Source: Octopus vulgaris
Lineage: Eukaryota
NCBI GenBank assembly: GCA_951406725.2
Contig: OX597817.1
Coordinates: 127,100,001 to 127,164,000 of the forward strand
Direction: 5' to 3'
Length of the DNA: 64,000 bases
Made by a program: the position numbers and the translations under genes. The notes under the pieces were generated by a model. The model saw only the letters and a program-made list of their open reading frames with translations. It was not told the origin of the DNA and did no database searches. Below, piece after piece: positions 1 through 64,000 of this stretch (its first letter is position 1; every line of letters starts with the position of its first letter).

Positions 1-1099
1 GCGTATTGCGTAAGCTGTATTTTCTCACACTGCTTGCAACTAATAGTGTTGTATCTTTATTTATGGGCGCTATGCATCATTCTGTCAACAGATAAAAACT
101 ATTTAAGGCTAATTTATTTAAGAGTATCTTCAATATCTCTACATAGAAGGATTATGCGCAGAAAACTTAATATGATTGGATTCGACATGGCTAGAGATTT
201 TGCGCAGAACTTTGCAAATGTAATTGAAACCAATTTTTTTTTTGTTTATGTTTACATTTAAAAGAATAAAATTTGGCAAAAAAATACAATTCAAACTCAA
301 TCTTTGCAATTTTATGTCGAAGTTTAAAATAATAGATGCCAGAGGAACCCAATTTTTTGTGGTTAAAATAACCTTCCTATTACTGTAATATATAATTATT
401 AAATAACTATATTCACCATGTAAGTATCTATTCAAATATACTTCTAAATGTATGTTAGATTTGATACCATTAGCATTCAGGATAAAAATGATGCAAGAAA
501 CATATAGAGAAACAAACGTATTATCTCTATAAATTCGATTTACTTCAGGGAACGGGCACATATTTTTGATAAGAGGCTGCAAGCAATGATAATAATTTGA
601 TGTGGGCCGCACTCGTAGACTGAACATTATTTAGTGCATTATATACTATAATTAATAAATATAATAATAACAAAATATGGAATATATGAACTGAGGTTAT
701 TTCTTTTAGAAGACACTTTTTAGTTGATGAATACACTAATATGGGTATTTTTTTATATATATACCACAAACGCTGTAGTAGCTATAAATAATGATCATAT
801 TTTCAAAAGATATTTCTTTGTTGCCGCATATATTTTTTCTAACCAACTTTATCTTTGTTTGTTTGCTTTTTGCTTCATAATATAGAAATTTATTGTTCTT
901 AGCAAAATTTAACTTTCTGAACTCACATTTCCGTCTGTTCTGCAAAATTCACAGCATTCTGGATAATTTTTGCTGCAGAGCTTCTTGATTTTGAATTTCA
1001 TAATTACAGTAAAAGTTACATAGGAAATGGAGTGTGTTAGCTAATTAAATTATTTAGTTAAATATGCAAACTTTGTGCCGTATTTGGGTAAGGCAAAAT

Positions 1100-2110
1100 C
1101 GTAATCTAATTTTACATATTAAAATTTAATCCTGTATAGAATTCCCATCATTATTTATAACTTGCTACCCTGTTCATCAGTGTCTTAATTCCAATGGTAA
1201 AAAACTCTTTTGGTTTTGCTGAGAAGAAACGAGGTCAGTTTCGACCTCATTTGGGGATTTTTGAGTAATAATCCATCTTAATCATTCTGTAAGCTTCCAA
1301 ACGAATGGCAATCTGAAGTAACGAGATTGGGAGAATGAGGTGAGTGGGAGATTTGTTTTCCAGCTAAATTCTTCGGTTTTTTCTGGTGTAATCTTTGTTG
1401 TGTGGGGACTTCTATTATCATGACGAAACCCCACTAACTTACAATTCTCCAAAGTAGGCATTTTCCCTTCAAAGCAGTATCCAAACGCTCTAATTGTTGG
1501 CAACCGGATGTAAGCGGTAACTGTTGCATTAGTTGATAGTGGCTCAAAGTAGATGTCTCCAGTGCAATCCCACCAAACATAATGAAGAACCGTCTCTGCA
1601 TTGAGCTAATTTTGAGGTTGTATTTTAGTCTGTCCTCCACAAATAAGCCATTGCTTCGGTCGTTTGACATTTTCGTAAAAGTTCCATTTTTCCTCACAAA
1701 TCACAAATCCAAAAATGGTGATGTATGTTCGACAGGGATGAAATGAGCAGATGACTTCTCGTGATTTTTGGTTGGTTTCTGTGAAATCTTGGGGAGCCTA
1801 CTTTCCGTGTTTAGGCAACTTTCAAATCTTTTGAAGATGGCACTGAACAGTTGAATGGCTTGAATCGAGCTTGCCTGCTAATTCTTCCACTGCTACAGCA
1901 CTCAAATTCTGCAAAAGAATCACATCATTCGTGGTCTCTCTCATAGGCTGAAATAACCATTTTTGAACTTTGCAAACAATCTTCCTCAATTTCTTTCGTT
2001 CAAGCACCCTTCCACCAAACAGAATGAATATTCCAGGTTGCTTATGCTGCACCGTTTCCATTTTTTTAAATCGTAAAGAATTGTGTTCTTCAAATTCTCC
2101 GATACATCCA
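1100..2110 (-). mobile_element. Degraded mariner (Tc1/mariner) transposase remnant
   Basis: Minus-strand frames give a HTH-like segment VAVEELAGKLDSSHSTVQCHLQKI (1822-2061), a DEKW-like catalytic region (~1690), RHDNRSPH (1282-1503 ORF) and a C-terminal QVINNDGN segment. Multiple stops and frameshifts. Confidence 0.85.
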
Positions 2111-2140
2111 TCTTTGACGGGTAAATATTAGTAATTAATT

Positions 2141-2360
2141 CTAAGGCAACGAGCTAGCAGAATTGTTAATGCGCCGGATAAAATGATTGCTGGCATTTCA
2201 TCCGTCTTGACGTTCTACGTTCACATTCCGCCGAGGCTGACTTTGCCTTTCATCCTCTCGAGATCGATAAAATAAGGACCACTTGAGTCATGAGTTCGAT
2301 GTAACCGACTTTTCTCATCCTCCGAAACTTGTGACCTCGTTCCAACATTTGAAACCAATG
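2141..2360 (+). mobile_element. SINE family A (octopus-type), full length with 13-bp TSD
   Basis: Same body as copies at 2917-3122, 37423-37620 and 46358-46546 (gagctagcagaattgtta...ttccgccgaggctgactttgcctttcatcc...atttgaaaccaa). Flanked by ttagtaattaatt at 2128-2140 and 2361-2373. Confidence 0.85.
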
Positions 2361-2916
2361 TTAGTAATTAATTAAAAAAGAAAATTTATTAAGTCGAAGG
2401 TTACCAAATTCATATGAGTATCAATCAATATGATATGACATTTTAGAGTACTGTAAAATTTGATAGAAATTATGTATTGGATATTTGATATTTCGGACAT
2501 TAATTATGGGATGAGCTGTCAGCTATTGATACAAGTGAAAACATGACCATTATTTTACATTTTCCTTTTTAAGATTGAGGCAAACAACGCATTGTTCAGC
2601 TATCGAAAATTGAAACCATTTACTATAAAAAAAATTCTATGTTTAACGAATTAGCTGTGTTAAAAATTAAATCTTTCATTTTGTATGTGAGACACAAAAC
2701 AAGTACCTTCTGTCATATTTAGCAAACGGAACAGGTCATAATTTTAAGAGATGATGATTTAATTGTCGACAGAATTTAATTCTTGTACCTTATGGGAAAT
2801 CACTTGTTTAAAAAACTAGATTATTGGATTTAGAACACAGAACGTAAATACCCAGAAAATGCCACTAAATATTTTGTCCGGCATGCTATTGAACTTGCCA
2901 GTGCGGCGACTTATAG

Positions 2917-3122
2917 ATTCAAATTTTGGTACAAGGCAAGCAATTTTGCGAGGAAAGGAGCACGTCAAATACATCGACCCCAGGGTTCGATTAGTTGTTA
3001 TTTTATCGATTCCGAAAGAGTGAATGGCAATGTCGATCGCGGCGCCATTTAAACTCAAAACGTAAACACACACGACGTGCCGTTAAACATTTTACCCGAC
3101 ACGCTAACGATTCTGGTAGCCT
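2917..3122 (-). mobile_element. SINE family A, inverted copy
   Basis: Reverse complement aligns with 2141-2360 (aaattttggtacaaggcaagc...ttttatcgat...acgctaacgattctggtagc). Confidence 0.8.
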
Positions 3123-4149
3123 TATCGTACATGTGCATAGTTGAATGTGATTAACAATTGTTCAAGTTACATATGAAAACCTTTCACTGATGGCAGTTTA
3201 CAGGACTATTTGCATGATTTGAACAATCGGTACATATTGAGTAAATTAATATTTATAGCATATTACACATTACGAAGTGAAGCTTCCATCAAGTTATTAC
3301 AAATCTGTCTATATATACAATATATGTCGAAATTTTTCTGTATGCCTAACCCTAGCCATATTAGTACACATATAAAATGTGCACGTATATAAGTAGTTTA
3401 GATTTTCTACTTACGTATATAACTTACGAGGTAATAAGACATTCTCATATTCTATATTTTCAGTTTCTGCTGCCCAGACTTCTAACAGTTCGTCATGACA
3501 AAATACTGGTTTTGGCAACTATAGTGTCTCTATTATATGCTTGAAAAGGATTCTTGTCAATTGTCATAACAAATGGGGGATTAATGGCGAATTACCACCT
3601 TTAAAAAGTGAAGTGATCTTTTGCATCATTGAGTTTAAAACCATTCCTGGATTTAAAATATATTTACTTCCCTTCAACCAAGAATGTTTCCTACAGTAAA
3701 ACACATGATTGTCAAGTCTCTGACAAATATTTGAAGTTAGGTAAAAACGCTTTATCTCAATTCAGGAGGAAGTGACCCCGAAAGCGGTATTTGGTTCAAA
3801 ATTTATTTTAGTTAAGTAAAACCTGTCCATTATCCGCTGTTGCAAAGATACCTGAACTCTAATTGTCATGCATATTTACCTGGTAATTCAGTCAGAAATG
3901 AAATATTGATTTTCTGGAAGTTATTTATTCGTTATATTTCCATTTGTTTTTTTATTTATTTTATAGAACGAATGTTTCTTTCAAAACGTTGTATAGATTA
4001 ATAAATTAGTTACCACAATCTCATACAATGTCTATACAATATTCCCGTTGTAGTAGTTTTCAAGGATTCTGGGAGCTCGCTAGTATTCCATATAGTTCTA
4101 TCAGGTCAACCCATAAGTTCTGTCCTATTTTACTTTTTTTTTAAATTAA

Positions 4150-4385
4150 AGATGAAGATAGAACAGGAAGTCCAGTTGAGTTAGTTGTGGCATTACTTGA
4201 AGAAAATCATGCATTATCAGTTGAAGAATTGGTAATAAAGCTTAGTTTAAACCATACAACTGTTAATCATCATCTTCAACAACTTGGAAAGGTTCCTAAA
4301 CTTGGAAAATGGGTGTTCCCATGAATTGTTCGAAAGCAACCGCAAATCCCGCGTGACATCTGCTCTTCTCTCCATTTTGGTGAAC
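4150..4385 (+). mobile_element. Mariner transposase N-terminal fragment
   Basis: Translates DEDRTGSPVE...SVEELVIKLSLNHTTVNHHLQQLGKVPKLGKWV/PHEL, the mariner WVPHEL motif with a 1-nt frameshift. Confidence 0.85.
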
Positions 4386-4614
4386 TGGGGACAATATAAT
4401 TAACTCACCGCATATGCCGAAATTTTTGGCCTTGTGCCAAAATTTGAAACCAATATTTATTGTTGCATGAATAATATATAATTCTCTACATACTAAAATG
4501 TGATCCGTATTTAGGTATCTTATGAAACCTTAGTGACAACAAGACTAGAAAACTCATACCCAAATGCGTTTAAACATTTAAATTTAACTTCAACATTATA
4601 ATCATCATCTACAT

Positions 4615-5288
4615 AAGTTTTTGAAAATTTTCCCCAAAAATTTTTGAAATATTTTTGGAAAATTTTCCTCGAAATGTTTGAAAATTTTCCTCGAAATGTT
4701 TGAAAATTTTCCCCAAAAATTTTCAACAATTTTTCCCAGAAATTTTGGAAAATTATTCCCAAAGTTTTTTCAAAATTTTCCCCAAAAATTTTTGAAAAAT
4801 TTTTTGATAATTTTTCCCCAAACTTTTTGAGAATTTTTCCCAAATATTTTTCAAAAATTTATGAAAATTACCTCCAAAAATTTTTAACAATTTTTCCCAA
4901 AGATTTTTCAAAATTTTTCACAAACATTTTTCAAAATTTTCCCCAAAACTTTTTTTCAAAATTTTTTTAAATATTCACTAAAAATTTGTGAAAAATTTTT
5001 TGAAAGTTTTCCTCATAAATTTTTGAAAATTTTCCTCAAAAGTTTTTGAAAATTTTCCCCAAAACATTTTTTTAAATCTCTTAAAAATTTTCCACAAAAG
5101 TTTTTGAAAAATTTTTGAAAATTTTCCTCAAAAAATTTAGAAAATTTTACCCAAAATTTTTGAAATTTTTCTCCAAAAATTATTTAAAATATTTGAAAAT
5201 TTTCTCCAAAAGTTTTTGAAAAATTTCCTGAAAATTTTCCTCAAAATTTTTTTTAATTTTTCTGAAAAAGTTTTGAAATTCTTTTCCT
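4615..5288. repeat. Degenerate ~22-bp (11-bp half-unit) minisatellite of A/T/C tracts
   Basis: Repeated units like ttttgaaaattttccccaaaaa over ~670 bp. The 4520..4843 ORF is a read-through of it. Confidence 0.85.
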
Positions 5289-8199
5289 AATTGATTTGAT
5301 TGATGAGCTGTGGCCATGCTGGGGCACCGCCATGTATGTATACATATATATAGGCATAATCACACTCCGTTCCTCCTCTAGGGATTATGTCCATAATATA
5401 GCTTTAAAGATTATTTTCATTTCGAGAGTGTAAATTATGTTGGGAACATTTGGAAGATACATGTAGATGATAATATCCGAATGATCCTCTTTAATAATCT
5501 ATACTTTCTTTTGCGCATTTTGAAACATTTAACAAAAAAATAATAATAATGTAAAAACACGAAACTTTATATACATATACATGAGCGTGCTTGTGTTTAA
5601 CTGTGAATTCAATTAATTAAAGCTAAAGAAACATTTATGCTTTAATTATGCATAATATAATGAACATGATGAGGCTAATACTCTCCAATATCGAAGTGCA
5701 TAAATTGTTTCCCGTTGAATTAACAAATTAATATTTGTAGCTTAAAAATATTATAACACGTAGAAATCTTGTTAATATCATGGAACAATATTCCAAATCA
5801 TTGTAAATTGTTTTCCTGTAGAATTGTATTACTTATGCCAGTATGATATGTGTTTTTTCAAATGGGTGACGTTGTATGTTTGCAATTAAGTCTGAAAATA
5901 TATTACGCTTCAGATGCCTTGTTATTTAATCTGTCAGTGGTATGTTCACTTTTAATACATATTCTTAAAATATAACGAAATCTTAGATTATCTTTGTTCA
6001 ATCCAAATTTCTTTGGCACCAAATGAATTTAAATTACGGCTTTTCCTATATGGTTTGGCATTATATATATCAGGGATGTCGAGTGATGTAGAAAAAAAGA
6101 AATTATGTTCGAAAAAATTGTTCTTACACAGCACTGAATGTTCAAAGTCAGTGGCTAAACTGAATGTAGTAGCAAGGCAGATATATTCAATACCTCAGTA
6201 TCACACACAAAGCAACCAACAAGAAGAATAGTTTAATGGAGCATGACAAATAAAGTGTGAAAGGAATGGTTGTAGAAAGACAGAGAAATACATGGAATGA
6301 AAATAAGAGGTAGAGTTTATGTGACAAGAAAGCATTACTATTAACTATTATTCGTTTAAGCTTATGTTGGGAAAATAACTCTGTTTGCAGAGAAAGTAGA
6401 AATGAGTTTTATTCCCAGCTAATCTAATTATTTGATCCCAAGGTAGTAGGGTCGCTTGGCGAAAGCTTGCTTTGGAACTGGTCAGCAATGTCTAAAGTTA
6501 TTATCTCCTAAATATTTGTTTTATCCAACTATACTTGCTATATGCAATGCTGATCTGTCTCACTGATGCGTTATATTATTTAATTTGTTCTCATTGTCAA
6601 TCACACAGGAAAGAAAATATTCAATTAATATATATTTCTGTAGGAAACTGTGAGCCACCAACTCTCTAACCGAGAAATAACCTGGGGGTCAGGTTTTATT
6701 AACTACCAAATAGTCGGTGCTTGGTACTTACCAGGTGTAAGTATACTAGTTTACTGTCTAATCAATGGCGGATCTCACCATGCTACAATTAAAAGCATTC
6801 TACAATCATATTAGATTTTCTCATACAGATCGACTGTAAGCGAAAATTATATACTGCGATGTCATCAAAGTATTGAAATACGTCTTGATAGCACATAGAC
6901 ATTAACTCGTAAATTACAGTACTGGTTCAGTAGCAGCAAGAAAAACTACACAAAATACAAATACGGGCTAATATATAATCAAAATTATGATAATTTGTAA
7001 AGGCATAACCATGACCCTGCCCAAATGAAATAGCTGTTGAGTCTTCAAAACAAATGATAAATTTCCATATTTCGGGGGAAAAAAACGGCAGAAGATGTGG
7101 GTCAGAGAAAAAAGGAATAAAACACCATATCAGTTTTAGTAGCAGGTACTGCGGCTTTAGCAAAAAGAATATGCTACATTTAGAAAATATACGGGTGAAA
7201 TTATGAGCATAGATTCATTTTCCAACATTCATAATAACTACAGAATAATTTAAGCGTGCGAATTCGGGACGTTATTCGCTGTTCAGAAAAGTGCTTTACA
7301 TTCTACAGATTCAATTAGAAAAATCGTGACTGTTACGAACGAAAATCTTGGGAGGATTGTAAATCATGAAATTATGCTGTCAAATGTAAAATAATTGAAA
7401 ACGAATTGTTTGGTCATGTGGAGCAACAGCTTTGCTCCTTGCCTCTATGAAATATTCTCTTGCATAGCGAAACGTTCTGTCAAAGAGAAATCAAAGGACT
7501 GCAATATGTTCTTTGCTTAGTATCAGAACCATCATATCGAAAGCATGAGTTTGGCTGACGAAAGATAAGGAGACTGGCAGGATGATGCATCATGTGCTAA
7601 AGGTTTTGTAATCTCTGTCATATAAATATTGAAGCAAAATTATCAAGGTTTCGGATTAGTAAACCGAAAATTCATGTGTTGCAGGCTAGTTTAGCAAAGT
7701 TGAGAAAAAATATATCCAAAGTTATAATATATGCTTGAGGAAAGTAGAAATGAATTTATTTTATTTCTCCACCTGTATAATATATTTCATAATTCATGGA
7801 GGGTTATAACACACGAAGGACTAAATATGAACTACAGGGAACATTTTTCGAGATTTACATCCAGTAATATCTACTTGAACTACACCTAACATCGCTAGTA
7901 TCATGAACCAATGCCACTGGAGAACATTTTTGAAACATTTTTAGTTGTCTTGCTTTTTACAATTTGTTGAAGCTGTGTTTAGGAATGCTCTCAGGAATTT
8001 TTTTCCACGTCAAGTTTTTTGTTAAACAAGGATTGATTTTTTTTTACCAAAACGTGTCAATTTTGCCATTGAATGCATTACTGAAATAGGAAACTAACAC
8101 AAGCCAAATAGTACGTTTTATTGTTTAACAGATATATTATACAAAATGTTTCATTACGCATCTTAGAATAGATATTTCTCTCAAACTGGAGTTTCAGCT

Positions 8200-9605
8200 A
8201 TTCAAGGAATGAACTTTCTCTTCTCTGCTTTATGTGAATAAATTGCATCATGGCAGTCTTTTTGCGGTGACCTGCGGTAGACATCATCATTTTGGTATTC
8301 CACCTGCCTGGTTACCTAGTTCCTATGTTCTCGATGTCTTAGTTGGATATATCTTCTTGTTCTTCTCTTATTGCCTTATGATTTTCAAGGAAGTAGTCCA
8401 GATGACTGTGCAGGAAAAGCACATTTACACTCTTGTTGCAGCCCAGTGCTCGAAAAGTGATTAACAGGGTCTGCACAAGCTCGTTATAATTTGATCGATA
8501 CATGTTTCCCAAGAAATCAGATATAACTGCGGCAAAAGCATTCTTTGCTTCTATTTCAATGCCGGATATGGTCTCCAAAACTAGCTCGTCCAACAATAGC
8601 TATCTATATGGCCCATCAAACACAGCAACCTTAATTTTATCACAAGACAAAACTGGAAACTTTCTGCTTAAATATTTGAAGCAATCAGTCTCAGTCTTTC
8701 TACAGAAATTTTGTCTTGTCACCCACTTTCATGCTAAAGTAAGTGAAGAAGTAAGATAAGCTTTCTTCACAAAATCTGTGATTTTGTTTCACTGTCTAAT
8801 CCAGAAATAAACAGAAGACATGGGGAATGTTTTTACATTCTCTTCTCTCACAATTAGCCATATTTCTGAAATACAAAACGTATTCAAACCAGCTGTCACC
8901 TGGGAAAAGAATTTTCAAAATAGTCAACATTTATAAAGTAAGCAAATGCTTATTCGTGATGACCAAGTTCCAATAAAGAGCATATACACTATGAAGTTCT
9001 TTTGCCGTTCTTTTTTACCATGCTTGACGAAGACTGACCTTGACCCATGTGAGCTTACAGTTAAAACATTAATGGCACATTCAAAATACCAATTTTCATA
9101 AGAAACTGTTAAAAGTTCAACAAAATATGTCTCATCTAGTTTGCAATGATAGTCACACTAAATAACGCAGAGCGTGGGCATATCTTCAGACAAATTTCGC
9201 AAATATTAAATATGTATGGACTCATGGACAACGAATATATGATGTTTCTCATCATCTAATTTTACAAATGACCTTTCTGCCATCATCATGACATTTGAAA
9301 CTGGTTAGGTTGAAAATAATGAAAGTTACTCAAGTTTGATCCTTTTTTTATTTACTGAAGATGCTTAAATAATGACTTTCGTTGTCACTTTTGTAGTTGT
9401 ATTTACTTTAAATGGCATTGAAAAACTATGTTTCCAAAGTTATGTCAACCTCCATGCATAGGCTTGCATTTGATGAAGTCAAATCTACCCTCAGAAATGG
9501 TTACAATTCCAGCAATGTTGACAAATTGACATCTGAGTTAGTGGAAAATTTTGGTGTGATAGAACAAAATGGATGTCATTTTTGAAATCAGCTGTGTGTT
9601 AAACA
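8200..9605 (-). mobile_element. Degraded DNA transposon, Chapaev/CMC-like transposase
   Basis: Minus-strand peptides DCFKYLSRKFPVLSCDKIKVAVFDGP, DFLGNMYRSNYNELVQTLLITFRALGCNKSVNVLFLHSHLDYFLEN and DIENIGTR*PGRWNTKMM match the widespread HSHLD.FP.N...ERFHQDI...RYQGRW transposase family. Superfamily assignment is from memory. Possible terminal-type sequence near 9555-9600. Confidence 0.75.
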
Positions 9606-9964
9606 GCGTCGATTATTACAATTCTTTATATAATAATAATAGTATTTTATAAGATTAATGCTTATCAGCAGTCACAGCGCAATGACCAAAGAAAATAGTC
9701 TAATAATAGGGCATATAATCCCACCCACTTGATGAAAATAATGTAGGTTTTCCAGTACATGTGGGACTCCAACTCATAGATCTTTGTTTTCGCGACGAGA
9801 ATGCTACCATTACACTGTTTCATTCCTCCAGATTGAAGAACTATGATTACTTCGCAGTGTTGTTTTTGTAAACAAAATTTCATGTACTTTTACTGCGATG
9901 GTTTTTGTTATTCTGTAAATAATAATAATACTATTCTATACTATTCTCTAAGCTTAAATCTTAT

Positions 9965-10016
9965 AACTCTCCAAAATATACCCATTCATTCATGAATAGG
10001 TATATTTTGGAGAGTT
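9965..10016. repeat. Near-perfect hairpin (local inverted duplication)
   Basis: aactctccaaaatatacc (9965-9982) is the exact reverse complement of 9999-10016. The inner cattcat/atgaata extends the stem with one mismatch. Confidence 0.9.
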
Positions 10017-10466
10017 TTTTCGGTGGTCGGAGTAGTTTTAGTATTTTATACAATATACAATCAATGATAAACAGTGTCTCCATGAAAAAAATATTAATTA
10101 CTACTATGTTTTTGTTGATGAAACTTGTTTTTCCGCGTACCTACTTACCCTGTTTGTGATGTTGGTTAATGGAATAACTATAAAAATGAATCTTTTAAAT
10201 TTAACTAAATTCTATAATCGTATGCAGCTGAAGATTGCGCTAGATTTTAAACTGATGTAATACTTGCGTTGTTTATTTAAATGGAGTCGCATGAAACGAC
10301 CGTACTGCATTACCTCTGGATATCCTTGTTGCTTAATTTTATTATAATCACCCCATTTTGAATTATATGGATAATACCATACTAAATTCGGGTGCCTTTA
10401 ACTTAAGCATCATATTCAACTGAATTTAAAATTTTTACTGAGCTTATATATATATATATATATATG

Positions 10467-10825
10467 ATTTCATTAAACCTGGGTCATCAATCACGGCCGA
10501 AGTATACTGCAGCCAACTGGATCAAATGATGCAGAAACAAACAAAAATAGCCTAAATTAATCAACAGATCCACTTCTATTTTATTGCAAGACAAAGCAAA
10601 CCACACATCGCAAAAATTACATTGGGGAAATTATAGGAGTTGGAGTTGGAATTTCTCCATCATCCACCGCACTCACCTGATCTTGCCCCCACTGACTACC
10701 ACTTCTTCCAGAATTTGGATAGCTTTTTGATGCTGTATAATTGGCCTTCCAATATGTTATTGACTGTAACTTGTCAGGCTTTTACAGTTCCGGGCTGGAC
10801 AAGCTACCTCTGAAATATGGGTACC
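10467..10825 (+). mobile_element. Mariner transposase C-terminal fragment
   Basis: Translates FIKPGSSITAEVYCSQLDQM...ILLQD...PH...LEFLHHPPHSPDLAPTDYHFFQNLDSFL (YSPDLAP motif). Confidence 0.9.
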
Positions 10826-11444
10826 CAAAATATACATGTGTGTGAGAATGTGATTGTATGTGTGCCTTTCTGTGCAAAAATATAAAAGACAAACAGAGAA
10901 CGTGAGAGAGAGAGAGAAAGAGAAAGGATGCGAAGAAGTAAAACACTATCTACGTTTCCTAAGTTAAGAATATCCATATAATGACTTATTAAAACAACTT
11001 CATAATTAAGTATGGCGAGCGCGTTTTCCTTAGGGTAATAACATGGTAGTCTGCACCTGAGGAAAATACACTATTCATCATTGATTATGATATTGCTTCA
11101 ATAACTCATAATTTGAATTTTGTGCACTTTGGAAACTTGTAGTGCTTAACCGCTTCCGTTCTTTTCATTTACACACCTACTTGTTTCATAGTTAATAACA
11201 TAAGTGCTTTTGACCTGGAGTTCTGTAGCATCTATAATCATATCAGGATTACCTTTTTAATTTTGATGTCGGTCGAAGTGTATTTAATATATTGCTTAAT
11301 CAATTTTTATTGATTGATGATTTATTGTTTCCTTGCAGTGTACTATACAAGAAGAGAATAGGATAGGAGCTAACTAGCTGTTTTACCACGATCGATTGGA
11401 TCTCATATGCGAGCGCGTGTTTGTGTGTGTATTTCTAAATGTCT

Positions 11445-11468
11445 GTAAGTAGATAGGCAGGTAGATAC

Positions 11469-11499
<31 letters not shown>

Positions 11500-11500
11500 A

Positions 11501-11532
<32 letters not shown>

Positions 11533-11640
11533 GTAGGTAGGTAGGCAGGCAGACAGGCAGGCAGAAAGGCAGAAAGGCAGGTACGTACGTTCGTACGTAA
11601 GTAGGTTGGTAGCGATGTATATATGTATACATGTATGTTA
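11445..11640. repeat. Compound tetranucleotide microsatellite (TAGT)n-(TAGG)n-(CAGG)n-(TACG)n
   Basis: Directly visible. Confidence 0.95.
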
Positions 11641-12061
11641 GTTTCTTACTTATTATTTTTGACCGACAACCTACAGAGGAGCAAGGTAATGAAGGAAAGA
11701 ACTTTGCTTTAATCATTATCATCTGAATCTTAATGAAGTCTTGCGCATTTTTATAGCCCCAGATATCGTGATCATTTATAGCGTATGAATTAAGGATTTG
11801 TGTTCTCTCCCCAAAAGATCAAATTCAGCGATACTTTGCTCCAAACAGATTGGCACGTATTGCGTTGCTCCGTTGATAATAGTTATGAACTAAAAGTAGA
11901 TTTGGGTACTGGATTTGCAAACTCCTTATATGTCCATATATGTCCTCTTTCTATAGTATTTTACTCACCACGTTGGTGTCCAGAATGCAAACGATTTCCA
12001 ATACCGAAAATATTTTCCCTGAGATCACAAGCAGCAATAATTCGACGGTTGTATTTTAAGG

Positions 12062-12348
12062 TGCTATGTTTTTTCGTCCGACGTCACTTCGTCAAACGTC
12101 TTTTCGTCTACGTCTTTTCGTCCGAGGCTGCTTTTTGTACGAGGCTTCTTTTGTCCAACGACAAAACCTATTGATAAAATTCACAATGATTATTTCATTT
12201 TGATGTTCACCTTCTTTTCTAAAGGGTTTATTGAAAATTCGACAAAATGTCGTTGGATAAAAAATCATCGGACATAAGGCTGTCGGACCAAAAGACATGG
12301 GCGAAGTGATGTTGAACAAATGACCTCAGAAGAAACGTCGGGTCACGG
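12062..12348. mobile_element. Foldback/MITE-like element with arms made of ~15-bp subrepeats
   Basis: Left arm repeats ttttcgtccgacgtc-like units (12070-12165). Right arm repeats the complementary gtcggacca/gttggataa/atcggacat units (12240-12348). Confidence 0.6.
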
Positions 12349-12842
12349 TCTCAATATGGTCAACTTCGTCTGTAGGTATTTTCTGTTCTGACCATCGCAT
12401 CATGTTTCATGATGAGATAATAACATCTCTCGTTGTTGGCAATAATTAGTTTAATGTCTTCGATCATTATCTTCCGCAAACTACATTTGTTGTCTGCCAA
12501 TGTTTTCTGTTACATGCTGGGGATCTCTTGTTTTGAATTACATGGGGGTAGTGGAATGCCATAAATTTGTCGGTAATCCATGCCAATCGCTTTACATAAC
12601 CAATGCTCATATGGGATGTGTTTTAAGTACCATATAATTATCTACTATCTTCTCAGTGAACCGGTCCATTTTTATTTTGTTCTTCTGATTAATAGATTTT
12701 ACCAATGTTTTTTGAGGATAGATCCGTATCAGCACTTATTTCCTGACTCTCCTTACGTTCCTTATCTATCCTAATTACAGTGTTGATTTGATGGTGGCTG
12801 TTTTACTTTTTAAGCTCTGCAACTTGGCGAAGGATAATACTA

Positions 12843-12844
<2 letters not shown>

Positions 12845-12929
<85 letters not shown>

Positions 12930-13010
12930 TATATATATTTAAATATATATATATATTGATACAGATATATATATAGATATAGATATAGATATATATGTAG
13001 ATATATACAT
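12845..13010. repeat. (CA)n-(TA)n microsatellite
   Basis: Directly visible. Confidence 0.95.
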
Positions 13011-13432
13011 GCGATGTAAATATTCGTGTATAAATAAATACGAAGTATAATAGTGAATTTCGCAAAAAGGTTAAGTTGGTCTCCCCACTGAATGCAATAT
13101 TTATAGAAAGTAGACTGTAAATGTTTATTCAAGCAAAATTTCTCAAACTATATCATATTTTACTTTCTCAGGAGCACTTCATCACAGATAACAGTTTTCT
13201 GAAGGTAATTGTCCGAGAGACCAGAAGGCATGTTAGTTCTGATCCCTACCCCACTACATACAAATATGTAGAGATATATGTATATGAATAAATAGGAGTA
13301 TCAGTATACAATTGTAAAAGTAAGAGCGCAAACTGGTAAATAGATAGACAGCCGTAGTCAGATTATTTGATATATAGATAATTGCGTAATTTTTCTTTGA
13401 CATTATATATTGTTTAGATACATAATCGCTAT

Positions 13433-13535
13433 AGGCGCAGGCGTAGCTGTTTGGTAAAAACTTTGCTTCTCAGCCACATGGAATCTCGAGCAAATGTCGT
13501 CTACAATAACCTATGTATGTATGTATGCATGTATG

Positions 13536-13569
<34 letters not shown>

Positions 13570-13780
13570 TGTATTTGTGTGTCTGTCGCCCACTATTGCT
13601 TGTCATCCGATGGTTGGTGTGTTTATGGTAGCGTAATGTAACGGTTCGGCAAAGGAAACCGATAGAATAAATACTAGGATTACAAAGAATAAGTCCTCGG
13701 GTCCATTTGTTCGACTAAAGGCGGTAGTGCAGCATAGCCGCAGTCAAATGAATGAAAAAAGTAAAAGGAATAAAAGAATA
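13433..13780 (+). mobile_element. SINE family B (tRNA-like head, internal TATG repeat)
   Basis: Head aggcgcaggcgtagctgtttggtaa (A-box-like), central (TATG)n, 3' part gcggtagtgcagcatagccgcagtcaaatgaatgaaa...taaaagaata. Homologous to 16536-17253 and 23456-23830. Confidence 0.85.
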
Positions 13781-14269
13781 AGTATTATTTATACAAAGAC
13801 TTAGAGATTTCATATCTAACATCTGAAAGTATTCTAAGGTGTATATTTTAAAGAAACGTTAATACCAGTAGTAAATGCTGCGACCTCTTGCTGGTCGTAC
13901 TTGTATTTGGTTAAATAACCCAAATCAACGAAATAATAAGTCTGTCTCGAAATTGCTTACCACTAATTATTATAAGCAATAATAAAGTGATAAATGCTAA
14001 TTCAAGAGTTTGTACAAAAATCTCTAAATAGTTGAGATGATGTACATTGTCGAAAGGTGTGAAACTAAATCAGTTTTGTAATCAACTGTGTATAAACATT
14101 GTATATTATTCCCAGTGGGTAGCAAATTACATTACCTTAACTTTTTAGGAGCTAAAATTTTATAGTTAATTTTCTACGCGATCTATGTGCATACAACAAT
14201 TTTTTCGACATAGTTTTTTTCAATTAGATATTTCTAAAAAGTATGTGCGTGGTTGAACCTCTGCAAGAT

Positions 14270-14500
14270 ATATGTGTGTGTGTATACACAAACACACATA
14301 CATATATACATATTTACATATATGCATATGTGTGTATATATATATATATATATGTATGTAGATATATCTATATATAAGTGTGCGTGTATGTATGTATGTA
14401 GATATATCTATATATAAGTGTGCGTGTATATATGTATGTATGTATATATAAGTATCTCTCTCTATATATATATATGTATAAATATATATATATATATACA

Positions 14501-14560
<60 letters not shown>
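14270..14560. repeat. (TA)n-rich microsatellite complex
   Basis: Directly visible, including a ~40-bp duplicated unit. Confidence 0.95.
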
Positions 14561-14562
<2 letters not shown>

Positions 14563-14674
14563 AGGCGAAAACAAGGAGAAGAAAATGGAGAATAAATGGA
14601 TGTAATTACTGGTTTATTTGCATGTTGTGGAAAGATGGCGTTTTTTTTTTCTAAAAAGCATTACAAATAATTTG

Positions 14675-15362
14675 GATGTTTAAAGCTCAAAAAAGTTGAT
14701 AAAAAACGTAAGAAAAATATGTTTTAGTCAAACCATTAAGTAGAAGGTAATCTCCAAATCATGTTGCTTAATGTCAAGAAAATTGCCACATTCATACTGT
14801 TTTATGGTTAGACTTCTTGAGGGTTCAAAAAGAGCGGACTTCACGTCGGTGATCATTATATCTTTTGAGGGAAGTGTGTAGTGTTAGCAGGTTAAAGTTT
14901 AAAAAATATGTTTAGAGATTTTTTTCTGATTGGTAGGTTTTGAATATTTGTGGATGTACTATATACATATACAAAATATCATGATTAGTAACCAGAAACA
15001 TAAATAGAAAAGTAAAAAATATATATATTAAAAAATATTTAAATAAATAAATGAATAAAACTAAATTCTATGGATGATTCTAATTGACTTAGCGAGAGAT
15101 ACATAAGTTGCTATGATTCAGGATAGATGCAAATTATATATATACTTGGTATTTCCTATCCTATTCTCGTTAACCTCTCAACTACTTTCAAATATGCACT
15201 TACATACCTAATCAATAACAAGTGAAAATTAAGCCCCACTGGTCAAGCATTAAACGGCTTTTGTTTCAAATATCCATCCATCCCGAATCATGAAAACATA
15301 TATATATCTCACTAAACCAATTAGAATTACCCATAGAATTTAGTTTTATTTATTATTATTAT

Positions 15363-15393
<31 letters not shown>

Positions 15394-15769
15394 TTGTGTG
15401 TATGTGGGTGAGAGAGTGTGTGTGTGTTATTTATTAATATGTTCCCTAATTATAATATGCTGTATGATGCAGACAGTGTATCCGCAAATATTCAAAACTT
15501 ACCACTCAAATAAAATCTCTAAACATATTTTTTAACTTTAATGTGCTAACCTTACAAACTTCCCTCAAAAGATATAATGATCATCTTAGTGATGTTAGCT
15601 CTTTTTGAACCCTGAAGAAGTTCAACTATACAATAGTATGAATGTATCAATTTCCTTGACATTAAATGACATGATTTAGAGACTTTCCTCTAAGTATTGG
15701 TTTGACAGAAACATATATATAGGTTTTTTTCTTACGTTTTTTCTTAACAGTTTTGAGCACTCAGGCATC
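14675..15769. repeat. Long imperfect inverted repeat (~300-bp arms, ~475-bp spacer)
   Basis: 14675-14979 is reverse-complementary to 15455-15769, e.g. gatcattatatcttttgagggaagt versus acttccctcaaaagatataatgatc. Confidence 0.9.
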
Positions 15770-16004
15770 TCAGTTCTTACCAAAAGTACAGATGCATGAT
15801 ACCCCATCAACCAATGGAGAAAGGGAATCACAAGATTAATGTTTGTTTCACACTTTTGTCTGTGAAAAGCATTTCTGTAAGTTTGTTTTAAGCGGACAAG
15901 CTTGTTTGCAGACATTTAACGTGCCATTGTTTCAAACATTCCAAGTAATATAAAGTAATATAAAGTAAGATAAAGCATATACTTCATAAGACCAAATCAC
16001 TCTA

Positions 16005-16420
16005 AAGGTTGAAAACAATTAGAAATGCGTATTATATATGATGCGTGGACACCAGAGAAATACGCCCAGGGAACAACTAGAGATTAAACATGATACGGTG
16101 CTGGAACCAGTCATTAAATAATGCTATGAAACTAATTTTCATTAAAATATGGAATCTAATATTGACTCAGAGAAGTGTCACTTTGATATTTATCGGAATA
16201 AATGCATCAGAATTATAACGGTAACATGTCTTCAGCACAAAACGATGAGCAGGGACATCAATTAAGATATGAATGTCTGGTTCAGAGATAAAAGTAATCG
16301 TAGAACTATATACAAAAGAAGCAAAATCAAAGAAACATTTGAGAATGAAGTCCTGTTTGGAAGAATTACATCATCGGAATTATGTCACACCCAGATACAC
16401 TTAGAAAATATTTTATAAGT
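16005..16420 (+). mobile_element. Possible very degraded BEL/Pao LTR-retrotransposon RT remnant
   Basis: Scattered motifs MRIIYDA (cf. LRIVFDAS), SLNNA (cf. SLNDC) and VLFGRITSS (cf. VPFGLTSSP) occur in the expected order. Confidence 0.35.
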
Positions 16421-16535
16421 CCTCGAGTCACTATCTTCCAATATCGTATATTTGAAACAAATGAATAGAAATGGCTTTTCTGATCATTCTTCCACTATAA
16501 TATGTGTACTATCTATTCGTATACATATATATAAT

Positions 16536-17250
16536 CTTTTACTCTTTTACTTGTTTCAGTTATCTGACTGCGGCCATGCTGGAGCACCGCCTTTAGTCGA
16601 ACAAATCGACCCCAGAACTTGTTGTTTGTAAGTGTAGTACTTATTCTAGTGGAGGCCTAATCAATAACGATTCCCAGACCGGGCGTTGTGAGTGTTTATT
16701 GAGCAAAAACACCTAAAGCCCCACGAGGCTCCGGAAGGGGATGGTGGTGATCCCTGCTGTACTCCTTCGCCACAACTTTCTCTCACTCTTACTTCCTGTT
16801 TCTGTTGTACCTGTATTTCAAAGGGCCGGCCTTGTCACTCTCTGTGTCACGCTGAATATCCCCGAGAACTGCGTTAAGGGTACACGTGTCTGTGGAGTGC
16901 TCAGCCACTTACACGTTAATTTCACGAGCAGGCTGTTCCGTTGATCGAATCAACCGGAACCCTCGTCGTTGTAACCGACGGAGTGCTTCCAGTACTTATT
17001 ATATCGGTCTCTTTTTGCCGAAATGCTAAGCTACAGGGACTTAAACACACCAACACCGGTTGTCAAGCGATGTTGGGGGACAAACACAAACACACGCGCA
17101 CATTACATATATATACGACCGGTTTTCAGTTTCCGTCTACCAAATCCACTCATAAAACTTTGGTCGGCTCGAGGCTATAGCAAAAGGCACGCAGTGGGAC
17201 TGAACCCGAAGCCATATGGTTGGTAAGCAAGGTATTTGCCACATCCACCC

Positions 17251-17253
<3 letters not shown>
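16536..17253 (-). mobile_element. SINE family B, interrupted by a nested SINE
   Basis: 3' part 16536-16648 (ctgcggccatgctggagcaccgcc) and 5' part 16991-17253 together reconstruct the same element as 13433-13780. Confidence 0.9.
16649..16990 (+). mobile_element. SINE family C nested in SINE B with 13-bp TSD
   Basis: TSD agtacttattcta (16636-16648) / agtacttattata (16991-17003). Body homologous to the minus-strand copy at 43090-43389. Confidence 0.9.
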
Positions 17254-17297
<44 letters not shown>

Positions 17298-17299
<2 letters not shown>

Positions 17300-17773
17300 T
17301 CAATTAGAACCAGTGGTCTAGCATATTAAAGAAAGAATCCGAAGATTAAAATATTTAATTTTATATAAATATTTGTTCTCTAACCGATAAATTAACTGCT
17401 GCTAACTATTAGCTGCAGGCTAGTTTACTCGGGTCTCATCGCGCAAAATTAGAGACATTTGAAATATATATTTCAAATGTAATAGGCCGTACTCCATGCA
17501 CGCGATATTTCGGTATCGTGTTGGCATTTAGTACAGAAAATTACATTTTATATGGGACCATGCTGATGATGGCTGCACTTTTCCTTGCGGAAAATAACAG
17601 CCGAAACTAAATTTAGTACATGGGTAAATATTTATTTCGTATATTTTTCATTTGTTTATTGTTTTGGTTTTGTGTTGAGTTTGATCTGAGAAAATAGACT
17701 TTTTGTGGAGAATGGCGATTTGACGTCTATATCTAGCATGTTGACTGTCCACTTTTCGTGTTCAGTCCTTAAT

Positions 17774-17778
<5 letters not shown>
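17298..17778 (+). mobile_element. Small hammerhead-bearing cassette between (TA)n tracts (Penelope pLTR/retrozyme-like)
   Basis: Bounded by the short inverted ends tatcaatta/taattgata and by (TA)n on both sides. Contains the hammerhead at 17558-17623. Confidence 0.6.
17558..17623 (+). ncRNA. Type I hammerhead ribozyme, intact core
   Basis: Stem I CCAUG/CAUGG, core CUGAUGA (17563-17569) plus an extra U, stem II GGCUG...CAGCC extended by UUUUCC/GGAAAA, GAAA (17603-17606), stem III ACUA-AAUU-UAGU, and cleavage triplet GUA (cut after 17618). Confidence 0.85.
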
Positions 17779-17812
<34 letters not shown>

Positions 17813-17841
17813 ACCATATGTATGCCTACATACATACGTTC

Positions 17842-17879
<38 letters not shown>

Positions 17880-19057
17880 CTATGTATGTGCATATCTTTC
17901 GTTAGCAGCATATGTTCTTCGTTTCCACCATACTTAAATAGTGTCATCAGTTACTCATTTCTTCTTTTTCAACTTCACATTTCTTACAAGTTGAACATGA
18001 TTATGCTATATCGGGATGTCTTCCAATTTATTAGTCCTCGATTATATGTAGCATATATTTGCATTGGAAAAACATTCTCACATTCATTACACAAATACAT
18101 ATAAATTTATGTTAAGACAAGGTTCTTACACAAAAATTTACTCGACCCTGTTAACTCGGTTTTTCATATTCGGGCCTTTTTTTTCAGTGTTTATCACAAT
18201 AACGAAATTATGTAGAAACGATAGAATATACAATTGTAATACAATTATCACAAATATATTCGGGACAGTGATTTGTGTTAAGCAGCCAATAACAGATATT
18301 TACTTTTCGATATCGTTTATATATATTTATATATATATATATTTACCTGTTGACTAGTATTTCGCAATGTTAATCACCTAGATAAAATTTCGGTGTGAAA
18401 GTCATAGAAAGTAAATGGAATTATACTTCTCATGTTTAACGCAAACAAAATACCAGCAGGTTGATCTTCGAACCTGGAGAATGCAAGTAGTACAAAGTTC
18501 TGACATATTTCGTCGCAGAGGAATTTTTATTATAGCACTGGTAATTTTACAGAACTCAACCAGCTTTTGCTTTAGAAAGGAACTGATTTGCAATACCTGA
18601 GGAAGTGGCGACATGCCGTTTCTAATAATCCTAGTTCAGCACTCCAGCATAGGAATTCAATTAGCAGGAAAAATGAAAATGCATGAAACAACAGCTGACC
18701 TCCATCAATCACGTTAACTATCCCGATTATAAACAGTACATATAATTATCAATTAATTATATCAATACCTTGGTTAAATTAAATAACTTAACTCCTTAAT
18801 CCTTAATTGGATTACTCACTCTTCAAAAAGTAGGTCTCCTTCGTCAGCATTCATCCTCTACACCACAGGCGCATACAAGCAATGTATAACTCTTACACTT
18901 GCATTTGGATATATTTACTGGAAAGCAGCATTTTTGTCGTGCTACTCTTGCGCTTGTCGCAAAGTGGAAAAGTGCGGGCTTCGTCAAGGAACAAAGTATC
19001 GTTCTGCAAGTTTTTCCATCATATTCGCAACTTACTCTCCTTTGCCTGAAACACGAA

Positions 19058-19199
19058 AGATGGAGAATGAGTGGATAACTACCAGGAATATCTAACCAAA
19101 GATGAAACATATCTTACTGTGTTCTATGTTAGATGGAGAATGAGTGGATAACTACCAGGAATTTCTAACCAAAGATGAAACATATCTTACTGTGTTCTA
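19058..19199. repeat. 73-bp tandem duplication
   Basis: agatggagaatgagtggataactaccagg... starts at 19058 and 19131, with one mismatch. Confidence 0.95.
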
Positions 19200-19544
19200 G
19201 TTCTATGTTAGATCATAACTATGTATAAAAAAAGCTTCATGCAAATGTAGATTTCGCATTATTTGTTTCTGTGCTTGAAGAATATTTAACAGTGACCTCT
19301 TACACGTTTCACCTACATGTACAATTTTGTAACTCATTTTAGTGAATGAAACACGTGTAATGGCAAATAAATAATGCCAAACATGTTTTTCCAAATCTCT
19401 TGTTTTGATTACTCGTCAAAAACATATTTTCCAGAAGTTTCAAATCATAAGTAAAACTTACACAAATATAATATTTAACTGCGATTTTGGAGCAGCAGAA
19501 AAAGCAGAGGAGCTTCAAGAGGACACAATTTGCATTATAACTCT

Positions 19545-19665
19545 ATGTATATGTGTATGTATGAATATGTGTATGTATGTATGTATGTATGTATGTATGT
19601 ATGTATGTATGTATGTATGAATGTATGTATGTATGGATGTGTGTTTGTGTATGTGTGTATGAGTT
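19545..19665. repeat. (TATG)n microsatellite
   Basis: Directly visible. Confidence 0.95.
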
Positions 19666-20393
19666 ATTTGTATACAGTGAGTGATTCTGCTCAAGGATCT
19701 GTATGTGCGTGTGTGATTAATACTTGCTAATACTTGAACGAAAAGAAAATTAACGAGTAACCGCCTACGTGCATTTGATAAATTATTGATACATGATTTT
19801 TTCTCTCCATATCCTATATTGATAATCACTGTACAATCTCGATTGCCGAACATATATAAATGAAAACATCAACAGTAGACTCATATTTGCATTGCTCCAG
19901 AAATGTAGAGGGTGCAACGATTATGAAAACGATGTAAACAAAAAAATTAAATACAATCAGAATTACAATAGCATAATAACAAATGATTTTATATTTGAAA
20001 TGATTATCTTGGAGAAATTGAGGCAAAGCAATTTTGTTTTCATTTATTTCTAGTTAATTTTGAAAATAAAACAATAGCACAAAAAAGTCATAACAGTTCA
20101 TACCTTCGAGAAAACATAAAAAGAAATATTTGTATGAGATTGTATCTAATGATTAAGCTAAGATTATTTTCTGTCACCAAAAGATACAATATTAGTAATA
20201 TCATTCCCTTAAGATTGTAGGTTCATTTGTTGTTAATAGAAGCGATATAAGCTAAAGAAATAAGTTATTCTAAGCATTACAATTTTCTGTAACCTATCTT
20301 TTATATATGTATTATGTATTTGTCTGTGAGTGTTTATATATATATATATATATATTTGTGTATCTATTATGTGTATGGTGCATACAAACAAAG

Positions 20394-20430
<37 letters not shown>

Positions 20431-20623
20431 GATATATATACATATTGTTCCATTCGTTGCAGCCATGCGGCTGCGGCCATGCTGGTGCACCACCTTGATT
20501 TTGCGTCTTTACTCATAATTCTTCGTCGGCTTGTGGGTGGTGGGTTTCACGTCATCACTCCTGTATATCTTTGTTTCGGCTGTTTGCCTGTCTGTTGTAT
20601 GAGGGAGTTCGACTCGTCCGCAT

Positions 20624-21255
20624 CTCCGCAGCCTCGTCCGCATCTCATTTCGAGCCGTCGGCTTACCCATTTACGAGAGGAGAGAAATGTTTAGGTCCTT
20701 TTAGAAGATATTTGCGACTACATTGTATACGTTTCTTAATTTTTGTGGAAGGCCATTGAATAGCTGTGAACTGTGAATCCTAGGCTATTGCCTGACCTAA
20801 ATTTAGATGTAATGGACAGTACCATTGGTATTATGCAACAGCGTCGTATTATGCAGCCTCGTCATTAGCCCTTTCAGAATTTTCTGTGCGTAGTTTATTA
20901 CATATCTATCATAAAGTTGTAGTTGTTATCAACCTCTCTTTGTAGCTCTATTACAATATCTTTGTAGCACTATTACAATCTTTTTAGTACAATGACGTAG
21001 GAACTTTCGGAGTTCCGTTGTTAGTTTGGCACTATGTTATGACCATAGCTGAGAGTAGTAGTCCAGGTGGCCAAGAACAAAGGCACTCAACAGGATCAAC
21101 ATAACCTCTGAGTCTCTTGCCTTGACGGACATTAATATCCAGCCACAAAAATTAAGAAACCTATACAATGTCGACGAAAAGGACCTAGACATTTCTCTCC
21201 CCTCCCTACTGGGTAAGCCGACGGCTCGACATGAGATGCGGACGAGGCTGTAGAG
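20624..21255. repeat. Inverted repeat (~120-bp arms) enclosing a LINE fragment
   Basis: 20624-20748 (gcctcgtccgcatctcatttcgagccgtcggcttaccca...) is reverse-complementary to 21143-21255. Confidence 0.9.
21037..21147 (-). mobile_element. CR1/L2-type LINE ORF2 C-terminal fragment
   Basis: CGWILMSVKARDSEVMLILLSAFVLGHLDYYSQLWS resembles the GWILRTF..RD...ML.L....V...LDYCSQLWSP region downstream of LINE RT. Confidence 0.75.
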
Positions 21256-21435
21256 TATTAAACTATGTGAAACGAAGGCATTTCTCTTACACTTTTTATA
21301 TATGTTTTCCACATATTTTCAACTCCTAATTTTACCTCATGATATATACTGAATCTCCAGTATTTTTGCTCCTTTTATATACATTTTTATTCCGCATATA
21401 TATATATATATATATATATACAGGCATACACACCC

Positions 21436-21477
<42 letters not shown>

Positions 21478-21479
<2 letters not shown>

Positions 21480-22465
21480 TAGCATTAAAGACCCGTAATT
21501 ACCGGGTCATAGTGTTAGTGCATGTATATATGTCTATATATATGTGTACATATTACATGTACATCTATATATCTACATCTACACATAAAATAGAAAATAC
21601 AAAGTTATATTTTGATATCGCTAGTGATAACAATACTCAAAATATATAACAGACTGGAATTGTTAGCCCGTCTCTTGTAATTTCGATCAATTGTATCTTA
21701 TCCTCCCTCTTGTATAGAAGTGTGGCTACAATCCAGCTTACCTCTACTTCTGGAGCGGGGGAGCATTTAAAATTTTTTTTCCGGGACGTCCTATGTCCCA
21801 GATATAAAGAGTAAAAATAAAATATTTCCACTTTGCAAGTTCGAGTCGAGTACTCCCTTGCACGCTCCGTTGACTCGAACCTTGCTTCTATTGTGGCGAA
21901 TTTACCGCCTCTGATTAGATACCTTTCATAATCGCACCAAGACACTTTTCGAAGGTGCTTTCCCTCTTTTTCTCTACATTGTATAATTTATAGACAATAG
22001 ACTTTTCTTTAATTTAATTTTTTTATTATCCATCTGGACTATTCCATTTCTGCACGCTAATTTTATTTTTAATTTATTCCCATTCATGTGAAACCACTTA
22101 TTCAAGTTCAAGTTATTGATGCAATTTTATACCAATTGCTATTTTTACTTTTGTTATGTTACGATTATATTATACTTTAGTTTGATTTTAATTATTACTT
22201 ACTATATATAATTCAATTGTTATTATTATTTCTATTGTTTAAGTGAAAGTATCTGACATAAAATAGAGATATGTTTTTGTTTCTCTTTTAACTGAAATAG
22301 TGGAGAAGATATGATATTGCTATGGGCTCGCACTAGGCAAGAATTTGAACATTTTTTTGCCCATGAAACTACAGTAAGGCATGTGTAAAATTTGAATGGA
22401 ATTGGTTGTGTAGTTCTCGAGTTTTAGGGAAACACATAGACAGACAGACAGACACACATTCTCAG

Positions 22466-22470
<5 letters not shown>
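21478..22470 (-). mobile_element. Non-autonomous Helitron
   Basis: Minus-strand 3' end has a hairpin gacccg/cgggtc (21490-21508) a few nt before CTAG|T (21478-21482). The 5' end reads tatataactgagaatgtgtgtctgtctgtc...aaaactcgagaactacacaaccaatt, typical of non-autonomous Helitron starts. Inserted in (TA)n. Confidence 0.7.
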
Positions 22471-22538
<68 letters not shown>

Positions 22539-22609
22539 CATAAATATATACATAGTAGTGGAGAGTGATATAAGTTAGTACAAGAGGGTGAGGAATGAGA
22601 ACATACACA

Positions 22610-23135
22610 CACACACTCTCACAAGACTATGATAAAAGGAGATCCGGACAATTTTTTTGAACAATAACATTTACCACCACCCCTTGAAGTGGCCACATGG
22701 GTTTGCCATTTCTAGAAGTCAAGAATTATTTTCTATTGAAGAAACTGACCAGCTGCAAAGATGTTAACACATTTTTTCTTCTTTCACTCTTCCTTTTTTC
22801 TTTCCTTCTCTTTTCTATTGATACTCCTCTCAGATACACAGACACTCACTCACACACGCGCACATACACGGACACACACTCTCTCTCTCTCCCACACAAG
22901 ACAATGATAAAAAGAAATCCAGACAATTTTTTTTATAAATAACATTTACCCCCCTTGAAGTGGCCACCTGGGTATGCCATTTCTAAAAGCCAAGAATCAC
23001 TTACTATTGAAAGAATTGACCGGCTGCAAAGATGTCAACACGTTTTTTGTTTCTTTCTTCCTTCTTCCTTTCCTTCTCTTTTCCATTGACACCCCTTTCA
23101 GATACAAAAGCACACACACAATCGCACTCTCTCTC
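22610..23135. repeat. ~275-bp tandem duplication (two diverged units)
   Basis: acaagac...ccccttgaagtggccac...gctgcaaagatg units start at about 22621 and 22896. Confidence 0.9.
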
Positions 23136-23373
23136 AATTTCTCCCCATTCTTCAACCTCTTGTACTATCTTATATCTCTCTCCACCTCTACACGCTATAT
23201 AATAATATAAAAAGAGACAAAATTCCTGAAAAAGTTCAATCTGACGACTCCAATAGAGTGGACGCAAGCGCTATTATATATATGATGTGACATATTGATA
23301 AACATCTGTAAATATAAAAGCATCTAGATTTCTCATTTCTTCTAATATATAATACCTGTATCATCTCCAAACC

Positions 23374-23455
<82 letters not shown>

Positions 23456-23458
<3 letters not shown>

Positions 23459-23830
23459 GCAAGCGTGGTTGTGTGGTAAGAGGATTGCCCCCCCCCAACA
23501 CACTGCACCGGATTCAGTCCCAGTATGTGGGAACTTGGGTCTCTTCTATTGTAGCCTAGGCAGTCCAAAGTTTTATGGGTGGATTTGGTTGACGGAACCA
23601 TATATGAGTGTGTGTCTTTGTGTTTGTCCCCCACCGCCACTTGACAAACGTTGAAGGTGTGTTTCCATATTCATTACTAAGCTATTCACCTCAGATACGG
23701 ATAGAGTGAATACCATGCGCTAAAAAGTAAGTACTGGATTCTAATTTAATCGATTAAACCCTTCAACGTGATGCTCCAACTTGACCACAATCGAATGACA
23801 GTCAAGTAAAAATTATAGGCAAAAGACAAA
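23456..23830 (+). mobile_element. SINE family B, diverged
   Basis: Head gtcgcaagcgtggttgtgtggtaag, then ggatttggttgacggaac...tgtccccc, and a family-B-like 3' region. Confidence 0.8.
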
Positions 23831-25268
23831 GGTTGTTTAGATGTTTTGAGACAGGTAAATTTTGTTTAGCTTGTTTTGACTATGTTTGTATTACATTATT
23901 AATGTGTGTATATGTACATAAATGCACACACAGACACCCACGTGATTTCACGTACACCCACGTGATACACGTACACTACAGATATGTGTTCGTATAGTTG
24001 TTGGGTATACATGAATGTGACAAAAATCTTTCTGTCGCAAGTTTTATTTCCATTAGTCCTTTGTTTAAACACAAGTAATGTGACTTATCCAGGTATTTCC
24101 TTCCGCCTTAAAAGTATCATAATGTCTCGTCGTATACATGGTGTTTTAAGAGAGAGATATACTGATTCACATCAAACTTTGTGTTTATCATATTGAATCT
24201 GGAATATTGAAAATTGCTCGCATCTTGGGATGCCGACATAAATTGATACAGACGGAAAAATCAACTATTTATAGCTTTACATTCTTACCTCCACTATTTC
24301 TGCGAATACAATTCATCCATGTATTTTGTAGCCAACAATTCCAGCAACTAAGGAACCAGAGTTGTTCCTTACTAAGATAGAAAGCATGACCGTACAGATA
24401 CATTCTATATCGCATAATTGTCATATATAATAACAAACACAATCCACATTAATCAAGAGATATTTGCACGCATATGACATCTACTCAAAGACACGAACAC
24501 ATGTGCACGTTCATTAACTATATCATTTTGAGCAAATTTGTTTTTCAAAGTATTTGCCAGATAATGACTACAGTAAAAAAAAATCGAGTGTACATATGCA
24601 TATGTGTGAGTACTGTGCTTCTGTGCTTGTGTGTGTATGTTTGTGCAATTTACATTAATTGGTAAATAAAAATACCTGCTGTATATATGAAATGAACAAA
24701 CGGTACTTGAAATTTAAGACAACTCTGACAACACGCATGATTATTGATGACTAATGGCTACAACTGTAGCAATAGCACAATGACAGAAACATCTGACAAT
24801 AGGATATCACATTTGCTTTGTTACTATTCAATGGTATTTAATTTCAATAGAAATCTAAACCAGTAAAATGTTAGACAACATAATATATCAAACTTATCTT
24901 TCCTTGAAAAATATAAACATATTAAATAAGTTTTATTAGGATAGGAAGATCATATTTGAAATGACGTAAACTGAATGTAGTAGCTATAAGCTGAATGTAG
25001 TAACTATATCGTAAATTTAAAAATTAGTCCTATAAAAAATGACTTAAGTTATACGTCATTTTCATATTGTTGTGTTTAAACATGAAATTGCTGAATACTG
25101 ATGTATCGAATTTACGACGCACTGTCGATCGTCAATAGGTAATCAACATCTTACCAGGATGTGTTGCTTACTTCTTGACACACACACACACATATATACA
25201 TATATATATGAACAATTCATAAATAATTCTTCCATGGGTATGAGTAAGTATCTCATTTATTTCTTTTG

Positions 25269-25331
25269 CCACATTTATCACTTACGAAGGGAGGGCTCTT
25301 ACAAGCTAACCCTGAAATCGGTCCGATGTGG
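25269..25331 (+). ncRNA. Degenerate minimal hammerhead motif
   Basis: CCACAU..UCA / CUUACGA (G5U) / AGGG...CCCU stem II / GAAA / UCGG (near-palindromic ACCGGU) / UC / CGAUGUGG. It lies in a cassette between TA tracts with an inverted repeat at 25207-25226/25468-25487. Confidence 0.55.
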
Positions 25332-25563
25332 TAATAATGGAATTTTTTAGAAATTTCTGTCGACCTTTTTTCCAGTACCGCGCGTATTGTGAAAAAAGTA
25401 TATGGTTAATGGACAATATGTCCAATTTTTCGGCATATCTGGCATTTGAAATTTTTTCGTTTGCCCTTATTTATGAATTGTTTATAAATTTCACCTTTAA
25501 AGGTATTTTTTAATATGCTGGCCATTGATAAATTTTTTTTTCGAAAAACCTTTATCCTACATT

Positions 25564-25695
<132 letters not shown>

Positions 25696-25979
25696 ATCAG
25701 AGGCAGTAATAATACCGACAAGTGGTAATATAATTGCCCCTTAAACGCGGATATTCTCTTTATACAATCTCCAATGCCTCAGGTACCATTAAAGAAACTA
25801 TCATATTGGCACTTGTTGCAAAATGCTCTGTTCAATACTACATTTGTCGCTAACATATATATGTGTGCGTGTGCGTGGGCATGTCAGTGTGTGTGTGCAC
25901 CCGCTTGTGATTTTGTATATAGATATACTGGTGGGTGAGTGAGCGTGTATATCTCTGTATCTATCTATCTATCTATCTA

Positions 25980-26029
<50 letters not shown>

Positions 26030-27398
26030 CATATATATATATTTGAATTTTGAGAGTGCTTCCGCTAACTATCTCACCATAAATAGGTGGGAACATTCTA
26101 AGTTCCAAGAACAGTTCTAGCATATACATTGGCTTTATATTAAGCACAACATACGCTATATAACAAATTGCACTATATGATGTCATATGACTTACTCTAA
26201 TACATACTGGTTTGTCTCGCAGACAAATTAGATCTTTTCCGTAGCACGCTTATTGATTATATATCGCAGAACATTTGAAAATTCTTCTGGGAATTGAATA
26301 TTAACGAAAATCAGAATTATGTATATGTACTATTGTTATTTTTCTTCTTTTTTAGTGGGGATTCTCATGTTGCTGTTTTCTATTGTTTTTCTTCCTTTTT
26401 TCATTTCACGAAAAAGTGTAGGCACATATACCTGCAACTAATTATACATTCGAGTATAAGTCGTCACAGAATCGACTGCATTGATATGTATTGTGCCCGA
26501 CATTTATTTCCTACTGGCATTATCATTTGAAATCCTGTTAAATATATATTGGAAGGCATATAGAACTAATGGAATTAATATGCGTTCTCGAAAGGTGCCG
26601 GGTAAAATCACACAAATTTATAAATATATGTTTTATCACCTATTATAATTGTGCTTTAATATTTCCTCAAGAGTTACTCCATCATCCTCCCAAATTGCTG
26701 ACGAATGCAAGTCACACTCTTATCGTTTTGCAAATATATACTCTTATGCAAATATATATACTCTTATGCAAATATATATAAACCGAGACATATACTTGTT
26801 TCCATGAGAATGAATAGCTTTCACATATAATTATTGGCTGTTGCTAAGAATGATGTTAATGATATCTTATGAATTCATATATAAAACTGATACCGATATA
26901 CAATAAACTGATACCGATAGACAATGTACTGATACCGATATACAATCCTCTATCCAAACTGTCAACAGGCACGCGTAAGCCTAATACGATACAAAGATTA
27001 ACTATATAGATATATACAAACACGGCGCGACTGCATCGATTTCAGAACTTTATCCATGAGTTAACGCAGGGTATCCAAAATATGTATAAACAGCCTTTCA
27101 CATAAAAACGCCAGTTAAATGCGAAACTGGAATACAGATAAAGAAGCAAATCAGTATAAAGTATACCCACATGACATTTTCATCAAAGAATGTCGATCTA
27201 ATAATTCTCTTAGAGAAAATGATATACACATCGGAATAGCATTTCCAACGATATAAAGGGAGCGAAGTAACAATGAATTCAGTATAATCAGTACGAGACT
27301 ATTCACAGGCATTGCCTGCATGAATTTATAAAACCAAAAATTCATGATAGCCGCACAGACACATATTCACATATATCCATACATACGTACACACATAT

Positions 27399-27825
<427 letters not shown>

Positions 27826-28039
27826 ACAGGAAACCAGTTTTAAGTATAAAATATTGATAGATATAACCCGACTACAGATTTATGTATTTATTTACTTCAT
27901 TGTTTCCTGCGACGTTAAATGAAAATGCATAAAAAGACGATATCAAGGAGGCACAAGGGAAATGTAAAAAAAACCGTAATGATAATATTAAAGCGAAGCG
28001 ATTCTAAATGCGTGCATTACATTGGAGGTATATATGCAC

Positions 28040-28790
<751 letters not shown>

Positions 28791-30887
28791 TCCATTTTAT
28801 GACGTATAATCTATTTGGCATATGTTGATGTATTCACGAAGGGGATATAATTCTGATGTTTTGTATACTACGTATATACAAAGTATTATGCGGTGCGAAC
28901 AAAAGGAAATGTCTGTTTTTTCCATATATATATTTATAATGTGTCCCAATGTTGAGAACTCTAGTATAAGAGTGCTACACACAATGGGGCTACTGATAAT
29001 TTACTCCCAAGGAGGATATTTTTCACTAACGCATATAGAAGCGGAAAAATTATCCAAACAAAATATGAAAGTATTTTTTCGCTTCGTTCATTTTATTCCT
29101 CTTTTTCATTCATCTTATAATTCAGTATATATCTATTGTTCCAAATCTCCAACACCAATGGTTATATTTTCTAAATTATCGTAATCTACTGATGGAGGAA
29201 GATTTCACTGTTTACCAAAGTTATATATAACGGTGTATAGTTGATCCAAAATAGTAATACGTTAAAATATTTGAAAATTACCCTGATCTCCGTTTACAAT
29301 TCCTTTCCATTCAGAGATTCATTTTTAAAGTTTAAGAACTAGTCGATTGCTATATTTGCCTTCAAGTCACTTTCTTGGTAAGTCCTTCCAGAACGATGAA
29401 CTTCCATCCGTACATTAGTTCTATATATAACACAAAATAAAACCAGATAACCTCTGAATTAAATAAGAGTTCACGAAAAATTATTCAAAAATAAAAAGAA
29501 AATCATCTTGTGTTTATATTACCATTAAACATTTGATCTTTCGTGGTCAGAGGTATCCATCAAAGAATAATTATCTCTATTGACTTTGAAAGCAACAGAA
29601 TGGAAAGATGCCACTTTTGTTATTAAGTTCAGGTCAATATTGATCGATGAAACACATGATTAACGGCGCAGAATGTTTCGCGTAGTTCATAAGATCGATT
29701 CTGACCCTTGCGGTCTCTGATACCACCATAATCTGCAGCCACCAGGGCACGATTTTTAATGATCCCCACGATTTGTCTAATAACTTGTGATACTAAGTGA
29801 TACTTCCAAGTGGAATTTGGTGATAATAGTTGTGAGAAATCTTGTCGTATGTACAGTTGTGTGTCTGTGAGCTGTGAGTGTGTGCGCGAATGTGTGTATG
29901 TATGCGTTCCTATGATGATTATCTTTAAGGGTTTGAACTAGTGATTTGTTCGTTAGATACGTGTTTAAAAGTAACGCTGTTGTTCGGAAAACTCATGTAT
30001 TCAATCATTGACCATTGCGCTATTTAAGCATACATCTGTATATGTCATATGCTTTAAAATCAAAGTTAATGCGCATCGTTTATTTTTCATTTCTTCACGT
30101 AAAACACTTATTAAATAACGATGAAATTTGCATCGTAAACAGTGTCCAAATTATTTAAATGTATTTCGAGATGGATGAAGACGAACCGTTTGCTGTTTAG
30201 CTTTGACTACGATTGGTTAATGTATATTCAGGGAATTGTCTACTGCAGAATCCGTCGTTATGCTTCGAATTTGCATTCCGGGAAATGCAATGTTTTCAAG
30301 AAAAATTTCATGAACAGTATATACATATTAATTATACGTAGACCTTATCAGACTTTTATATTTGCTGTTCCATTAGGATGTAGTTGATCAAGTTATAGAA
30401 TCCTAATTCATGTGCATCCGCATAGAAGCTGATCATATTATTTACTGAAAAATTTGTTGCTGATGGACAATTATTCTAAGACTGAATGAAATCGTTCAAG
30501 CTACAGTAAGAATTGCTGCCTGATTTATTCTTAGTTAAAAATTCTCTTTTAGAAAGGAAATGGGCAGCATATCAGTAGAAACGTTAGCAGCGAATAGGAG
30601 CCGTGAAAATCGCGATGGCTAGCAAAATATTCTTCCGCTCTAAAGTGACATGCACCGATGACTCGGGTTAATCAACTCAACTCAACAACTGGCCACGATT
30701 AAAGCGTCAACGCTTGAGGTAGCATTGTATATTTTTACTACAGCTATCCAGCTACCGAAGGGATATATACCAACAAACATATACTAAAATGATAACGACA
30801 CGCGTGCGCGCGTATGCATATGTTTATGCATGCATATATATACATATATATATATATGTGTATATATACATGTATGTATATATATAT

Positions 30888-31303
30888 AGGGTGTTTATTG
30901 GACACCCTGCAGGATGAAAAACAAAACCCGTCAAAGGGCGGATGAACTCTTGAGAGTCATCCAATAAATGTCTTAAGGATGTATCATGCGCGGGGACATA
31001 GAAATAATCGGGCTGAATACCCGATCGCGCGGTTAAACATTGGGAGTGATGGACACCTAGCCCTCTAGGAGAAGGTAACTCAGGAAACTGGGATAACTCC
31101 AACATAAAACCTGCGGCTCAGTGGTTACCGATGATGTTGACTTGTTCTTCTTTTCGGATTATGGCTACTGCTGCTTAGTGAGTGGGTTTGACTCAGTGCA
31201 CAGCCTTTCCTCACTTTAAAAAATCTTGCACAGGCATTGCACAATAACAACATAGATTAAACTTCGTCCAATGACCATACTCGATAACGAGGGGGCAGCC
31301 ACC
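30888..31303 (+). mobile_element. Non-autonomous RTE-like LINE derivative (leader fused to 3' tail), 5'-truncated
   Basis: Highly similar to the minus-strand copy at 57176-57846. Contains ctaggagaaggtaactc...aaacc (RTE-leader-like) and ends ccatactcgataacgagggggcagcca. Inserted in (TA)n. Confidence 0.7.
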
Positions 31304-32483
31304 CTATATATATATATATTTAAAGTCACACATAGGCGCAAAACAAGATGATCCAATATTACTCAGAAACGAAAGGTAGAATAAAATAATAAAGTCGATG
31401 TATAAATTGGTATGTTGCTAAGGGTTAACGCAAAGTCTGTTTTGCTAAAGGCATTTATTAAACTGGTGTTGCTGCTTTTAAATATAAGTTTGCTCTTAAA
31501 CATAAGTAGTTTCATGACTGTCATGAAAGACGTTCATTTTAGGTGCCTACTCACATTTTAATGATTTATCGCTTTATTAATGTGACACGGTGTAATCTGA
31601 GAGTGCCTTCTACGAAATTTTCGGAAAGTCTGAGCAACCAGAATTTCGTTCTTTTGGTAGTGTTTCATGCAACAAGTGATGATGTTAGATTTATGTGCGG
31701 AATGTCAGTAACACTCAAATATCGCCCCATTTTAGCAAATAATATAGGTGCTGTAGATATGTTAGTACGTTACACAGAATGTATCACATATGTATTTCAA
31801 GCATCAAAGGTAATGGGAATTTGTAATTTCAAATTGGTGTGCATAGCATATACGAAGAAGTGTATCAATTCGAAACTGTTAAAAGAGGGATATAGTTTTA
31901 ATGAATTTGTAAAAGTTCATTTTCCTGAGAATATTATTTTCGCTTCATAGCACCAGGTCAGAAATTATAGCCAACATATTGTTGGCACAAAATACCAATT
32001 CCATTTTTGATAAATGTTTGCTTTGCGTTAGATTAAATTTCATTTTTTGCTGACTAATAATGAATTATAGAAGAGATTATATAGAATGTACACATATACA
32101 TAGATACAAAACAATATGTGTGGATACAAATATATGTCCGTGTACATATATGCATATATATGTATAAACACACACACGTATACACACAAGCACACGCACA
32201 CACATATATATATATACACGCATATACATATATGTGTATGTATATATGTATTGATATAAGTAAGTATTGTGTATGCTTATATGTATGTAAGTGTTAGATT
32301 ACTGCCTGTGTTTCATTTTCCATTTGCTGTACACGAAAATACTTGTTCATTGCATTGAAATAATCCAAACTTTAGGCTAGATTTAAAATCTAAAATGCAC
32401 AACGGATCATTTTCAAATGCTGTAAAGGTACTCAATTAATTTAAATATTCATATTATATTTATCATGTAAATCTCTTCCAGTG

Positions 32484-32570
<87 letters not shown>

Positions 32571-32572
<2 letters not shown>

Positions 32573-33909
32573 CAAAATAAGGAGATATACAAAATAATAT
32601 AATATATCACACAGTCGTTACTGAATTCCAAACCAAAACAATACTAATGTAAAAATGAAGAAAGATATATTACAAAAAAATAGCAATAAGCAGGATAATG
32701 CAAAACAAATTAAAGAACACCACCAAGATATTGTGAAGAAGCCGTCAATTTAAAATGTGTTGACGGCTTTATTTGGGATGCGTAATTGTCTTCATGTTTA
32801 ATAATTCTTCAAATGTATATGTTAAAGGGAATTATTGCTTTTAGCCTTTATATGAAAGTTAACATTTTTTCTAGAAATATATTATGGTTGATAACTATTA
32901 ATTTACTTTAGTGGTATATTATCGAATGATGTGCTGAATCGAAGGTTCCACCTTATTTGGTTGCACTTCAAAATATTATCTTGGGATTTATTGACGTTAT
33001 CAACTTCTGTGAGTGCTTGCATAGTTTCGTTTTGTCATTCGCTGAGGCTTTTCTGGGTGTTTATACATCCACTTGTCATTATACAACAATGTTTCTGATT
33101 GAAAGAAATTCAAATTCGGTAATGCCTGCTAATGTATTCCACGGTGTTGTGTGGTTAATTATTTCTTCTGAGCTCCAAATATTCTAAAGAGACTTAATAG
33201 GATTTGGTCCTCACTTTATGATTATATGACGCTGTACAGTAACGATGTCCAATCTTTTCAAAAATATATCTTTATTATTCCCCGGATACATTATTGCAGT
33301 AATAATTTTGAAAGCTGTGGGGAAACAGACTATCGTTTTCGAGTTTATATGGGCGTATATGCCTTCATTCGTGCTTACCTAATTGTTTACTTTCCATCAG
33401 CCAAAGATGCGTTGTATCCTGCTCTTTCATCATTTGGTAAATGTCATTTAAAATGGTTAAGAGTGTCTCTAAATATTTTTGCAGGACATTTGAGATGGTA
33501 AAACCACCTGTACGTTCCTTCATGTGATTTTTGGTGGTGCCTTGTGTCGATGTCAAACGAAGACTCTATAGATATTCTGTTGGTGATTTTAATAATATTC
33601 TCCGTTGTGTTTGAATCACGTCCCTCCTATACTCTTCAAATATTCTTGTTCTTGGTAATGAATTGTATTATATATTTTGACTTGAGGGGAAGATTCGTTT
33701 TCTGCAAAATATCGTTGACATATTTTGTTTACAGCTTCTTTACAATTTTTCGCAGGTGTTCTTTAATTTTCTTTTTCCTTTTTCCTCTTTGTTGCTATTT
33801 TTCTGTAATATCTTTTTCATTTTTGTAGTCGTAATGTTTTGGTATGGACTTCATTAATAACTATGTGATATGTTATATTATTTCGTATAATTTCTCTTTA
33901 TTTTGTTTA
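32571..33909 (-). mobile_element. Penelope-like remnant (GIY-YIG fragment) with inverted ~150-200-bp flanks
   Basis: Arms 32571-32770 and 33705-33909 are reverse-complementary. The internal minus strand has frameshifted VVYHLKCP...KYLET...EGIYAHIN segments resembling GIY-YIG (~33340-33520). Confidence 0.6.
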
Positions 33910-36282
33910 CTGTGTTTGTTCTTTCATATTTTTCTACACCACCGGTAGCTTCCTACTGTGGTTGCAGCCTACCTTCTACTTCAACAAGTGCTATTGAAAT
34001 TAGTCTTCGTTTTCATTAAATCCATGCTGTCCAAGTTTGCTGTTTCTATAAGCGAAGGCACTTTCAGTGATAAATTTTATTCTTCGACAAGTACTTCATC
34101 TAGAGCATAGAAAGATATCATATGGATTTTAAAGCTTTAGACACCATGCTCATTATTTTCATCCAGAAGAGAGTCTTGTATTATAGAATCATAAACCTAT
34201 ATAATAATACATATTCAGATACATCACGTGTACGTGCATCTAATTTGTTACTAGTTAATCTTTATAACACCACATTTAAGTAATACTTTGTATCCATTAA
34301 ACTTTTCATTCTTCCAATCAGCAATGTATGATTAATCATTTATATGACATACGACAGATCTTATTTAAATCTACCCTCGCTTATAACATTTATAATTCAT
34401 AATTATAGAAACCCAATTTTAGGAAATGGCATTCAATGTAGATTCGAAGACCCACATTATGTACTATCTCACTAGTGATCTATTGATATGAGATTGATTT
34501 TAAAAGCAAGCGTATGTGCTAATGTTTGGTATGCAGCACGTGCATATATCTAATTCTTCGTATCTGAAATGAAACAGCATTCACAAATGTGTCAATTAAT
34601 TGACAGAGCAGAGAGTGCGGAGGGCTAAATCAATAAAATAGTAATCATATAATTTAAAGATAGCCAGTCACTCTTAAGAACTGCAATTATCCATGTTTAT
34701 GAAATCCTACTCTGTAAGTTTCATGCCAACGTTTTATTCTCAGTTTGGGACAGCGATTTTCAATTGAATATTGGTAGACATTTATTAATGCATTTGTATA
34801 ACTGTATTTAGGAGGAACGCTTTATTGATTGAGCTTGTATACTGAAACCTCCCTTATATGAAAGAAGGATGGGTCTTGTGTCATCATTCTTCTTCATACA
34901 CATGAAAGTTCGATGGCCTCATCATACAATACTCCACAATCAAAAGCTCCAGGTAAGTTAAATTGTGAAACTTTGGGCTAAAATGCAATAAGAAATACGT
35001 CCTTAAACGGAAGTACAATGGGTTTAAGTTATAAAATATTGGAGCAAATTGCTGCTACTTTTTAGTCACAATCACCCAGAGGACGTGCACGTATGAAAGG
35101 CATTTTTGCCATGACCCTCTCATCATCTTAGATATATTTGATCTAAATTATATTACCCTATATTTCTTTCACTGTAAATAGTCTAAAGCGAGGTTTTAGA
35201 TGAATCTGGCGCATGTCGGACGGCCACCAGAAGTTCCGTTTGCCTCCTTATTAAGGGTTAGTGGCCACATGTGCATATAACAATACCAACAGCAACTAAA
35301 CTAACAAAATAATCAATTTGATTCATATAAGCAATAAAGATTTAGTATCGCCGAAAAATATCATATTTAATTTTTGTTTCACCTAGTAACTATTTACGTT
35401 AGGTTAACAAAGTAATTCAGTGATTCCAGATAAAACATTCCCTAGATTCTTTCATAAATGCTGCTAGTTTGTCGATATTCTTGCTTGTGTATTTTAATGT
35501 TCAGGATTAATCATTGGTTTCAAAAGCGGCAATAAAACAGTAGGGACGATATTCTTATACTTGATCTTATTCTTGCATTCTCTGTATTCTTCATTTAGTA
35601 TTCGCTTTCACGTTGTTGATGTCCGATGTTGAAATGCAATCTCTACGTTGGATATTAACAAACATAATGCGGGCAAAATAAAGATTCAGTAGAATATAAA
35701 AAAAAAACTTATTTAAATTAAGCACTAGAAGACGTGGTATATTTCTATCCCGCCAGCAAAAAAAAAAAACAAAATAAAAAAAAATTAAATTATATGATTG
35801 ACAGGACTGTTAATAACCAATAAAAATATCAATTATACAAGAATCCCTAGAATTGTGAAATGGGGAAAGCGAGATATTGAGAGGAAGCCTTAGCACTAAA
35901 GGACATCGAATACATCACAAGTTATTGCCAATTAATAAATGTCAGAGAAGACACCGCAAAATTCTATGTTTTTAATCGACCATTGATATATTGCAGGTGA
36001 GCAGTCTTTAATGAGATATTGAATATTCTCATGGTACCTGCGATTAAGATGACTGGATGGTTTAGGAACGCATTTGTTAGATCCATGATTCGGTCCTTCG
36101 ATCAGACAGTGTTCCTCTTGCTCGAGTAAGGCTAGTTCAAAATTAGCATAGGTGGCAGATTATGTTGAAACCAACCTTTACAAAACAGGAAACCCTAAAT
36201 CATATGTGTGTGTGTGAACTATCGTAGAATGTATACATTTCAAATTTAACCAGTTCTCTATAGATTTAAAAGAAAAATAGGT

Positions 36283-36330
36283 GGACTTGATCGATTTCCC
36301 AGCCTTATTGGATACTCGTCAGATGTGTCT
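36283..36330 (-). ncRNA. Degenerate minimal hammerhead motif
   Basis: Minus strand reads ACAU-CUGACGA-GUAUCCAAUAAGGCUGG-GAAA-UCGA-UC-AAGU. The core is intact with palindromic AUCGAU stem III, but stems I and II carry mismatches. Confidence 0.5.
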
Positions 36331-36742
36331 ATGTCATTTAACCTCTACAAGGGAAACAAGCAGCTGATGTGCTTATATCGTCAACAAACCCAGTCGCATC
36401 AGAGAACTGGAGCTACTAATTTATATACCATGTGTTTAAGAATTTATTTTATACCAGCAACTTGTCAACGGGGATCTCGGTTCACTCAATATCAAGGTGG
36501 GGTATAAATTAAGCTTTGTTATAAGACATACACTCATAGCCAATTCAACTAATTCTCCGAAGACTGAAAAAAATTACAAATAACCATAATCGATTTTCAA
36601 AACTTACTAGAGTCTCATACTTTTCAACCAGCTTCTATCATGGAATCTTAGGCAACGCACTTTCATTTTGGCCCCGGTTCTTTCAATGACTTACGAGTTA
36701 ATTTGATAGGCGGGAACGATGTAAAATACCTTGCGTATATGT

Positions 36743-36943
<201 letters not shown>

Positions 36944-37382
36944 CTTGCCTGTACCATTGTGTTTTTTCTCTCTCTACTTCTTGACATCCGATACAGGTCT
37001 CTTCTCAACCCCATACTTTATATGTGTGTGTGGTTTATTTGTATACATGTGTGCAAGTGTGTATCTATATATGTATATTTATACTGAGAAGTGTAACGTA
37101 GACTATGCGTGCAACTGAAATTAAACTATTCGATAGCTTAAATCAGTTCATGAGGTGCATATAAATCATAAAGACCAGGAGGCATGAAATATAGATATAT
37201 TTATTTAAGTACTTGTCATCCTAAGGATCGTGTCCATCTTTATATAGTAATAATTTCAGTGGTAAGGAAATTACACATACATGTTTGCATCGTTCTACAT
37301 AATCAGCATTATAAAGTACAATTGTATATTAATAAATCAGTGGAAATACAGAAAGCTTTTCATCACCTCACATCCCATACCT

Positions 37383-37422
<40 letters not shown>

Positions 37423-37424
<2 letters not shown>

Positions 37425-37620
37425 CGTTAGCATGTCGGGCAAAATGCTTAGAGGCGGTTTGTCCATCTTTACGATCTTACCTCAAATTCCTCGGAGGTCA
37501 ACTTTGATTTTCACCCTTTTGGAGTCAATAAAATAAGTATCAGTTGAACTCTGAAGTTGATGCAATTGACATATCCCTTCTATTGAAACTGCTGGCTTCG
37601 TGACGAAATTTGAAATCAAT
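37423..37620 (+). mobile_element. SINE family A
   Basis: atcgttagcatgtcgggcaaaatgctta...aataaaataagtatcag...aaatttgaaatcaat. Confidence 0.85.
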
Positions 37621-38212
37621 ATATCGCACACTTTGTCGGTATACATAATATCCTATGGTAATATGTACGGATCAGCTGCACTCGTTTTGAACACTTGAGT
37701 TTATCATCCACCGAGCATACACTTTCAGACATTAATTTTACACATAGAGTTTCGAAGGCATAAATGAACAGCAAATATTTGTAACTACTTTGAAGCTCAA
37801 ATCCACAAAAACTGTCTTCTGGCCAAAACAAGGTGGAGTTTTTAAGTTCTTAAAATTCATACGATTTCCTGTAAGAGTGGAGTTGCTGACAATAGCATAT
37901 CCTGAAATTAGCAACCGTACACTATAATTTTCGTAAGTGCTAACCCGCGTATACCCTAGTAGCAATAGCACGGTGAAATCTGTAAGTACATGCAAACACT
38001 CACCCATACAACCAACAATAAGACATACACATACCTAAAACATGGATATACATATATATTACATACATATACATACACATATATATGTGTATGTATACAT
38101 AAATATATGCGTGTGTGTGTGTGTGTGTGTTTGAGTATGTGTTTGTGTATACTTGAGCAAAGCAGTTCATTTCACGTTGATCCAGTCAACTTACCTGAAA
38201 AAAATAATTACT

Positions 38213-38308
38213 CCTGCGACAGACCAGCGTCCATTCAGATGGGGAATGTACATGCCATGGAAACCGAGTAAACGGTCCTATGAATCTATAGGACTCGCGA
38301 AGGAACAT
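38213..38308 (+). mobile_element. V-SINE-like core fragment
   Basis: cctgcgacagaccagcgtccattcagatgggga...ccatggaaaccg resembles the V-domain consensus, followed by a gtcctat/ataggac hairpin. Confidence 0.45.
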
Positions 38309-39426
38309 TTTGTTTTTAAATACACATATATGTATGTATGTATATATGTATGTATGTATATATGTATGTATGTATGTATGTATGCATGTATGTATGTATG
38401 TATGTATGCAATCTCTGACAACTATCTATGATTTATTCTACAATATATGGTACAGTACCAAAATTCTTCACCATAAATAGAAGCTAATCCAATTTACATG
38501 GAACATTATCTATACAAAATATTCATTTCAGTTACACACCTTATCTCTTCTGTCCCTCGTTCACTGTAGAAACGAATCTTTTGGAACTAATCAATCTTTT
38601 CCAAAAGTCTACGTACAAATTTTAAGTAGTCTCTGTTACTGTCATGATTTAATGTTATAAACGAGACAACAGGCATCTGTTGCAACTGCACTTAAAGTTG
38701 ACTAATATTGAAATAGACGTTACATTAGTAAGTGTATCAAAACTGTTTGAAGCGTATTTCTTAAGCACAAGCTGACGGTATTTTTTAAAATAAAACAATT
38801 AGAGCAGATTCGCTCACACAAGAACGTGTGTATAATTTAAGCGAAATTATCTAACAAAAGAAATGAAAGAGAGACTGTAGCCTCACCTCAGAGCGGAGTG
38901 CGAATTTTATAAAAAAACACACTTTAATCCATTTCCATAATTAAACGCCCATGGAATAAAACACTTTCGAAGGTAACTCAGTTAATAATTACTGCTTAAA
39001 AATCGGAAGTAAAAGATAGCTTCGTATATCTTTTCTCATTTTCCCAAAGCTAAATTTATACATTTCACAAGGGACCAAAAGAAATTTTGCGAAGGTAGTA
39101 CGACAAACAATCAAGTACAATGGATTACGTAATACTCAGAAACGAAATAGATGCGCAACGATAACTATATGTTTATATGAGTGAGTGAGTATATATAGAT
39201 AGATAGATAGAGAAACACACACATATATAGAGAAACACACACACATATATATATGTGTGCACATTTATATATATATGCACATTTATATATATATGTATGT
39301 ATATATGTATGTGTGTGTGAATATATATCTTAAGTATAAAGAGGAAGTGGAGAGAATGCAAATTATCTTAATAACTGAAGTGAAATTTTAGTCTTCTAGA
39401 TAGTAACAAAAAAAGAAAATAAACTA

Positions 39427-39550
39427 CAGTGATGCCTCGATATACGAGTTAATTTTTCCCCCACGTAAACCACTCGTAAAACGAAAACGCGTAAAACAGA
39501 GCAATAATTTCCCATAGTAGCAATGTTATAAATTCTAATTCATTCCTAGA
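39427..39550 (+). mobile_element. Tigger/pogo-like DNA transposon left end
   Basis: TA|CAGTGATGCCTCGATATACGAG terminal motif, repeated cgtaaaac and ttcccatag subterminal motifs. No matching right end was found. Confidence 0.65.
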
Positions 39551-39639
39551 ATAATATTTCAACTATAAAATTCATAATGAATAAATGGCAATATATCAAC
39601 TGTAAAATGTCAAAATATTTTATGTAAAGAAAAAGGAAT

Positions 39640-41715
39640 GTCAAGATCGTTTATAAGAAAAAAACCCACATCACCAATACGAAGGAAACGATGATACGGG
39701 AGTATGTGGAGAGAGAGAAGACGCTCAATGCTCATATGATGATGTTGTTAGACATCTTAGGGGCAAAAAAGGACACGGCCATCAACTTCCAGGCCACTAA
39801 TAACAACATCCCGGGACTGTATGGGCTACGCAAGGACCATAAGACGACCGCTGACATAATAACAGGACAACCAACGAAACCAGTCTGCGGAACCAATGTT
39901 ACGCACAACTACCGGATCTCCATCTTCCACTTTAGGATAACACGCCCTCTGATCAAAATCTTTCCAGATGTGTGTGATAGCACAAAGGACATTCCCAGGA
40001 GAGTCGATGAATGAAACCATGCTTACGACCTGACGGGATGCATAATTGGCAGTATGGATGTAGTATCAATGTACCCATCCATTGATATTGATTTTTCTGT
40101 GGAGAAATGTGTGGAGGTGATCAGTGAGAGTCATGTGGAGTTTCGTGGTGTTATCACATAAGAACTGGACCTCTTCCTGAGACTGACATGCAACAATGAT
40201 TACTTAGATGAACATGACCTTAGTCATTTCTGACCCACTAGAATTGGTAAGACTATAAATTCTATCGCCAAGAAGACTCCTAAAGAGAAATAAAACGGGT
40301 GGCCCAGAGCTATACGGAACCCCGAAAACGTTGATCGGGTTAAAAAGATGGACGCACATGCGTGGAGTGCGAGTAACAAGACCACGCTCAAGGGCCACAT
40401 ATGCAATCTTTATGACAAGATATACGCCCGAAGGAAGGTGTAGCCTTCGATGTCAGTATCGCTGGGGATACGGCCACCCTATTTATGGTACAATCCCAGG
40501 ATGTTGTTATTAGTGGCCTGGAAGTTGATGGTGGAATAGGAAACTCAAAGGAAAATTAGCAGAGAACTTCATAATCTTAACCATGTACTCCCGCTTTGTG
40601 GATGATCTGAACATAGTAGCCAAAGCACCCTTACAAGACAATGTTAATGATCTAGAAGCTAACACAATGGAGAGCATCCAGCAAAAAGCTAACTCCATCC
40701 ACCAGCGTATAAATGTAACGATACACCACCTTAACAAGCACCCTAACTATAGCCTACCGTTTTACACACGAAACTCTGGCTAGAAACTAAGAACAGTAAG
40801 GTCTAGAGCCTTCACTCCTATTCTTTCAAACTCATGGCTTCTATGTAACTTGTTCACAAAAAGCACAGCTATTGCTGACAACCCCAAGTTCAACATCCTT
40901 ATAGTTGACTTGGTGAGAGTGGCGAGGAATGTGTCTTGCATGTGCGACCCTATGGAATTGAAAAGACACATGCAACACTTCATCCACTGCATGCAGTACT
41001 CTGGTTACAAAGGGACAGAATGAGAGTGTAGAAAGGATCCAGGACTAAGTACAAAGCCATCATATAGGGTGATGCTAAGGAGATATGCCCGCTATACTGG
41101 AGTAAACCCAGAAACAGCACAGAAAGGACCAGAAATAAGACAGATAATGCCAACTCATGGCATGCCAACAAAAATATCAGAGTCTCAGGTTCGTTAATGC
41201 TACTTCTGGCAACGAACTAACATACATTTTTAGAAAACATTAAGTAACACTAATTTACGGATTAAAGTAGTAGAAAGGACTGGTGACTCTGTAAAATTCA
41301 TGATCCGTAGAACTTATCCCTTTGATAAGGCCCCATGTAGGGGAAGCAATTTTACTGTATGTAGGATGAACCCACGGGTTAACTAAGGTTAGGAATATAG
41401 TGTATAGCTTCCGATGTACTGAGGTACAGTGCAGAAACACGACAACTACTTACATTGAAGAAACTGTACGTAGCAGAGGGGAGCGTATATGTGAACACTA
41501 GTGAGATCTCAAAGAAGACGCAGACTCTACCAACACGGCCAAGAAGAACATAGAAGCTTAATAAATAGCATAGAGGTTTCGGTATTATAGATGTATAGAT
41601 GTGACACGACGCTTAGACAGATCACAGAGTCTACACACATTACAATAGACAGACAGAGCCTCAATAGAAATCACGAATGGAGCTGAGGGGAAGGTTATAG
41701 TGCTACTAAGAACAC
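39640..41715 (+). mobile_element. Penelope-like retroelement (Neptune-like), RT + GIY-YIG, pseudogenised
   Basis: In order: PGLYGLRKDHK...PTKPVC (RT1/2), GSMDVVSMYPSI (motif A), EG..F.VSIAG (B), MYSRFVDD (C), HCMQYSGY, a decayed Cys linker PFDKAPCRGSNFTVC, and NIVYSFRCTEVQC...TYIEETVRSRGERICEH (GIY-YIG). Many stops and frameshifts. Confidence 0.9.
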
Positions 41716-42402
41716 CCACCACCATACCAAACAACATGACGACTAAAGACAGAAGGGAGGAGAGAGGGAAAAGAAAAACTAAAATAAAATAAAACACAGA
41801 TACATACAGGGTAAAACATACACAATAGACATATATGCACATACCTATGATAAATATAACAATTAGAGAAAAGTAAGGAATTTAAAAAGATAAGCAAATA
41901 TAAGAAATAGGTACAGATGAACATAAATAAATTTCTATACACGGTACAGATACAAACAACATAGGAAGCGAACCCATATACACGCACAAACACACCCACA
42001 GTAACTTCACAGACAGGCGCAACAGTATCAGCAATACGACTAACAACAAGAACAACAGCGGTGACAACAATGGCAATAACAACTGCCGGGATGGCAACAA
42101 CGTGGGCGAACGCACAAACACAGAGAGGTAGGAACTGTACTAAATATCGGGTCCTAGGGCAGCAGCAGCGACAGCGGAGGAGGGGATGGAGCTGAGGAGT
42201 AGTTCATAGTGCTACTAAGAACAATATCACACACATACCCCACACACACACGCACACATGCACACACACACACACACACACGCGCACATACACATATGTA
42301 CACACACGCAAACACGAACGCAAACGCATGTGAATATAAAGATACACATCATACACGAACACAATGAAATAAATGGAGCAAAAGGAAACTCGAAGACATA
42401 AG

Positions 42403-42449
42403 TTGTTGCTGAAGAGGTCACAGATGTGTTATGAAAAATGTCCGGACAA
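42403..42449 (+). ncRNA. Degenerate hammerhead motif downstream of the Penelope-like ORF
   Basis: UUGUUG-CUGAAGA-GGUCACAGAUGUGUUAU-GAAA-AAUG-UC-CGGACAA, on the sense strand of the element. Stem II is decayed and stem III is one change from palindromic ACAUGU. Confidence 0.55.
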
Positions 42450-43089
42450 TGGACATGAGTTAGAATAAGAATAATAATAAACGAGTGAAGAACGAATATA
42501 TAGTGTGTGTGTATATTTGGTAAAAAAAATACTGCCATCACTAAATGCAACAATATCATCATAATCGTTTTCTGAATATCTTTCACGTGCACTAGATTCG
42601 CGCACACCATCGTTTGTGGACCTGATCACCGATTCACAAGTACACGTAAGTGACCTGTAGAATTCTATTATAAAAAACAAGTCTAGAGTTGTTTGCTTAT
42701 AAATTTGTCTATAAATTTGTCGGTAGCACGTAGAAGCATTTGTTATAGTAGAAGAAACTTTTGCAATTCGTTCAAAATTTGATCTTGTGCTAGAAAAATA
42801 AAACTCATAAACCCGGGGTCTCTTAAAGAAGGTCCTCATAAAATGAGACATAACTATGTATTAAACTGCCTTTCAGAGACAGTAGATGTAGAGTAGGAAA
42901 ATATTAAAACCAGTAAGTGTTTCAAATATTTCGACTACATTTCTGAAACGAAACAAGCATTTTTGCCCTAAAAGTTTCTCAAAACTAACAAAGTGAATTA
43001 ATTAAAATTAGTATATTATCAAAAATAGACATTGCGCCCAACAAAATGATAGCTTCTGCCTTCTCGTTTCTGAATTACCAACCATCTAC

Positions 43090-43389
43090 TGCTGGCGCTC
43101 CTTCGGTTCCGGTTGATTCGCTCAACGGAAAAGCCTGCTCTTGAAATTAACGTGCAAGTGACTCAGCCCTCCACAGAAACACGTTCACTTAATGTAGTTC
43201 CCTTAATGAGATTCAGCGTGACACGGAATGTGACAGGGAGGGCCCTGTGAAATGCAGGTACTTCTCATTTTTGCCAGCTGAGCGGACTAGAGCTACTTGC
43301 TCAAGGATACAACTTCTTGTCGGAAATCAAACACATGGCCTTAAGAACGTGAGACGAATTTCCCTAACCGCTAAGTCACGCACCTTCAC
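43090..43389 (-). mobile_element. SINE family C
   Basis: Reverse complement matches 16649-16990 (gcctgctcttgaaattaacgtgcaagtg...attcagcgtgacac). tRNA-like head at 43320-43389. Confidence 0.85.
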
Positions 43390-46357
43390 AGTCAGTTATC
43401 TAAAATATGGAATATGCTAAAGAAATATTTGTGTCTTAATTCACATCTATTTGTCAATATTGAAGCATGTCAGCTCAGAATAAAACCATACGGTATACAG
43501 ATATATAACATGCCGTTAATTGACACAGTATTAGAATATAGAAGAGAATAATCCTTGGTATAATCCACTGCTCGTTAGATTAAATTCATGTCCCGCCGAA
43601 TTCAGCCTTGCTGTTTAATACTTGTGTCGATAAACGGAGTACCAATTGATTGGTTTGACTGTATGATAACCGATGTTGACACTTCATGAGTGTAACCAAG
43701 TTCTTTGAGTTCTGATTTCACTCCTGATTGGTTGAAATAAACCATCGCCCAATTTACCAGCACTACATGGCATCTTCATTGCATTTAGCGGAAGCCAAGC
43801 AGTGACAAAACTTAACCACATGCCTGTTTTTAGGACAGTATTCTCTCTCTAGTCTTAGATGTTCTATAAAGCGGGAAAGATATTGGTTTTCTTTCTAAAT
43901 GAATAATCAATCAGTATGGAATAATCAAATGCCTCAATGCTTTAAAACCTGCATCCACCTCCAACACAAAAGATTCAATTCATCTTATATGGCCAACGAG
44001 CGATAGAATACTACGTGCACACAAATACATAATTAGATGGATCTTATCTGACTAAACCACCACGTGGAAAAATGGAAAAACTTGCAAAAGAGAAAAAAGA
44101 AATGATCTTATATGACAGTAAAAACTTTACAACTGACAAAGAGCGTACTGGGTATCGCTTTACTTATTTCATTATAAAATTTCCATTATTTAATTTCAGT
44201 AACACAAAACAATCATCCTTTTGAAATACTTTTCGCACTTTCCAAGAACGTTGTTCATCTGAATGAATAAGCAAACAAAATATATACAATTAATTAGAAT
44301 ATATTGCAAGGTAATAATCTGAATATAATGCATTTAGCACAGCGAGAGTATATTGAATTTGAGAAATTATCAAAGCAAAGTAATTAATTACCAACAATTG
44401 TATCTAAATTCTGAGTGTTTTGCTATTAATTTTCCAAAACGTTTTCTTTGTGCGTCTAAAAGTCGTATGTGAAAATAAGTTTCTAAACCTCAATGTGAGT
44501 GAGATAACTTTAATAAAACACATAATTTCTGAGAATTAGATGAATGCAAACATGTCGAAAACTTGGAACGTTTGAACACAAACTTAGCAACCTGGATCAA
44601 GGGATCGCTTTGCAGTTGGTTCATTTCGCATAAAATTCGAATGAGCAGAATATAGATTCGGTTCCCCCATATAATTATGGGTGATACTTGCAAGACTACA
44701 CACGATTTCGACAACAGAAGAGTTGTTCTTAGTGCTGAAAATATTCGATGGCCGTTTCAACAAAGCCAACTGTTGAAACGCAACTACAGTAGAGTCAATT
44801 CCGTTGTAAGTAGTCAGATGAAGGACGTAATTTCTGATTTCCGGACAACTTCGTACCATTCCTCCGCTACCTACGGACAATTAACTGAATTTATGAATAC
44901 TGATTGACCCAAGTAAAAATGAATATATGCTGTAGTAGTATCAACAACCTGCAGATTAAAGTAAATCAGTATTGCTTTAAGAGCATGAATATAAATGTTG
45001 AAGAGTAAAGGTACCTGTATCTAAAATTCTGGAATAATTTTCGTAATGGTAATTGTTTAAAACAATTGTAATTTTATTAATTGCCATCACGGTGTTACCT
45101 ACAAATGGTAAGTGTGAATTTGTTGCAGCAAATACATCAATTTCTTGGCGTTTAATCTAGAACTTAATGAAGACTTATATGCATTTTACAGTAAAATGTT
45201 CCTAGGAGGAACATACAACCAGAGTCTCATAAAAAAGACAAAGAAAAATATCAACTAAGGTTAGCACAAATAACCATCTTTCGTTTCAATTATGATGTTT
45301 TTCTATTTACTACGAGAACGATAATTACCTGAATTTTTATGATTATTATAATTACCTCGAAATATAGGAACAGCATATATTGCCTTTTAAGTGCCAATTC
45401 AGAAACTCATTGTTTTGCCATTATTGTTGTCTATGGTGATATCTCATTTCAAGGAGCATACGTATCACCGAACACTTTCCAAAATCTCTATTCTTTACAT
45501 TTCATTTCTATATAACTTTTTTCAAATATGTTAACTGGTAATTTTGCGACGTTTAACTGTTACATCTACAATATTGGGCGATTGTAAAATCAGTTCTGTT
45601 TTTAAGTTTGTGATTCATTTTTCAAAATTTTAACTGATCACTTTTAGTTGGCTGGAAAAAGATTTTCGTAGGAGGGAGGATTCCATTCGAATGTGTAAAA
45701 TATTCAACAAAGTGTGTATTATAGGATGTGTGGTCTTCAGAGTCGAATATTATAATATATATGATTTTACAATGTTCCATATATATATTATAGAATAAAA
45801 ACCTAATTAGCTTTTATATATTTAAACATATATCATATATAAATAGAACTCCGTGGGTTTCGGCGAATCAGTTATTTGAATATAGGAATGGCTTGCTACT
45901 TAAGTTACACAGAACTTGAAGAGACTGGACATTCGATTTAACAGCAACAGTTTCCTCGTGAGCTTCAGCATAGTTTACGACTGCACGATTTCATTCATAA
46001 ATCTCGGTGTAGCTAGACTGTATCTTTGAATTGCTGGCAAACGCCATTCTAAGCACTTCTACACAAGTTCCAACTCCCTGATTTTATAAACAAATCGATC
46101 AGTGGTTATGGTGTCATTCAGTTAGACTTGCGTGAGTGACTTCGTTGATTGTAAAATAAACGCCTTAACCCTTCGTCGTAGTGCTGCAATTTCCCGTCAC
46201 CACAACCTGGTGCAGTTCACAGATTTTGCAGTATTTAACGATCAGCCTCATAATTTCATACAGTTTACAGCCTGCCATTTCGTACAAACAAATTAGGGTA
46301 ATTTAAAAGAGTGAATGATTTTAGAAAATCTTTTTTTCATCTGTGTTTTACCTATAA

Positions 46358-46546
46358 CATTGGTTTCAAAAATTGCCACAAGGTCAGTAATTTTGGGAGA
46401 GAGGCTCAGTCGATAACACGACCCCAGCGCTCAACGGGTACTTATTTTGTCAACACCAAAAGGATTGAAAGCAAAGGTAACCTCGGCGAAAATTGAACTG
46501 CTAAGCATTTTGTCCGGCTTGCTAACGATTCTGCCAGCCCACCGAC
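46358..46546 (-). mobile_element. SINE family A
   Basis: ttggtttcaaaaattgccacaagg...ggtacttattttgtc...gctaacgattctgccagc. Confidence 0.85.
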
Positions 46547-48019
46547 TTAACTATAAGTTCTGTTAACCCACAAATCACTGAGTATTTTCGGGAAGAGACG
46601 TTAATTAGTCACATAAGTAGTGAGTAATAGAGTGATTTTCGTGAAAGACAATTATGTAGAAGGAAATACATATGATTACCTTTGAACATATCTCATTTCT
46701 GTTGATAACGTCTTTGAACATCTAACCAATTACTTTTTGATTATTCTGTTTTTGCTACCTCAGTATTATACGTTAGGTGTTACGTCACATATAGTAATTC
46801 GGGATACGAAATTACTTGTAGCAGTTTCTATATCACCTACCAAATTTAGGTTCCATCCATACCGTGATTTACATTGTACTCACCCATTTAGTCATACCAG
46901 TAGAAAAAGTGCTGAGACACTTCAGTTCAATTACATTATAGCCCATCCGTTTTCAGTAGCGATAAAAAATTTAAATCAATGATGTGAATTTCAATCATTA
47001 ATTCATCATTTACTTTCTGATGTCTTATGCTTAGCAAGGCTTTTAATTAAAACAGAATTAAGAACTATATCAACGATAGTTAATAAATTATATATACAAC
47101 GTTTTTGTAAATCCATTTATAATGATGTCCAAGATAGATGGATATTTTTTTCATTTATATACTTTTTCTCTCTGAGATATTGAAAGGCAAAAAACTCTAG
47201 GAAATACTGACAAATGTAAATTTGAGGAGAAAAATATAAATATAAAATGAAAGAAAATAATTAAATTGGAACCCATAAAATGTCTACTGTAATAAAAATT
47301 TTAAATATATAATGCAAAAATAAAACTAAAATCGTTTATTCAGAATAAGATTTTATCAATATTGAGTAGATATTTAAAAAAATTGGAAACAATTTTACTA
47401 TAAAATAATATAAACAAAGATATTTTACATCATTTTAAAATGCAAAAACAAACACATTTATTCCTATCTTCTATTACTTTATCACATTTCATTCAGAATA
47501 TCATAAATTTTAACGAATAATTACATCGCAGAAGGCTTAAAAATTGACACTAACAAATCTCATGCTTCTATTTCAGATTCTTAGTGAAGTGTTGAATTAT
47601 GAAAAGTGAAAGAAGATAAATGCAGCAAGATCCATACTCCTGACCTATTAAATGATCCATTAAACGTGTAGCTGGAACTATCTTACAGTAGCCTACATTT
47701 TAAGACTATTTTAATAATTTCATAAAATAGGATGCGGTCATATGCAGTAGTGAGGCGCGAGTTTCTTCTGACAAAGCTATTCCTGAGAATAAAACATTTT
47801 AAACCATTGACCGGCTGTAAGAAACTATATATTAGAAGCATAGGGAAGCGAAATAAAATATAATGGATAACATGGTAAGTGATGAAGAAACTTGAGTTTA
47901 GCAGAGGGTTATCATTATTAATAACAAAGCTAAATGAAACTGTAAACACAATCGAAATGTGAAAGCTGCATAATTATAACTTAAATGCGACACATGGTAA
48001 TTACACAAACTTATGCCTA

Positions 48020-48085
48020 TAGGTATGTAGGTGTATACATGCATACATACATACATACATACATATATATATATGTACACATATA

Positions 48086-48128
<43 letters not shown>

Positions 48129-48143
48129 ATATATATATATATA

Positions 48144-48217
<74 letters not shown>

Positions 48218-48220
48218 TTG
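48020..48220. repeat. (TACA)n/(TA)n microsatellite
   Basis: Directly visible. Confidence 0.95.
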
Positions 48221-48312
48221 TAAAAAATGAAGTTTGAAAATGCTGCTATATTACACAAATTTTAATTTTAACATGTTTAGGTTCTTGAAATGACGAACTT
48301 ATCAAAAAAAAT

Positions 48313-48545
48313 ATATATAATAAAGAGAGTCCATGCTATATGTTTAAAGAGTATGATGTAATAGTTCATAATTGTGACATATATTCAATAGAGTCAAATA
48401 TAAAAAATCCATATATAATATTCAATAGAGTCAAATATAAAAAATTCATATATAATAAAGCGAGTCCATGCTATATGTTTAAAGAGTATGATGTACTATT
48501 TCATAATTGTGACATACATTCAATAGAGTCAAAAATAAAATTCAT
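48313..48545. repeat. ~135-bp tandem duplication with an internal partial repeat
   Basis: atatataataaag.gagtccatgctatatgtttaaagagtatgatgta occurs at ~48313 and ~48448. Explains the repeated MFKEYDV ORF. Confidence 0.9.
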
Positions 48546-48734
48546 GTTCTTGAAAAGGCGAGGAGTTCATTTTAGATTTTACCTTGTGTTCCAATGGGAG
48601 CAACAGTATATATATTATAGTAAGTCTGTCGTAGTGAGGGAAACGCGATTCCGCAAATTTCTGCTGATCACCCAGGACAAATAATTTGTTAATAGTATTC
48701 AGTTATTTGCACTGTACATTAGCTCATATGTTGC

Positions 48735-48903
48735 CTTAAGAGGTGCATGGTGTACCACACATCAGGTCTGGCAATTATTGCAATGTGACGTGAGAAGAAG
48801 TGTTTTTTCTCAAGTACACAACGCACCGCCCAGTCCAGGAATCTTGCGATCACAAATCACTCGACCACTAGACCCCCCTAATCACTAGACCACGCATCTT
48901 CAC
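48735..48903 (-). mobile_element. SINE head fragment related to family C
   Basis: ctcaagtacacaacgcaccg...ccctaatcactagaccacgcatcttcac parallels 43297-43389. Confidence 0.65.
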
Positions 48904-49971
48904 ATTTGTCATTTCCCACCAATTTCATACTTCAATCATAATAAAAGAAAAAAAATCTTTTTAAACAAATAGATAAGAAAAAGAGACTAGCTGAACCATG
49001 AGGCTGCGTGTTTGGAATTGATAGGATATATTTCAACACGCAGCGTACACCTCTGAGAGTGCACTCAAAAGCAAGATGGATGGAGAAGGGACAGACATAT
49101 TAATTTCTAGGGGATGAATTAATAAAGAAAAAAGTGGCCAGTGGCTCGGAATATTGAAGTGAAAAATGTAAGTCCAGCATTTCAAAATGCAGTCAAATAA
49201 TTGAGAGTAATTTTTCAATGAAAAATAACAAAAATCAGATTTTAAAATATATGTAATTTGTGGCTTAAAGATTATATGACGAGAGAAGTATAAAAAGCGG
49301 TGTTAGCTGCTGAAGTTTATATAAAGTGTATATTTAAATATCTACCTACATATATATAATTCTACAATTCTGTCACCGTGAAAATATAATATAATGTATA
49401 GATATACACATACACTTATATATACATATATATGTGTGCGTGCGTGTGTGTGTGTGTTCGTTCATGTATGTATATTTCTACTAACTATATTTTGAACGTC
49501 AAAAACAGACATTTAAGAAACCATAATTTTCTGAATTGTGAGTACTTTTAACAAGGATATCAACGAAATTATTCATATATTTCTTTAATCAATAATTTTA
49601 ATATAAACAACATAAATTGCTATATCAATGCTTTTTATCTCTTGCACCCAGCGAGATGTGACCATTTTCAAGCACTGGGGGTTATTTTTGTACACAGCGG
49701 TTTTTATCATGGAGCATATTAGCCAGTGAATATATTGTGCTGATCAATCAAGCCTCTTGAGATACTCTGTAGGCGCTAGAAGATTGCACATGGCGACAAC
49801 ATGATCAATGGTTTCATTTTGTTTTTGACATACACGACATGGGCTACGGCCGTTCTTCAATATGGTGACCTGAATATTTCATGTAGGTAAGCATTCATCT
49901 TGGGCTGTTATGATAAACCCTTCTCTTTCTCATTTTAACCCAGAAGACACTAACCATTGATGGTTAAGGGC

Positions 49972-50103
49972 TTTGTCAACATCGGCACTATAATGTTGAC
50001 AAATTATAGTGCCGATTTGTTAACAGTACAATGTTGACAAATACTATAATGTATTTGCCAACACATTATAGTGTCAACTATAATGTATAGTTGACACTAT
50101 AAT
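49972..50103. repeat. Cluster of nested short hairpins built from one motif
   Basis: atcggcactataat/attatagtgccgat (49981-50016), attatagtgtcaactata/tatagttgacactataat (50065-50103) and tttgtcaacat/atgttgacaaa. Confidence 0.9.
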
Positions 50104-50111
50104 ATAATTAT

Positions 50112-50718
50112 AATATACAATTAGATGAACTGAGGTAGAATTAAGAGGAATAATTGTCGTTAATTTGAATTGTTAAAGGGATTCAAACTCATACCTGTTT
50201 CGTCAATTGCTGTTCACGTGGCTTTGAATGCGCACTGATTACCAACGGTGTCGGGTCCGCTAGTCCCTGAGTAAATATATTACATTCTGGGAGTGGTGCA
50301 ATTAGGATTGATGTAATACTGTAATATGAGTGGTGTATGCTCAGTGAACACATAGAAATGTGTGCTAGGATACCTAATCCTAGCTTTTAAATTTTTCCCT
50401 TTATATCAATTTTCACATAATACTTCAGTTCAGCAAAGAATAAATAAAGAAGCCACTTTCATCAATAAATATTCTCCACAACTCAACATAAACACATAAC
50501 ATAATATACATCACTACTAACCCATTAATACCACTAATTCCCACACTTTCCATACACCATTCATATTACAGTATTACATCTACCCTAATTAAACCACTCC
50601 CAGAACTACTTACCTCCCTTGCATAAAATATTTTCCCTCTGGGACTAGTATGACTTTGAATCCCTTTAACAATTCATAATAATGACTTTTATTCCGTTCA
50701 TCTACTTGTGCATATTTA
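50112..50718. repeat. Imperfect inverted repeat with indels (Penelope-like inverted structure?)
   Basis: 50112-50340 versus 50548-50718, e.g. gaattgttaaagggattcaaa / tttgaatccctttaacaattc and gatgtaatactgtaatatga / tcatattacagtattacatc. Confidence 0.85.
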
Positions 50719-50806
50719 TCGTTACTTGTCATAAAAAGCCCTTTATTTTTTATATATCCCATGTGCATTTTCGCTTCCTTCTTATTACTTTCCCCATATA
50801 TATATA

Positions 50807-50854
<48 letters not shown>

Positions 50855-53424
50855 TTACTTAATTGGAAGATTAAAACAAACATTTTTTCTTATAGATAGA
50901 ACGGTGATTTTAACTCACAGCATTCAATTATTAAGCATTCATAATTTGAATATATAAATAAAATTGAATATTAAGTATTTATGGAATTTTGATTTACTGT
51001 TGGGAGACTTTTGCCCAATCCTGTATATATACATGCTTACATACACATATACGAATATACATACATGTATACATATATATATGAATATAATTACAGACAC
51101 CAGTTATTTTCTGTCACTAAGTTTTCTGAGTTTGAAATTACATTCTATCAACTTTACCTGTCACTTAAGAATGTATTATGTTGAATAGTTTTGCACCATT
51201 TCAAAGCCAAACATTTAGATTATGGCTATAGAACGATTTCGAATGCTTCAAACGTCTTGTGAAAATAAATGCCTAAGAAAATAATTCCACATTTGAAAGT
51301 TTCATTGATTATTATGTTTAGAATACATTAAAAATACTTTTAAAATCATTAATGTAAACGGTTTCAGCATTGCAAACTTCAACATGAAGTTGAGTTTTCA
51401 GATATAAATTTTTTTTAAATGTCACTGTAATATTGAATTTTAGTTATTTTAACAAATATGTTTTGTTGGCTTTTAAAATTTCTTTTGCAATCATTTCTTC
51501 TTTTAGTTCCTTCTTCATTCATTTTTATAATTTGAAGTGTGTTTGTCTTGTGGCAAAATTCCTAAATGTCTTTGCGAAACATTTTGACTTGTATCTCCAA
51601 AATTAGATTAGGGAAACTTGGTTAAAGAGATTAATTTTTATGAAATAAAAAAAAACTATACACGTTTTATTAGAAACACAATTAATACAAATGTTTTCAA
51701 GTGAGTATGAAACCATAGAAAAATACTGAAAGTAAGACTGTTTAAATACTACATTAATACTGTCTGTGTGTTTTGGTGCTTGATTTAATTTAGATTTTGA
51801 TTGACTAGTATAAAAATACAGTTTCTTCTCTTACGTTGAGAGCAGTTAAAATGGGGTAAGCTGACAACTTATTTTCTTTTCTCTATTTTAAAAAGCAATA
51901 TATATATGAGACACTTTTACAATATAATACATAACTCACAAGTCTAAACGCAGATGCATGTGAAAAGCAGAACCACGAACAAAATGTTCACGTTGTTCTT
52001 AATCTCTTCATCGTGTATTGAATTTATTTGTATATGCAACTTTATATTTGTACACTGCTTTTGTCCTTATTCAAAGAGTAGGATGTTATTTGGAAAATAT
52101 TTGAGAGTATTTTCATTTTGGAATTATCACTATCTTTTTCTTCAACTTTATTAGAATTTTAACTTTCCTTACGAGAATATGTTGGTTTTAAAAGTGAAAG
52201 GAAGGATAAATTTTGAGATGTAATAGAATGAGCTACCGAGAGGGTAAGCTTCAAAGGAAAATAGTTAAATGGTAAAGAGTCACATGGTGTTTACTATATA
52301 CGAATAAGTGAAATAGTGGGGTATATCTACATTGCGTGAAATGACGAAACAGAAGATACTGCCACGAGAATTTAGTAGGAACAGAGATTTATGGAATAAG
52401 CAAAAGAAATAACATTCAAGTTGCTGCATATACTCAAAATAAAGAATGTAAAATATAACGTAACCAAGAAGCAAAAGAGACACAGTTAGGGATCTTTTTT
52501 CGTATTTATCCCTAAACTGATCTTAACCGGAAATAAAAAATTTGATCTCAATATTTTTCCAGCACAACGGATTGAGGAGTAAACAACGTAATGTGACTTT
52601 TTTCTAAGCAGGTAGTGTCTGTTTTTAGAAGAAATTTGATTTTGGTGTTTGTAACATTGTGTGTGTCAATGGTATATGCTTCATTGTTGAATAATTGTCA
52701 ATAATAGGATGCTGTTACGAAGGTACGTATCTAATAAACGCATAAAATCTTATCAAATGAGATGGAAAGATAGAAAGTGGGGGTTTATCGGTGGCAGTAT
52801 TAGGCGAACCACTGAATTCTGACTAGTAAGAAAGAATAGTTATTGCAATAAATCAAATATAAATACCACCTAAGTAATTAGTTTGTGAAAATACTGAAAG
52901 TTATATGTTCCGAATGTATACTTGTGATATATTACAAGATTTCTGCTAATTTGTATTATTGAATATCTAAAAACCTGCGGTCTCAAGCTACGCATGATTG
53001 GCAGAAGTATGTACCAGAGAAAAAGATCTAAATGAAGCTGCTAATCCAAAGTCTGAAGTTAAAGAACAACTCCACTAAGTAAATATGATGTCATTATACA
53101 GAATAAGGAAAAGAATCTTGCAAGATAAACGTTACACTTCTTCCAAACAGAAATACGGCAGACAAAGTAAAAAGGATATAAAAAATGTCAGACGAAAATG
53201 TGGATTAGTTCAACAGCAAGACTATGAGTCATAAAAATTTTAATAGAGTTACTCGCAAAATTACCGGATAGTCTACCAAACCAGCCGAAACTGTTTAACA
53301 TTAGGTGGTGGCGGTGGTGATGGATGATGATGATGAGGAGGAGGAGGACGACGACGACGACCACGACGACGACCACGTCAGCAACAAAAAAAAAATAATA
53401 ATAATAGAAAAAGGTAGCGGTAGT

Positions 53425-53693
53425 ATGGGAAGTTAAGCAGTTGCGGTGGATGAAAAAGGTAGTAGTAGTACCAATAATTGTCAGAGCTCTGGGAACAGTG
53501 AGCAAAATCTCGAGAAGTACGTGGAACAAATAGAGGTTGCAATAAGGGTGGAGCACTTGCACAAAACAGCACTGCTTGGAACCGCTCGAATACTCCGGAA
53601 GGTGCTCGAAAAATAAGAGGTGTTACCTTAGTTCACGGGTAATGAACAGCTAACACTGTAGTACATCTCCAGCGTTAGAAGCTCTGCAAGGGC

Positions 53694-53753
<60 letters not shown>
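53425..53753 (+). mobile_element. R4/Dong-clade LINE 3' end with (AAT)n tail
   Basis: EVKQLRWMKKVVVVPIIVRALGTVS/NLEKYVEQIEVAIRVEHLHKTALLGTARILRKVLEK* (stop 53614-53616), the typical C-terminus of restriction-like-endonuclease LINEs. Short 3'UTR then about 20 AAT units. Confidence 0.85.
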
Positions 53754-53771
53754 TCAAGATGTCCCTTATTC

Positions 53772-54025
53772 AGGGACATCTTGAGCGGGATGGGCTACTC
53801 AACCCGAAGAAAATTCTAACTGGGCCCCACCTGCCAGGTCATGTGCTGTTTATCTTGATATGAGATCGCCATATCGCACACATACGGTTGTGATGCATGT
53901 GCCTGATGTACCCTTATCAGACGGGTAGTCATGATGGGTATACTGGGCTTCGTATATTTTACCCCAGTGTCACTTTGATGGCATGCACTGCTCCCTCGCT
54001 CAATAATAGTAATAATAATAATAAT
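53772..54025 (+). mobile_element. Second non-LTR 3'UTR-like fragment ending in (AAT)n
   Basis: GC-richer block (gggacatcttgagcggg...gcatgcactgctccctcgctc) followed by an aataatagtaataat tail. It begins at a 13-bp hairpin junction (53754-53784). Confidence 0.55.
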
Positions 54026-56877
54026 GAAAATAAATATGACGATGATGACAATAATGATGATGATGATGATGATAATGATGTCACAAGCAATCAGCTCCAA
54101 TGTTTAGTATTTTACAATAGATTAGCTATCGCCGTATGTAGTTTTTTTTCTACAAGTTGTTTGTTCAAATTGATGGACATTGCTTGCATTACAATCATTT
54201 GGAATAATGTACGCATTGTACTCAGTTTATTGTTTTTTGAGTATTGCATTTAAATAACGTGATAGTCTTTAAAATGCTTATGGAAAGGCTACACATATTT
54301 GGTATTAGTATGGATCAGCAGGTTTTTGCTTTCAATAGATATGTTTTTCTTACTGGTCATTAAGTAAAATATGTTTATTTCAACTTAGTTGCAAAAACTA
54401 TTTAATAAGAAGTAATATTCCTGCCAATCAAATTCATATATATTTTCCTTGCCAATGAAAGACACGCCATTTATTTGAATGCACTATTAATGCTACTGGG
54501 TAAGTTTCAAATAAATGATATGTTTCTAGTCATACATACTCCAAAAATAAAGAGAGTTTGTTTATTGTCAAAAACATATCATTAATGCCTTTAGATACAA
54601 TCTTCATTTTCTAACTCCTCTCTCAAGTGTTGGCTGCTAGAGACACATAATAGTGTATGCATGTTTACAATTTCTCTTGATTAACTCTTAGCTACCTATC
54701 CAACAATACGTGGAATAGGAAGCTGGGAATTTACTATCGACGTTCAATATGGGGAGAAGTTTTACTGCTATCACAAATGAATGAAAGGTATTCATTCTTA
54801 TGGCTTAAAGGTAAAACAAATTACGGTAAAGGATGGCATTCTAAAAATGATTGTCTTGGATATTTTACGATGCTGAATCATTTCTGCATTTGTCATAAAT
54901 TTCATCTGTGTCATCATATATTGTTAGTCTACAGAATGCTAGTGGTATATCTTCCCCAATATATCATTGATTCTTATAAGAAAACATGATTTGTCTTCCA
55001 TAAATTTATATTCCGACAAATTCGTGTTGGAGAAATTGACCATTATTGGATCTAAGCCAACGCAATGTATAGAAAGCCTTTCACGAACAGTGTGTTCAAA
55101 AATTCTTTTGACTACGGGATTTTAGATGTGTGATAAATATCAATTGTGGCCACATATCTATGGGCTAATCAGAATTTATTATTTGGCGGACTTTATGGAT
55201 CTATTCTCAAATCTCATGTCAGAAATTTGATATCCCTGCACAAATATATTATAGAAATCAATACGTAGTGGATTAACATATATAGTTGTGGAAATAGTTT
55301 AAAAGCACAAGGTGTGAACATCTTACAAATTATTGCTAAGAAAACGTCAAGAATATTGTTGTTTCTGTTATATATTATACTTTTGCCTGCGATAAAGAAC
55401 ATTAGATGCAATAGTAGACTCTAAAGCAGATCGTGGTAGAGCGGCATACTTCACCTCAGCTTTTACTTACTTTAAATTCCCTAAAAATCGAGCAGAAATT
55501 GTTGTTGTTCTTCTTTGGCAAACGTAGAATTCTTTAGATAGTGTATTGGTCTGCGGCAAAAGAGAAGTTAAATCTCCCGCAAAATACCTTATTGTTTAAA
55601 ACGACAAATGAAATATTATATGTAGCCACGTTACATGATGACAAAGGAGTGATTGTTTCGGATGGTTGGCTTTTGGATATGTATCTCCATGATCGGTTTT
55701 GATGCTTCTAAAACATAATGCCAATTATGTGTTCTTTGTGCAGCAGCAACATAGGTCTCCAGCCTAACCTGTTATAAGATTAATAAGAAAAGAGGAGTAA
55801 GAAATCAACTAGTTGAAACAACTGTATCTCCAATATACATCAAAGATTGTGCAAATATTTTATATAATTAAACAATAATAATCCTGGACAACGATTCTTA
55901 TGATTTAAGAACAAGTACTTGTTTATCTACCTCCGAAAATTCTGTTCGCAAAATTTTCACGTGTAGAAAATCCAGATGTCATAAGGCAAAGCCATTGAGT
56001 GGGTTTAGAGAAGTGTAAAATTTAATCCAGATGAGACCACAAAGAAAGGGTAACTAGTTACAGTTATTTCTGTACCAATTCTGCTTTGAACGCCATTTCA
56101 AACATAAATTATATGTGAAAAGGTACTTGATGTTTCCGGTTTTAAACATTAGAGTAGCACTTCAGATTTGCATGAGGGGCGCTCTCTTACGCTGTGTGTC
56201 TGCCACGCATTGTACTTTGTATCGAAAGGAAGCAAAATGTATAGAGATAAAAATAAAAATAAAGTTGTGAAAAGACGGACAGGGCAAATACTATATCTAT
56301 GTCAAATCTGATAAAAGTATAATTATGATGTAAATATGATGTAATACCCAATAAAATCTCTACAAAATTTCAATCAAATGTATGTTCTGTTTAATCACTT
56401 TTCGCATAAGATAAACTACAAAGGCCAAATGCACCCTGATTAGAGAACAGATGAGCCTATAATTAGGGAAAGAGTCCGAAAACAGAGAACAACGTACACC
56501 ACTCATAACGACAACTTTACGATTCATAATAGACTACCTTAACATTAGGGTGTAACAGCCTTCATATTGATGTTCAAACTAACAAAACGTAATTCAATCT
56601 ACTAATGAAATATATGAATTCGACTTCAGTCAGCTAAGGTGTAAACTTCACGATAAAGAGAATTTGATAAGCGTCAAATATCAACAAAGTGATACAACGT
56701 ACACAAAATTCACTTACAAAACCTCTGGAAATGACCAATGAATAATCTTTTAAATCGGCGTCCAAGAGAGCAGAAAGATACAATTTTACAATTATTTTAC
56801 AAAATAGTTGGGGTGAGCAACTTGAGCAAATTACTGACAAAATATGAAAATATGAATATTGGTTAAATTATAAAAGC

Positions 56878-57083
56878 ATTATAATTTCTTATAACACTGA
56901 TCATAATTTCTTATAACACTGATCATTATAATTTCTTATAACACTGATCATGCTTTTAGTACTGGTTCTTAATAGCTTTTCTCAATCTGCATAAAGAAAT
57001 ATGTATACACATATGCGTTGATATGTATACACATAGCTTTTCTCAATCTGCATAAAGAAATATGTATACACATATGCGTTGAT
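56878..57083. repeat. Two adjacent local tandem duplications (~23-26 bp x3; 61-bp period x2)
   Basis: ataatttcttataacactgatc occurs three times. atagcttttctcaatctgcataaagaaatatgtatacacatatgcgttgat occurs at 56972 and 57033. Confidence 0.95.
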
Positions 57084-57175
57084 TTCTCTTTTTTTCTCTC
57101 TCTCTCCTTCCTCTTCTCTCTCCATATATGAATATGCATCCATACACACATGCATATACACACACATACATACAT

Positions 57176-57846
57176 GATGGCTGCCCCCTCGTTATCGAGT
57201 ATGGCCATTGCACGAAGCTTAACTGTTATTGGTGCTGTGATCGAATGTGACTTTTATTTGCTTTTTAAGGCTACAACCAGCCATGCAGTTGAAACTCACA
57301 GCACCCTCAGCAATCATGAACAATGTTGTTATCGTGCAATGCCTATGCAAAAAGTTTTTTTAAAATTGAGGAAAGGCTGTGTACTGAATCAATCCCACTC
57401 ACTATGCAACAGCAGCCATAATCCGAAAAGAAGAACAAGTCAGCGTCATCGGTAACCACTGAGCCGCAGGTTTTATGTTGAAGTTATCCCAGTTACCTGA
57501 GTTACCTTCTCCTAGAAGGATGCCTTCACAAAGGCTAGGAGTCCTTCACTCCCAATGGTTTAACCACGCGATCAGGTATTCAGTCCGATTATTTCTATAT
57601 CCTCGCGCATGATACAGCCTTAAGCCTTAATAAAAAAAATAATTACACATTTATTGGATGGCGGTTGACTCTCAAGAGTTCTTCCGCCCTTTGACGGTTT
57701 TTGTTTTTCATCCCGCAAGGTGTCCAATAAACACCCTCCTCACCAAGCAAGCTTGGTGGGGTTGCCGGTTTAGTCGCCGACGGCCCGACTATGCAACAGG
57801 TTGTACTGGGTTACATGTTACCAGTAGCACTCGAAAGTGACCTGAC
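57176..57846 (-). mobile_element. Non-autonomous RTE-like LINE derivative, longer copy with structured leader
   Basis: Reverse complement aligns to 30888-31303, with an extra ~110-nt 5' leader and ~100 nt more internal sequence. Flanked by TACA/TA repeats. Confidence 0.75.
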
Positions 57847-57925
<79 letters not shown>

Positions 57926-57941
57926 CATATACATATACATA

Positions 57942-58018
<77 letters not shown>

Positions 58019-58021
<3 letters not shown>

Positions 58022-58301
58022 CTAATTTCGCTCTTGCGTCTCACGTTTGATCTTTGACTTCTGGCCGAAATCAGATCGCCATGTTGATTCGCTAGCTTCT
58101 GCACGCAAATTCTTTTTCTCTCCTTCCTTCTGTGTTTTTCTCTGTGTATCTTTCTGTTGAAGAGCGTAGGCTCGAAACGTTAAAGACTTGTTTTATTTAT
58201 ATTTCCTGTGCGCCATACTAATACAATTGTTTGTTTGTATTCCACCTGCCTTCGTCTTTTGTTTATTTCCGTAAACCTGCCTTCGTCTTTTGTCTATTTT
58301 C

Positions 58302-58305
<4 letters not shown>
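58019..58305 (+). mobile_element. Penelope pLTR-like cassette between (TA)n tracts
   Basis: Pyrimidine-rich flanks, an internal hammerhead-like motif, and a duplicated acctgccttcgtcttttgt. Confidence 0.55.
58149..58186 (+). ncRNA. Minimal hammerhead-like motif (A6U variant)
   Basis: UCUUU-CUGUUGA-A-GAGC-GUAG-GCUC-GAAA-CG-UU-AAAGA. Perfect stems I and II, palindromic AACGUU stem III, core A6 changed to U. Confidence 0.6.
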
Positions 58306-58367
<62 letters not shown>

Positions 58368-61118
58368 GCAACAAAATCATTACATCGTTCAAAATTGTAT
58401 CATAATATTAAATTTCGTCCAAGCGTTGTTTCCTTCCATATTTTAGAATTTGAAATATGTCCATCATGGATTCACATATTGAAGATAGAATTACCAGATA
58501 CACGCTCTGTGTTATAATGATAGTCAGCAATTCAATGACGAAAACCGGTAAAGGAATAAGGAAATAATTACTTGTCTTTCAATTTATAATCACTTCAAAC
58601 TCGTATAAAGGAACAGATATTCATGGGATTCTATTCCATCAATATGCAGCCAGTTTTCGCACTGAAAACACATTTGTGTCATTCATTCCTCTAGGCATGA
58701 TGATTAGTAAGATTAGCTTACTACTGGAGAGTGCTTACTTAGCTTCCTTCTTTTTGCTCTCAATGCCTTGAATATTCATGGAAGGATGCACATGAGAAGA
58801 AGCAGTAGGCATCTTGCCGAATGCATTATCTCCACGGGATTCTTAGATTGTCACGATCTCTAAGAGTTCAGTTTCTCTATAACACTTCAGCCAGTATTTA
58901 ACAGTATACAGCATAAAATGAAAACGCCAAAATGAACAAGAGCAAACATTCACTCTAGGAATATGTTGTGTGAATAAGTACTGTGAATTTCTCGGAGAAT
59001 AGCAAGATTTACACTTGCGGACATAATACTTATACCTGTTTATTACTGTTGTTATATGTAAAAGTTAAAACTCATCTAGTGCACTGATTTGATAATATAA
59101 TAATATTTGAAATTCTGATATAAATATATGTGTTGTCAAACCTCAGGCACTCAATGATTGATAATGAGTATAAGTATGTATTTAATATGTATATATCTAT
59201 ACGTACATAGATAGAAAGAACGCAAGACAGACAGAGAAAGAGAGAATCAGAAGCATTTTCTCCATTAAAAGTTTTACTGGCGAGAAACAAAGAAAAGCAT
59301 TGTATGCTTGAGATCGTACCTATTACATGCATAGGAATTTACATTGATAATAAGAAAATAGGTATTGTATTGATACATATGTATTCAATATATATTGCAT
59401 AATACGCTAAGTAATATGTAATAATATTCGTATTCACACTGACAACTGTATAAATGCTTTAAATTATAGAACGTATCTAAAAGAACAACATTAAGCTGCA
59501 ATATTTTTTATTTCCTTAAAACTAACTTCATTTCAAAGTTCTTTTAAAATATATTTAAGGTGTAAAAATTAAAAGCGTTAAAAGGTTCAATACTCACTTA
59601 TTTTAATGCATTATAATTGCTTACATGTGCAGTTAAATACCGGCAAAAGTACAGAATGGTTTCATGGCAGTATGCAGTGGGGTACCTATATTCATGTGAC
59701 AAAAAGTTTCTATCCGCTAATATTGTAACTAAAAATTATATGGACACAGTGCTCCCAACATCTTTCCTCGTTATCAATGTGTAGGCGTGTGTGAGTGCTC
59801 GTGCGCGTGGCTGAGTGCGTATGTGTTTGCGTATATCCTAATATGCATCTGTGTGTGTGTACAAAGAAGAGAACAATATTCAATAACATAGATCATGTCA
59901 ACGGATACTGATTCCCACCTTTGGAAAACACACATAACTCGTCAGTAAGACTATACCATGTTGCTAAAATTTCACTGCATGATGACCCATATATATATAT
60001 AATTTTCCAAGTATTCGTTTCCTAACAATTTTAAAAGTTTTAATCGAATTCTTAACTATTACGTCCAATATATTTGTATTTAATCTATTTTGCATAACTG
60101 ATTTCACTATAACCGTAAAAACCTGGAACTTCTCGAATGAAACAGAGGCAGATATTTAACTTAACTATTCTATATTCCGTTACTAATCACCCATTAGATT
60201 GGTTGACAATTAAAGTTTTTAGATAGTAGTAAGTCTTCTCTAAGTTTTATTCTTGCAGACTATTATCTGAATAACATGTTGACCTCTTATCTGCAACAAC
60301 ACTTACACAAGTTTCTGTTTAAAACAAAATCTGAAATTCTACCATAATAATTCTGAATTGAATGATTGGCCGCTAACCGTTTTATTAGTCAAGTGATTAA
60401 TGACATGATTAATTATGCTTAGAAGCCAGTGTACAGCGTGGAAACTGTTCTTTAAGCCATTCGATAGGTTCGTACTTGAACAAACTTTTGTAATATCATT
60501 TTTAATTTTTGTCTTGTTTCTGTTATTTATGTACCAATCTACTGATTGGTGAATAACCTCGAGTTTACAGTTAGTGCGGGGTGGCTAGAAAATTTAACGT
60601 ACATGAATTACCATTCTCTTTACTGGGCATATTGTTTGCCAGATTTATCAGATAGAGTATTGACTCAGCTATTCGCCTTGATTTCTTCAAACCATATTCT
60701 GTATATGTATATAGTGGACTCTCCCGTCGAAGAGGACATATGAGTGTTCAGCTTTTTTACCAAACGACTTGCACACAATATTTCTTTAGATAGATCAATG
60801 TTTAGTGCTGTACATTACCGTACTACCGATATCAAATCGACGTTACCTTAGCTGGTGGACAGTGGGTTACGCGTCATGTGTCGAGGCGATCGCAAAGCCA
60901 CGTGAGGTACAGTGTTTCCCTCAAGAACACAACGCTCCAATCGATGGTTCCCGGTGTTTGTAACTATGTGGTTGAATTGATATGTTGGTTCAACGGTCGA
61001 AGCATACATGCAAGTGCGTGCATCTATTCACACTTATTCACATAAAAATCTCAGATGGACATTTTTTAGAATGCCTTACAAATTTTTACAGTGCCACTAA
61101 TAGATTGAATTTGGAGAT

Positions 61119-61745
61119 AGGGTTGGGAACTAGGTTCCCGCGTTTTTTTTTAAATTGAATTATTTTAAAAGGTTTATTAAAAAATAACAAATAATTAATC
61201 AATGATGTATTCACCCTTGTTTTTTACAGCTCCTTACCAACGATCAACAAGATTTTTCGCTCGAAAAGTTGATCGAACCAAGCTCTCAATTCTGCATCAG
61301 TATTCAACGAAACTCCACGCATAGCATTTGAAAGAGATCGTAAGAGGTGGAAATCCGTTCGTGCCAAATTCGGAGAGTACGGCGAGTGTGGTAGCACTTC
61401 CCAGCCATGAGTTTCAATGGCTTCCTTGGCTATATTGGCGATATGAGGGAGTGAGTTGTCGTGCAGCAGAAGAATTCCATGCTCCCGATTAGATCTTTTC
61501 TCTTGAATCTGTAATAGCCGTGTTGAGTCGTTCCATCTGTTGAACATAGTATTTCCGCGTTGACCGTTTGGTTCCGTTCAACCAATTCGTAATGGAGAAT
61601 CCCTTCCCAGTCCCACTATACGCACAACATCGTTTTACGCGGATAAAGATCTTAATTCACACGCGGTGTCGCTTGTTTACCGAGACTAAGTCATTCCTTA
61701 TACTGCTTCATATTGATGTACAGGCACAATTTTTCGTATTACATT
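61119..61745 (-). mobile_element. Mariner transposon 3' half with terminal sequence
   Basis: ORF 61224..61547 HGILLLHDNSLPH...WEVLPHSPYSPNLARTDFHLLRSL. Upstream frame KTMLCV*WDWEGILHYELVERNQTVNAE. TIR-like TA|gggttgggaac near 61119. Confidence 0.9.
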
Positions 61746-61984
61746 AATAGTTGTATACACACTTGAGCTATATAGTGTCACCAATTACCACATTAAAGAA
61801 AATATTTTAATGTATGCTTGAAAACAAACCTATCATGATAAATTGGGTCTAGAACCTGTGGCATAATTAGTATCTTATTTAGATCGCCTTTGTCATCATC
61901 ATGTATCGTACGCTTTTGCAGTACGTTGATGGCATTAGAACGAAAGTATTCCTGATTAAATGCGTAGCCTCCCATCGGATCAAG

Positions 61985-62212
61985 CCATAACATTCTGACT
62001 TACCCCATAGTGTTTACTTGCCTGATACATTGGTTTGCTATTGCCTTCCCCAATTGAATGGCAGTTAACCCACAGGGAGCTTATTTGCCCTTTGACAGAC
62101 ACCCTCCGCACGAGGAAAAGCAAACTACTTAAGTGAGGTAGCCAGTTTATTGGCCGACCACCCAGCCATGAAGAAGACAGTACTGGTTTGCATGGCACCA
62201 GTAACAAGTCTC
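61985..62212 (-). mobile_element. RTE-type LINE 5' leader fragment (second family)
   Basis: Minus strand contains ggggaaggcaatagcaaacc (BovB/RTE-leader-like) and blocks homologous to the 57846 leader. Confidence 0.6.
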
Positions 62213-63271
62213 ATTAACCTGTCAGAAAAGTCATAAACTAAATTTTTATCTAGAAAAGGGTTTTAATCGATAAGTGTGTGACTAATAATTTTTGTATCGT
62301 TACTACCGCTTCCGGTACCTTGGAAAAAAATTATGACATTTGACATTCCGATTTTGTAGTTTGGCACCTACCTAAAATATTTTAGTGATGTAGTTGTATA
62401 GGCTAGCTTTCAGAGTAAATGCGATATGTAGAATTCTGGTATCAGCTTATGCCCTTATTCTCTTGAGAGGAGTCTCTCAAGTAGTTAATTTTCTTTGTTT
62501 TCCTTTCCTAGTCAGAAATTTCCTGGAAGTGTTGTGTCGGATGGTTGTAAATGCTACTTCAGTGTTAATAACCATATATGACAGTGAGTGAAAGCGTTGT
62601 GTTTAATAATATTTTACTCTCCTACTAACCATTTTATATTTTTATGTTGGAAGTAGCATACTTTGGATAATATATGGGTGTTATTCCTAGCAGGTCAAGC
62701 GACGAGAAAGAAACGTTTGTTTTTGCGTCGACCTTCTTCAATGGCTACGAGTGGTAGAAAGACATTTTACACTTTTTGTTGACAATTACGTAGTGTTCGA
62801 GGAGAAATTCCCAGTCGTGCTTCTGTTGTTCGTGACTGAGGAGTGTCTGGTGAAGGTGGTAGTACCAATTGCAGCGGTGGCTATAATCCTATTGACTGAT
62901 GTTGTTACTTTGTTCGCAGCTCATTTTGATTCGTAAAGAATATCTTTACAAGTTATTAATGCTACCTTATTTAATGTATTCGTGCTTGTACGTGATATTG
63001 GGGTTTCATTTCAGAGACATCTCCTTTTAAGCTGTTATGTCATGCAAGTCGACAGAAAAATAGGAGCTTTTTCTCAAAGTAAAATTATCGGAATAGCCAA
63101 CTGAAACAAAACTTTATGAATTAATAAATAATAATTTTTAAAAATTTTCCCTAATTTACTTTATCTTATTGCTGACAAAATGATCGTAATTAGATGTGTA
63201 TTAGTTGAGTATGTCAACCTGAATACGTGAGCGGTTTTTGTTTTGTTTGTTTTATTTTGTTTTTTATTCAT

Positions 63272-63375
63272 CAACCCCAGAGAGATGAAAGGCAACTGTG
63301 GTCTGGTTTTGGATCCTTAACGTACAGAAACAAAAAGTACTGAGTGGACAAGTCTGACATTTCAACGATCTTATT
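63272..63375 (-). mobile_element. Diverged SINE family A fragment
   Basis: tcaaccccagagagatgaaaggcaa...aacgatc matches the family A body. Confidence 0.5.
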
Positions 63376-64000
63376 ACTTAACGAATAAAACTATACTCAG
63401 CAACGTTTATAAAAGCCAATACAAGCAGATATAAAGAGTGAGTGTAAGAGATATTTACGAAGAAATAAAGACGGTTACAAGAACAAACACACACATATAC
63501 ATGCATACACACATACACATAGAATGAAAACGAGAATATAGGATAGTAAGATGAAAATAAAATTATATATAGATAAAAACAAATCTAATTCTATATAAAT
63601 AAAAATAACAAATAATTCGTTTCAATTATGTTTCCTGTAAGTGATATCCGTTATGTCAATGACTTTCTGACACTGTGCATATCAAATTACAAGACATAGT
63701 TTTAATGTCCATTTTAAAGTTAGTAAGATTGGTTTGCATATCCATCTCATTTAACTATGCGTTTTATATATTTTTTGAGGTTCTAGATAGTTGTTTCTGT
63801 TTACATAAAATCATGGAATGCCAACATAGCAAATATAGAGGTCTTGATTCAGGATCATAATTATCATAATCACAATTCTCGTTATATCATCATGATCAAA
63901 TGAATAGGTTCTTCATTATTATCCTCATCAGCCAAATTGTACTGAGACTTATCATCAATATAATGATCGAGACGAACATCAACGCCATTGTCATCTTCAT

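Follow-up and report, generated by a model that had tools for sequence, protein, structure and literature searches.

Non-LTR retrozymes, reported from coral, mussel and axolotl (Cervera and de la Pena 2020) and from vertebrates (Li, Clavereau and Pollet 2026), are described as short, non-coding units of low GC content with one type I hammerhead ribozyme, which occur as monomers and tandem arrays, are predicted to be highly paired and share their genomes with Penelope-like elements (PLEs) (PMC7229834; bioRxiv 10.64898/2026.07.22.740005). Hammerheads are also carried by the pseudo-LTRs (pLTRs) of PLEs, where the account of Cervera and de la Pena (2014, PMC4209133) gives an unpaired base that separates position 9 from 10.1, a G10.1-C11.1 pair, a 5-bp helix I and a palindromic helix III. 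Insertions of EN+ PLEs are reported with partial tandems, an inverted 5'-truncated copy, a tail at one end and (TA)n (Craig et al. 2021, PMC8557442). How PLEs and retrozymes are primed and integrated is still a matter of proposal in these reports (PMC4209133, PMC7229834, PMC8557442, bioRxiv 10.64898/2026.07.22.740005), two of which propose rolling-circle copying of one RNA circle (PMC7229834, PMC4209133). At the level of titles and abstracts in mainly open-access literature, with repeat databases outside the scope of the search, no retrozyme or hammerhead family has been described from an octopus or other cephalopod.

The repeat that we found in Octopus vulgaris has all of these retrozyme, pLTR-hammerhead and insertion traits and departs from each system in a few respects. 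Its unit of 505-518 bp compares with 150-450 bp in PMC7229834 and 51-972 bp in bioRxiv 10.64898/2026.07.22.740005, and its helix I has 5+4 bp and its helix II 5+6 bp, each interrupted by an internal loop, as against 6 and 4 bp in the retrozymes of these reports. In none of four intact PLE families of the octopus genome was a pLTR homologous to it found, whereas 24 of 57 Xenopus families are reported to match known elements, nearly all of them PLEs. Unlike the pLTR hammerheads of PMC4209133, it has a real 4-bp helix III with a loop and no coding region, and the extra nucleotide between 9 and 10.1 varies by subfamily (U, A or absent). Unlike the EN+ PLE insertions of PMC8557442, it is non-autonomous, and its tail is about 90-95 nt long rather than 30-40 bp. 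We conclude, with a probability of about 0.8, that the hammerhead studied here belongs, as its ribozyme module, to a non-coding non-LTR retrozyme of ~510 bp with many copies and Penelope-type ends, and that its copy in the window (the whole 64,000-nt stretch of DNA analysed) is recent, truncated and likely a dead end. The family is new to this work and is likely moved by PLE enzymes. This reading combines what was observed directly (copy number, insertion anatomy, the position of the ends, covariation and the presence of intact PLEs in the same genome) with cleavage, circularisation, priming and the helper's identity, which are inferred.

The window copy, at 17293-17775, is a truncated copy of a dispersed repeat and not a solitary host element. 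Its parts are as follows.

17254..17295, no strand: (TA)n tract on the left flank, the target microsatellite (Tandem Repeats Finder).
17293..17357, minus strand: inverted short arm, unit positions 436-500, which fall in the tail that separates the two fixed 3' ends described below (blastn).
17353..17775, plus strand: sense arm, covering positions ~4-430 of the 512-bp unit and terminating at fixed end A (alignment).
17455..17480, plus strand: perfect 26-nt palindrome, a predicted hairpin within the unit (opposite-strand self-match).
17489..17535, plus strand: long predicted hairpin 5' of the hammerhead (sequence and unit fold).
17550..17631, plus strand: whole hammerhead, including the extended stem I, stem II and palindromic stem-loop III (fold and covariation).
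17776..17859, no strand: (AT)n tract on the right flank, the target microsatellite (Tandem Repeats Finder).

The order is (TA)n, inverted arm, sense arm, (TA)n; non-LTR retrozymes are described with a target-site duplication of more than 4 bp where there is one, and here both flanks are formed by (TA)n. The inverted arm was identified by blastn of a natural 512-nt unit taken from locus L019 (97% identity), and the sense arm is 97-98% identical to dispersed and tandem copies. Retrozyme arrays were found at L021, L022, L085 and L087; the window copy has a single hammerhead and ~430 of 512 nt in sense orientation, and with one ribozyme and less than one unit it cannot itself release unit-length RNA. 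It contains no frame of 100 aa or more, and its 65-aa frame has no Pfam match. The short repeats that flank it resemble octopus SINEs.

We verified a type I hammerhead motif in the window sequence, with a predicted cut between 17618 and 17619 on the plus strand. All the structural details of the sequence-only reading (stems, core, extra U, palindrome and GUA) agree with the sequence, all on the plus strand:

17558-62/17619-23, plus strand: stem I, 5 bp.
17563-69, plus strand: CUGAUGA core.
17570, plus strand: extra U after the CUGAUGA core and before stem II.
17571-75/17598-602, plus strand: stem II, 5 bp, followed by a 3x3 internal loop.
17579-84/17589-94, plus strand: stem II extension, 6 bp.
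17603-06, plus strand: GAAA core.
17606-17617, plus strand: 12-nt palindrome forming stem-loop III.
Last base 17618, plus strand: GUA triplet.

That reading had not included a further 4 bp of stem I (17550-53/17628-31), which lie behind a 4x4 internal loop and covary. It was correct in assigning the ribozyme to the PLE/retrozyme kind of type I hammerhead, with a palindromic stem III competent for dimers; the Rfam check that it proposed returned no hammerhead match for the region, either at the gathering score or at E<=10. The bare core motif without helices occurs at chance level (two found in the window against 1.5 expected). The hammerhead is the minimum-energy fold of 17540-17640, with an energy that is unremarkable taken alone (z -1.3). 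Ten bases around the cut site occur a second time 84 nt upstream, at 17527-17536, where they fall in the 3' arm of the long hairpin. A second core-like match, at 36284-36322 of the window on the minus strand, has unconvincing helices and may be chance or a decayed copy.

The window hammerhead probably cleaves, given that its active fold is predicted to lie within 0-2.4 kcal/mol of the minimum across six sequence contexts. In the five longer contexts stem I has a predicted pair probability of 0.08-0.56 and is often out-competed. Stem-loop III has no predicted stability as a lone hairpin and -10.8 kcal/mol as a duplex, and for two linked copies the double-hammerhead form is the predicted minimum (-48.9 versus -41.0). 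Monomeric hammerheads of coral and mussel are reported to cleave (PMC7229834), so cleavage as a monomer is also likely here, with 4 bp in helix III. Among nine predicted Xenopus retrozyme dimers, one is reported to have cleaved in vitro (bioRxiv 10.64898/2026.07.22.740005).

The ribozyme belongs to a large family. In the 2.8-Gb genome (G000), a hammerhead pattern that included part of stem I had 761 matches against one for a reversed control (the first 100 listed of these relaxed-pattern matches were inspected), exact cores of the window subfamily numbered 96 against 0, and a 24-mer from the unit had 2,303 exact matches against 0. A 91-nt query gave at least 45 matches, at least 16 of them identical end to end, the window included, among the best 40 of 720 candidates scored. 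Tandem loci have a unit of 512 bp, or 505-507 bp in sister subfamilies, and head-to-tail arrays have a period of 505-518, with up to five sense units seen in one array. Older subfamilies are 69-88% identical to the unit; the family spans ~70% to 100% identity, and several age classes of the ~510-bp unit are present. As a circle the unit folds better than its shuffles (z -4.6; minus strand z -5.6), and a tRNA scan of two arrays found no tRNA module. Runs under six organism labels contain parts of the window stretch, so the family is probably common to related species.

We evaluated covariation in 21 sequences, hand-picked from 39 distinct variants to span the subfamilies. In this set 96% of cells are paired and 11 of the 24 pairs have changed on both sides, compared with 1-3 in slid controls. 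The core and part of stem I carry no weight here because the search pattern fixed them; the covariation that counts is that of stem II and of the two extensions, in stems I and II. Subfamilies as low as ~70% in identity thus keep the fold through compensatory changes, which argues that the ribozyme is selected at the level of the element. Among 16 distinct variants of stem-loop III, 13 are self-complementary, with no more than a single mismatch at the centre; one of these 13 does not belong to the family. This self-complementarity, which runs through the stem III loop, indicates use of the dimer. Three sets of unpaired bases are nearly fixed, namely GUAA at 17624-27, CA at 17576-77 and UAA at 17595-97, and suggest a tertiary contact. 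The canonical type I hammerhead is described with a 6-bp helix I, a 4-bp helix II and a UNmYN/RNnA loop contact (motif: PMC2632901). Here the helices are 5 + 5 bp, loop 1 contains a conserved U, and loop 2 starts with C and ends in a conserved A; the suggested contact resembles the published motif only in part.

The manner of insertion was evaluated in a survey of 83 insertions at 81 loci, from which overlapping loci were excluded. The 3' ends fall at two fixed points, A and B, about 90-95 nt apart, each followed in the unit by an identical UA-rich 13-mer. An A arm is combined with a B arm of the opposite strand in 51 of the 83, and A+A or B+B combinations number zero; the remainder have one arm (24/83) or one irregular end (8/83, the window copy among them). 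(TA)5 adjoins 123 of the 133 A or B ends (71/75 for A, 52/58 for B) against a background of 11%. The copies have the anatomy of head-to-tail arrays with inverted 5'-truncated arms and a one-sided tail. Their 5' boundaries lie within 5 nt of the cut in 4 of 105 cases, where about 2.7 would be expected if uniform; since a linear cut monomer would pile them up there, the template ran through the cut site.

Comparison of 29 cut-to-cut units gave a second view of the template. The array at L087 has 0 differences among four units and 1 to its inverted unit, compared with 4-9 to the subfamily's other loci. Units differ by 0 in L023 and by 1-3 in L022, each versus 3 or more to other loci. Two arrays are less uniform (6-14 differences between units in L021, 0-8 in L085), which is explained by age, and which multimeric templates would explain too. 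Ends away from the cut together with near-homogeneous young arrays are consistent with rolling-circle reverse transcription of a circular RNA.

Under the retrozyme reading, the life cycle would run as follows. Tandem arrays would be transcribed, and successive hammerheads would excise unit-length RNA, with stem III pairing either inside a single ribozyme or, as a 12-bp duplex, between two of them. The unit RNA would then be circularised by a host ligase. The reverse transcriptase (RT) and GIY-YIG endonuclease of an autonomous PLE, the putative helper, would nick a (TA)n tract, and cDNA would be primed at the two fixed UA-rich RNA sites about 90-95 nt apart, one for each target strand. Reverse transcription rolling round the circle would then yield arrays, inverted arms and random 5' truncations.

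The strongest competitor keeps the element and its PLE helper and replaces the circle with a linear multimeric read-through template, on which the hammerhead frees only a 5' end or is slow. Ends distant from the cut site would arise equally from an uncut multimer, as would tandem arrays; some arrays are heterogeneous, and PLE-type hammerheads with the extra nucleotide are reported to cleave poorly in vitro (PMC4209133). However, the majority of insertions fall short of two units in length, and unless some step rebuilt the arrays, multimeric donors would dwindle. In young arrays the units and inverted arms are nearer to each other than to other loci, the helices have been preserved by compensatory change over ~30% divergence, and retrozyme circles are reported as demonstrated in coral, mussel and axolotl (PMC7229834). 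We therefore regard a linear template as unlikely.

Assembled RNA contigs of four runs under two organism labels, which come without read ends, strand or expression level, gave one further observation. One X2 contig (a single study, with the family's alleles) extends from site A across the tail and into the following unit, ending 4 nt short of the cut. A loose end in X2 resembles a template-switch cDNA adaptor that is by chance similar to the sequence at the cut site, and we rejected it as a sign of cleavage. Among the assembled contigs of X1, whose alleles are those of the family and not of the window copy, none spans the cut with 31 letters on each side.

Candidate helpers are present in the genome. 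We found at least four intact PLE families (A-D) with frames of 775, 775, 1312 and 781 aa, and Pfam confirmed RT and GIY-YIG domains in two of them. Three intact families were checked, and all have the two-end pattern in (TA)n; their tails measure about 32-57 nt. A covariance model of the window hammerhead had no match in families A, B and C (26 loci), blastn and local alignments of the unit to the 3' regions of families A-D gave only weak AT-rich matches (z <=3.2), and no terminal repeat homologous to the unit was found among the four intact families. As the unit and these families have no sequence in common, it is by anatomy that we infer the helper. No RT or GIY-YIG frame is attached to the repeat in the window copy or in the loci examined.

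The copies could instead be terminal repeats standing alone (pLTR fragments) and derived from an autonomous PLE still to be discovered, and not an independent non-autonomous family. The extra nucleotide between 9 and 10.1 and the palindromic helix III are traits of PLE hammerheads (PMC4209133), and our comparison covered four intact families, with 150 of 6,136 GIY-YIG candidates scored. In the loci examined, however, the unit adjoins itself head-to-tail and has (TA)n at its borders, and in no case a sense-oriented PLE coding region; a decayed PLE that lies near one copy (L078) is on the opposite strand, with other repeats between. The several age classes of the ~510-bp unit also stand against a fragment origin, which we consider very improbable.

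Within the retrozyme reading, it is possible, although we hold the view tentatively and at somewhat under even odds, that the family is a free-standing and long-lived lineage without a parent pLTR, which uses PLE enzymes in trans, inserts by rolling-circle copying of an RNA circle, primed from both target strands at two fixed UA-rich sites, and makes an undescribed tertiary contact between internal loops (the GUAA of stem I with the CA/UAA of stem II). If true, this would make it an unusually clean natural system for how PLEs choose and prime RNA circles. The PLE/retrozyme priming model becomes testable here, since the family offers a pair of fixed priming sites and a known target, and the genome four intact candidates for the helper. 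The window locus itself matters little, being one young truncated copy among hundreds; the family is a large retrozyme lineage missed by Rfam, and it offers a natural series of ribozyme variants (an added U, an added A or neither; G-C, G-U or U-U as the basal pair of stem II; stem III palindromes of several forms).

Other hammerheads and PLEs were noted alongside. Intact PLE families C and D carry variant hammerheads in their 3' regions (L139-L148 and L179-L188, read by eye), of which that of C has a C at position 9 and that of D seems to have the U3-A8 variant of the core reported from Schistosoma PLEs; a motif descriptor search found no hammerhead in families A and B. In families A, B and D an upstream frame overlaps the RT frame in another phase (L111-L126, L179-L188), and the 3' region of family D contains motifs repeated in tandem. 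The window contains a decayed autonomous-type PLE at 39628-41700 (plus strand) with RT motifs, a GIY-YIG remnant and many stops and frameshifts, whose first frame is 59% identical to the intact 1312-aa family. A second short repeat family with a hammerhead was seen at L115:6560-7000 (minus strand), with an inverted arm and (TA)n anatomy, an AUA triplet, a tandem period of about 450-500 and 3,142 first-look candidates. A related copy at L179:~7020-7480 aligns weakly with the 3' part of the window-family unit (z 5.8), which is not the case for the copy at L115. A third hammerhead-bearing piece, with a palindromic stem III, lies between (TA)n tracts at L117:8530-8890 (minus strand), and further unrelated hammerhead-like motifs occur at L078:4324-4404, L084 and L184.

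The sequence-only reading had supposed that the intact window copy was either young or under selection. Youth is supported: the copy differs from its nearest relative in 4 of 407 columns (1.0%; median 1.8%). Selection at this locus is not needed to explain it, given the identical copies elsewhere and a lack of private changes that is unsurprising. Outside the ribozyme 344 columns contain 5 private changes; inside it 66 columns contain 0, where about 1 would be expected without selection, so that the probability of seeing none is near 0.4. The copy is likely intact through youth and not through host need. Across young copies the rate of rare variants is 0.28% inside the ribozyme and 0.53% outside, a difference that we set aside because the copies were found through the ribozyme; in a sample chosen independently of it, 7 of 30 arms reach the ribozyme and all 7 cores are intact, from only 3 loci.

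The least probable explanation is that the host retains the window copy to cut a pre-mRNA or long transcript: the ribozyme is intact, its predicted fold is close to the minimum in all six contexts, and about 43% of Xenopus retrozyme copies are reported to be intronic (bioRxiv 10.64898/2026.07.22.740005), so that a host transcript may be cut by chance, but 66 nt free of private changes are to be expected even where selection is absent, identical 91-nt copies stand in at least 15 other places, and no host exon was found by Pfam in 150 of 229 selected frames (of 640 in the window). Those 150 frames gave three sub-threshold transposase matches and one sub-threshold match at chance level. The latter is a 55-aa frame at 25804-25968 of the window (minus strand) with a cysteine-rich toxin match (E 0.0066, 150 frames) that is probably chance. 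Mariner-like transposase remnants, below the Pfam cut-off, lie at 1285-1605 and 61227-61656 (minus strand), and a degenerate A/T-rich minisatellite with periods of 11-115 occupies 4618-5278.
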